From: Macrostomum lignano
Taxonomy: Eukaryota
Reading direction: 5' to 3'
Assembly (NCBI GenBank): GCA_002269645.1
Contig: NIVC01001861.1
Coordinates: forward strand, 164,840-228,839
Length of the DNA: 64,000 nt
Shown here: one piece after another, positions 1 to 64,000 of the stretch
Numbering within the stretch: position 1 is the stretch's first letter
Layout of the letters: every line of letters begins with the position of its first letter
Position numbers and translations under genes: made by a program
The notes under the pieces: model-generated
Databases searched by the model: none
Seen by the model: the letters and a program-made list of their open reading frames with translations, nothing else
What the model was told of the DNA's origin: nothing

Positions 1-40
1 AGAGAAGCAAGCAGCAAATTCCTCAACCAGAGCTACTCAC

Positions 41-3630
<3,590 letters not shown>

Positions 3631-6600
3631 CTAAAGTTTGTAGTTGGCAGTATGACTGAGCATACATCAATAAGATAATGTCCCTAAATATCGGTATTAA
3701 GCTGAGATACATTACATGTACCCCGCATTCGTAAGCTGTCTCATTGACCACGCCTAAAATATTGCTTCGCAGTAATAAATTGTACTGTTTATAGCTACAA
3801 TACATGTATATTCTACACAAATTTGATATCGAAATAAAAGACTTTTTCGCATTGATTCTTGGTCCATCCTAGCCAATCTAACTAACACAAAAGATTCGAA
3901 TAGAAATTGCTGCGCAACTGAAAAATATCACGTGACCTCTTGCCCTAGCAGATCTGCGCTTTGCGGAAAATGGTAGAATTGTACTAATACTCAATTATAC
4001 AATCGTTTCTTATAACAATCTGGAATTAGACAGGTTAAGGTTAGAAATCCATCATAGGAATTCAGCGCTAGTACAGTCTTCTGAGCTTGATAAAGCGGTG
4101 AGCACGAGACAAGGGGAAATATCAAGTACTTAAGCAGAGCGCCGACTTCTACATACCTATCAAATGTGTTGTTGAATTAATTATTCATGCCCTCTATTCA
4201 GCTGACCACTGTAAACAATGCAGAGAGCTGGCTGGCTGTCAGTGACAACAGGGCTGCAACTACACAGCCAGATAATGAAGTAAGCAGTTGCACCTGACAA
4301 CCTCCAGCCGTTAGGGCAGCCGTTAAAACCAACCACAGCAATTTAAGCAGATCATATGCTCGCTTGTTTCCCATTGAAATACACAGGAGTTAACATGTTT
4401 GTAATTAAGATTCTTTCAATGCTAATTAAATGCTTATTTATGCTAGCCACATCGAAGCAAGGATTTAAAGTCAATGTGGCTGACTTGTATATAACAATAC
4501 ATTTCTTCTCTGACTTGATAATTAAAGACTAAAGAAACAAAAATTCTTACTGAAATAAAAACACCTACCTCGAGTGACTTCCTTCATACATGATTGAGTT
4601 ATAGTGATGTCTGAAATTGTAAGATTTTTACATTGAGTTTTTTTACAAATAAATTTATCAAAAAAAACTGCTTGCAGTGCTTGGCACTGCTCTGGCACTG
4701 TATCAGAAGTAGGCTTAATGTACTAAAGATCCAAGCTCAATATCAAAAAAGAGAGCTGCATTTTAAGAAACGCTAACTACTTCAGAATATTTTAAGATTT
4801 TAATAATTTGCCTTTTATTTTTAACCCTTTCTCAAAAAAACTAATAATTACTAGCAGTGCTCATAAAATTAAAGCCAAAATGCAGCAACTAATATCAGTT
4901 GCTTTAGGCTGCAATCAAAAACAAATTGTAAAAGGGTGTATTGGCTTTTAATAATTTAATATAAAAAAATACATTCAAGTCATTATATATTTAAAGTAGA
5001 TTGTAACTTTAAATTGTGGATTTATCAAGTGTGTTTTAATATTTTAGTATTATACTGCTTAGCTATAGTTACTTGCCAATTACTATCTTTTGAATCAATA
5101 TCTCCTGAATTACCAGAGTCTAGAATAAATTGCATTTCTGGCACATAGCCTAAAAACAATTAAAATTGAAGAAAAAAGCTAAAAATATACATAGGAAATT
5201 CTATGGTATTCTATAACTAACCAGAAATTTCAGCACTAACTAAGATTATATTGAGTAACTTTAAAATATTTCATATAGATAATTACTGATTACACAAAAA
5301 ATTAAAAAATTAAGCATATATAAACCTAAACAAACTTAAAATGATTTATTCACTATCAAAATGTATCGGAACTTATATCATCCAATTCTAGAACAGATTA
5401 TACCCAATTCGTATAATATAGCATTAATTGGTATGTAGAAATGAGCATTAGATACAATAATAACTATATGATTGATTCAATTTCTAACTTCTTAGAATTA
5501 GTAGTACAAAAACTAGGAAAAAAGACCCCAGAGGCAAAATAAAAAACGAATTGTCTTTGAGAAATCATACCATAAAAATATAAACTATAAATACAAATTA
5601 TTTATTTTTTACAAATTTTTAAAGCTAACGCCCTTTTGCAAAAGTTGACCAAGCTCGCCACGAAAATAAAATAGGAAATTGATCTGCTCAAATTTTTAAC
5701 TGACTCATGCCACTAATTAAAAAAATAACGGTAAGAACTTGTCCAATATCTAATATATTTCATGATTAATACGATTCTGTAAGTTTTCTTTTGGTTAAAA
5801 ATTATTTACTAATTGTTTTTGTTGTAACGCTTAAGTCTATTGTAAATAAATTTCTCTGTAGTTTTAATTCTAACAGAAGCCTACATTTTCTATCCCAAAT
5901 TTTGACTTCTATCATCGGCAGTCAATATTACCATACCATACCATACAATATATTTAACATAAATATAGTTAAAAGCATCTAACACGTACTTTTATGCCAA
6001 GAACTATAAGTGTAAAATAAAGAACTATTATAAAGCATACAAAATGTTACAAAGCAATTGGATAAAAACATAGTTTTGAGCTTTGTCAGTTTTGTTCTTA
6101 CATGAATAGGTTGAGTGAACTGACTATTTTGATTAGTTTTATTATTATAGAGTGAATTTCTTGCAAGCTTAATTCGCTTTCTCCAGGATTGTGCGCTAAT
6201 TTAGTTTATCATCTAATCCATGGTATCTATTTGCTTGTAAGCTAGAACTTCTATGGCTATGTAAATGAAAGTATTCAAAAACATTGTAAGGAAATTTTGT
6301 GTAATGTAAGGATATTACTGAACAATACTGAACACTAGCATACTTCCATTGATATAACCTTGAATTTTCTAGAAATCTAAATATTACACACATTTCAACA
6401 TTCTTTAAAATGATATAATAAAATTTCTAATTCGTATTCGAAGAACAATTTAGGTACTTTTAATAGTTTACTAAAATTTCGAGCCTTAAAAAGCATAGTG
6501 ACTAAAAATCCAGAAAAAATTAATTTAATTTTTTGCTTTTATGATTTTTTAGGCATTCGATCACTCTCTTGTCTGACAAGTTAATTTTTTGTAGTCTTTA

Positions 6601-6829
6601 GGCAACTATTTAGTGTAGTGGACAGCTATTGTCAGTGCAGTTAGCTAAATATGTATGGCTGAATTACTAACCGTATGTACCCTATGTACTAAGCAGATAG
6701 TACATTTTAATAACCAGCTTATAAGTTTATCGAACTTGAAAAATTGTAGTTCCTCAGCCAGCAGTGCGCACAAGTTAATTGCGCTGGCACGTGACCAGCC
6801 CGTGTCCTCCAACAGAAGCTCCGTCAAGC

Positions 6830-9800
6830 ATGGACACGCCGCTTCGCTCGGTGATTGTCATCACTGAGAAATTCCGCGCTATCTCCTCGGTTGAGCACGC
6901 TGTACTCAACAATACGCAGATTGTTGTGGCGCCGCACGACCGCGGCCTTCAGGGCCTCACAAATGCGATTTCAGCTGCGCTGAAAGGCCGCAAAGCTAAC
7001 AATATCGCTTTCATATTCAACAGTACATTGAACTCGGTGCAGATCTGCCTCGAGGAGGACCAGCGGCTCTGCCTGTTCAACTTGGAGAGCGTGAAAACTT
7101 GTTTCGAGTTGCGCAACTTTTTCCTATACGTTTCGTCGGCCTTTCTCACCCAGGAGCTCGGCAGCAAGAGGGTGGACTTTCTGGCCTGCAGCAATGCGGG
7201 CACCCAGGAGGCTCAGGTGAGAGGATAAACAGCTGACAGGTTGAAATCGTCTTTCTCGAATCGAACTTTCATATGCTCTAAACTTACAACGCGTGTGAGA
7301 GATTCAATTTAGACTACTGAGAAAAGTAGAAAAATAAAGATTTAAATCGTAAAATCTCTCACACAGCCCGAAAAATGTCGACATAAAATTTCGTCTATGG
7401 CATGCTTAGCTTAGGTTAGCTTAGTAACTCCATCTATCATCCGGCTCACCACTCCGACTCCCCATCCGCTTTCTCATTAGGCGCTGCTGCAGGAGCTCCG
7501 CTCCCTCCTGGGCTCCGATATTGAGGTGTCACTGTCGCGCGAGCTCTGGGGCCTGGACGTAATCATTCAGCGTAACATTGACGAACGCGGTCGCAACTAC
7601 CGAGTTGGCGACGTCTATTACAAGCCGGACAAGCTGCGCACCCTCACAGCCAGCAGCGGGCAGAGTTTGGCCGGCTTCGAAAAAATTCGCATAGTCGGCA
7701 AAGGAGCCTACGGCACGGCGGTGCTTTATAGGAAAAAGGACGACGATTCGCTGGTTATTCTAAAGGAGATCAATATGCATGACTTAACGGCGCAGGAGAG
7801 ACTGCTCTGTCTTAACGAGATCAAGGTAAGCTAAGCTATGCTGTATTGTACATTTCCTGGTGAGGAATGGGTGTGCTGGCGCTTTGCCTGGAACTGCTGT
7901 ACATTGGTGAGGAATGGGCGTGTTGGCGCTTTGCCTAGAACTGCTGTACATTGGTGAGGAATGGGTGTGTTGGCGCTTTGCCTGGAACTGCTGTACATTG
8001 GTGAGGAATGGGCGTGTTGGCGCTTTGCCTGGAACTAGTGTACATTGGTGAGGAATGGGTGTGTTGGCGCTTTGCCTGGAACTGCTGTAAATTGGTGAGG
8101 AATGGGTGTGTTGGCGCTTTGCCTAGAACTGCTGTACATTGGTGAGGAATGGGTGTGTTGGCGCTTTGCCTGGAACTGCTGTACATTGGTGAGGAATGGG
8201 TGTGTTGGCGTTTTGCCTAGAACTACTGTACATTGGTGAGGAATGGGTGTGCTGGCGCTTTGCCTGGAACTGCTGTACATTGGTGAGGAATGGGTGTGCT
8301 GGCGCTTTGCCTGGAACTAGTGTACATTGGTGAGGAATGGGTATGTTGGCGCTTTGCCTGGAACTGCTGTACATTGGTGAGGAATGGGTATGTTGGCGCT
8401 TTGCCTGGAACTGCTGTACATTGGTGAGGAATGGGTGTGTTGGCGCTTTGCCTAGAACTACTGTACATTGGTGAGGAATGGGGTGTTCGTGCTTTGCCTG
8501 GAACTACTAATGTAGGGGGTTGGCACTTGGTCTGGACCTGCTGTAGATTCGTGTTTATTGTCTTGGAATGGAAATCGAAGCTGGCAATCGCCCAATGCCG
8601 TCCATTATTTAAGCTCACAGCACTGCTGGCACAATAAGCATTTTTAACCGCCTCCTCAGGTGCTGTCAATGCTGGACCACCCGAACATCATCGGCTATTT
8701 TGACAGCTTCGAAGAGGACGGCGTGCTGCTGATCGAGATGGAATATGCGGACGGCGGCACCCTCGCCCAGTACCTGTCCGACTGTCGCGAGCCGCTAAGC
8801 GAAAAGGACGCTCTGTACTATTTTCAGCAGATTGTTTCCGCGATTCACCATTTTCACTCTCACAAGATTCTGCATCGTGACCTCAAGACGGCTAATATTT
8901 TTCTTACTAAAGACAATATTGTTAAGGTGGGTGCCTGTGGCCTTTTATTAATTATTAGATATCATTTTCTGGCAAGATCAATCTAGATCCTCAGTTGCTG
9001 GACCAGCCTCCCAGAGTGTCAGTTGCTGGGCCAGCCTCCCAGATCCTCAGTTGCTGGGCCAGCCTCCCAGATCCTCAGTTGCTGGGCCAGCCTCCCAGAT
9101 CCTCAGTTGCTGGGCCAGCCTCCCAGATCCTCAGTTGCTGGGCCAGCCTCCCAGTGCCTCAGTTGCTGGGCCAGCCTCCCAGAGTGTCAGTTGCTAGGCC
9201 AGCCTCCCAGATCCTCAGTTGCTAGGCCAGCCTCCCAGATCCTCAGTTGCTGGGCCAGCCTCCCAGATCCTTAGTTGCTGGGCCAGCCTCCAAGATCCTC
9301 AGTTGCTGGACCACCCCTCCTCCCAGCTCCCACCCGACCCAAGCAGCCAGCCAGCCAGATTAAAACTGCTTAAACAGCACCAAACAGAACTGAACGGCAC
9401 TGAACAGGTGGGCGACTTCGGCATCGCCAAGATGATGTCAACTAGCAGGCACGCGGCATCCACCGTGCTCGGCACTCCCTACTATCTGTCGCCGGAGATG
9501 TGCGAAGGCAAAGAGTACAACGAGAAAAGCGACATCTGGGCGCTCGGCTGCGTGCTGTACGAAATCGCCTGCCAGCAGAAGACATTCGAAGGCTCGAATC
9601 TGCCAGCTCTGGTCAACAAGATCATGAAAGGCCAGTTCGCGCCAGTCAAAGGCAACTACAGCCAGGAGTTCAAGGAGCTGGTGGCCAAGATGCTGCTCAA
9701 TAAAGAGCCTGAGAAGCGGCCTACAGCGGCGGACTTGCTGTACAAGCTGCTGCCGCCGCTGATTCGAAGGGTTAATGAGGCGGATTCGTCCACTGACGCT

Positions 9801-12800
9801 GACGAAGACGGCACCGCCTCGGCTCGTGGCGGCGGCGGAGGCGGCGGCAGCGGCGGTCAGATGGGATCCGGGAGTGGTAGGGAGACTCTTGAATCAAATT
9901 GCATTGGAATCTTCTAATAGAGATTCCCATTAAATCCCGTCATCCCTTGAGAGTCCCCTGCTTCCCATAGAGAAGCCCTGATTCCCATAGGGAATCCCCC
10001 TGATTCCCATAGAGAATCCCCTGATTCCCATAGAGAATCCCCTGATTCCCATAGGGAATCCCCCTGATTCCCATAGAGAATCCCCTGATTCCCATAGGGA
10101 ATCCCCCTGATTCCCATAGAGAATCCCCTGATTCCCATAGAGAATCCCCTGATTCCCATAGAGCATCCCCTGATTTCCATAGGGCATCCCCTGATTTCCA
10201 TAGGGCATCCCCTGATTCGCATAGAGAATCCCCTGATTCCAATAGAGAATCCCCCTGATTCCCATAGAGAATCTCCCTGATTCCCATAGACAATCCCCTG
10301 ATTCCCATAGAGAATCCCCTGATTACCATAGAGAATCCCCTGATTCCCATAAAGAATCCCCTGATTCCCATAGAGAATCCCCTGATTCCCATAGGGCATC
10401 CCCTGATTCGCATAGAGAATCCCCTGATTCCCATAGAGAATCCCCCTGATTCCCATAGAGAATCCCCTGATTTCCATAGGGCATCCCCTGATTCGCATAG
10501 AGAATCCCCTGATTCCCATAGAGAATCCCCTGATTCCCATAGAGAATCCCCTGATTTCCATAGGGCATCCCCTGATTCGCATAGAGAATCCCCTGATTCC
10601 CATAGAGAATCCCCCTGATTCCCATAGAGAATCCCCTGATTTCCATAGGGCATCCCCTGATTCGCATAGAGAATCCCCTGATTCCCATAGAGAATCCCCC
10701 TGATTCCCATAGAGAATCTCCTTGATTACCATAGAAGAATCCCCTGATTCCCATAGAGAATCCCCCTGATTCCCATAGGGCATCCCCTGATTCGCATAGA
10801 GAATCCCCTGATTCCCATAGAGAATCCCCCTGATTCCCATAGAGAATCTCCTTGATTACCATAGAAGAATCCCCCTGATTCCCATAGAGAATCTCCTTGA
10901 TTCCCATAGAGAATCCCCCTGATTCCCATAGAGAATCTCCCTTATTAGCATAGAGAATCCCCTGATTACTACGGAGAACTCCTGAATCCCACATCAAAGA
11001 ATCAAACGCGATCCCCACATCCCGCACACTCATCCCAGGCTCCCGGCCGGACAAGCGCTCAGTCCTGTACGCCATGAACCTGGCCAACCCTACAATCCTA
11101 CAATCCTAGGTTGACGCCCTACAATCTGCCGTCAAAGCTGCGCATCCGTTCCGTCTGCTGCAGCGACACCCACGCCATCGCAGTGGGCTCGGAGCGCTCC
11201 GTTTACTCCTGGGGCGAGAACGCCAGCGGCCAGTTGGGCCACGAGGACCTCATCGCCCGGAGCAAGCCGACCCTGGTTGACGCTCTACGCGGCAAAGGCA
11301 TCAGCCGGGCAACCTGCGGCTTGGCGTTCAGCGTGTTCACCTCGGACAATGGCATAGTTATGACCTGCGGAAGCGGCAGCCACGGCTGTCTTGGCCACGG
11401 CGACTGGGTCTCCGTGGCCCGGCCGAAGCTCATCGAATCTCTGCTGTCTGTCGATGTGGCCGCCATCGCCTGCGGACCGCAGCACGTCGTCGCCGCTAGC
11501 AAGGAGGGTCGCGTCTTCGCCTGGGGCCGCGGGCCGACGGGCGGACTGGCCTGCGTGACGAAACTGACCGGTGCGCGCCGACACCGGTGCCGATTCAGGT
11601 AACTGGCAAACAGCCGGACGGACACTAGGAAGCTAAGATTCTCGGACAGTATGGCACCAGTAGGTCACTAAAATACTCGGACAGAATGACACTAGGTCAC
11701 TAAGATACTCGGACAGTATGGCATTAGGTCACTAGGACACTAGAATACTCGGACAGCATGATACTAGGTCAGTAAGATAGTTTCTGACGCTGAACTTTGC
11801 ACCAATCCTGCAACAGGAGCCTCAGCGGATTCGCGCAGTGTACGCCGGCACTGACGGCAGCATGTTTCTGACAGACGCAGGGTCTGTCCTGGCCACAGGC
11901 AACAATCGGCACAATCGACTGGGCTTGAATCAACGCCAGGGCTTTCTAATGACAATGAAGAACATGTTTAACAAATTGGACGTCGATGGTGTCAAAGAAC
12001 CGACGCCTTTGCGCGCTTTAGCTCGGTACAAAGTGATTTACATCAGCATGGGACCCGAGCACACGGCTGTGCTAGTTGAGCCAAATCACGTTGTAACATT
12101 TGGGCGCAATAGCGAAGGTAATGCGCGAATAGTTTAGAAAGTAAAAAAACAGAGCTCCTCTAACAAATAACCCTTTTTAGCTCGAAAGAGAGCTTTGTTT
12201 GTAGGCAATAAAACTTCTTACCCATTGCGGTGCAGCTTCGGTTGTGGGCAATAAAACTCATCACCAATTGCGGCGCAGCATCGGTTGTGGGCAATAAAAC
12301 TCCTTACCCACTGCAGCGCAGTTTCGGTTGTGGGCAATAAAACTCCTCACCAATTGCGGCGCAGTTTCGGTTGTGGGCAATAAAACTCCTTACCCATTGC
12401 GGCACAGCTTCGGTTGTGGGCAATAAAACTCCTTACCCATTGCGGCGCAGCTTCGGTTGTGGGCAATAAATCTTAAACATTGCAGCACAATTTTGGTTGT
12501 GGGCATAAAACTTCTTAAACATTCATTACAAAGAGGAGCTGTTCAAGAAATCCGAATTTCGAATAGATTGAAGAATAAATGTTGACTCTATGAGCGTATC
12601 ATCTCCATTTCTAGGCCAGCTGGGCCTTGGAATCACCAAAGCCCAAGGCGGCATCGTCGAGGTGCAGGGTCTCGACGGTAAGGCAGTAACCGGCATTGTC
12701 TGCGGGCCGCGGTTCACCCTCTGCCAGGTGGCCGACAGCGAACTACTCCTGTGGGGCCTTCGAGTCCCACTGCCCGACCAGCATCCGTCGCAGCAGCATC

Positions 12801-13837
12801 GGCAGAGGCGTCGCTCTTTTGAAAGCGTCGACTCAGATGACTCGGACGATTCCGGCGATGGCGCCGGCGGCGGCGGTGGCGGTGGCGATGGTGGCGGTGG
12901 CGGCGGCGGTAGTCGTGCAAACGGGCGCCGCGGCGCCCATCCGGAACTGCACCTGACCCCGGTGCCGATCCTGATGCTCAACAACAACCAGAAGCCCAGC
13001 CCATCGTCAGCCACAGCGACGGCCGTGGAGCAGGTGAGCCTCGGCGCGGTGCTCACCCAGCGGGACAGTCTGATGGTTCAGGTGGAGACCACCGCACCGG
13101 CGCCCAGCCACCGCCGGCACCAGCACCAGCCTCAGCGGCGGGAGCGCAGCATCTCGTCATCTTCATCAAGCGCCGCGGCTAAACGGCTGCCCTCGGCTCA
13201 GGCGCCGCCGTCGGCGCAATCGTCGTCGTTGAGTCGGCGCCAACTGAACGGCAGCGGCGGAGCTGCGGGCGACTCTTCGGACTCGGCGCCGGAACTGGAG
13301 CCGCTGCCGACCTGGGTGAAGCGCGAGTTCGAGGCCGCGCCGCACCTGCCGGCTCCTCCGGCCTCCCAGTCCAGCAAGACAATGACGTCCGTTTCGTTGA
13401 CTCGCCAGACGTCAACGTCATCGGTGGCCTCGGCCGCTGTGCCGACAATGTCATCGTCGGCGTCTTCGGCGGCCCCGCTGCTGGAGGAGCTGCACGTGCT
13501 GCGCCAGGAGAAGCTGCTGGCAGAGAAGAAGCTGTCGGCCCTGGAGTCGGCCAGCCGGACGGAGGCGGAGGAGGCGCGAAATCGCGAAGCGATGCTCAGA
13601 CGGGAGCTGGACTCGCTGCGCCGGGAGCTGGCAAAACAGCAGGGCCTGCTGACGGAGAATCAGCAGGCGGTCAGCAGCCTGCAGCGCCAGTTCGGCTCCA
13701 AGCCTCAGCCGCAGCCGCAGCCGCAGCCGCAGTCAAGACTGCACTCTGCGTCTCTCTCGGCTTCTTCTTCCTCGTCATTCGCCACGGCCGCCTCGTCGTC
13801 CGAGCCAAGAAAGTCGCGAGTTTGTTCAGTCCAATAA
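6830..13837 (+). CDS. NEK9: NIMA-related Ser/Thr kinase, NEK8/NEK9 (niki-like): DUF4347-like N-terminus, kinase, RCC1 repeats, coiled coil, CaaX. Exons 6830-7216, 7481-7825, 8660-8926, 9408-~9877, 11039-11598, 11817-12117, 12615-13837; exon 5 has two frame lesions (11089-11104 and ~11533)
   Basis: Kinase motifs GKGAYG, LKEI, NEIKVL, HRDLKTANIFL, VGDFG, GTPYYLSPE, KSDIWALG; RCC1 motifs VYSWGENASGQLGH, GSGSHGCLGHGD, GRNSEGQLGLG. GT-AG junctions are phase-consistent once the exon-5 lesions are corrected; the exon-4 donor is one of three phase-1 candidates. NEK8 versus NEK9 orthology is not resolvable by eye. Confidence 0.9.
7850..8505. repeat. 47-bp minisatellite, about 14 copies, NEK intron 2
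   Basis: Unit TGGTGAGGAATGGGTGTGTTGGCGCTTTGCCTGGAACTGCTGTACAT. Confidence 0.95.
8985..9312. repeat. 28-bp minisatellite, about 11 copies, NEK intron 3
   Basis: Unit CAGTTGCTGGGCCAGCCTCCCAGATCCT. Confidence 0.95.
9915..10975. repeat. 21-22-bp minisatellite, NEK intron 4
   Basis: Unit CCCCTGATTCCCATAGAGAAT with variants (TTTCCATAGGGCAT, TTCGCATAG). Confidence 0.95.
11630..11772. repeat. Short degenerate tandem repeat, NEK intron 5
   Basis: CTCGGACAG(T/A/C)ATG...TAGGTCACTAA recurs four times. Confidence 0.7.
12200..12520. repeat. 43-bp minisatellite carrying AATAAA in each unit, NEK intron 6
   Basis: Unit CAGCTTCGGTTGTGGGCAATAAAACTCCTTACCCATTGCGGCG; seven perfect AATAAA between about 12206 and 12470. 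Confidence 0.93.
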
Positions 13838-15207
13838 AATTTGAACTGACGCCAAAATTGGTTTCAGATAAACAAAGAAAGAATATTTAGCTCACAATAT
13901 TTTGTTTTAACAGAAGAAACTCACTCGCGCCATTAGAGCTTTTTGAAGCAATTTAAAACGTGCGAAAAAACTGCTGAATTGCTACTTGCATCACTGTCCT
14001 AGTGAGTAGCATCTTCAGTGAATTTTTTTAGTTTATTTTACAGATACTAGAATAACTAGATGGACCAATCAGGCATATATACTTAGTTCAGTAGCAAAGA
14101 AGAATACATAAGCTATTTTATAAAAATAAAGGCAACTGAAACGACTTTGATAAGTTTAGAAGCCCAAGCTTGCAGGTGCAAACAAACTTGCTAATTGGTT
14201 AAGCAATAATGTACATTAGCCAGTCCACTGAAATGTACATGGCAGCTTTAGGCTGGAATTCCAAGAAAGGCAATAAAAATTGGGATGGGGCCGGCGTGGT
14301 GTGGAAGGCGGTTTAAGCGGGGGGGGGGGCTAAGAGCCAATAAAAAGCAATCCTTGGCTTTAAAAATACACCAAAATGCTTTTGTATAACTTGCTACTGA
14401 ATTGAAAGTAGCTTACATGCAAATGTGCTGAATGGCCCATCTAGTTGTTCTAGTATCCGTGGTTTATTTTTAAATTGAAAATGTTAAAAAATGTTATTTG
14501 TCACTTTTAAAGTCGATATATAAAGTTTTCTAGTCGATCGTTGGTGTAAACCAAGTGTACATTTTGTACTTGAACCAATAGCTTCTTCAGGTTTTAAAAG
14601 GAGTTTTAAGATTTCGGCGAGGTTAAAAAAGCTTCGACCAGAATCAATATTCCCAGGAAGATCAGTACGTCCTTTGCGCTGCAGAGCATGGAAACGTGAT
14701 AACATTTTTCCTATCTTTCTTATCTTACTGAAGCTCACAAATATATATATTGAACATGCCTGTCTTAAATAATTTAATCAGGATGCGCCTCTGCGAGCTT
14801 TCACATTTGAGATATATATTTGTTTTTTTTAAAAAGCGCGTTGCTTTTTCTATTTGAGATTCGGGATGTGTCATCACATCGGCTTGTCTAATCCGGAGCC
14901 CAACGGCAGATTTGGCCTGGCAGATTGCTGACAGCTTCACGACCTTGATGAGGAAAAAGAGGGGGGGCTAAACAAGCGACAGGTGAGCAGCGGCCTCTAA
15001 ATATTATAATTTTTGGAGGAGCTTATGAGGGCCATTTGCCCCGCTATTATGCAGCCCATAATTTGCAGGGAAGCGTTTCCTGAAATGCGTAAAAGCAGAT
15101 TGCAATGAATGCAAATCCAAGCACAGACAAACAACATACTACTATGAATAGCTTCATTTGCTATTCGGAAAACTAGATATTGTCTGCTTAGTTAACTAGA
15201 CATGTCA

Positions 15208-15520
15208 GGGGATTTTAGCCTAGTGGTTAGAACGTCGGACTCGCGACTTGAAGGTCGGGGGTTCGATTCCCGATCCCACTGGAACAATTTGTGTCCTTGG
15301 GCAAGACGCTTAACTCTGCATTGCTTCAGTTCACCCAGCTGCAAAATGGGTGCCAGCATTAGCTGGGGTAATTGAGGGTGTGTGGCGACCCCCCAGTCCT
15401 TGGACTGAACAGCCGTACGCAGCCTTCAGATGCGCCGCGCAATAGCTGCGGCTGAGCTCTCGGTTGCACATCTGCCAATCAATTAGGGCAGCTGTAATAA
15501 ATTATTATAATATTATTATT
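15208..15520 (+). mobile_element. Full-length tRNA-derived SINE, family A, with CORE-like central domain
   Basis: A box TAGCCTAGTGG (15216), B box GGTTCGATTCC (15260), CORE-like segment 15290-15349, AT-rich (TAA/TTA) tail; second copy at 498-725. Confidence 0.85.
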
Positions 15521-15964
15521 ATTAAAAAATTGTTAAAACATTTCCCCTATCTTGCTAATGCCTTTTACAGTGAAACCTGGTACCCAGCGTCCTGAGCTAA
15601 CCCATCTGTCCAAAAGTACATGTGTACTTAATACTCGCCATCTCTCACAGGCCATGTTTTTGTAAACATGCCAATCAGTGCAGATGAAATAATCGTCATA
15701 GACTTTGAAAAATATTTCTTCATCTTTGAATCCTCACAAACATTTCCTGGGGTACGAGCGTCCTCGCCAGAATTTAATTAAATCAATGAGTCTTGCAGCC
15801 CTGACTCAGAGTAACTCTTAATAATTTATAGCTCTGTCCTGCCTTGCCAGATACTGTATAACTGTCTTGTCGTGACATTTCTGACTTGGCATGGCAATGA
15901 TAGGAGATCATAGGGCGAATACTGCTTCACAACTGAATCTGCTTCTCTAAACACATCTTTAAAC

Positions 15965-16255
15965 ATCTCTCCTATCTCTACCTCTCTCTCATCTCTACCT
16001 CTTTCCCATCTCTACCTCTCCATATCTACGTCTCTCCCATCTCTACCTCTCCCATATCTACGTCTCTCCCATCTCTACCTCTCTCCCATCTCTACCTCTC
16101 CATATCTACGTCTCTCCCATCTCTACCTCTTCCATATCTACGAGTACTTCCTTCCATCTCTGCCTCTCTCTCATTTCTACCTCTCTCCCATTTCTACCTC
16201 TCTCCCATCTCTACCTCTCTCATTTCTACCTCCTCCCATCTCTACTTCTATCCCA
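15965..16255. repeat. Pyrimidine-rich degenerate minisatellite
   Basis: Recurrent CTCTCCCATCTCTACCT / CTCCATATCTACGT units. Confidence 0.9.
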
Positions 16256-16719
16256 TGCCATACCCCCTAATTTTTACACTTGTTTATCTCTCTCCCTTGT
16301 TCTGTCCTTGCGTCCAAGTGTCTGTGTCTCTTTAGCAATAAACTAATTATAGTTCGGGACAACTGCAGGCCTGCATCTTGATTTCTGCTGCACTTTTTCG
16401 CAATCCAACTGTAGCTGATCATAAATAAAGGTATCAAATTATCAGGAGAGGTCTGGCAATCTCGGTGTCATTTTGTCATGAAATAATCAGAGACCCTCTT
16501 TCTGCCTGAGTGCAGCTTTAACTATAATTCGATTTTCGATTTTACACGGCTGGTAGAAATCCGAAAACACGATTTAATCAACCTTCAACCTTCAGGTCAC
16601 GTGAAAGCAAAGCATCGTCAAGATTTTAGCCCCCCCCCCGTAGAGAAAGGCTTAAGATTCAGATTTTCTCCTATTTCTCGTAAATTATTGTGCGTCACAC
16701 TTCTAAGCTGACAAAGAGG

Positions 16720-17022
16720 TTTTAGCATCAGGGGCTTTAGCACCGGGGGCGCCAGCACCGGGGGCTTTAGCACCAGGGGCTTTAACATCAGGGGCTTTAA
16801 CATCAGGGGCTTTAGCACCAGGGGCTTTAGCACCAGGAGCGCCAGCACCGGAGCGCCAGCACCGGGGGCGCCAGCACCGGGGGCGCCAGCACCGGGGGAG
16901 CCAGCACCGGGGCGCCAGCACCGGGGGAGCCAGCACCGGGGGCGCCAGCACCGGGGGCGCCAGCACCGGGGGAGCCAGCACCGGGGCGCCAGCACCGGGG
17001 GAGCCAGCACAGGGGCGCCAGC
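16720..17022. repeat. 15-bp GC-rich minisatellite
   Basis: Units GGGGCTTTAGCA(T/C)CA grading into GCACCGGGGG(C/A)GCCA. Confidence 0.92.
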
Positions 17023-17544
17023 ATTTTTAGGATAACTTTAGCCGCTCATTGATTTTCCAAGGCTTCCAAACCAGCGGTTTCTAGCAATGTGTCGCCCCTG
17101 TGTCTTCACTGGATCAATATTGATTTTTGCTAATCGGGCAGGCTGGGCACACAGACAGCCCAATACGTCAATCATATGCTAGTTCAAACCTATAAATAGC
17201 CGTAATACCTGTCTGAGAATTGAGTCCTAGGCGTGAGCGGTCATAAATCATTTCAAACACATTCTTTTGTCAGAAGCCATATCTCATAATTACTTTGAAA
17301 GATTTTTTCTACTTATTGCAGAGTTCAGTTAGTGCTGATCACTTTGGGATTTCTCTGAGTCCCAGAGTGAACCGGCCAGTCAAAGGCGCCTCGATAATTT
17401 GCATATTTTTACTGACCAGAATAAAAGCACCTCCTACAAGCTATTAATAGACTTTGTAGGCTTAAAGGACACGTTGTACTTTAATTAAATGGATTAATAA
17501 ATACATATTAATGCAGCTGGAACTTATCTTGTGCTAGAAAGGAA

Positions 17545-18302
17545 GCTGAGACAATCCTATTGTTGAAGCTGAGATAATCCTATAGTTGAAGCTGAGATAA
17601 TCCTATAGTTGAAGCTGAGATAATCCTATAGTTGAAGCTGAGATAATCCTACAGTTGAAGCTGAGATAATCCTATTGTTGAAGCTGAGATAATCCTACAG
17701 TTGAAGCTGTGATAATCCTATAGTTGAAGCTGAGATAATCCTACAGTTGAAGCTGAGATAATCCTATAGTTGAAGCTGAGATAATCCTATAGTTAATGCT
17801 GAGATCTATAGTTGAAGCTGAGATAATCCTACAGTTGAAGCTGAGATAATCCTATAGTTGAAGCCGAAATAATCATATAGTTGAAGCTGAGATAATCCTA
17901 TAGTTAAAGCTGAGATACTCCTACAGTTGAAGCTGAGATAATCCTATAGTTGAAGCTGAGATAATCCTACAGTTAAAGCTGAGATAATCCTACAGTTGAA
18001 GCTGAGATAATCCTACAGTTGAAGCTGAGATAATCCTATAGTTGAAGCCGAAATAATCATATAGTTGAAGCTGAGATAATCCTATAGTTAAAGCTGAGAT
18101 ACTCCTACAGTTGAAGCTGAGATAATCCTACAGTTGAAGCTGAGATAATCCTACAGTTGAAGCTGAGATAATCCTTTAGTAGAAGCTGAGATAATCCTAT
18201 AGTTAAAGCTGAGATAATCCTATAGTTGAAGCTGAGATAATCCTTTAGTAGAAGCTGAGATAATCCTATAGTTGAAGCTGAGATAATCCTATAGTTGAAG
18301 CT
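17545..18302. repeat. 23-bp minisatellite, about 33 copies
   Basis: Unit GTTGAAGCTGAGATAATCCTA(T/C)A. Confidence 0.95.
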
Positions 18303-18932
18303 ATTTTGCGCAACTAACAATGGAGTTGAGCTGAAAAAATATAATGAGCCATTGTTGACAAACAAGAATGACAAAAAGCTACACAATAATTGTTGTCTAC
18401 ACTTGTTTAAGGCAGAGTAGGCATAGAGACTCACAGAGAGACACGGAGAGAGTGAGGGAGGGGTGAGAATTTCCCAGCGAATCCCAGTTAAGATGGCGTC
18501 TAGCGAATTGCAGGATTTTTAAGCTCAAGCAGGTAGAAAGTACAGCCAGGTGGAACAGACGATGATGGCAGATAAGGATAAATTTCTGAGAAACTAAAGG
18601 CATCCGATTCGTTAAAGCATTCAAAGGATCAGACGGATTGACTAAGAAGGATTTTGAAAAATTCAATTATTTTCGGAGAAAACTCGGACGGAATCGGGAC
18701 ATTTTCGGTCACACTCGGACAATCTCAGACAGATTCGGACAAACTCGGACGAAATCGGAAATTCTCTGACAGATTCGAACAAACACGACAGATTCTGACA
18801 AAACGAAGACGGAATAGGAAATTCTCGGACAGATTCGGACAAACACGGACAGATTCTGACAAAACGAATACGAAATAGGAAATTATCGGACAGATTCGGA
18901 CAAAACTCGAACGGACACGCCCAGATTTCGGC

Positions 18933-19652
18933 ATGGGATGCGCATCCTCAAACCCCAGCAACGATGGTGCCCGGCAGCGGTACTCGCCAAAAGCCGATCA
19001 GAAAGCCAACCGAGGCGTCGGGCTCGCGCAGGACGGCCACTTCAACAAGGACTCGCCGCCAGCGGACGAGCAGAACGGCGCCGCCAACCAGCTGCAGGAG
19101 AAGCGGCTAATCTACTGCAAAGTGAAAGACGAAGAACGCGAATGGGACGACAGGTGCATACTAACACAGCAGGAGATCTTCAAACTGTGGACGTCGTGGA
19201 ATTTCGTGCACGATCGGGTGTACCGAGCCGGGGTGCACATGTTCCTGCTGCTGTTCAAGCAGCACCCAGTCCTGCTGGCCATCTTTAAACGCTTCGGCGG
19301 AGTCGAGAGCGGAGAGGGCGGCCTGGACGGCTTGCTGACCAAGGACAACCCGGATCTGAAACGGCACGCGGCCACGGTGATGGGGCTGCTAGACGATGCC
19401 ATAGTGAATCTGGACAAGTACGAGCTGGTCAAGGCTCGCCTTCACTGCACCGCTCGAACGCATCGCCAGTTTGTCGGCTTCGAGGCGCGTTTCTTCTGGC
19501 TGATGCGCGAGCCGTTCCTCGGCTCCCTGGAGGCCATCCTGGCCGAGAAGTACACGGACGCGATGAAGCAAATCTACGAGAAGACCATCGATTGGATTCT
19601 GGGCGAGTTGTACAACGGGTTCCAGGAAGCGCCGCGAATGTCGAACGGCTAG
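18933..19652 (+). CDS. Intronless globin with N-terminal acylation motif (globin X-like / membrane-anchored globin), 239 aa
   Basis: Single ORF. MGC N-terminus; globin pattern: A-helix W (LWTSW), B-helix GVHMFLLLF, C/CD PVLLAIFKRF (CD1 Phe), distal E7 His (LKRHAATVM), proximal F8 His (ARTHRQF), G-helix FWLMREPF, H-helix YEKTIDWI. Confidence 0.92.
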   Translation: MGCASSNPSNDGARQRYSPKADQKANRGVGLAQDGHFNKDSPPADEQNGAANQLQEKRLIYCKVKDEEREWDDRCILTQQEIFKLWTSWNFVHDRVYRAGVHMFLLLFKQHPVLLAIFKRFGGVESGEGGLDGLLTKDNPDLKRHAATVMGLLDDAIVNLDKYELVKARLHCTARTHRQFVGFEARFFWLMREPFLGSLEAILAEKYTDAMKQIYEKTIDWILGELYNGFQEAPRMSNG

Positions 19653-19657
19653 TCAGG

Positions 19658-19693
<36 letters not shown>

Positions 19694-19869
19694 TTGCCGA
19701 CTCTAACACGATCTCTATATCTAACCGGCTGGATGCACCCACTGCGTTACTGTCTATTCGTGCTGTAATATTCATTCTAGGTACCGAAAAACACTACGCT
19801 ACCTGGAAATTTCTGCTTTGCAACTTTAAAGAGTCCTGTGCTGACTTGTAAGTGTTAGTTGAGCCTCCA

Positions 19870-20582
19870 TAGCCTTGAATTGTTGGATTTGGCTGTGGAT
19901 TGTTAAATTTGGCTTGTTTTATTGTTGAATTTGGCTTTGGATTGTCGTATTTGACATGTTGGATTGTTGAACTTAGGATTTTTGGATTTGGCTTGTTGGA
20001 TTGTTGAGTTTGGCTTGTTGGATTGTTGAGTTTGGCTTGTTGGATTGTTGAGTATGGCTTGTTAGATTGTTGAGTTTGGCTTGTTGGATTGTTGAGTATG
20101 GCTTGTTAGATTGTTGAGTTTGGCTTGTTGGATTGTTGAGTTTGGCTTGTTGGACTGTTGAGTATGGCTTGTTGGATTGTTGAGTTTGGCTTGTTGGATT
20201 GTTGAGTTTGGCTTGTTGGATTGTTGAGTTTGGCTTGTTGGATTGTTGAGTTTGGCTTGTTGGATTGTTGAGTTTGGCTTGTTGGATTGTTAGATTTTTT
20301 ATTTTGGCTTGTTGGATTGTTGAATTTGGCTTGTTGGATTGTAGAATTTGGCTTGTTGGATTGTTGAATTCCGCTTGTTGGATTGTAGAATTTGGCTTGT
20401 TGGATTGTAAAAATTGGCTTCTTAGATTGTTGGATTGTTTAATTTGGCTTGTTGAATTTGGCTTGTTGGATTGTTGAATTCGGCTTGTTGAACTTGGCTT
20501 GTTGGATTGTTGAATTTGGCTTGTTGGATTGTTGAATTTGGCTTGTTGGATTGTTGAATTTGGATTTGGCTTGTTGGATTGT
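19870..20582. repeat. 22-bp TG-rich minisatellite
   Basis: Unit GGCTTGTTGGATTGTTGAGTTT. Confidence 0.95.
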
Positions 20583-21320
20583 GCTTGAAGTGTTGGAACC
20601 CTTGCTTGAACTTACCAGTAACCATTCACCCAGTTTGTCACCAAGAATTCACAAAAGTTCAACGCACCAAATGCAGCACTGTAAATCGATGTTGTTCGTC
20701 TATTCTTTAACAGACGATTCGCGATGCTATATAAATGACAGAGAAAAGTTTCTACGAGAAAGTGCGTGGAAATCAATGTATGCTGTGCACTCATGTGCCC
20801 TGTATAGTGATTGCATCCAGTAGTGTCTGTATACTGTAATCTCATATTGTGTAGAATGTAGTGCTGTGTGTAAGCAAAACGGAGTTGCCCGAGTTCGCCT
20901 GTCGTTCTGGAAGGGCGATCCCGCAGCCCGAGGCGCTATATGTGACCACAGGCACCCCTCTTCAGCCCATTTCTATCATTTTTTAGCTTAGGACCTTGAC
21001 AGCAATAAATCTAGTTGTGTTAGCTAAACGAAAATTGAAACTGTCGTCCTTTTTTCGTGGCAGATGTTCACAAGCGATTTGTTCGTTAAATTCTAGGCAT
21101 CTGTCGAATGTTTAGTACAGTGCATCTGCTCTGTAGCGAAATGGGATACTGATCAACTTGTTAAGTTTCAAATTTTGTTGCATGTACAAGAAAATACTGA
21201 TGTAGAGGTCAATTTGTCTCGGCTAGTCATGGCAACCAAGGGAGGAGAGTGAGAATGAAAAAAATTGAGTTAGTTGAGTCTGGCACTGCAGAATTGCATT
21301 TTAAAGTGTTGAATTTGAAG

Positions 21321-22118
21321 GCTGGGACTCTAATATTGACAGCTGGGATTCTAATATTGACAGCTGAGACTCTAATATTGACAGCTGGGATTCTAATATT
21401 GACAGCTGGGATTCTAATATTGACAGCTGAGACTCTAATATTGACAGCTGAGACTCTAATATTGACAGCTGAGACTCTAATATTATATTGACAGCTGAGA
21501 CTCTAATATTGACAGCTGAGACTCTAATATTGACAGCTGAGACTCTAATATTGACAGCTGTGACTCTAATATTGACAGCTGAGACTCTAATATTAACAGC
21601 TGAGACTCTAATATTAACAGCTGAGACTCTAATATTGACAGCTGAGACTCTAATATTGACAGCTGAGACTCTAATATTAACAGCTGAGACTCTAATATTA
21701 ACAGCTGAGACTCAAATATTGACAGCTGAGACTCTAATATTGACAGGTGCGACTCTAATATTATATTGACAGCTGAGACTCTAATATTGACAGCTGAGAC
21801 TCTAATATTGACAGCTAAAACTCTAATCATGACAGTTTAGACTCTAATATTGACAGCTGAGACTCTAATATTGACAGGTGAGACTCTAATATTATATTGA
21901 CAGCTGAGACTCTAATATTGACAGCTGAGACTCTAATATTGACAGCTAAAACTCTAATAGTGACAGTTTAGACTCTAATATTGACAGCTAAAACTCTAAT
22001 AGTGACAGTTTAGACTCTAATATTGACAGCAGAGACTCTAATATTAACAGCTGAGACTCAAATATTGACAGCTGAGACTCTAATATTGACAGCTGAGACT
22101 CTAATATTGACAGCTGAG
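21321..22118. repeat. 21-bp minisatellite, about 37 copies
   Basis: Unit GCTGAGACTCTAATATTGACA; first unit GCTGGGACTCTAATATTGACA. Confidence 0.96.
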
Positions 22119-22436
22119 ATTGACTGCTGTTGCTCTGAAACCGGCAGCTGGATTTGACCTGATCATCAAAAAAGCTTATACTGATTTCCCAGAAGCCGCT
22201 CTGCGTTCTCTCTCAGAATATGTAATTGAGTTCCAGTGCCATCAGGTGAGAAAGCCGCAATTGATTCTTTAATTATTGTCGCATAATTGATAGACAGAAT
22301 CCCTCAATCAACCGTTGTGCACGCCACGCCATACAGGTAGATGTCTGCAGTGTAAGCTCAGAGAGATAGCTGAACAAAAATTCCTATTCGCATTTCTGTC
22401 CTTCTTATAATTATTTGCGTTGGAAGAGCTCTCAAA

Positions 22437-23185
22437 GGTAGCATCTCACCCTGAAGGGCCACGAGGGGTAGCATCTGACCCTGAAAAGCCACAAGGGGTA
22501 GCATCTGACCCTGAAGTGTCACAAGGGGTAGCATCTGACCCTGAAGTGTCACAAGGGGTAGCGCCTGACCCTGAAGTGTCACAAGTGGTAGCATCTGACC
22601 CTGAAGTGTCACAAGGGGTAGCGCCTGACCCTGAAGTGTCACAAGGGGTAGCATCTGACCCTGAAGTGCCACAAGGGGTAGCATCTGACCCTGAAGTGTC
22701 ACAAGGGGTAGCATCTGACCCTGAAGTGTCACAAGGGGTAGCGCCTGACCCTGAAGTGTCACAAGGGGTAGCATCTGACCCTGAAGTGCCACAAGGGGTA
22801 GCATCTGACCCTGAAGTGTCACAAGGGGTAGCGCCTGACCCTGAAGTGTCACAAGGGGTAGCATCTGACCCTGAAGTGTCACAAGGGGTGGTGCCTGACC
22901 CTGAAGTGTCACAATTAGGGGTAGCATCTGACCCTGAAGTGTCACAAGGGGTAGTGCCTGACCCTGAAGTGTCACAATTAGGGGTAGCATCTGACCCTGA
23001 AGTGTCACAAGGGGTAGTGCCTGACCCTGAAGTGTCACAAGGGGTAGTGCCTGACCCTGAAGTGTCACAAGGGGTAGCATCTGACCCTGAAGTGCCACAA
23101 GGGGTAGCATCTGACCCTGAAGTGTCACAATGGGTAGCATCTGACCCTGAAGTGCCACAAGGGGTAGCGCCTGACCCTGAAGGGC
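22437..23185. repeat. 30-bp minisatellite, about 25 copies (GVASDPEVSQ in + frame)
   Basis: Unit GTAGCATCTGACCCTGAAGTGTCACAAGGG with two 33-bp variants. Confidence 0.96.
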
Positions 23186-23659
23186 TGCAAAGGTGGCAGC
23201 TTCAGTGTCCTCGGAAGATTTCATTGGAAAATACATTATATTTTTTAAGAAAACAGAGCAGAAAAAGCAGAGCAGCGAACATCTCATAGCTAATCAGACA
23301 AAATACTGGCATCTTCAAAAAGCAAATCTTTGAAACAGCGCACCGCGAAGTCAAGCAGGCAAGACTTTTTTTTACCCGTCCTTGTAGCGATCCGTGCACA
23401 CGGAGCGCTCCGCCTCATCAAGATCTGAGTAAGCTAAGCTCAGCTTCCTTCTCTTTGTGCTTGTACGCAAAGATGACATAGTGCTCCAATTCTACAACCA
23501 GAGTCTAAGAATAATTTGCTCAAAGTTCCCAGTGCGTTTGCTTAGTACTCGTACGTTCAATGGGACACAGACAGCTTCTTTTAGTAAGGACTCTTTTTCT
23601 AAGCCTGATAAACTTGGTTACAGAAGGCTTATACTTGTGGCCAGCTGCAATAAAACTAT

Positions 23660-24115
23660 GCCAGCGAAGGCACAGAGAAGACAGGGAAGGCACAAGGGAG
23701 ATAACTGGAAAGGCACAGGGGAGATAACTGAAAAGGCACAAGGAAGAAGACAGGGAAGGCACAGAGGAGAAGACAGGGAAGGCACAGGGGAGAAGACAGG
23801 GAAGGCACAGGGGTGAAGACAGGGAAGGCACAGGGGAGATAACAGGGAAGGCACAGGGGAGAAGACAGGGAGGGCACAGGGGTGAAGACAGGGAAGGCAC
23901 AGGGGAGATAACAGGGAAGGCACAGGGGAGAAGACAGGGAGGGCACAGGGGAGAAGACAGGGAGGGCACAGGGGAGAAGACAGGGAGGGCACAGGGGAGA
24001 AGACAGGGAGGGCACAGGGGAGAAGACAGGGAGGGCACAGAGGAGATAACAGGAAAGGCACAGAGAAGACAGGGAGGGCACAGGGGAGATAACAGGAAAG
24101 GCACAGAGAAGACAG
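23660..24115. repeat. 23-bp purine-rich minisatellite, left part (continues at 28466-28575)
   Basis: Unit AGAAGACAGGGAAGGCACAGGGG. Confidence 0.93.
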
Positions 24116-24269
24116 CTCCCTCTGGTAAATAAACCAGATAACACCACAAGATAACATTCGCTCAAACAAGATAACATGCCCTATTCCGGTTATGCAAAAT
24201 GTTATCTTGTATGAATCTTGTTTGCGTGACGAAATCTTACGTTTCCTTGTTTGAAACAAGATTTAAAAA

Positions 24270-24600
24270 GGATTTGCTGACCAGATAACAGTCGGGTAAT
24301 TCATGCGAATCCTGCAGGGAAACATCGTGTTATCCTGTTTGTTATCCTGTCTGGCAAACAGGATTCGCTGACCAGGTAACAGTCGGGTAATTCATGCGAA
24401 TCCTGCAGGGAAACATCGTGTTATCCTGTTTGTTATCGTTTGTTATCCTGTCTGGCAAACAGGATTCGCTGACCAGGTAACAGTCGGGTAATTCATGCGA
24501 ATCCTGCAGGGAAACATCGTGTTATCCTGTTTGTTATCGTTTGTTATCCTGTCTGGCAAACAGGATTCGCTGACCAGGTAACAGTCGGGTAATTCATGCG
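24270..24600. repeat. 91-101-bp tandem repeat in left arm of TIR element
   Basis: GCTGACCAG(A/G)TAACAGTCGGGTAATTCATGCGAA at 24276, 24367, 24468 and 24569. Confidence 0.9.
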
Positions 24601-26589
24601 AAAGAAGCCGGAAGGCATTGACATCAAATTTCGCAGTAAATATGCGTATAAGAAGTTGGTGATTCAAGATTTTATGAGTAGCATCTATATTTAACAGCGG
24701 GTTGTACTTTGTAAGCGCCTTATACAAACTAAACAAGGAACAGGAAAAAGCTCAACAGGAACGAAAACTTCTGGAGAACAGCGTGGCATACGTATGAGTT
24801 TCGACAGTCGAGTTATAAGTAGACCTACTTATACTGTGGATACTAATTGATACTACTGAATTGGTGATCTGCTGCGAGCTGGTGCTGAGTCGCAGGTCGG
24901 ACCTGCTGTACTCGGACGCGACTCTGATGGCAGTCGACGCGTGAGCCAGACGTTTGAAAGATCGGGTCGCGCGCGTGGAAGGCGATTAATGAGACCACTG
25001 ACGGGGGCTTGCATTATATGCCGGCGCAATGGAACGACTCTGCAATATTAAAGTTAAATTAAATGGCGATGGAAGGCAGTTTCCCCAAAATATACACAGT
25101 TATAAAGAAACAGCAATGTACATACACACTCGATCGCCCAGCTCTAACAGACAGCGACGGTTCGCTGACAATCATTACCAGATTGTTCACTAGTAATGTC
25201 AGCTGCGTCGATAGAATTGTCATTCGTAGCATAGTCGTCGTCCGGAATCAACTGGCTTTCGTTGATCGGCTGCTCGTAGACCGGAGACAAAGTGAATGGT
25301 GTATCATCTGATGCGCCGGCTCGCGCGGCGCTGGCTTCGTTGCGTCCACGAAATGCCGACTACGCTGGAAACTCTTACCTGATTGTCTTCGCAATCCCGT
25401 GCGCCAACGGTAATATCCAACCGAATTGGCGTTGCAGATGTCGCTAGTGCGATTGACGATCGTCCAACGGCGTCATCAACTGCGTCGTTCGAAGCAGTGA
25501 CACCCTCCGGAAAAAGTGGCTGACAAGATTGCCGACACTCATGGTCTGTAACGACTACTCCCTTGACTTGTTCGAGGATTTATTAAATCTCGACAAGATT
25601 ACCGACACTCATGGTCTGTAACGACTGCTCTCTTGACTTGATCTGCTCTCGGCTGGTGCAACTGCAAACGCCTTAGACAAACCAATGGAGCATGCACCGA
25701 AAAAATCGGATTAGCGTCTATCTTAATAGGAAAGCTGCTTTGCATACTGGGCCAGTTAGAGCTATTTGGAACCATGCCACAGTCTCCGTCTAGACACCCA
25801 GCTGTGCCAAACAATATGGTTGGCTGACCCATGCTTCTAAGCGTCAAATATGACGATAGAATCATTCAGCCGGTTGACACACTAAGCAGCTGTGATAGAC
25901 TACATGCCAGTGGTAGTCAAACCTCTCGCACACAATCAGGGCGCAACAATTTTTCAATTGTCACCTGTACGGAGGATGGGCACAGCCTCACATTACGGAC
26001 GCTACAGTGCCGCCGTAAAGCAGATCAATTCACCTTGCAATTTCGAGGCTTTATTACCCCTCGGATTAAAGATTGACCCGCGTAGTCAAATAAAAGTGAC
26101 TACTCTTAGCAGCTGCCTTGAGCCACAACAGACGCGAGGTTTGATTACCCCTCGCAGGTCAGCATTTTCAGTCAACTGCTCAACTTTGATTCATCGGTTG
26201 AAGCGGGGTTCAATTATCCTTCACTGGTGGCCATACACCAACACTGCAGACGCTTTAGACAACCCAATGGAGCATGCTCTTGCAAGAGCTAGAATAACAT
26301 CTGTCTTAAAAAAAGGCTACCTTAGAACTGGGCCAGTAGGAGCTTTTGGAACCATGCCACAGCTCCATCTAGACACCCAGCTGCACCAGATAATAGGGTA
26401 ATCTGATACACTAAGAAACCGCGACAGACTACATGCCATTGGGAGTCAAACCTCTCCAGCACAAAAAGAATGCAATAGTTTGTCGAAGAGCCAACAAAGC
26501 TATCACCTGCAGGGAGGGTGGGCACGGCCTCCCATTACGAGCGCTAGCGTTTGCTGATATATGGCACTTTGCCCCTCGCAGGTCAGCTT

Positions 26590-27600
26590 AGCAGCTGCCT
26601 TGAGTCCCAACAGAAGCGAGGATTGATTATCCATCGCAGGTCAGCATATCAGCTGCCTTGAGCCACAACAGAAGCGAGGATTGATTATCCATCGCAGGTC
26701 AGCATATCAGCTGCCTTGAGTCCCAACAGAAGCGAGAATTGATTATCCATCGCAGGTCAGCATATCAGCTGCCTTGAGCCACAACAGAAGCGAGGATTGA
26801 TTATCCATCGCAGGTCAGCATATCAGCTGCCTTGAGCCACAACAGAAGCGAGGATTGATTATCCATCGCAGGTCAGCATATCAGCTGCCTTGAGTCCCAA
26901 CAGAAGCGAGAATTGATTATCCATCGCAGGTCAGCATATCAGCTGCCTTGAGCCACAACAGAAGCGAGGATTGATTATCCATCGCAGGTCAGCATATTAG
27001 CTGCCTTGAGTCCCAACAGAAGCGAGGATTGATTATCCATCGCAGGTCAGCATATCAGCTGCCTTGAGTCCCAACAGAAGCGAGGATTGATTATCCATCG
27101 CAGGTCAGCATATTAGCTGCCTTGAGTCCCAACAGAAGCGAGGATTGATTATCCATCGCAGGTCAGCATATCAGCTGCCTTGAGCCACAACAGAAGCAAG
27201 GATTGATTATCCATCGCAGGTCAGCATATCAGCTGCCTTGAGTCCCAACAGAAGCGAGGATTGATTATCCATCGCAGGTCAGCTTATGAGCTGCCTTGAG
27301 TCCCAACAGAAGCGAGGATTGATTATCCATCGCAGGTCAGCATATCAGCTGCCTTGAGTCCCAACAGAAGCGAGGATTGATTATCCATCGCAGGTCAGCA
27401 TATCAGCTGCCTTGAGTCCCAACAGAAGCGAGAATTGATTATCCATCGCAGGTCAGCTTATGAGCTGCCTTGAGTCCCAACAGAAGCGAGGATTGATTAT
27501 CCATCGCAGGTCAGCTTATGAGCTGCCTTGAGTCCCAACAGAAGCGAGGATTGATTATCCATCGCAGGTCAGCTTATGAGCTGCCTTGAGCCACAACAGA
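26590..27600. repeat. 58-bp minisatellite, about 17 copies, inside TIR element
   Basis: Unit CAGCTGCCTTGAG(T/C)C(C/A)CAACAGAAGCGAGGATTGATTATCCATCGCAGGTCAGCATAT. Confidence 0.95.
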
Positions 27601-28465
27601 CGCGAAGTCCAGTCTTATCCATAACTTCATCGAGATTCGAGTCAATGGGAGCTGATCCCTGTGGATTTGCCGAATCACTTGATCTAGATCACTGAGGAAT
27701 TCCGACTGAACTCCTGAAATCTCATCCAGAACATTTTCATTTGGAAAACCTGAAATTTGGGTCTACAATTAGAATTTAGCAGTGTTCAAGGTGAAAAATT
27801 TCGGAAAATGCAGCCGGAACAGCTTTCCTTTTTCCCGAACTTTTGCAGGATCACATTTCCGGAAAAAGGGGCTATTCCGGGCTAAAAATGCTGATCCGGG
27901 CCTTCACTTGGAAATCAATTAATAAATCAGGCCTGGATCACGAAATTCTGAAAAAAATTATGGGTGAAAAGTACAACGGGTTCTTACAGACCGGATAACA
28001 CAAAGGCATCTTGATTGAAATCTTTTTCCATTATCTGGTTTGCAAACCAGATTCGCATCCTGTTATCCGGTAAATTTCAGATTCACACAGGTTTCTTACA
28101 GACTAGATAACGCACAGTTATCCTGATTTAAATCTTGTACTGTTATCTGTCTTTCAAACAAGATTCGCACCATGTTATCCTGTGAAAATCCGATTCAAAC
28201 AAGATTCAATCAACCAAGAAAACAAAAAATTATCTGGTGGCAAATCTTGTCATGTAATCTGATTTCTAAGCAAGATTCGGGCCATGTTATCTGGTGAAAT
28301 TCAGATAACTCACCAGATAACAGTCAAACAAGAAAACAAAAAATTACCTGGTGACGAATCTGGTGGTTTCACCAGTTTCGCACCTTAAACAAGGAAATCG
28401 GTAGTGAATCTGACAAGATTCGCAAATTATCTTGTGGTGTTATCTGGTTTATTTACCAGAGGGAG

Positions 28466-28575
28466 GGAAGGCACAGGGGAGATAACTAGAAAGGCACAAG
28501 GAAGAAGACAGGGAAGGCACAGAGGAGAAGACGGAAGGCACAGGGGAGAAGACAGGGAAAGCACAGGGAAGAGAC
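28466..28575. repeat. 23-bp purine-rich minisatellite, right part
   Basis: Same units as 23660-24115, resuming immediately after the right TIR. Confidence 0.85.
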
Positions 28576-29444
28576 CACGTTTAGTAAATCAGCAAATGAA
28601 GCATCGTTAACTACAGCGATTACAAGTATACAAAGTACAATGCAAATTAAAGTAAGCATGAGTACAATTTTATAGATATATTTATTTAACGCATCGAGTC
28701 AGCCTCACAATTGGGTCACTCGGTTTCATTGGCTGCTTCTTTCAAAAAAGCAATGTGCGATAAAGTTATGACACAATAATGCAATAAGATTACAGTATAC
28801 AGTATAAAGAGTTGCATTAACAGGTCCTTATGTAAGAAAAGTTAGCTAGCATTAAATTTACTTAAACAGGCTATTTATTAGTATAGGAACAAAAATGCTG
28901 CACACCTGATGGAATAATATTTTGTTTCAGAAATATAGAAGCTGTCTTATCACTGTCAAATTTCTGTTAGTAAACATTGCTAGCCAGGAAATTAGATTTT
29001 AAACTGAAACATGACTTTTTTTGCACGCAACGAACCAATTATTATGTTGGCTTGCCTCATCAAATTTAATTGCTTCCACTTAATTAATACAGCAAACAGC
29101 TTAGCTACAGGCAATAAAGCTATCTTATATCGGCTATACAAAATTGAAAAATGCGACACACAACTTTTCTGCCGGCAATCTAGTTAGAATAAGTCTACTA
29201 AAATGAAAATATGAAATTTCAATTCAAATTCGCGCTTAAACACGGGATGTTTTCGTGTCAATCGATGAGGATGAATTGAAGAATAATAAAAATAGATCTA
29301 CTCAGACTGTAGTCTGCAGTAAACAAGTTATAGTTTTGTTAAAATTTGAGCGCGCGAATTTGAAATGCATTTCATTGAATGAACATGCCGTTAGGACTGC
29401 CAGCTGCATGGCCATCGGGGATTGCTGAGCAGATTGATCGGTCA

Positions 29445-29900
29445 GTCAGTCAATGAATCAACCAGTCAAACAAATTGTTAACCAAACGATAAACAATCAA
29501 CCAACCAATCAATCAACAAATCAATCATCCAATCAACCAATCAATAACCAAATCAACAAATCAATCACCTAATTACCCAATCAATCAACCATTCAGTCAA
29601 CCAATCAATCAACAAATCAATCATCCAATCAACCAATCAATAACCAAATCAACAAATCAATCACCCAATCAACCAATCAATCAACCAATCAACCAACCAA
29701 TCAACAAACCAATCAACAAACCAATCAACAAATCAATCACCCAATCAACCAATCAATGACCAAATCAACAAATCAATCACCCAATCAACCAACCAATCAA
29801 CCAATCAATCAACAAACCAATCAACAAATCAATCACCCAATCAACCAACCAATCAACAAATCAATCACCCAATCACCTAATCAATCAATTAACCAACTAA
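29445..29900. repeat. (CAAT/CAAC)n degenerate microsatellite
   Basis: Continuous AATC/AACC tetramers. Confidence 0.92.
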
Positions 29901-29931
29901 AAGCTAATAAATCAGTGGAACAATTAACTAA

Positions 29932-32900
29932 TCAATTATCCGGCTTCGAAGATTTCATCGAATCCACGTAGCCCCTGGACATTCGCGCTCGAAACGCTGT
30001 GAATGGATCGGCGGCAGCGGAGCCTCCCCGCCGGTTGCCGCCGCCAGTTGCCGAGCCAGTTGATGAACACTCCGCGCCAAGGCCCAGTCGATCTTCTGAG
30101 GACGCCGCCGGCCTGTCGAAAGCGGCGCCGCCTGCTCGTCGGGGCGCGAATCCGCCGCGCGGCCCAACAACCAGAGCGCCGATAGCGCGCGGCATCCGAC
30201 TGCTCGACGAAGCCGAAGCCGATGGACGATTGACGCGGCCGGCTGACGTGAACGAAGGCGGACTGGGCGACCGCGAGCCGGCAGCAGCAACTCCACCTTC
30301 GCCGCCGCCTGCGCCGCCTCGACTATTGGAGGCCGAACGGCTGCGGCTGCGACTAGGGCTTCGGCTTCGGCTTCGGCTGTCGCTGCGGCTGCGACTCCGG
30401 CTGCGGCTTCGACTTCTGCTGCGACTGCGACTGCGGCTCCGGCTGCGACTCCGGCTGCGGCTTCTGCTGTCTCCGCTGTCACTGTGTATGCTGCGGGCTC
30501 GACGCGACAAGAAGCCGAGAGTGGCGCCCGGGCCGGCCCGGCTAGGCGGACTCGACGGGTTGCCGCCGCTGCCGCTGCCGCCACCGCCGCCGCCGCCGCT
30601 TCCTCCGCCGTTGCCGTCGCCGCGATGCCGCCTCTCTTTGGCTCGCTCCTCTAGCCAGTCGTCGCGCTCAAACACGCGGCCCTCCGCTGTCTCGCCGTCG
30701 GCTTTAGTAGCGGCCAGCAGCGATTTCCTAGCCCGATCCTTGGCCTTGTAGAATTCGAATAAACCGAGCCGCTCCCAGCCTTCGGAGTCGCGCGGACTGT
30801 CGTGCGACGGCGGCGCCGAATAGGAGTCTAGTGCGGCCCGGATGAACTCGCTGATGGGATGGCGAGCGGGCAGCATGAGCTGGTCGGGATCCAGCTCTGT
30901 ATAGGCGGTGGCGTGCAGCGGTATTAGCGGCACCATTAAACTGGCCGGCTGTTGGTAATAAGGCGCCTGAGGCTTCTCCGGCTTGGATATGAGAGCGGCC
31001 GGCGGCGGCAGCAGCGGCTGCGGTGGCGGCGGTGGCTGGCCGGGCGCGAACCCAGGCGGAGGCCTGGAGAGGTCCGGCAGAGGCAGCAGGCCGCCGGGTT
31101 TATTTGGACCGAAATTGCTATTGGAAGCTGTTGAATTCAAAGACTGCGTAGCAGTGGAGGAAGAGGCGGCGGGCACCGACAAAGGGACAGACGCAGCGCT
31201 CTCGGAGGACCTGGCGGCGGCAGCGGCGGCGGCGGCAGCGGCCTGCCCGATGATCTGCTGCACCCTGGTCCGCTGCTGCTCGATCTGGTCGCGCAGATGC
31301 TTCTCAAACTCCGTGTGCTGCCGTTGCAACTCCTCGCACTTGGCTTGACATTGGATTCGAATCTGGGACGCCTCCTGCGCCAAGTCCGACTCGGCAAGGC
31401 GGTCCTGACGCCACTTGGCGTAGGCGGCCTCGCAGTCGGAAGACAGGGCCTGAGTCACCGCCTCGGGAAAGTAGGCGTTCTGCACCCACAGTGAGCGAAC
31501 CTTCTCCAGCTTCTGGGCACGTTCGGGGTCGCTTGCTACTAGCTTGTGCGCCTGGCTGAACATTGGGACTATCACCGCCTGCGGTGGGTGATGGGGAACG
31601 ATAGATTTTTAGTTTATTGATTGCATGAGTATTTATTAACATTCATGTCAAATTTTTGGACAATTCACTTTTTAAAAAAACTAGAAATCCGACAGTTGAC
31701 GTTTCCAATAACACCGAAAAATTTACGTTCTTAATAACACCGGAATATTTACGTTCTAAATAACACCGGAAATTTTCCATTTTTAATACCGAAATATTTA
31801 CATTCTTTACACCTGAAAATTTGCAGAGGTAACTACACCAAATTTGAAATTTTGTATTCCGAATGACTAAAGAAAATTTAGATTAGCTATAAACCCGGAA
31901 AATTTATATTTCAAACAAACAACTACAGCGTTCACATTTAAAGAATAAATCCGGAAAATTAATGTTACGAATAAAATACGGATCATTGCATAAACCTTCA
32001 TATTTTGTAAATCCTGAATCTATTTACCTTTTTAAAGGGCCCTAGGCCTTCTGTATTGTCCTTAACATTCTTCCGTCATTTTATAATTATCTCAAGAGAC
32101 CGGAGTCTATTTGAAAATCTGTTAACAAAGGAATGTACAAATAGACAATTCTCGAAATGAAACGGGAATATAAGATGAGGAATATTTGAAGATCTGACTA
32201 ATAGCTTAACAGGATTCCCACTGCCATTGGCCCGTGCTCTTGCCAGTTCTGAATTAAGAAAGAAATAGAGTGCAGCTTTCTTCAAGCGCATTTGTTGCAC
32301 ACACGGAAATTCTAGACAGTAAGCCTGTGCAGAGTATCGATTTTTTTATTTTAACACCTCAACACAAAAGAAAAATTCAAGACGCTTCGCTTCCTTAGAG
32401 ACCAGAGAGGACTGTTGAAGGGCCAAAATTTCTTTGATCTAATTTAATTAGCTCACAATTTTTCCTGATTTATTTCTGCCTTCTGTGTTCTCATTGCAAT
32501 TTTTCTAATTGACGCTACCATCTCTTGTTTAACCTCTCAGTCCTTCTGCTGTTCCTCTTCCAGTCTTCTTCTGCTGTTCCCTTCCAGCAGTCTTATTCTG
32601 CTGTTCTCCTTCCAGTCTTATTCTGCTGTTCTCCTTCCAGTCTTATTCTGCTGTTCTCCTTCCAGTCTTCTCTGCTTCCCCATCCAGTCTTCTCTGCTGC
32701 TCCCTTCCAGTCTTCTCTGCTGCTCCCTTCCAGTCTTCTGCTGTTCCCCATCCAGTCTTCTTCTGCTGTTCCCTTCCAGTCTTCTCTGCTGCTCCCTTCC
32801 AGTCTTCTCTGCTTCCCCATCCAGTCTTCTTCTGCTGTTCCCATCCAGTCTTCTCTGCTGCTCCCTTCCAGTCTTCTCTGCTTCCCCATCCAGTCTTCTC

Positions 32901-35855
32901 TGCTGCTCCCTTCCAGTCTTCTCTGCTTCCCCATCCAGTCTTCTTCTGCTGTTCCCATCCAGTCTTCTCTGCAGCTCCCTTCCAGTCTTCTCTGCTGTTC
33001 CCATCCAGTCTTCTCTGCTGCTCCCTTCCAGTCTTCTCTGCTGCTCCCTTCCAGTCTTCTCTGCTGTTCCCTTCCAGTCTTCTCTGCTTCCCCATCCAGT
33101 CTTCTCTGCTGCTCCCTTCCAGTCTTCTCTGCTTCCCCATCCAGTCTTCTCTGCTGCTCCCTTCCAGTCTTCTCTGCTGCTCCCTTCCAGTCTTCTCTGC
33201 TGTTCCCTTCCAGTCTTCTCTGCTTCCCCATCCAGTCTTCTCTGCTGCTCCCTTCCAGTCTTCTCTGCTGCTCCCTTCCAGTCTTCTCTGCTGTTCCCTT
33301 CCAGTCTTCTCTGCTTCCCCATCCAGTCTTCTCTGCTGCTCCCTTCCAGTCTTCTCTGCTGCTCCCATCCAGTCTTCTCTGCTGCTCCCTTCCAGTCTTC
33401 TCTGCTGTTCCCTTCCAGTCTTCTCTGCTTCCCCATCCAGTCTTCTCTGCTGCTCCCTTCCAGTCTTCTCTGCTTCCCCATCCAGTCTTCTCTGCTGTTC
33501 CCTTCCAGTCTTCTCTGCTGCTCCCTTCCAGTCTTCTCTGCTGTTCCCCATCCAGTCTTCTCTGCTGTTCCCTTCCAGTCTTCTCTGCTGCTCCCTTCCA
33601 GTCTCCTGTTGTTCCGTTTTTTCTCTTCATCATTTCACTCTCTTTTTCGAATAATAATAACTATTTCGCACGCAATGTTTTTATCTTGCTGATCATTTTT
33701 ATGACTTCAGTTATTGCTTTAAAATTCCGACATAAGCAGAGCTTTTAAATAGCAAAAAGCAAATTTAAAAAAAGTTATGCGTTGCATTCGTTTCTTAACG
33801 AACCGGGAAAAGAGAACTGAGAAACCCTTGCAAAAACATTATGATTGCCCCTGTGTCAGCAGAAAATGTAAAGAAGGGAGCAATGAAGCATTAAAAAGTT
33901 GTACAACCTTCTTGTGCACCGTTGCTTTTAGCTTTTTTAGGTCGCACTAGCATGCTAAGGAAATGCCTTTCTTGCCTGTGTTTGTCTCCACTTGTCGCGC
34001 AGGAATCACGCAAAATAAATCATGTGAACCCCTCTTTTTCACTTCATCTCTTCGCTGTAGCAAGCAGGCTAGAGAAATAAAATATAAAGAAACACAGTGA
34101 TCCGATTACTGTTGCGCTAGCATCAGACACTGAAATCTATTGACAGGCTTTAGGGAGGCGAGTCATTCTGCCTTCAACACACACGCACAGCTGTTGTTAA
34201 TCCCCCTACAGTTGTTTGGTTCGGCTCACCTCAAGCTTTCGGGCCTCAGCTTGAGCATTCAGCTTCCCTACCTGCATTCAGCCTCCCCATCTGCATTCAG
34301 CCTCCCCATCTGCATTCAGCTTCCCCATCTGCATTTAGCCCCCACTCAATCTTCATTTCTTATTCAATATTCATCTCCCACTCAATCCTTGTCAATCATA
34401 ATCTCTTACTCAATCATAATTTTCTACTCGATCATAATTTCCTACTCAATCGTCATCTCCTACTCAGTACTCAATCATCATTTCCTATTCAGTCATCATT
34501 TCCTACTCAGTCATCATTTCCTACTCAATCATCATTTCCTACTCAGTCATCATTTCCTACTCAGTCATCATTTCCTACTCAATCATCATCTCCTACTCAA
34601 CCATGATTTCCTACTCAATCGTCATCTCCTACTCAACCATGATTTCCTACTCAATCGTCATCTCCTACTCAGTCATATTCTACTCAATTTTCATCTCCTA
34701 CTCAAATCATCAACTCCTACTCGATCATCAACTCCTACTCGGTCATCTCCTACTTAATTATCAACTCCTACTCAATCTTCATCTCCTATTCAATCATCAT
34801 CTCCTACTCAATCATCATCTCCTACTCAATAATTATCTCCTACTCAATCATCAAATCCTACTCAATCATCTCCTACTCAAGGCACATGAACTGTAACAAA
34901 CATAACAGTTATACAAATCATCCTATATATTAAAAATATATACTAAAAATGAAAATTATACATAACAAACCTGCAAAGCGCCAATCAGAGATTCCGCATT
35001 GCGTCGCCTACAATGATGCAACAGATCATTAACCAGGTAGATCAGATGCAGCCTAGGCGCGAATTCTTGTCCCAAAGCGATTGAACGAGCTAATAGAAAA
35101 TTAGCAAATACTTCGGTGGCGGCTGAATTCTGTGCACGGTCTAGCATCCAATTCTTAGCGGCGCTGATGTTCTCTTTAGTGCAAGCGTCAACTACAGGCT
35201 GAACTGCGGCGTCAATCTCTTCTAATGACATGCTCATCACGGTGCACAGAGAATGCAATTGTTCCAGTCGGCGACGGTTAATTAACTCGTCAGATTGCTG
35301 CTCCTGCGAGGCGATTGCTGCTTCGAATTGGGCGGTTAAATTTGTCTCGCTCTGGCTTAGCCTCTGTTCAGCATTTACTAACATCTGTTGCAGAGTCTGC
35401 TGCTCAGCCTGAGACTGTTGCTGCAGCATAGCAGCCGCAGCGGCCGCCTGTTGCTGCTGCTGTTGAAAAGATGCAATCGGCGGACCGGATGGCGGCAGTG
35501 CCGGCGGCGGCAAACTGAATGGCGGCGGCGGCGGCGGCGGCTGAGTCGTCATCTGCATCGGCATTGACGTCATCGGCGGCTGCTGCGGCGGCTGCTGCAA
35601 CGGCGGACCGGGCATCAGTGGCCGGATTCCCCCACTACTGGCAGTGGACGATGCTGGCGGAGAGAATCTGTGTATGGCGCCTATGGCACCTATGGGCGGC
35701 CTGGGCGATTCTAAAATGCTCCCGCCGCCGCCGCCAGAGGAGTCCCAACGACTGCCACCACCAGAGCTGGACTGAGATCGGCTGCCCCAGCGACTGCCGC
35801 TCCCACTACCGCTGCCGCCATTATCCCATTGGCTATTTGATCCCCTGGAGTGCAT
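29932..35855 (-). CDS. CHERP: Calcium homeostasis ER protein CHERP/SCAF6-like splicing factor (CID domain, RS region); exons 35855-34971 and 31578-29932
   Basis: CID: QPVVDACTKENISAAKNWM...RLHLIYLVNDLLHHCRRR...ALQ|AVIVPMF...EKVRSLWVQNAYF. CHERP-specific block PYYQQPASLMVPL...PPSHDSPRDSEGWERLGLFEFYKAK, RS repeat, C-terminal DPF..FR motif. Junction CAG|GTTTGT to CCGCAG|GCG is phase 0. Confidence 0.92.
32530..33605. repeat. 21-23-bp pyrimidine-rich minisatellite in CHERP intron
   Basis: Unit TTCCAGTCTTCTCTGCTGCTCCC and variant ATCCAGTCTTCTCTGCTTCCCC. Confidence 0.95.
34270..34880. repeat. Degenerate 18-bp minisatellite in CHERP intron
   Basis: CCTACTCA(A/G)TCATCAT(T/C)T at period 18 (34502, 34520, 34538, 34556). 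Confidence 0.9.
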
Positions 35856-35939
35856 TGTCGTCTAATTCTGATTAGAATGCTAATTGGCGTTGCTGTTAGG
35901 TTTCTCCGATTCAGTGTGAATCTGGAAAATTTAGTTTTT

Positions 35940-38900
35940 AGCAGTTATCTGTTTTAGCCTACTGCAAGTAGTAAACAGGAAAAACATTGTTTTGGCTTAA
36001 GTTAAGAAATAAATCTAACAAAAATGGATTTGATACAGAAAGCTTCAAAGTAATGAACTTAGATCATTTGTATTAATATATTCTGATATTTTGATTCTTC
36101 ATGGCACTTTTTTCTCTTTTTACTCAGCTACTATAAATCACAATTTTTGCTAAGAACTTGTATTTGATAAACTTTTCTTATGATCCTATCCCTTTTTAAC
36201 TAAAATTAATAACAAATTAAAGATTTTTTCTTTGTTTTTGGGTAAGTTGCAAAATATTCCTATACTCAGCCAATGCAATAGGTTTAGTTATTTAAATTGA
36301 TTATTGTTTTTATAGTTTGAGATCTACTTTTTTAATATAATTTTACTTAGTTAGTCCTATCAATAAATAGCTTTTTAACTGCTATTTGTTCAACAAGTAT
36401 TATTTGCAGAACTTCTGTAAGGTGCTAATTTATAGTTGCTTTGGTAGGAATAAATTTTTGCAATAGACACTTTAATTATTATGAACCTGAAATGAACAAG
36501 TGGGTGCAGTTTAGGTGAAGTCTCACTATCTATTTTCCTTTTAAGACTTATTTGCACTTTTCACTTTAAGAAATTACACTTTTAGCCTTAAAATTGCACC
36601 TTGAAATTAAGCACTAGGTGCCACTTTGCACCCTGTCTTTGGCAAAAACCCAGGGCACTTCAATGATAATCATTTTGTGTCCTATTAGAATAAATTTAGA
36701 AAACCTATAGATATATAACATAATATAGCATAAGTGCCAAAAATAATATATTGTAATAGTTAAACTACTATATAACTAACATTAAAAGCATATATAGATT
36801 CGAACATGTGCTTTATAGCCATTACCTTGTCATGCTTTATAAGAGCTATATGTCTAATAAATAAACTTTTACTTTCTTTCTCTTATAATTTCCTTTATCA
36901 AGCCTTTAAAAATAAGGTCTATACCAAAAAGAAGCTTTCTATATATGCCATTTAATGCATTAATAGTTTAGCTCAAAGCCATATAGGCAATAGTTTTATA
37001 CAAGCCTATAAACAAATGTATAAATAATGGCAACTTATATAGGCTCTTTGTACTTGGCATATGTAATAGAATTGTGATTTTTTATTATATACAAAATAAT
37101 TTCTACTTGTTACTTTATGATTTTTTAACCTATGGCATACAATTTTTTGCCTTAAACTATACAAGTTTTTTGGCTTCTGAATTTTACAAGAAACATTTTA
37201 TCAGTTTTTCCATACTAAATTTTATTAAATATCTAAAAGATTAGAATTTTTTTCTTTAATATTAATTTAGTACTCTGTGGCTTTGCTTTTTAATGCAATA
37301 ACTTTTGTTTTATGTGTAACAAGTGTATTATGCAACATTTTAAAATGAAATCCCATAAGATTCTTATGATTACAAAAAACCTACATATATAAACCTTTTA
37401 ATTATACAAGTTTGCCAAAAATGTGTGCACAAATGCTCAACTATTTATTAACCTAAATGTAACATGTCTAAGATTTTGCACAAAAATTATATCTTGGATT
37501 ATAGACCTCTTCATTTTGTTTTATATATGTGTTCTAAGAGAAAGTTCTGGGGGTTTTTAATCTCTATCAATGCCATGTATTTGTTCTAGTGGTCTTTGTT
37601 GATTTTGTCATTCTAGGCCCTACTGCTAACACTAAATTGTGATAGGGAATTCCAGTACTTCTTAAAGTTATAGGAGGGAGGGGGAAATTTTGTATCTATA
37701 TTGCTATAAAAAGTATGCTTGATTAATATTCTGGTAATGTAATTGTCCAAGGGGCAAAATAGTCTAAGTAAAGCTAAATTCAATCTAGGAAGAAGAGAAA
37801 AGGCTATGTAGTGGACTAGAGTTGCCTGGGAAACAAAGGTGCATAATCATAAAGGGTAATTCTAATAAAGAATGGCAATATGCTTAATGAAGAATTTGAT
37901 AAGGGTGGGATGCCTAATAGATAAAAAAGGAAGGATTTATAGCTTAAGGATAAACAAAAGGCCTGATGTCTAGAATGTCTAGAATGGCAAAAGGAGGCAG
38001 TATATCTAGAAGATAGAATGTCTAGTGAAAGGAGAAGCAACATACCTGTCAAATAGGACTAGTAATTGGCAAGGTTAGAGAGGCCCAAGAGGGCCTAAGC
38101 AAGATGCTAGGAGAAAGATCTATATATCTAGGAAAGAAAAGAGCAATATACCCCTAATCAATAGTATATTCTTAGATAAAGAGGCAGAATGTCTCAGAAT
38201 AAAAAACAATCAGCCAATTTTATTGTTAGTACTAAGATTGGCTCTTTCTTTTGGAGGCACTTTCAAGCATATTCACAAAGCAATCTGAACAGAATAAGGA
38301 TACAAGATATTGTTTTGTATATTTTAGCTATGTATTTAGGTTTAGTTATATAGAGATAAATTGCAAAAATGCCAAAAACTATTTTAATAAGAATTGTTAC
38401 TGTTTTTATGATAAAAAGATTGGTACTGTTATATATGCAAATATTACATTACTTAGGCCCTATTTATGCATTTAAACTTTTTTATTCAATTTTATGATGC
38501 AATTAGATTTAAACTTAAACTAAAGCTTTGTTGCATAATAATTTTTAGCTCAATTGCAAAATACATTGCAGTTTTTTTACCCTAGGCCTAGGCCCTAGTC
38601 AATAGCATTGTATTTCATACTATATATTTTAACTTCTAAAGACTCTAAGAATGCAAATTGTTTTCAAGGGAGTGCCTTCTTCTGACCAATAGAATTAAAA
38701 TTAAAATCTCCTAAGATAACTTCTATCCCTATTGCAGCCAAGGTCTGTATTGCACCAAATACCTCCCTTTTTATGCCAGCTAATAGTCTAGAGGTTTAGG
38801 GTTGTTGTGACAATGCAATAAAGGACTCTTCATTTTTTGGGGTTGCTGCTACACAATGTACAATTATTTGCTTAAATAGTAGTACATTTTAGTCATGTTT

Positions 38901-39180
38901 TATGCGCATATATTTAGCCTTTAGGCCTACACAGTGACAGCTTAGGCATAAATTTCAAATTAAGCATTTGATTACAAAATGACATTAAATCCCATATCAA
39001 TCCCATATCAAAAGCCCATATGTATGAATTCAGTTTATGTGCGCTGGTCACTGCAGTTTCAAAGAAAAGTAAACTAAAAAGATTTGATTGATAAAACAAA
39101 ACATTTTTAGTTAAGAAAAGCCCATATTTTTGTATTAAAGTTTAACAGTATTTTTGCAAAATAAAAATTTTCATTTTTGA
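35940..39180. other. AT-rich block almost devoid of CpG
   Basis: Manual scan finds about 3 CG dinucleotides in 3.2 kb (near 36801, 38905, 39042), with CG-rich DNA on both sides. Confidence 0.85.
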
Positions 39181-40725
39181 CTTGCGATACTTATGTAAAT
39201 TAAATTAAGTGAAAAGAAGAAGTAAGTTCCGATAAATTGCCACGCCGGGGTGGTTGATTTTCAGCCTTTTAATTTATTGAGTTTCTTTCAAAAGCGTGGG
39301 TAGACTCTGCTAAATTTAGGAAAATAAATGAGCTAAATATTTTCGAAGTAACTCATTCTTTCGATAACTCATTCTTCGCTTTAATTAAATTTTGATCGAA
39401 GTACCCGCAGTACATGTTATGTGTCTGGATGCACCGTCGTGTTGACTCTGCACCTTACATGGTACTTTAATAGCCGCGGAAAAGCACATGGGATTAGATC
39501 AACCGATTAAGCTTTCTTTGCTAGAGAGGAAGCGAAAATGTTAAATTTGTCATGAAACATTTTGTCATATGTAATTGTTGTTCACATTGTTTTTTATTTT
39601 ATATAAGATCAAAAGTTGTAAATACTCACAAGTGGCATTAGCTTTAGAATTATTGATTTAGAAAACTGCGGCATTTGTAGGTAAAGTCTTAATAAAGTCC
39701 TAAAGTCCTAGTTTGAATTTTGCTTCCGCAAGCATCTTTAACTGCATTCTATATTTAGACGTAATCAGACGTTGATCGTGGGTTGAATTTTAATATTCCA
39801 TGAACCTGCAGCACGTTCTTCTCAATGTACGCCCTCGCTGCATTGTGTGATCGCACTTACAATGATTTAGGTAACCCTTACATCTAAATGTAGTCTCGAC
39901 GACAGAATTCAACCTCTGTCAATGCATCCATGTATATAGAGTAAGCAATCGCCTTGGAAGCGATGACGCTGAGTGCACAAGCCAGAAAAGCGTAGTATAT
40001 AGTGTATTTTTATACACATCTATATTTTTTTCTAATTTTTAGCGACCCAAACCGGAAAATGTGCCAGACTCTAGAACTTTGCCTCCTATAACAGCTATAG
40101 CTTAGGCATGACTTCGTGCGGTCAATGTGAGCACTGTATGCGGTGCATTTACACTGAGCAAATATACGACTCCCCAATTGCTGAACTATGATAGCGGAGC
40201 AGTTGCCAATAATCCTGCCTGCATGGAGATTCGAGAGTTCAAGGCATGGAGATGTCCCCTGCCTACCTAACTACCTCACTATCCTGATTGCCTGTCGAGA
40301 AGAGAACGTAGGTTCACCTTTTTTTAGCTGAGCTGCCTGGTGTGTGTGCACTCTTGTCCAAGCTGTCAAGTTTGCTATCAAGCCATGCAGCCTGACAAGT
40401 TAGCAGACATGCGAATATAAGTTTATAATATATTGAATAGTATTGCACGTGTAGCAGTGGGCTTAAACACGAGAAATTTACCTTGGATTAAAACTTAAGC
40501 TATGGTATGCCTTTCTGAGGGAGCAACGTAGATAGCTAGCTAGATAGATAGCCACGTACAGGTAAATCTAACAAATCCATGTTAAATACGTTTGTAGACA
40601 GGAGCCTTGGAGACAAGTATTGAAATAATGAAAGATGACTGACAACCGATAAATTAAAAATATCCATATGCTAACATATTAATATCAAGGATGCTAATAT
40701 AAACCTACATATGTATACACAGGTC

Positions 40726-41300
40726 GGGGGGCATAGCCTGTAGTGTGGTCTGTCGCGGTGCTCTGGTGTGCCAGAGGCCCAGGCTCGATTCCAAGTGCAG
40801 TCACATTAATTTTGGCTTGATTGGAATCTCGGCTTGGCTCTGCTCGTGCAATTGACGGCCTTGAGGACCAACCCCCAAGGCACAGTGAAGTGTACATGCC
40901 TAACGATAAATAAAGTTAGGGCCGCTGTACACTCCTGTGTGAGTGTGTGCCTGTGCGTATGACTGCGCAAGTATCAGCGCTCTTGTATGCCACATCATCC
41001 ACGCCGAGTCGTACTGCCCACAGCCGGTGCAGGATCGATGCTGCTGCTGACGCTGCAGGCATCCTACCGGTGGGTGCAGGCCCGCACTCAGCGCATCGTC
41101 GATTGCCTGCTGGCTGACGCCGGCGCCCAGGATGCGGCCGGCGGCGTGGCGTTCGTTCGCGACCCGGCCCTGAGGCGCGCCCTGTGACGCTGTTGTATTT
41201 TGTTGTTGTTGTTGTCGTTGTGTGCCTGCTCAGGGGAGTGGGCGAAATGGGCTGTCAATGCCTCTCGACGGCTGTGTGACGCTGTCGCACGCCGCTAAAC
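40726..41300 (+). mobile_element. tRNA-derived SINE, family B, split by a LINE insertion
   Basis: Matches 955-1291 (reverse complement) from the head to TTGTATGCC (40991) and resumes at about 41227 (TGCTCAGGGGAGTGGGCGAAATGGGC...AATGCCTCTCG). Confidence 0.82.
40992..41217 (+). mobile_element. 5'-truncated non-LTR retrotransposon (LINE) 3' end
   Basis: GC-rich coding-like insert HIIHAESYCPQPVQD/(fs)LLLTLQASYRWVQARTQRIVDCLLADAGAQDAAGGVAFVRDPALRRAL*, then a (TGT)n tail; flanked by the 9-bp duplication TTGTATGCC/TTGTGTGCC. Resembles the post-RT 'GH..R' C-terminus of RTE-type LINEs (from memory). Confidence 0.65.
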
Positions 41301-43231
41301 ATTCTACTGAAGGACTGTGGCAACAGAACGAGGGCACGATTGAATTGGCTTAGCTTAGAATGTTTCTAAGACTCGGAATTTGACAAATATCTTTCAATGG
41401 CCGAGACAGGTCCTCTAAAGACAGCCTCTCGCTAGGGGTTGGCTCAAAAAAAAACGAAGAAAAGTCAAAGAGACTGAATAGTCTGACATCTGCGGTCTTC
41501 GTTCTATCCTTTCAAGTTTTTTTACTCAAAGTCGAAGAGGAAGAGAGAAAAAGAAGGGGCAGGAGAGCGTTCAGGGTCAGTCCGAGGTTCGGTCGGATAA
41601 AACACTCCTCGCCCAGGTGGCATCATATAGCTAGAGTAAAATTGGAGCACCTATCGTGACCGTGTGTAGAGCTGAGACAGAAAGTTGAGACCCCGGGCGC
41701 GCGGCTACTCAGATATTCGCTACTCAGATCTATAACAGTCTCCGCTCGATCCCAGCCGCCTTTGAGCACAGGGGAGAAACGAGAATTAAGGAAAAGGGAG
41801 AAGGGAGGGAGGGAGAGAGAGTTGCAGTGCGGGCTGCTTCATGCGGATCGAGGCCGGCAGATCACGCAACTGAGAGCGATCTGAGAGAAAAGCGGCTAAA
41901 AAGAAAGGATTGAAATTGGAGCCATTTACCCCTATAGCGACCACCGCCTCCGCCCTAGCAACCTTCTCTTCCCTTTTCTTCTTCTGCCTGAGGAGTCTTT
42001 GGCAATCCGAAGACAGACGGCAGGAAGACTCGGTAGCAAAAGACGCCATAAAAGACGAAGATTCCCTCACAGCGTGGATAGGCCTGTATGGCCTCTAAAA
42101 TTTAACTACCAAGTAAAACAAAAGGAAAGGGAAGGAATATTTCCTCCTCATAGCTACTACATCCATAAATGCAGGCACTCTAGGCTACCTTTTCAATTGG
42201 TATTAATTCTAAGAATTGTTCCCCTAAGCAGACGGCATCCCCTCCCCCAGTTCCCTGACCGATCCCTACAGCGAAGCGGGTGAGCAGATAATTCTCCCTT
42301 CTCCTCTCCCCTCCGTTGACCTATGCAAAAAAACGGTATTGAATCCCAGAGAGCCAATTTCTGGCCGCGCGGACGCTTTAAGTCCCCCCCAGGAGGCTTT
42401 CCAGACCTTTTTTAGAGTCTGTCTGAAATCGAAGCGCTGGCTCTGGTCCTCATCAGAGTGGGCATGAGCGCGGGGCAGGGGGGAGCGATATAATGCGCCT
42501 GAAATCCGATTTCGATCCTTTGCATTTTTGCCGACTCAATCGAGCCAAGCTCTGTGCTCTTCTCTGCTCTGACTGTCTAGCATTTTTTATCTCATTCTCG
42601 GGTCATTTTATTCCCGGGTCCTGCGCAAAAAACGGGCATTCAACATTTATGCTGTTTGGAAGACGGCAACAAAATGAAATTATCTGATAGCCATGGGGCA
42701 ACGCGTCAAGCAAATGCAGAATTAAATATTGTTGAGCACAATACGGCACTAATGATGGTAGGAGAGATGGCCGGCTTCTCCTAAATGCAATATTGATTGA
42801 CGGAACAAAATCACAGGGCACGCAGGGCCTGTTAAATTTGCAATTTCTCTTACCTTTGGGAATTCAATGCCTTGCCCAAACTTATAAAATTTCTATCTAG
42901 AAAAAAATAGAAGAAACCTTGGGCTAAAGACTCAAGCCTAGTATCGCGTTCCAAGGCGGATTCTGTCGCCTTAAAAGGCTTGCATTGACTTAAGCAAAGC
43001 TTTTAATTAAACCTAAGTATTTCCTCCGGCTGGTTCTGCGCCATCCCATCAGTGGAAGTCGTAGTTTATGATGCCTTGCAGTCTCATATTTGATTATAAT
43101 GATCTCTTTCAATGCGAGATCCGCAGTCTCAGAAAGCTTTACAATACATAAAATATATAGATACAGACCTTGCATGCAGAACTATAATCCTCTCTCAGTC
43201 TTCTCTCTTCTCTCAGCTTCGGTCCCTTTCC

Positions 43232-44040
43232 CCGTCACACCTGGAGCTTGTCTCCTTCTCCACCGTCACACCCGGAGCTTGTCTCCTTCTCCACCGTCAC
43301 ACCCGGAGCTTGTCTCCTTCTCCACCGTCACACCCGGAGCTTGTCTCCTTCTCCACCGTCACACCCGGAGCTTGTCTCCTTCTCCACCGTCACACCCGGA
43401 GCTTGTCTCCTTCTCCACCGTCACACCCGGAGCTTGTCTCCTCCACCGTCACACTCGGAGCTCGTCTCCTTCTCCACCGTCACACCCGGAGCTTGTCTCC
43501 TCCACCGTCACACTCGGAGCTCGTCTCCTTTTCCACCGTCACACCCGGAGCTTGTCTCCTCCACCGTCACACTCGGAGCTCGTCTCCTTCTCCACCGTCA
43601 CACCCGGAGCTTGTCTCCCTTTATACCTGTCACACCTGGAGCTTGTCTACCTCTCTACCTGTCACACCTGGAGCTTGTCTCCCTCTATACCTGTCACACC
43701 TGGATCTTGTCTCCCTCTCCCCCATCACACCTGGAGCTTGTCTTTTCTCTCCGTCACACCTGGAGCTTGTCTTTTTCTCTCCGTCACACCTGGAGCTTGT
43801 CTTCTTCTCTCCGTTACACCTGGAGCTTGCCTTCTTCTCTCCGTCACACCTGGAGCTTGTCTTCTTCTCTCCGTCACACCTGGAGCTTGTCTTTTCTCTC
43901 CGTTACACCTGGAGCTTGTCTTTTTCTCTCCGTCACACCTGGAGCTTGTCTTCTTCTCTCCGTTACACCTGGAGCTTGCCTTCTTCTCTCCGTCACACCT
44001 GGAGCTTTCCTTCTTCTCTCCGTCACACCTGGAGCTTGTC
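43232..44040. repeat. 31-bp pyrimidine-rich minisatellite
   Basis: Unit CCGTCACACCCGGAGCTTGTCTCCTTCTCCA with 28- and 30-bp variants. Confidence 0.95.
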
Positions 44041-45009
44041 CCTTTCTGCCCAAGTTCAGCAAAGAGGTTATTTTAAAATTGTTTTTTTATCAGTCTGAAA
44101 AAAATATTTTATGCTTAGATTCGTTTACAACGCTTGATTTGCTTACGGGTGTTAAAAATACATTGGAAAATAAAATTTTTGACCGTTGCAGCGAGCGGAG
44201 ATACCTGCGTATTTATAAAACCAGATATTTACCAACTTTACCCACTGCCTCTTCCCGCTTCGATCTTTCACTGGACCTCGAGTTCATTTTATGCCGGAGT
44301 TTTACTGCTTAGGAAACGCTAAAAAACAGTTAGAAATGAAACAAACAAACAAGAAACTGCTTTAGTTGTTCATCTTATACAGAACACTTTCACAGAATAA
44401 TTCATCCCGTTTAACAGTCAAAGGGTTTCCAACTTTATTAAAATTAACACTGAAACACGAGAAAGAAGAAATTAATGATTTAAACTAAACTTTCTGATTT
44501 TAATTTTGAGATACGTTGACTCTTTGTGCCAGATAAAAAGCATATACTGGTACAATGCAAAATAGACAGAGATTAGTAAGCAAAAGATTAGGTTCCTGTC
44601 TGATAACAAGTCCAAGAAGCTTATACGAACCAAATATTTAGTGTTCATAAACAAAAATAAACATAATTTCGCTTGCATGTTTTTATAAATGATGTATTCT
44701 ACTATTACAAGATTAATTCAGAAAAAAAATTATATTGACGTTGGTTGGATTGTCTGTTCACGGACTATTGTTCGCACTTCAAGAACGCTGCACGTTGAAA
44801 TTGTACAAATTTCACTTGATGGGCCGAATTTTTCTCAAAACATTATTTTACCGAGATAGGAAGTTGACATTAGTATAAAAGACTGTCAATCCGCAAAAAA
44901 GGTGAAGACATATTCCCTGAATTTTAATTCAGGGCTTTACCATAGACAAACTCGGAGGGAAAAAGGGAGGAAATAGATACGGTTGAAATTTCTTACCTTG
45001 CCTGCCTCA

Positions 45010-45302
45010 CTCCCCACACCTGGAGCTTGTCTCCCTCTCCCCCGTCACTCTTTGAGCTTGTCTTTCTCTCCCCCGTCACACCTGGGGCTTGTCTCCCTCT
45101 CCCCCGTCACACCTTGAGCTTGTCTCCCTCCTCTCCCCCATCACACCTGGAGCTTGTCTCCCTCTCCCCCATCACACCTGGAGCTTGTCTCCCTCCTCTC
45201 CCCCATCACACCTGGAGCTTGTCTCCCTCCTCTCCCTCATCACACCTGGAGCTTGTCTCCCTCTCCCCCGTCACACCTGGAGCTTGTCTACCTCTCCCCT
45301 CG
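45010..45302. repeat. Same-family minisatellite (CACACCTGGAGCTTGTCTCC core)
   Basis: Shares the core with 43232-44040; separated from it by about 960 bp of unrelated DNA. Confidence 0.9.
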
Positions 45303-45411
45303 CACCTTACACCTAGGAATAATTCCAGCCAGATTCGCACGATTTGGCGGTGCAGCATTGTACACAATTAGTCCGTTTACCGGTTGCCAGACAGCTGCAG
45401 GTGGCAGCCAA

Positions 45412-46145
45412 CTACCTGCCCAGCGTGTTCATAACCTCCGGCGTCTGCAGGATGCGCAGCAGGTCCGGCTGCAGCAGACAGCCGTCAACGAACTCCTCGT
45501 GGGAGATCTCGCAGTTCTTATCGGTGTCGAGTCGTCGAAAGAACTCCTCACAGACCTCGTCGGGTGTTTTGGTGAGTTGCACTCCACGGTCCCGCGCAGT
45601 CTGGAACACCGCGTGCATGATAGCCAGCACCTCCTCCCGAGAAATGCTCCGATCTTTATTACTGTCGAATAGTTCGAAGAATTGTTGCGCTTTTTTGCGC
45701 ACGGTCTCCAACGAGCTGTGCCGCTGGGCGACCATGTTGAGAAAGTCGGAGGTTCGACCAGTCGGCTGGGCGGCCTTGAACTCGGCGTAGAGCTGGCGAA
45801 TCTCCTGACCGCTGAGACGGCTGGCCTCAACTAAAAATGCCACCGACTGAGCGTCCAGTTCGAGCGGAGCAGCCATTTCTTCGGTCTCTTCTAGTAGCAG
45901 TAATGAGGAAATTTTTGAGGAAACTTTTAGGGAGCTTTTGAGAGTCTATAATCCCGGCTGTGCCATTGCCAACCAGTGCTGAAGGCTGTTCAGGGGTTAA
46001 ACACTCGCTGATCTCTCCTTCGCTAATTTAGGTAACGGTCTGTTCCCCTTTTTCACTTGTTACGCCCCTTAACCCCCCTCGCGCCCACCTCCTCCACCTT
46101 CCTCTCCCTGGCAATCTTCAGTCCAGCCGAGCCGCTGCTGCCCAT
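45412..46145 (-). CDS. Neuronal calcium sensor (NCS/neurocalcin)-like EF-hand protein with internal deletion; main exon 45890-45412, probable first exon 46145-46064 (MGSSGS...)
   Basis: NCS-type N-lobe start (RLSGQEIRQLYAEFKAAQPTG), EF3 loop DSNKDRSISREE, TPDEV.EEFFRRL, EF4 loop DTDKNCEISHEE, FVDGCLLQPDLLRILQ. Upstream ATG GGC AGC AGC GGC TCG gives a myristoylation consensus; donor C|GTAACA (46063) and acceptor CTACTAG (45891) are both phase 1. The first exon is less certain than the main exon. Confidence 0.8.
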
Positions 46146-46374
46146 GCAGCACAGCTGCTCATCTGGGGTAGGCCGGCCTGTACTCAGAATTGCACAACGC
46201 TGCCCCCCCTTCTGTCTCTCTCTTGTCGGATAGTTGCTAAGTGGACCAATGCAGTGCTAGCGGTCGGCGGGATTGGCCAAAGCAAAGCACTGTGCGGTTT
46301 TACTACTGCGGAGTTTGGATTTTGGTGTTTTTACTTAAGTTTCTTAACAATCTATGCAAGTTGTTGAGAGATTG

Positions 46375-47015
46375 AGGGTAGACAGGAGGGTAGACAGGAG
46401 GGTAGACAGGAGGGTAGACAGGAGGGTAGACAGGAGGGTAGACAGGAGGGTAGACAGGAGGGTAGACGGGAGGGTAGACGGGAGGGTAGACAGGAGGGTA
46501 GACGGGAGGGTAGACAGGAGGGTAGACAGGAGGGTAGACAGGAGGGTAGACAGGAGACAGCAGAGGGTAGAAAAGGAGACAGCGGAGGGTAGGCAGAAGA
46601 TAGCGGAGGGTAGAAAAGAAGACAGCGGAGGGTAGGCAGAAGATAGCGGAGGGTAGAAAAGAAGACAGCGGAGGGTAGGCAGAAGATAGCGGAGGGTGGA
46701 AAGGGGACAGTGGAGGGTAGACAGCAGGGGACAGCGAAGGGTAGACAGGAGACAACGGAGGGAGATAGCAGGGGACAGCGGAGGGTAGACAGGAGACAGT
46801 GGAGGGTAGACAGGGAACAGCGGAGGGTAGACAACAGGGAACAGCGGAGGGTAGACAACAGGGGACAGCGGAGGGTAGACAGGAGGGGAAAGTGGAGGGT
46901 ACGAGTAGAAAGGAGATAGCGGAGGGTATCCAAGAGACAGCGGAGGGTATCCAAGAGGCAGCGGAGGGTAGACAGGAGATACCGGAGGGTGGTCAGTAGA
47001 CAGCGGAGGGTAGAA
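46375..47015. repeat. Compound purine-rich satellite: (GGGTAGACAGGA)n 12-mer, then longer GCGGAGGGTAG units
   Basis: About 15 copies of the 12-mer at 46375-46555, then 21-23-bp derivatives. Confidence 0.92.
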
Positions 47016-47989
47016 AAATAATCTCTACTACGAGTGATCCAATTGACCTTAAAAAGCGCGAATGATTAAAAGATGTAAAAGGTGGCTTTCTATACTTAGT
47101 ATACAGTGCAGGGACTAAGACGCCTTGAAGCCGCAGAGGTGAGAAGACAGCTCATTTAATCAGAGAGCCCGTCTCCAACCGTCCATGTCTAATAGATTTA
47201 ACAGTTTTCTCATAATTTAGTTCAATGTACTATTTTAGCCTGCCTTCTGCAGAAGCAGAATGAAACAGATCTTATAAGCAGGTAGATTAACACGGCCTGG
47301 TATATGAGTCTGGGAAGCCTCATCTCTATAATAAATTGGGGTAGTTGCACAAAAGTGCACCCGAGAAGGAAGAGGCTTCCTTAGATAAGACTGAATGCAA
47401 CTGGGTATGGGGGTGCGTTGGGAAATATCCCTGATGCTGGGGAGAAAAAGAAGTGAGTTACATTCTTTCATCTGGGATAATAGTACTCCTCAAAATTCCA
47501 AACTGTTTATCCAAATTAGTCTGCCATCTTATTGAGTTCCCACGCAAGGTTTGGCAGGTGACGAGCTGCCGAAGACTCAAAGCTGGCAGGACTACTGTGG
47601 GAAATTTCTACATGTAGCAACGACAGTCGACCTGAGACAGGCAGTCAGGCAGGCTGGGTGCTGGCCCATTGTCTCGCTTTTCTCCGCATTCAGTCGGGCG
47701 TTTCCTGGGCGCTTTTCGCGCTTTTTTCTCTTTCTCTGTCTCTCAGGCCAAAGAGCTAAAAAAGAGAGGCAGGGAGAGGGGAGCCGGTTGAAAACAACAG
47801 ACGAAAGACGAGTGCAATGGGGAATATTGGCAGAGGAAAAATCAATAAGGCATGCATGGAGGGCCTTGCCTTTCTTTGACAAAACATGCGGTCTCTGCAC
47901 CCAGCCATGGTCCCTTTGTCAGAGCCGGCTGAAGGCAACTGGCTGACACCTGATAGTCCCGATCAATCCATTTCTCTGAGGCTAAGGTG

Positions 47990-48842
47990 CTCTGGGTGAT
48001 TCTGCCTGATAACTGAGTGATTCTGCCTGATAACTGAGTGATTCTGCCTGATAACTGAGTGATTCTGACTGATAACTGAGTGATTCTGCCTGATAACTGA
48101 GTGATTCTGACTGATAACTGAGTGATTCTGACTGATAACTGAGTGATTCTGCCTGATAACTGAGTGATTCTGCCTGATAACTGAGTGATTCTGACTGATA
48201 ACTGAGTGATTCTGACTGATAACTGAGTGATTCTGACTGATAACTGAGTGATTCTGACTGATAACTGAGTGATTCTGCCTGATAACTGAGTGATTCTGCC
48301 TGATAATTGAGTGATTCTGCCTTATAACTGAGTGATTCTGCCTGATAACTGAGTGATTCTGCCTGATAACTGAGTGATTCTGACTGATAACTGAGTGATT
48401 CTGACTGATAACTGAGTGATTCTGACTGATAACTGAGTGATTCTGCCTGATAATTGAGTGATTCTGACTGATAACTGAGTGATTCTGTCTGATAACTGAG
48501 TGATTCTGACTGATAACTGAGTGATTCTGTCTGATAACTGAGTGATTCTGACTGATAACTGAGTGATTCTGACTGATAACTGAGTGATTCTGCCTGATAA
48601 CTGAGTGATTCTGCCTGATAACTGAGTGATTCTGCCTGATAACTGAGTGATTCTGACTGATAACTGAGTGATTCTGACTGATAACTGAGTGATTCTGCCT
48701 GATAATTGAGTGATTCTGACTGATAACTGAGTGATTCTGTCTGATAACTGAGTGATTCTGACTGATAACTGAGTGATTCTGACTGATAACTGAGTGATTC
48801 TGACTGATAACTGAGTGATTCTGCCTGATAACTGAGTGATTC
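47990..48842. repeat. 21-bp minisatellite, about 40 copies
   Basis: Unit GTGATTCTG(A/C)CTGATAACTGA. Confidence 0.96.
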
Positions 48843-48854
48843 ACACCCAGTTTT

Positions 48855-48985
48855 ACACCCTGTGTGAGCCTGTATATGAGCGCGTGACTGCGTACGGCAT
48901 TGGCGTGCTTGTGTGTCCTCAGGAGTCAGCGAAATGGGCAGCTTTGCCGTCAGCGATGGATGCGGGACCATGATGTCGCTCACAG
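48855..48985 (+). mobile_element. Diverged 3' remnant of SINE family B
   Basis: CCTGTGTGAG...GACTGCG...CTCAGGAGTCAGCGAAATGGGCAG...ATGTCGCT aligns with the 3' part of the 955-1291 and 40726-41300 copies. Confidence 0.55.
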
Positions 48986-49269
48986 AGTATCTTGTATGTC
49001 ATTACCATCGATGGTCATGCTAGCTACTACTCTCTGCAGTAGTAGAAGATACTCCTCATCAATTAAATGTTACACCTTAAAATCAATCAAATCTCGAATA
49101 CTTAATGGGAGTATCTACCGCAGCTGAAAGAAGCAACAAACTCAAATTCGCGTTTTTTGTTGGTTATTGAAAAAGAAAATTTTATTGAATCCTTTTGAGT
49201 TGCATTTTGTAGAGCGTGTAGTTTGCGCAGAATTGCATTAGCTATCTATAGACGTACAGTAGCAACTAT

Positions 49270-49549
49270 GGTATGGCGCCGTGTGATTCCTGGCTCTTTC
49301 CCAAGGTGAAGCAGGTCCTCAAAGGATCCAGATTTGAAGACTTGGATGCCATCAAGGAGAGTGTGACAGGGGTACTGAGGGGCATCATGAAGGAGGGCTT
49401 CCAGGGCTGCATCAGGAGCCGGAACCAGCGATTGAGGCGATGTGTTGAAAGTGGCGGCAATTACTTTGAAGGCTGCAGTTGACTGAATTTGAAATTTGTT
49501 TCTGAAAGTTTTTGTAGCTAAATTCTCGTTACTTTTTGGCCACACCTCG
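49270..49549 (+). mobile_element. Mariner-family transposon remnant: transposase C-terminus and right TIR
   Basis: MAPCDSWLFPKVKQVLKGSRFEDLDAIKESVT..L..I...FQ.C......R...CV...G.YFEG matches the mariner (YSPD)LAPCDF.LF..LK..LKG.RF C-terminus; followed by TCTCGTTACTTTTTGGCCACACCTCG, a mariner-type TIR. No left end nearby. Confidence 0.88.
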
Positions 49550-49778
49550 CAGTAAAGGCTATTCGGTACGTAAACAAGCAGTTTATTATGTAACTTCGTA
49601 TATCTTGTGGCAGACTAACCCAAAAAATTCTACTCTAATTCATGGACAACAAAGTTAAAATGATCCGCTACATTTAGCAATTCGTCCGAAATGTATAGCT
49701 TTTTGCAGTCATTTTGAGCCTAGGGGCTGCTGACTCGATCCAGAGTGGCAGAACTCAAGACAACTGCTGCCCGAGTCT

Positions 49779-50180
49779 ATGGCCCAAAATTTTGACTGGT
49801 GAACAAAGACCTTAATCTTTGGAGCATTGAATCGACCTCGCATGTCTGCTAAAGGCTTACCATCGCTCTGTAACCTACAAATCAGCAAAAAACATTAGCG
49901 AGCTGGGAAGATGAAGATAGCAACGCTAGCAACGAAACGGCTTCAGACGAGCAGGGGACGAACCAAGAACATGGACAAAGATCAGTGATGAGATGCACAG
50001 CCTAGTCATCGAACCGGTCGGTATCGCGAAATGGACAAAGATTAACGTCAAGACAGTAATGTCAATTGCTTGCATTGCTTTGCGATAATAAGAATGAAAT
50101 CAAGATCCGAATAGAGGAAAATGTACTAAGTCAGTGCTCCAAAGATTAAGTCCCTGCTCACCTGTCAAAATTTTAGCCAT
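49779..50180. mobile_element. MITE-like remnant with imperfect ~50-bp inverted ends
   Basis: 49779-49830 ATGGCCCAAAATTTTGACTGGTGAACAAAGACCTTAATCTTTGGAGCATTGA versus reverse complement of 50131-50180 ATGGCTAAAATTTTGACAGGTGAGCAGGGACTTAATCTTTGGAGCACTGA. Confidence 0.6.
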
Positions 50181-50567
50181 TGGACAATAGATTTCACAAG
50201 GATTCGTTGTTGCGTAGTGTTACCTAAGTTTTACCATAGACAAAAGCGTTGAGAAAAAATCTGTCTAGAAAATTCCGATTAAGAAGAGCTAAGGAAGTTC
50301 GCGCTTGTCGGCACTCTCCGGTAGCATTTTTTAAACTGAATCAACCTTGGTAAAATCATTTACCAACTTTTTCAGCAAAAAACACGAGCCTTAAGTGAAC
50401 CCAATTGCACCATTAGCAACATTTTTACTTTAGTTGTCAAGCTGCAAAAATGCCCTAAAGCGAGAAAATCACAAGTTTACATGTACATGTATAAAATATC
50501 AGCACTTGGTCCCGCGTTACTGCTCATCCGCTTGCATAGCATGCTACTTTACCATTGTCCGAGTGTA

Positions 50568-51398
50568 TCAGTAGTACCTAGCGCTTGGCGTATCCGCCCT
50601 TCGGAAGAAAAATGGCCGACAAGCATACGGCCAGTTGGCCGGCCCGTCCAGTGACGTTTCGACGCCAGACGGTCGAGAGGCCCACCGGCCGAATTCGTAG
50701 CGGGCCGCCACCAGTTCATCAGTCGGCGGCATTGGACTGACAGCTTCCCGCTGCTCAAAGTCTGCCGGCTCGAGTTCGTAGCGCTCGAATCTTGAGCAGC
50801 TCTCATTCCAGCAGCAACCGTTGCCGGTGCAATCCGGTGTTGATAGCCGCGGAGTCCGCTGTGGCGAAGGCAGTTGCACAGTTCGAGCAGAATGAATTGC
50901 GGGTGGCTGCAGTGGTTGATAGTCGCGCAGCTTGCGCTCCAGGTAAGCGCGAACTCCAGCGTTTCGCTCGTCGTCCAGCTCCAACGCAGTCGGAAGGCGT
51001 GCTGCTCTTGTCGAAGTCAGCTTTGCGTCCACCCTGAAGCCGTTGTCGTCGCTCCAATAGGGATTGAACTTCCTGCCGACACTTCCGACACCTACCAGAC
51101 GGGGGTCTTCTATGCGCTCGTCAGCTCGGAAGTGTCGGTCGCTGTCCCACCTCGAATCAGTCGGGTAGCGAGCGGCCGTCCTGGGAGCGGCGTCGTCAGA
51201 CCAGTAGTCTCGCTGATCCTCGCTGTATAGAGCGCGCCGACGACCAACAGAATCGTCGTAGTCGTCGTAGTCGTCCATCTCCATGTGCCACTTCAAAGTT
51301 TCTACAGCAGCTTCGTGCCTGGCGATAGAAGCGGCAAGACTGCGCCTCATCTTTCGATCGTCTGCCGTCGAGTCGTCGGTGTCGCGAAAACCGTTCAT
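50568..51398 (-). CDS. Uncharacterised protein, 276-aa ORF (may splice onward from a donor at about 50576)
   Basis: GC-rich non-repetitive ORF with ATG, codon style like the other exons, an acceptor 8 nt upstream and a possible phase-2 donor AG|GTACTA near its end. No recognised domain. Confidence 0.65.
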   Translation of the reverse strand: MNGFRDTDDSTADDRKMRRSLAASIARHEAAVETLKWHMEMDDYDDYDDSVGRRRALYSEDQRDYWSDDAAPRTAARYPTDSRWDSDRHFRADERIEDPRLVGVGSVGRKFNPYWSDDNGFRVDAKLTSTRAARLPTALELDDERNAGVRAYLERKLRDYQPLQPPAIHSARTVQLPSPQRTPRLSTPDCTGNGCCWNESCSRFERYELEPADFEQREAVSPMPPTDELVAARYEFGRWASRPSGVETSLDGPANWPYACRPFFFRRADTPSARYY

Positions 51399-54300
51399 TG
51401 CTGGCTCTGCGAAACGCGATTTGAGCTCATTTTTGATAAATAAAGCACTGGTAAGTGACGTACTGAAGTAGTTTGGATTGAATTAGTTTGGATTTTTATG
51501 ACTCAACTTACCATCATACTCTACTGCTGCAGGAAGCACTTGCTGTGATTAACAACACAGCTTGCTTTTTCAAAGACTTGTAAATTGCTTCAACCCTGGC
51601 TGCGCTTGCTCTTATGGCATTTCTTTCTATTTTCTTTCCTAAGGGTCTCTCTTCTTTTGGCGAAAGTTTACAAGCCCTCCCCTCAGTGACATTCGCGGGG
51701 TAAGGCTAAGCGAGCAAGTACTCCTGCTCGTGATAACGAAACAGAGAGAGAAAGGACAGAATGTACAAAACTAACGAGTGGCTGTTATTTGGTAGAAGAA
51801 AACAAGTTCTGTTTGCTGTGCGAGGACCGAGGAGCCTTAATCGGTGCCTCTGACATGTACGCCTGAGAATGCATACAAGCTGAGACCATGTGCATGGGAC
51901 ACTGTGCACATAGGTGAGGTAACTGCACATGTTATGCTCTTGATATGTTGACAAATGCATGCGTTAGGGCCAAGGACCGCTGTAGTTGATAAAAGGCAAC
52001 CAAGCAGATAATTCTGATCTTTACAATATGGTTTCAATGAGAGAGGTTGCTGTTGGAATCATTCTTTGTGCCGATGTCTATGACCGAATTATCAAGCTTG
52101 CTTGCCTTTTTCGTCTACGTCTATGTCTATCCTCTATGGGCAAGACTAAAGCAACTGCTGCCAAATGCTGCTCAAGTGCTCAACTTGCCTGGCAGTCCTG
52201 CAGCTGATGAGGGCCCTGCAGCCATGTCAATTTTGAGGCCCCTGCAGCCATGTCAACTTTGAGCCTGCATGTGTTCTTACCAAGAGTTGACTTAACAAAA
52301 TGGCAATGGCTTGACAGAAGATGCAATGAGAACTGCCAACAAGCACTGGCGGGTGACGTTGGGAGCAGAATAGGCGTTTTCGATGTATTCATTTTTGCAA
52401 TTGCATTAGCTGAATTTGCTCACTCTAAACTGATGGATCTGTACATTTTCCGCTTTCTATACAAGCTACCTCTACCTCTTTAAAAGGCATGGATCGAGCT
52501 AGCTGAATTGTGCTTTTATCTTTTTTCATTGCACTGCTGCACTCGCCGTTTTCTGTGCCTACAGCTTCAGTGATTTATTTACCATTCATTTTATGAAAGA
52601 AAATTGCTTCCTGTATCGCTGATTGGTGATTGTTTGCTTTGAATCCCGGCAAATAAAAATCCCCAAGTACGACGGGAAAAGGCCGAGCTTAGAAATTTGG
52701 AATGTACAGCTTTGCCTTTTAATCGATGCATAGAATGTATCATCTCACTGCAAATATGCAGGCTTTATTGAACTTGAAAACATGGAAGTTGACTTCTGGG
52801 TGCGACTAGTTGCATCAAATTATTGATGCAATCGTTTTTTGTAATTCAACCAGTCTATGTATTTACAATCGCTTGAATGTAAGTAAAGAGGTACATGTAA
52901 TGCCTAGCTAGCGGGCTCAGCAATAGGGCACAGTCAAATAGATGCTATTTTTAACATCAGCACAGTTATATACACACCCATACAGCTGGTGACTTGCCCA
53001 ATTGGTCTAACGATAATCGCCGGTGATAGAGAAATGAAGGAAATAAGAGTACAATCAATAACATGATTAATCATTACCGTACTAAAGAATAAAATTCTTA
53101 TAACGCCTTTTTAGTTAAACCTAAATAGTTCTGACAGTTAATAATATGTTTTTATATTATCCTAGATTTCGTTGTCATTTGGATTTGTTTTGTTAATTTG
53201 TGTCGAAAATAAAAGCGTTGTTTTTTAAGTTTTACTCTTTGCGGATCTAAACAGATAATATATCTGTTTCGAAAGTCATAATTAGACTGGAATGCTTCTC
53301 TACTGGAGGGACGGCTTGCGCTGATTCCAGTAAGTAAGTCATATACCTGAATAATAAATTATAGAAATGAAACATATTGATTTCATTTTAAATTAAATTT
53401 TAATTAAGCTAAATTAATCATATGTTAGGTTGTAAGACATCCATTCCACCATAAAATAGTTGATTTTGTGTATTAATATTAAAGAAATTTTATAGAGTTA
53501 ATCTTCAAATTAGATTATCAACACTGACTAATTCCAGAGGATTGTCTTCTTTATTCAAAGATGATCAAGGATGAAAGTATTGATGAGATATCCATTTTCA
53601 AGGTAAGAATTTTTTTAATAATAATCATTGAATTTAAGTCAGAATTTTAGACATAAATGGGGACAAAGTTTAACAAAACATATTTTGAATATATGTTTAT
53701 CTAGGGAATCGCTGGATTAGTGCTGTGTTTTCTCATACTTTTTGTTTTCTTACAAAAGTATAAAAGACATGTGAGTTTTATTGTTTTAGATTTGCTTATA
53801 TTATTTTATTCACAAATATAGATCAATGATTTACTTTTACTAAACGCTTACTAATAAGATTATTTGAAGGGGTCATTTTTTCAAATTCATAATATACATA
53901 TTAATTTCAAATTAAGTAATTGAATCTTGTAAAATAATATAATGATTGCTTAAAATTGAAAACTTATTTAATGCTTGTAATTTTATATCTAGAATGTCTT
54001 TCAAATTTTTGTATTTCAGATCTGGTTCTTACTCTTTTGCTCCATAATCTACCATTCAGTTTTTCTAGCTAATTGTATTGTTCTTTTAGCTAATTCTTTT
54101 CATTTTGACTTAAGCAAAAAGCAATTTCTTGTATCATACTCTTCTCTTCATTTCTGCATTATCCTTACATTGTACAAGGTTCAAAAGTGCAAAATGTTCT
54201 TTTTTCTAATCCAAAGGGACATTAAACTGACTTATTTCTTGATGCAGATTTGGGCACCCAAATATCAAATCACTCAACTGCATGATAGAGAAAGCTTCAA

Positions 54301-54676
54301 TGTATAATTTGATTGATACAAACTAAAATATAGTTTACACCCAGGTTGAAACTATCGTCAATTTCTCACACAAAACTTGATACCCTGAAATTGTGGGGCA
54401 GAGTTGGAAAACCTGCTTCAAAAGCACGCGCATCCATTCGTGTTTACTCTGAGCATTTGTCTTGGCTGCAATTGTGCAGGTGAGACAGAAAGAGGGCTCA
54501 TAGTTAGCATGGTGTTGTAGCCAGGGCGAGACAAAATTCATGCCCCTCAAATCCTGCCATTTGTTGGCCACCCGAATGGAATGCGCAACAATGATTCACT
54601 GGCGCAGGGTATAACAGGGAATGCTGAGCCTAAGAAAAACACACAAACACAGACATTTCTGCCCCACTATTTTTAG

Positions 54677-57600
54677 GCTCGCCGTCAGCCTCAGCAGTCA
54701 GCTGCAGAAGCGGTGCCAGCCGCCAACGATACCAGTGCAAGTGAGCAGGAAGATTCTTCAACTGAATCCCAGGACAGAGCTTCGCTGCCTACACTGGCTT
54801 GCACTGGTACGTCAAATTGCCTGCTTAACTTGAGCGAGCTCTAATTTCCTCTTACAAATATATATATTTGTTTATCTGTGCCAGTTTGGCCTTAACTAGC
54901 TAATTTGAATTCTTCCAAGCGTAGAAATTGGTTCGAAGTCGTTCGAGTCTTCAACAGGACTTTCGATTCAACTGGTCCCCGTTGCACTGCTGGCCTGTTC
55001 ATTGGTGCTTAGCTTTAGCCGCTGCACTATTTATGGGGTAAAATGAGACGCAGCAAGTAGCCAAGACTTTTCTCTGACTGTTAAGTCACCCGGATTCCTT
55101 CAGGCCTAAAGCTCAGTTTCTAGCCAAATTTGACCTAAAATGGAATGTGGAAGTGACGAAAATTCTGGACAGCCTTTTTCCTTTTTAGCTAAATTTATTT
55201 TTCTTACCACCAAAATTTTTAGCTTGGGCATTTTCGCAGTATGCACCAATAATTATTCATAATGGCCATAAAAGTTATTTGTATACCTCTTGGGGCTTGC
55301 CGGTTGACATAGTTTAGGATTTGCCGAATAAAACGCCAGCTCTGAAACGAAGTAATGAGCCTTTAAATTTAAATGAATAACCGTAACTGCCGACTTGTAA
55401 TAGTATATTAGAGACAATTTACCAGCTTTTATTCCGATCGATTGGAATTCATTTCAGACCAGCAGCAACAAGTCGAACCTGCGATGGCCGCGCCGTCAAC
55501 CTGCAGCAACGGTGGCGACGTCATGGACGACCAGAAACGCTATTTGACCTTCAGCGACATAGCCAGTGGCATCGACCCGGAGGCCACGCCAAATCAAGCT
55601 AAATCGGTTGTACGCTCGGAGACCATCGAACTCGAGTCCAGCCTAGATTTGGACAGATATCCGGGCTTAAGCGGCGTCGGGTCAGGCAGTAAAAGTGGCA
55701 TGCTACTCAAGGACGCCATCATGCGTTGTAGGCGCGAATCCGGAGCTAAAGTTCTCCGTCAGGAGGAAATTTCCTCCCTAGGTATCGTCCGCCGACGCGT
55801 TGAGCACACCTATCGGTCGAGCTTCCAACTACCGGACGCGTCAATTGTAGCTGTGACTCATCGCGAGGTGTATCACAGCACCGATCCGGAAGTGGAGGTA
55901 ATCGTTACTCTGGCACAAGCTGCTCCATCTGGTGGGCTCAAAACCAAGATCGGCGATGACATTAGTGTGTCTGAGTTAGCTAGAGAAAACCGTTGGGCCA
56001 GCTTGATGCTCTCTAGCGATGGTTACTATGACGACCAGCTGTGCATGATGCTGCTCGGTTGTCACCGGTCGGGCCCAGCGCACCAAGAGGAGACAGTTGT
56101 AGAGCCGAATTCATCAGCCGCCGCTGAGGCTCAAGCCGACCCAAATGTTGTTGACACAACTCTTGCCTCGGAGATTAGCCTGCCGCATCCATTCGAGTAC
56201 CAATCGATGTACGATGGAGACAAAGCCAGAAACGTTGATGAAGACGGCGAAGTGGTTGATCCGGTCGATAGAGAAGCATTGGTGAGGCGAATCCTAGCTG
56301 ACATTGATGCTTCGTACCGCTGCGGCTCCTGTGATTCTATTCGGCCAGACAATCGCCCAAGCGCAGTTGAAATCGGCGAGTTTTCTGTTGGCAGAGTTGG
56401 CGACCGAGCCCGGGTCATGTCAGCCTCAATGGATCACCTGGCTGTCACCGAGACTCGATCTCGACGCCGGATGCTCGCTTCGTCAGAGCGGTCCCATGTG
56501 GCTGAGTCAGACTCAAATTTGGCGGCAAAGGTGGCGGCCGAAAAAACTTCCGCAAACACTTGCCAGTTGTCTAACGCTTCGAGCTCCAGTCTTGGCTACG
56601 ATTCCCACTCTTCTGTTTACAGCTCAGTAAGCCGGGTCTCCCGGAAACTTTCCATGTCTGATCGCGTCTATCTTGAGGTTCTCAGCGACGAGAGCCAATT
56701 AGTTAGCGACGCTGAAGAGAATGGCGACGATGAGGAATCGATTAATCGATGCCAGACGCAAGAGTTCTCACTGCCTCCGACGTCTACATTCTCTGCTATG
56801 GTTGATGAGCCTCATCATCAGAATCGAGAAAAGATTCAAGAGCAGCAGAACAACTCACAGCAGCAACAGCAGAAGCAGCTTCAGCGCTTATCTCGGGCGG
56901 AGGTGCTCAGCATGGACAGTTTCGAAACGGCTAGTGAAAAAACCACTGAACATACCAAGGACACCGTGGACACGAGTGTAGACCAAGCGTTTACAGCGTC
57001 AGTATATGCTCGCCGACCATCCTTGTCACTTCCCGACTCTGGCGAACTTGCTCCTGCTGCTGCGCCAGCTATTGAACAAGTTGATGGTCCCGCTAACAAG
57101 GACTATGGCGCTATAGTCCGCCAGCGAGCCAAGAAATTTGAGAGTGCTGCACCGAGGTACGGTTCGAGGACAGCTGAAGAGCGTCGCTCATATCAGGAAC
57201 TGCAGGACACCGGCGCGGTGGCGCAGACAGCCCAGGTTCACGAGGCGTACATCAAGCAGCATGAGATGCAGCCGGCTCCTGGGCAGTTTTGCCTTGATGT
57301 TGAATCTGATTCTCAGGAAAGATTTGTTTACCAACGAAACCAAGATTTGGAGAGTAAAGAAATAGTTGACGAGATTACTCACAGTAGTAGAAGTGATCTA
57401 TCAGCCATCGAACATGAGGCTATGATGATTAAAAGCAGCCTGAAATCGGCTCAAACATATCGCAGCCGTCCAAACATAATACCATCTACCCTTGCTGGTC
57501 CGACTGCCGCTAACGAAAGTGCAGCGTCTGTCAGCAAAGGTGAACACCGAGCACAGGACGATTTGACACAGATTCTATCCGCTAACATTGGCGATAGCTT

Positions 57601-60600
57601 TGCAGCAAAGGAATTGTCTTCTGTCGAAAATGCATCTTCCGTTAAGAGAGAGCAGCTTGAACCTAGCATGACTCCAAAGACGCCTGAGCCTAGTAAACAG
57701 GAGAATTTGGCGCCATTAGCATTAGAGGATACTGAAATTAGTGAAGAAAAAAGTTCCGCGGCTAAAGGCAGCACTCAAGCAACTAATATTCATCACATGA
57801 TACCCACAAAGAAACCTATTTTATCGTCTCCTGTAAATAAAAAGTCCGCCTCTACAACTTCAGTTGCCGACCATCGGGGCCAAGAAGATCTGATTCAAAT
57901 TCAACACACGTCAGGTACTGCCAGTGGGATTGAAATTTCAATCGTAGAAAACTCAGAAGCGACAGAAGAGACTCAGTTTAGTCCCAGCTTGTCTGAATCT
58001 GTGCTTGTTTGTCCAGCCGCTCCCAACGAAAGCATTTCTTTATCAGCAGCAACTGCAAGTCAGGAGCTAAGGGGTCAAGAAGACCTTACTTTGCATATTC
58101 CGTCAACCGTCTGCGTAGAAAATGAGATGGATAAAATTAGAAAATCAGATGAGCTAAAACTGCTCAGCCCCAGCTTGCCAACATCTGTTCGGGTTCGACC
58201 AACGGACCCAAAGTTCAAGGGCCAGGAAAATTTTATTGCGGGTACTCAGGTTTTAAATGCCACAATAAAGGATGAAAACGAAGCTGACGAAGGCCAGTTT
58301 GGTTGCAGCTCAACATTTCCGGTTAAAGCTGTATCAAAAATTGGCTCTACATCTACATTCGCAGTCACTAAGCACCGGGGACAAGAGGATCGGATGCTTC
58401 GGATACCAGCGGCTGAAATTAGTGCTGAAGCATGCGAAGAGTCGGGCGGCAATGACAAGCAGTTTAACCCTCCTGACTTGCTATCATCGATCCGCACAAA
58501 CACTGCCGAGCAGCCTAATGCCATTAGTTCAAGTTCGTCCTCTCAGACAGACAGCGATTCCGAAACGGATGAAGAGGCGAGCGCCTACGGTGAAATTCCA
58601 CGGCAGGTAGCGCTCGGTCAGTCACTAATTTCGACGCCTCTCACTACGATTTCCGAGGAGCTGCCGTTGTCAAATCAGCCCAAAACTCTACAGCCTTCGG
58701 AGTCTATTGCTATTGTTGGACGTCATTCTGATTTGTCAAAAGAGCCAACAGTTCTTATTAAGCCGTCTGCTCCGCTAGTCAGGCTAGAAGACATGGAGCT
58801 GGCCTGCTCAAGTGTTGGCTCGCAGTCAGACGCCGGCTCCGGTACCGAATACGTGGAAGATGAAAGTTTTTCGAAGGCATCTAGTGCCACTTTTCAATTG
58901 GGACGCGGTTCAAGCGTTAGTACCCCCGAAAAAAGTCAAAGCAGCAATTTAACGAAGACAAGTGACGCTGATACAGCTCCTGCGAGCAAGTCATTAGGGA
59001 AAGAAACTCAGAAAAAACCATCTAACAAGTCTCGTAGCTTTAGTGGTAGAAATCGAATCAAGAAAACTACACCTAGCAACAAGCCGGAGGAAGCTAGGGC
59101 TGCTGAGCATTTACAGAAGTCTGTTACTTCACAACCAGTATCGAAAGAGCAAAAGCCCAGGGCATCCGCTGACGACTCGCTGCAATGCTTGGAAGAGAGC
59201 TTTTCAATGACGCTTTCTGCAACACTTCAAGCAGGCCGCTTTGTAACCAGTCATTCCACTAGCAACAAGACAGTTGCTGCGGGCACTGAGCAGAAATCGG
59301 TTCCAGTCCCTAAATCAAGCCAATTAAATTCAGCTGCTGCAGCCACTAAGACATTTGATGATAGCTTTCAACAAACACAAAAAGAGGAGCCCAAATTTTG
59401 CGGTTCGCCATCATCTACCGGCAAGTCTCGAAGCTTTAGTAACAGAATTCGCGTTAAGAAAAGCACACCTGGCAACAATTCAGATGTTAAGAGCACTGAA
59501 CAGGTGCAAAAGTTAGTTTCGGTGCCCGGATCTAATGAGTTAAAAGCAAGCGCCACACCCTCCATTGAGGAGTCTTGCAATTCAACAAAATCTCAGGGAG
59601 ACCAGAATCTAGCCGCTGAGAGGCCGAGCAAAAAGGCGATCAAGTCCTCCTTTAGATCTAAGAAGACAACAGGCTCAGTATCACCGACATCGCCACTAGT
59701 TGAAGATGATGGTAAGAAAGCTGATCAGCAAAAGCCCGAACATCAAATGAACTCTATTGTACCGATCGAAGACAACATTGAAGCATTAAGTTTTTCGCAA
59801 TTCGCCAGTCTTATGCTTCAATCGCACAGTGATATCGCGATCGAAAGCAGCAATAGCTTGCAGCTGCAGTGTCAGCAGCCGTCTCTGCATAGATCTCCCT
59901 GCAACAGCGCCTGTGCTATGAATGACAGTCTAAAACAGCCGGAGTTAATAGCGTTTGCTACGTCCACCTCGGCACTTAAGCAGAACATCAGGAACAGTCA
60001 TGTTGGATCAGTCAACTGCACAGCAGATATTGCTTCCGTTGAGGCGCTATCTTTTGCACCAAAAAGACCACTGCGGCTTTGTAGTCACATGGAGCCAAGT
60101 GTGCTACCAATTGCTACCCCATCGCCAGCAGCTGCCGCAGCTACCAGTCCCACGCCCCAGCCTCGACGCTCTAAATTCAGCCGGCGAAGGCAGTCACAAA
60201 AGAAGCTTAGCAAAACATCATCGCCGTCGTCGTCGCCGTCTGTTGAACGCTCGTCGACTTTACCAACGCCATCTCCATCCTCACCGAAGTCACCATCGTC
60301 AACGCTGTCTTCGTCATGGCCGGTAACACAGGATGACTCGAAACCCGAAAGTAATCAGCAACAGACGCCAGTCTATTCGCGCCAGGAGACGGGCGAATTT
60401 TATTTGCGAACTTCCGACGGCGAAGAGAATACAGGCGTCGAAGACGACACTAGGTCTTCAGCCGTTGGCGCAGCCGTCACGCCTCTGTCATCACTCACTC
60501 CTGCTAGTTCGCCAACGCCGTCGCCTTCGCTTCCGTCGCCGACGGCTTCGCTGGCATTGTCAACAATCCTCTGTCGGCTTCGTCAGATGGTGAGCTAAAA

Positions 60601-61575
60601 TTTGAAAGCTATATTAAATTAGAACCGAACCTATGTAACCGCTCCTATTTTGTTTCATTAGAATCGGAAGAAAATGACATGGCATCCATCGGTGACAGCG
60701 AACTGTCAGATGCTCGATCCGTTGAGGCAAGCTCCGACAAGCCGATAGAGCGTCAGGGTGCGGCGGCTACGGTAACACCAGCAGCGGCGGCCTCCAAGTC
60801 GCTGCCGCAGCCGCTGCCAGCCGATCCGTTCGGTGCCGGCGCTATCGACTTCCTGCTAGCCTGTTTGAATCGGCGCGAACTGCCGAACCAGCCAGTGGTC
60901 GCGGCCCGATCAAATCCGTATCTCAGTGTGACACCTGTCGCCGCCGCTGGTCCGACAGGCGTCAATCCAGCTGCCTCTGCGTCAATGGACGAGCTCAACC
61001 GTCGGGCTTATCTGTCCAAGGGCATCGTCGACGTCAAACAGCAGCCGCGTCATCGACGCCGGATTCGTCGACGCCGACACCGGCTTGGCGGCGGCTCCTA
61101 CTACCGGCACAGCTCGTCCGCGCTGTCTCTGCTGCGCGAACCGTCCTACCTGGCGCTGGCTCTGTCCATCCGACGCCGGCACGAAACGCCGTCCCCTAAA
61201 CGATCAAGAAGCTACGTACGTTACAATACCGAGGATACGGACGAGGGCGAAGCTGACGACGGCGAGGATTTGAATGAGTCGGACGATTACGAGGAGGAGT
61301 ACAGCTACTATCAGCAGCAGTCCTATTACTACGGACAGACGGAGGCAGATCGGCGTGCCCAGGGAGCTCGGCAGCTTGATAAGCAGCGTCGGGCTCGCTC
61401 AATGCCGATTCCCGGACCGGAGGAGGTCGGCGGCGAGGTCGACGGCGAGGAAGCGGCCGGGGCGACGCTGTGGCCGTACGGCCGGCGTCGTAAACGACAG
61501 CGGCGTCAACGTCGCAAAGGTCGACGCGCGGTGTTCCTGTCGGCCGCCAATCTGGTGTACGAGACCAGCCTGTAG
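54677..61575 (+). CDS. Large low-complexity Ser/Thr/Glu-rich protein of unknown function; exons 54677-54806, 55458-60589 (5.1 kb), 60662-61575; probable 1-nt frameshift near 60565; 5' end unresolved
   Basis: 1718-codon stop-free frame. G|GTACGT (54807) to TTTCAG|AC (55458) is phase 1. Donor GTGAG at 60590 and acceptor CATTAG at 60661 join in frame (...PLSASSD-ESEENDMASIG...) only if the last ~8-27 codons of the long exon shift frame. Confidence 0.8.
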
Positions 61576-61849
61576 GGGGGTACTGCGGTTTTGAATTCAA
61601 ATCCAATATTTCCGAGTAAACTTTTGGTGTGCAAATTTTGTTAGGCTATATAGTGTAAACTTTCTTGTTTAAGCTTCTTTGTTTTTGGTCACTCCGCATG
61701 TGAGATTTTCGAGTCGGTGTCTCTCTATAAGTGAGATTTTGCTGTCGCTGTCTCTTGAGGCGGTAGATTTTTACTGTAGTGCTACATGCATCTGTCTACT
61801 TTTGTGTTAAATTTTAAGCCACAATTTTCATGAATTTCTCATGAAGAAA

Positions 61850-62012
61850 TCCCGTGGGGAATCCCTGCTATGATGTAAATTGGTGAAATCCGTGGCCGGG
61901 GAATCCCTGCCATGCTGTACATTGGGGAAATCCATGGGGAATCCCCGCTACAATGTACATTGGTGAAATCTGTGGCCGGGGAATCCCTGCCATGATGTAC
62001 ATTGGGAAACCC
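61850..62012. repeat. Degenerate tandem repeat, about 4 copies
   Basis: GGGAATCCC(T/C)GC(T/C)A...TGTA(A/C)ATTGG recurs four times. Confidence 0.75.
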
Positions 62013-62689
62013 TTAGGTAATACCTGCTTTCATTGTAATGTTTCTGATAAGGAAGTTAATAGATATTATGTGATTACATATTATTGTAGCTTGTACTAAA
62101 AGGCCTATTGGCAATGCGTCATTAAGTTATGCTAATATAAGTAGTTCATTGAGCTTTTCTGGTACGAGCGTACAATAATATTTTCAATTCGTTTCTAACA
62201 TTCCGTGCGATCTCGCAATTTTACTAATAGTAGTATATAGCTACACAGATGCTACAGACCAATGCTTAAACGGTGCAGCGCACAATTTCAATGCTGTGAT
62301 TCGAATATCAGTGTTTTTCGGTCTTTTGCCATTAGTTTTTCCGTATTACTAATATTTTACGCGCGACGATGTACAGCTGCGTATCTTTACATGTATCTCG
62401 ATTTGACGTATTTAAGCTTTATTTACAAAGTCATTTCGATGTAGAATTGTTTTATTCCTTGGTCACTGGACAACCACACATTGTATTTCTGTATAATACA
62501 GCTATGCACTTTTGCATGCCGCCATTGATTTCGAATTTCGCTCCTCCAGTGCCCTGATTTCTGTTGTTTAATCGAGGCAGTTTATTTATAGAGTTGATCA
62601 CAATTGACATTGTTCGATAAGATTGCATTAGGCACGATTTTGAAGTCTATAGCTTACATCGGTGATTGAGATATTGAGGTCGAAAATTT

Positions 62690-63275
62690 TACTGAGGTGA
62701 GATTTTGAGATCGATAGCCTTATTGGGTGAGATTTTGAGATCGATAGCCTTATTGGGTGAGATTTTGAGATCTATAGCCTTATTGGGTGAGATTTTGAGA
62801 TCGATAGCCTTATTGGGTGAGATTTTGAGATCGATAGCCTTATTGGGTGAGATTTTGAGATCGATAGCCTTATTGGGTGAGATTTTGAGATCTATAGCCT
62901 TATTGGGGTGAGATTTTGAGATCTATAGCCTTATTGGGTGAGATTTTGATATCTATAGCCTATTGGGTGAGATTTTGGTATCTATAGCCTTTTGGGTGAG
63001 ATTTTGAGATCTATAGCCTTATTGGGGTGAGATTTTGGTATCTATACCCTATTGGGGTGAGATTTCGGTATCTATAGCCTTATTGGGGTGAGATTTTGGT
63101 ATCCATAGCTTTATTGTGGTGAGATTTTGATATTTATAGCCTCATTGGGGTGAGATTTTAAAATCTATACCTGAGATTTTGAGATCGATAACCTGAGATT
63201 TTGAGATCGATAACCTGAGATTTTGAGATCGATACACTGAGGTTTCGAGATCGATACCCTGAGATTTTGAGATCG
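62690..63275. repeat. 30-bp minisatellite decaying into a 22-bp derivative
   Basis: Unit GAGATTTTGAGATCGATAGCCTTATTGGGT, then CTGAGATTTTGAGATCGATAAC. Confidence 0.94.
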
Positions 63276-64000
63276 ATCATCTCCACCGGCTTTGAATTTG
63301 AGTTTGCACGTCAAATTAACGTTGAAAGATTTCGATTTCAATGATTTTTAATTAATACTATACGGTCAATAAAGCGTTTTTCTCCAATAACTTAGCACGC
63401 GCAAACACAGCAACAGCTGACTAATGGTGTGATTGTTCATTGCTTTAATCTCGGCAAACTAATTCCTATGTATAGTTATATATATATATATTTATATTAT
63501 GAATTTACTTCAAATTTCAGTCAAATGCATTCCCTATATTCAGGAGTATTATATAACGCCACAGAAGTTGATTTTTAGACTTTAATATCCGTAATGTTGT
63601 TTGAACAAGTGCTCCGGTTTTATTATTATTTCATTAGCTGAAAAGTAATTTTAATTGGGTCGGTCCTTGCAGCGGCAGAAACTATTGATAATTCAACTGA
63701 AATATGAATTTTACAAATAATACGGAACTTTAACTACTACATGGGAAATGCAGGGTGTCAAAATTAGAATTGACGTGTCATGACTCCGCTATGACACTAA
63801 AGATACCCGGTATATAAGTTATTATGAGTGATAAGCTATAGCTATAATATGTAAAGCCTGCTTAAACGTGCAGTTCAGTCATTTCTGATTTCTCTCTATC
63901 ATCGATAAATTGTCTGCTCTTATCAGCAACCACGAGAAGAGACAGAGAGTTGATGAAGAGAGATGGGGATCGGCCATTAATCAGTTAGTCCAATATAAGC

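Follow-up and report, generated by a model that had tools for sequence, protein, structure and literature searches.

A divergent DUF4347-type domain ahead of the kinase in an RCC1-NEK gene of Macrostomum lignano and in related metazoan proteins

Gene structure

The window, that is, the whole stretch of 64,000 nucleotides of Macrostomum lignano DNA that we analyzed, carries a gene on the + strand at positions 6830 to 13837. Reading of the sequence together with tblastn mapping of orthologs gave seven exons, as follows.

6830..7216, + strand: exon 1, with the ATG at 6830; encodes residues 1 to 129 of the DUF4347-like domain; donor CAG/gtgaga
7217..7480, + strand: intron 1, gt..ag, phase 0
7481..7675, + strand: exon 2, first part; acceptor ttag/GCG; residues 130 to 194, comprising the C-terminal third of the DUF4347-like domain and a short conserved linker, ..SGQSLAG
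7676..7825, + strand: exon 2, remainder; start of the kinase domain, FEKIRIVGKGAYG...
8660..8926, + strand: exon 3; kinase, including HRDLKTAN
9408..9876, + strand: exon 4; DFG through the kinase C-lobe, then an acidic/Gly-rich linker
11039..11598, + strand: exon 5; RCC1 repeats, with two frame breaks in assembly GCA_002269645.1
11817..12117, + strand: exon 6; RCC1 repeats
12615..13837, + strand: exon 7; last RCC1 blade, low-complexity region, C-terminal coiled-coil segment, and stop codon

Exons 1 and 2 join in frame, at phase 0 and across canonical gt..ag boundaries, and in the spliced product about 190 residues precede the kinase, among which GRKANNIAFIF and RVDFLACSNAGTQEAQ/ALLQELRSLLGSDIEVSLSRELWG both occur exactly. 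The same junction is used in four public M. lignano models that are independent of one another, PAA63245.1 (P0002), A0A1I8JEK6 (P0001), A0A1I8H9B5 (P0176), and A0A1I8HKU3 (P0177). The product of exon 1 is identical to the N termini of P0001, P0002, and P0177, and the spliced N terminus as a whole is 100% identical to the M. lignano UniProt and GenBank entries. This bears out the initial annotation, which had placed these residues, quoted strings included, ahead of a NEK kinase across exons 1 and 2. The kinase itself starts at F195 (nucleotide 7676), within exon 2, leaving residues 1 to 194 upstream, and the passage from the N-terminal domain into the kinase therefore depends on no splice.

The rest of the protein is that of a NEK with RCC1 repeats, as had been proposed from the sequence. 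In the conceptual full-length protein, Pfam assigned residues 195 to 444 to Pkinase (E = 1.4e-61), with the catalytic motifs intact (the β3 Lys K224, HRDLKTAN, and DFG), and recognized RCC1 in five stretches (7.9e-45) as well as an RCC1-like domain (1e-58). A heptad-rich C-terminal segment lies downstream of the RCC1 propeller, and translated residues 916 to 1183 are 100% identical to the C terminus of P0176.

One of the four public models, P0176, is clearly chimeric with an upstream gene, and it might be argued by the same token that exon 1 is part of a different transcript and that the kinase is made from an internal Met. We give such a gene-model artifact next to no credence, since a single uninterrupted exon holds both the start of the kinase and the final third of the domain, the domain match (residues 8 to 146) spans the exon 1/2 junction, and more than 40 orthologs from many phyla have their domains in the same order.

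Homology of the N-terminal domain to DUF4347

When the M. lignano N terminus alone was compared with the DUF4347 profile (PF14252), residues 8 to 146 aligned to profile positions 1 to 124 of 164 with a score of 15.3 bits (E = 0.017), short of the gathering cutoff of 24.6 bits. A word-indexed homolog search with the 197-residue N terminus returned nothing beyond the protein itself, and the profile form of this search returned mainly unnamed exon fragments. When the 194 residues were searched exhaustively with HMMER against 1.84 billion representative proteins, matches were obtained to the N termini of full-length proteins with NEK and RCC1 domains in other phyla, at E values of 4.5e-10 to 4e-4. 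The second-best match of this search, P0003 (7,819 aa, 17 stretches), was set aside as a repeat-driven false positive because the ortholog profile gives no match to it.

The orthologs provide the connection to DUF4347. Nine of 12 ortholog domains matched PF14252 (best E value, 1.1e-13), and the gathering score was passed by the sponge ortholog P0070 (36.9 bits) and by Saccoglossus P0079 (36.0 bits). A profile built from the orthologs matched the DUF4347 region of ECT2L (residues 289 to 458, PDB 11xu) at 3e-12 and two tandem domains of the Fundidesulfovibrio protein P0014 at 4.8e-24 and 1e-12. Seven additional copies from bacteria or metagenomes could be aligned to the domain along its whole length. 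By these comparisons of sequence, the M. lignano N terminus is a divergent DUF4347 homolog that falls below Pfam's own threshold, and the homology is solid but transitive, running through the ortholog profiles. The label DUF4347-like, given in the initial annotation, is thus upheld by the relatives of this protein, but not by the score of its own sequence.

Bacterial DUF4347 domains, sampled in locus scans that returned one genome locus and six metagenome loci (a small set, biased to relatives of the query), differ from the animal copies in several respects. They stand at the N terminus of very large proteins (for example, Fundidesulfovibrio GAB6038496.1 and a Chlamydiae MAG) and are attached to repeat-rich proteins rather than to kinases. 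They also carry a GGDWxLE motif that is absent from the animal copies. Nevertheless, the bacterial and animal domains can be aligned in full along about 170 residues, β1 through the LYF..KL..W helix, and SIAF, DF[FW], RxD, G, and YF are shared when nine bacterial or metagenomic copies are aligned in this way. Through this domain, the kinase is connected with ECT2L as well as with a large family of bacterial domains of no known function.

Predicted fold and the caspase question

An AlphaFold2 model of the domain, based on a 12-sequence alignment, reached a pLDDT of 86.7 and a pTM of 0.85 and consists of five β-α units, two small hairpins, and a terminal helix. The predicted fold is a flavodoxin-like α/β sandwich. 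From the sequence, the domain had initially been read as a catalytically dead pseudo-protease related to the caspases and other clan CD peptidases, in which the Cys was kept and the His replaced by Asn. The codons concerned, with the state of their columns in 43 nonredundant animal family members, are the following.

7019..7021, + strand: codon for N64, aac; the column holds His in 31 of the 43
7175..7177, + strand: codon for D116, gac; alone among the RxDFLAC residues, invariant in both family alignments
7187..7189, + strand: codon for C120, tgc; the column holds Cys in only 13 of the 43

The two columns occur together or singly as follows.

His and Cys both: 11 of 43 animal domains
His only: 20 of 43
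Cys only: 2 of 43, M. lignano among them
Neither: 10 of 43

The observation on M. lignano itself was correct, as C120 is present and position 64 is Asn; retention of the Cys is not a feature of the family, however. None of the arthropod and nematode domains listed has the Cys, and in the alignment of ECT2L to the ortholog profile neither the His (..FSDG..) nor the Cys is found. D116, F97, Y175, A60, and L118 are the invariant or nearly invariant positions, and none of them belongs to the His/Cys dyad. Given the lack of conservation at both columns, with Asn in place of the His in M. lignano, we infer from the alignments that the DUF4347-type domain probably has no conserved enzymatic role in the NEK family.

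In the AlphaFold2 model, N64 follows strand β3 (residues 56 to 62) and C120 follows β4 (residues 113 to 118). Clan CD peptidases such as caspase, CHAT, and gingipain are likewise α/β sandwiches, with the His after one central strand and the Cys after the next, and the motif positions are comparable. In the model this placement would be compatible with a caspase-like dyad and equally so with any flavodoxin-like, doubly wound sheet. Foldseek comparison of the model with the PDB gave no match below an E value of 1e-3; the best neighbors were flavodoxin (E = 6e-3, TM 0.33 to 0.37) and other Rossmann-like proteins, and the paracaspase MALT1 appeared at rank 41 (E = 0.11, TM 0.28). Sequence searches against Pfam and the PDB, even at lenient thresholds, listed no clan CD family among their matches. 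A Foldseek comparison with viral models yielded one match, a Hint-domain protein of CroV (E = 1.7e-5, TMq 0.50).

These results bear on a further reading, in which the domain works as a clan CD-like cysteine peptidase in at least some species, where it would process the kinase or a substrate, and is dead in M. lignano. Besides the location of the two columns directly past adjacent strands, such a reading could draw on the 11 animal copies that keep both residues and on the bacterial copies, which keep the dyad more often: in the nine examined, again a small sample biased to query relatives, His is present in six and Cys in seven, and two, L005 and L006, have lost both together. The lack of a significant structural match to caspase-like proteins, the failure to find clan CD families by sequence, the missing Cys in all listed arthropod and nematode domains and in ECT2L, and the invariance of positions other than the dyad all speak against it, and we regard an active peptidase as very unlikely. 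The dead pseudo-protease of the initial annotation fares no better. Kinship with caspases was undetectable in the structural and sequence searches, none of the tests run supported a pseudo-caspase, and the idea should be corrected accordingly. Descent from a clan CD peptidase is a conjecture. The bacterial dyad pattern and the His kept in about 70% of the family would, as sequence patterns, leave room for an ancestral catalytic or ligand-binding site.

A ligand of another kind is conceivable. Following the structural neighbors, the domain could be a sensor of a small molecule, metal, or nucleotide, with a conserved pocket at the C-terminal ends of β3 to β5, as in flavodoxin-like folds. The top neighbors are indeed flavodoxin-like or Rossmann-like ligand binders (FldH, probability 0.94, and a UPF0261 protein with bound ligand), and the conserved A60, H64, and D116 lie in or just past β3 and β4, with G153 just past β5 (residues 143 to 147). 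All of these structural matches are weak, however (TM 0.33 to 0.41, E of at least 6e-3), and Pfam recognized no cofactor-binding motif, so that a sensor seems to us unlikely, if less so than a peptidase.

Distribution and relation to other RCC1-NEK proteins

A kinase and RCC1 search with a starfish ortholog returned more than 1,000 relatives, and the N-terminal profile was then run on the best 120 of them. Among these and in the exhaustive search, the domain was found together with the kinase, and in full-length models also with RCC1, in Physella, Saccostrea, Lingula, Lineus, and Strigamia; the groups covered by the orthologs include molluscs, a brachiopod, a nemertean, a centipede, and echinoderms. 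The combination of domain and kinase also occurs in the sponge Dysidea, in Strongylocentrotus and Patiria, in the hemichordate Saccoglossus, in many crustaceans, in a termite, a cockroach, a locust, aphids, and planthoppers, and in several nematodes.

The nematode copies are very divergent. NEKL-1 of Caenorhabditis elegans has 170 residues ahead of its kinase, and its direct comparison with the domain profile (hhalign) is weak, with a probability of 16%. Its residues 1 to 172, however, match the N termini of Ancylostoma and Haemonchus proteins at 5e-35 and 1e-34, and these in turn match the domain profile at about 1e-13; by way of these intermediates, NEKL-1 bears a diverged copy of the domain. 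Dipteran Niki proteins do not have it, as their kinase motif is at residues 70 to 114 and no profile match was obtained. An elephant-shark model, A0A4W3K3S4, starts within the last helix of the domain, lacking most of the N terminus, and groups with the domain-bearing proteins.

A neighbor-joining tree (605 columns, 100 bootstraps) split this DUF4347-NEK clade with 100% bootstrap support from NEK8-like proteins of Trichoplax and Nematostella and from a NEK9-like protein of Ptychodera, P0164, which was placed with the NEK8-like sequences and was the single NEK9-like sequence in a tree composed without mammalian sequences or vertebrate NEK9. In these outside proteins, the kinase motif lies at residues 11 to 40 and there is no DUF4347 match. 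In vertebrate NEK9 (Nercc1) and NEK8, too, an RCC1 propeller follows the NEK kinase, and NEK9 has a C-terminal coiled coil in addition, but unlike the M. lignano protein they have no N-terminal globular domain. In contrast, NEKL-1, Drosophila Niki, and invertebrate proteins named "Nek8-like," which are the nearest relatives that bear a name, fall in the same clade as the M. lignano protein and have the same layout of kinase, RCC1, and C-terminal coiled coil, and NEKL-1 and most nondipteran members share the N-terminal domain. The DUF4347, NEK, and RCC1 layout is ancestral for the metazoan RCC1-NEK clade that includes NEKL-1 and Drosophila Niki, with loss of the domain in the latter.

The fusion is hence not peculiar to the flatworm, and the gene stands as one ordinary example of a conserved architecture. 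That architecture is already visible in databases, as precomputed Pfam annotation carries PF14252 on four ortholog entries among the relatives listed. The initial annotation had left its novelty undecided; it is a property of a whole metazoan NEK clade and stands on database entries, and our literature search found no paper that discusses it. Nek kinase domains have been described as N-terminal, explicitly so in PMC2031824, and NEKL-1 appears in the literature as a Nek9 homolog or as "possibly Nek8" and "uncharacterized," with no mention of its N-terminal domain. A conserved globular domain that lies ahead of the kinase in much of the animal kingdom, in a set that includes the genetically tractable NEKL-1, offers a diagnostic marker that separates the clade from true NEK8 and NEK9. 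With this marker in hand, orthology statements of the type "NEKL-1 = NEK9" need checking.

Since the split in the tree has 100% support and the NEK8- and NEK9-like proteins start directly with the kinase, a third RCC1-NEK paralog is suggested. An ambitious version of this would be that the paralog is ancient, extends from sponges to cartilaginous fish, is absent in mammals, and has been conflated with NEK8 or NEK9, and that its N-terminal domain, common to ECT2L, docks onto ciliary or centriolar microtubule structures or partners. We put this forward tentatively, as a proposal with the odds against it. If it were true, C. elegans NEKL-1 and the epidermal cilia of flatworms would give a tractable entry to the function of DUF4347.

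Possible function of the N-terminal domain

Taking the evidence together, we think it probable that the gene encodes a DUF4347-type α/β domain of about 190 aa, a NEK kinase, an RCC1 β-propeller, and a coiled coil, in a layout ancestral in a metazoan clade distinct from the NEK8- and NEK9-like proteins, and that the N-terminal domain is a nonenzymatic binding or regulatory module. Lying directly ahead of kinase strand β1, this protein-binding or regulatory module would either direct the kinase to some partner or structure or gate its activation. Its role might be analogous to the control of NEK8 and NEK9 by their noncatalytic domains. Of the earlier idea of a pseudo-protease that regulates or scaffolds the kinase, the regulatory or docking part is thus the one we favor, as a noncatalytic role, and the pseudo-caspase part found no support in our tests. 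Our literature search found no experiments on any DUF4347 domain; the four papers it turned up that mention the domain call it uncharacterized, and none concerns NEKs.

Possibly, the module acts within the molecule rather than in targeting, packing on the N-lobe or the active site of the kinase as an autoinhibitor until a signal frees it. NEK9 is autoinhibited by its own noncatalytic RCC1 domain, which is a point in favor of such a mechanism. The domain ends only about 8 residues ahead of kinase strand β1, and the junction (..LYFxxxKLxxW..QQSLAGFEKIRTVGKGAYG) is strongly conserved across lophotrochozoans and deuterostomes. On the other hand, the linkers of arthropod orthologs are about 20 residues longer, and an AlphaFold2 run on domain plus kinase gave no confident interface: the pTM was 0.60 and linker residues 185 to 188 were of low confidence (pLDDT < 50), a result that predicts no fixed docking onto the kinase. 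As a model, this run would favor neither a fixed autoinhibitory interface nor the absence of one. We consider autoinhibition doubtful, though more plausible than ligand sensing.

In ECT2L, the context of the domain is different: the protein is a putative Rho-GEF (F-box, DUF4347, DH; PDB 11xu), not a kinase, and its homologous DUF4347 domain is internal. Like the M. lignano copy, that domain is without the His. In a 2026 preprint, an ECT2L dimer is assigned to the B-tubules of the ciliary transition zone by the fitting of predicted domains only, an assignment that does not implicate the DUF4347 part in particular. By analogy with ECT2L, whose sharing of the domain is its sole basis, a link of the NEK domain to microtubules or cilia may be entertained as speculation. 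Cilia are also NEK8 territory.

Frame breaks in exon 5

As assembled, exon 5 is interrupted twice, both times within the region coding for the RCC1 propeller. The first break is an in-frame TAG at 11107-11109, adjoining a duplicated 8-mer, and the GenBank model ends there, at 512 aa. At the second, the G run at 11531-11533 is one G shorter than the UniProt models P0176 and P0177 need (..AWGRGADGRTGL..). In P0176 the first break is bridged by a mini-intron of 43 nucleotides (11067-11109); since the codon for the conserved Tyr of RSVLY lies past the donor of this mini-intron, we rejected it as the sole reading. The breaks may be errors of long-read assembly or may reflect decay of one among several near-identical copies, and with two of them the full-length protein may not be made from this copy of the gene. 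The N-terminal domain is unaffected by either break.

Bacterial relatives and a possible viral relative of the N-terminal domain

In the bacterial DUF4347 copies of two metagenome loci (L005 and L006), the columns occupied by N64 and C120 of the NEK protein have lost both residues jointly, His being replaced by Gly and Cys by Ser. In contrast, the remaining seven bacterial copies all keep the Cys, and six of the seven keep the His as well. Judged from these sequences, the joint loss set against retention elsewhere hints at a functional coupling of the two positions in bacteria. When the AlphaFold2 model of the N-terminal domain (residues 1 to 194) was compared with a viral structure library, the sole significant neighbor was E3T4R2 (E = 1.7e-5; TMq, 0.50), a protein with a Hint domain from Cafeteria roenbergensis virus, which on the basis of this model comparison may carry a giant-virus DUF4347-like domain.

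Integrity and surroundings of the NEK gene

The reading frame of exon 5, in the RCC1 region, is broken twice. At 11107-11110 a TAG adjoins a tandem 8-mer (cctacaat x2), and at 11531-11533 a G run is one base shorter than in other public M. lignano models. These breaks could be assembly indels or could reflect a duplicate in decay. From intron 2 onward, each intron is mostly occupied by a minisatellite of its own, and these arrays give rise to spurious long open reading frames (ORFs) on both strands.

Minisatellites in the NEK gene introns
7858-8505, 47 bp, 13.8 copies
8985-9313, 28 bp, 11.8 copies
9949-10967, 21 bp, 47.7 copies
11621-11779, 32/72 bp
12191-12517, 43 bp, 7.7 copies

One UniProt model that includes this gene, A0A1I8H9B5, appears to be a chimera of the NEK gene and sequence upstream of it. 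Positions 27-359 (plus strand) are 85% identical to part of its N-terminal 394 residues. Its first residues resemble a Rho-type GTPase, and no such GTPase sequence was found within the 64-kb window.

Other candidate genes in the window

Further ORFs are as follows.

Other ORFs
18933-19652, plus strand, single-exon globin (Pfam Globin, 1e-13)
29932-31575, minus strand, large ORF with DUF7819 (4e-31) and an RS-rich tail
34956-35855, minus strand, large ORF with a CID domain (6e-11)
45412-45876, minus strand, ORF encoding two paired EF-hands (EF-hand_7, 1.3e-15)
55442-60598, plus strand, uninterrupted ORF of 1,718 codons, rich in Ser/Thr/Gln

The two large minus-strand ORFs may be exons of a single gene, which would then resemble an SR-related CTD-associated factor. 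The globin has an MGC motif at its N-terminus and an extension of approximately 100 residues, features of its predicted sequence that together suggest an acylated globin anchored in the membrane.
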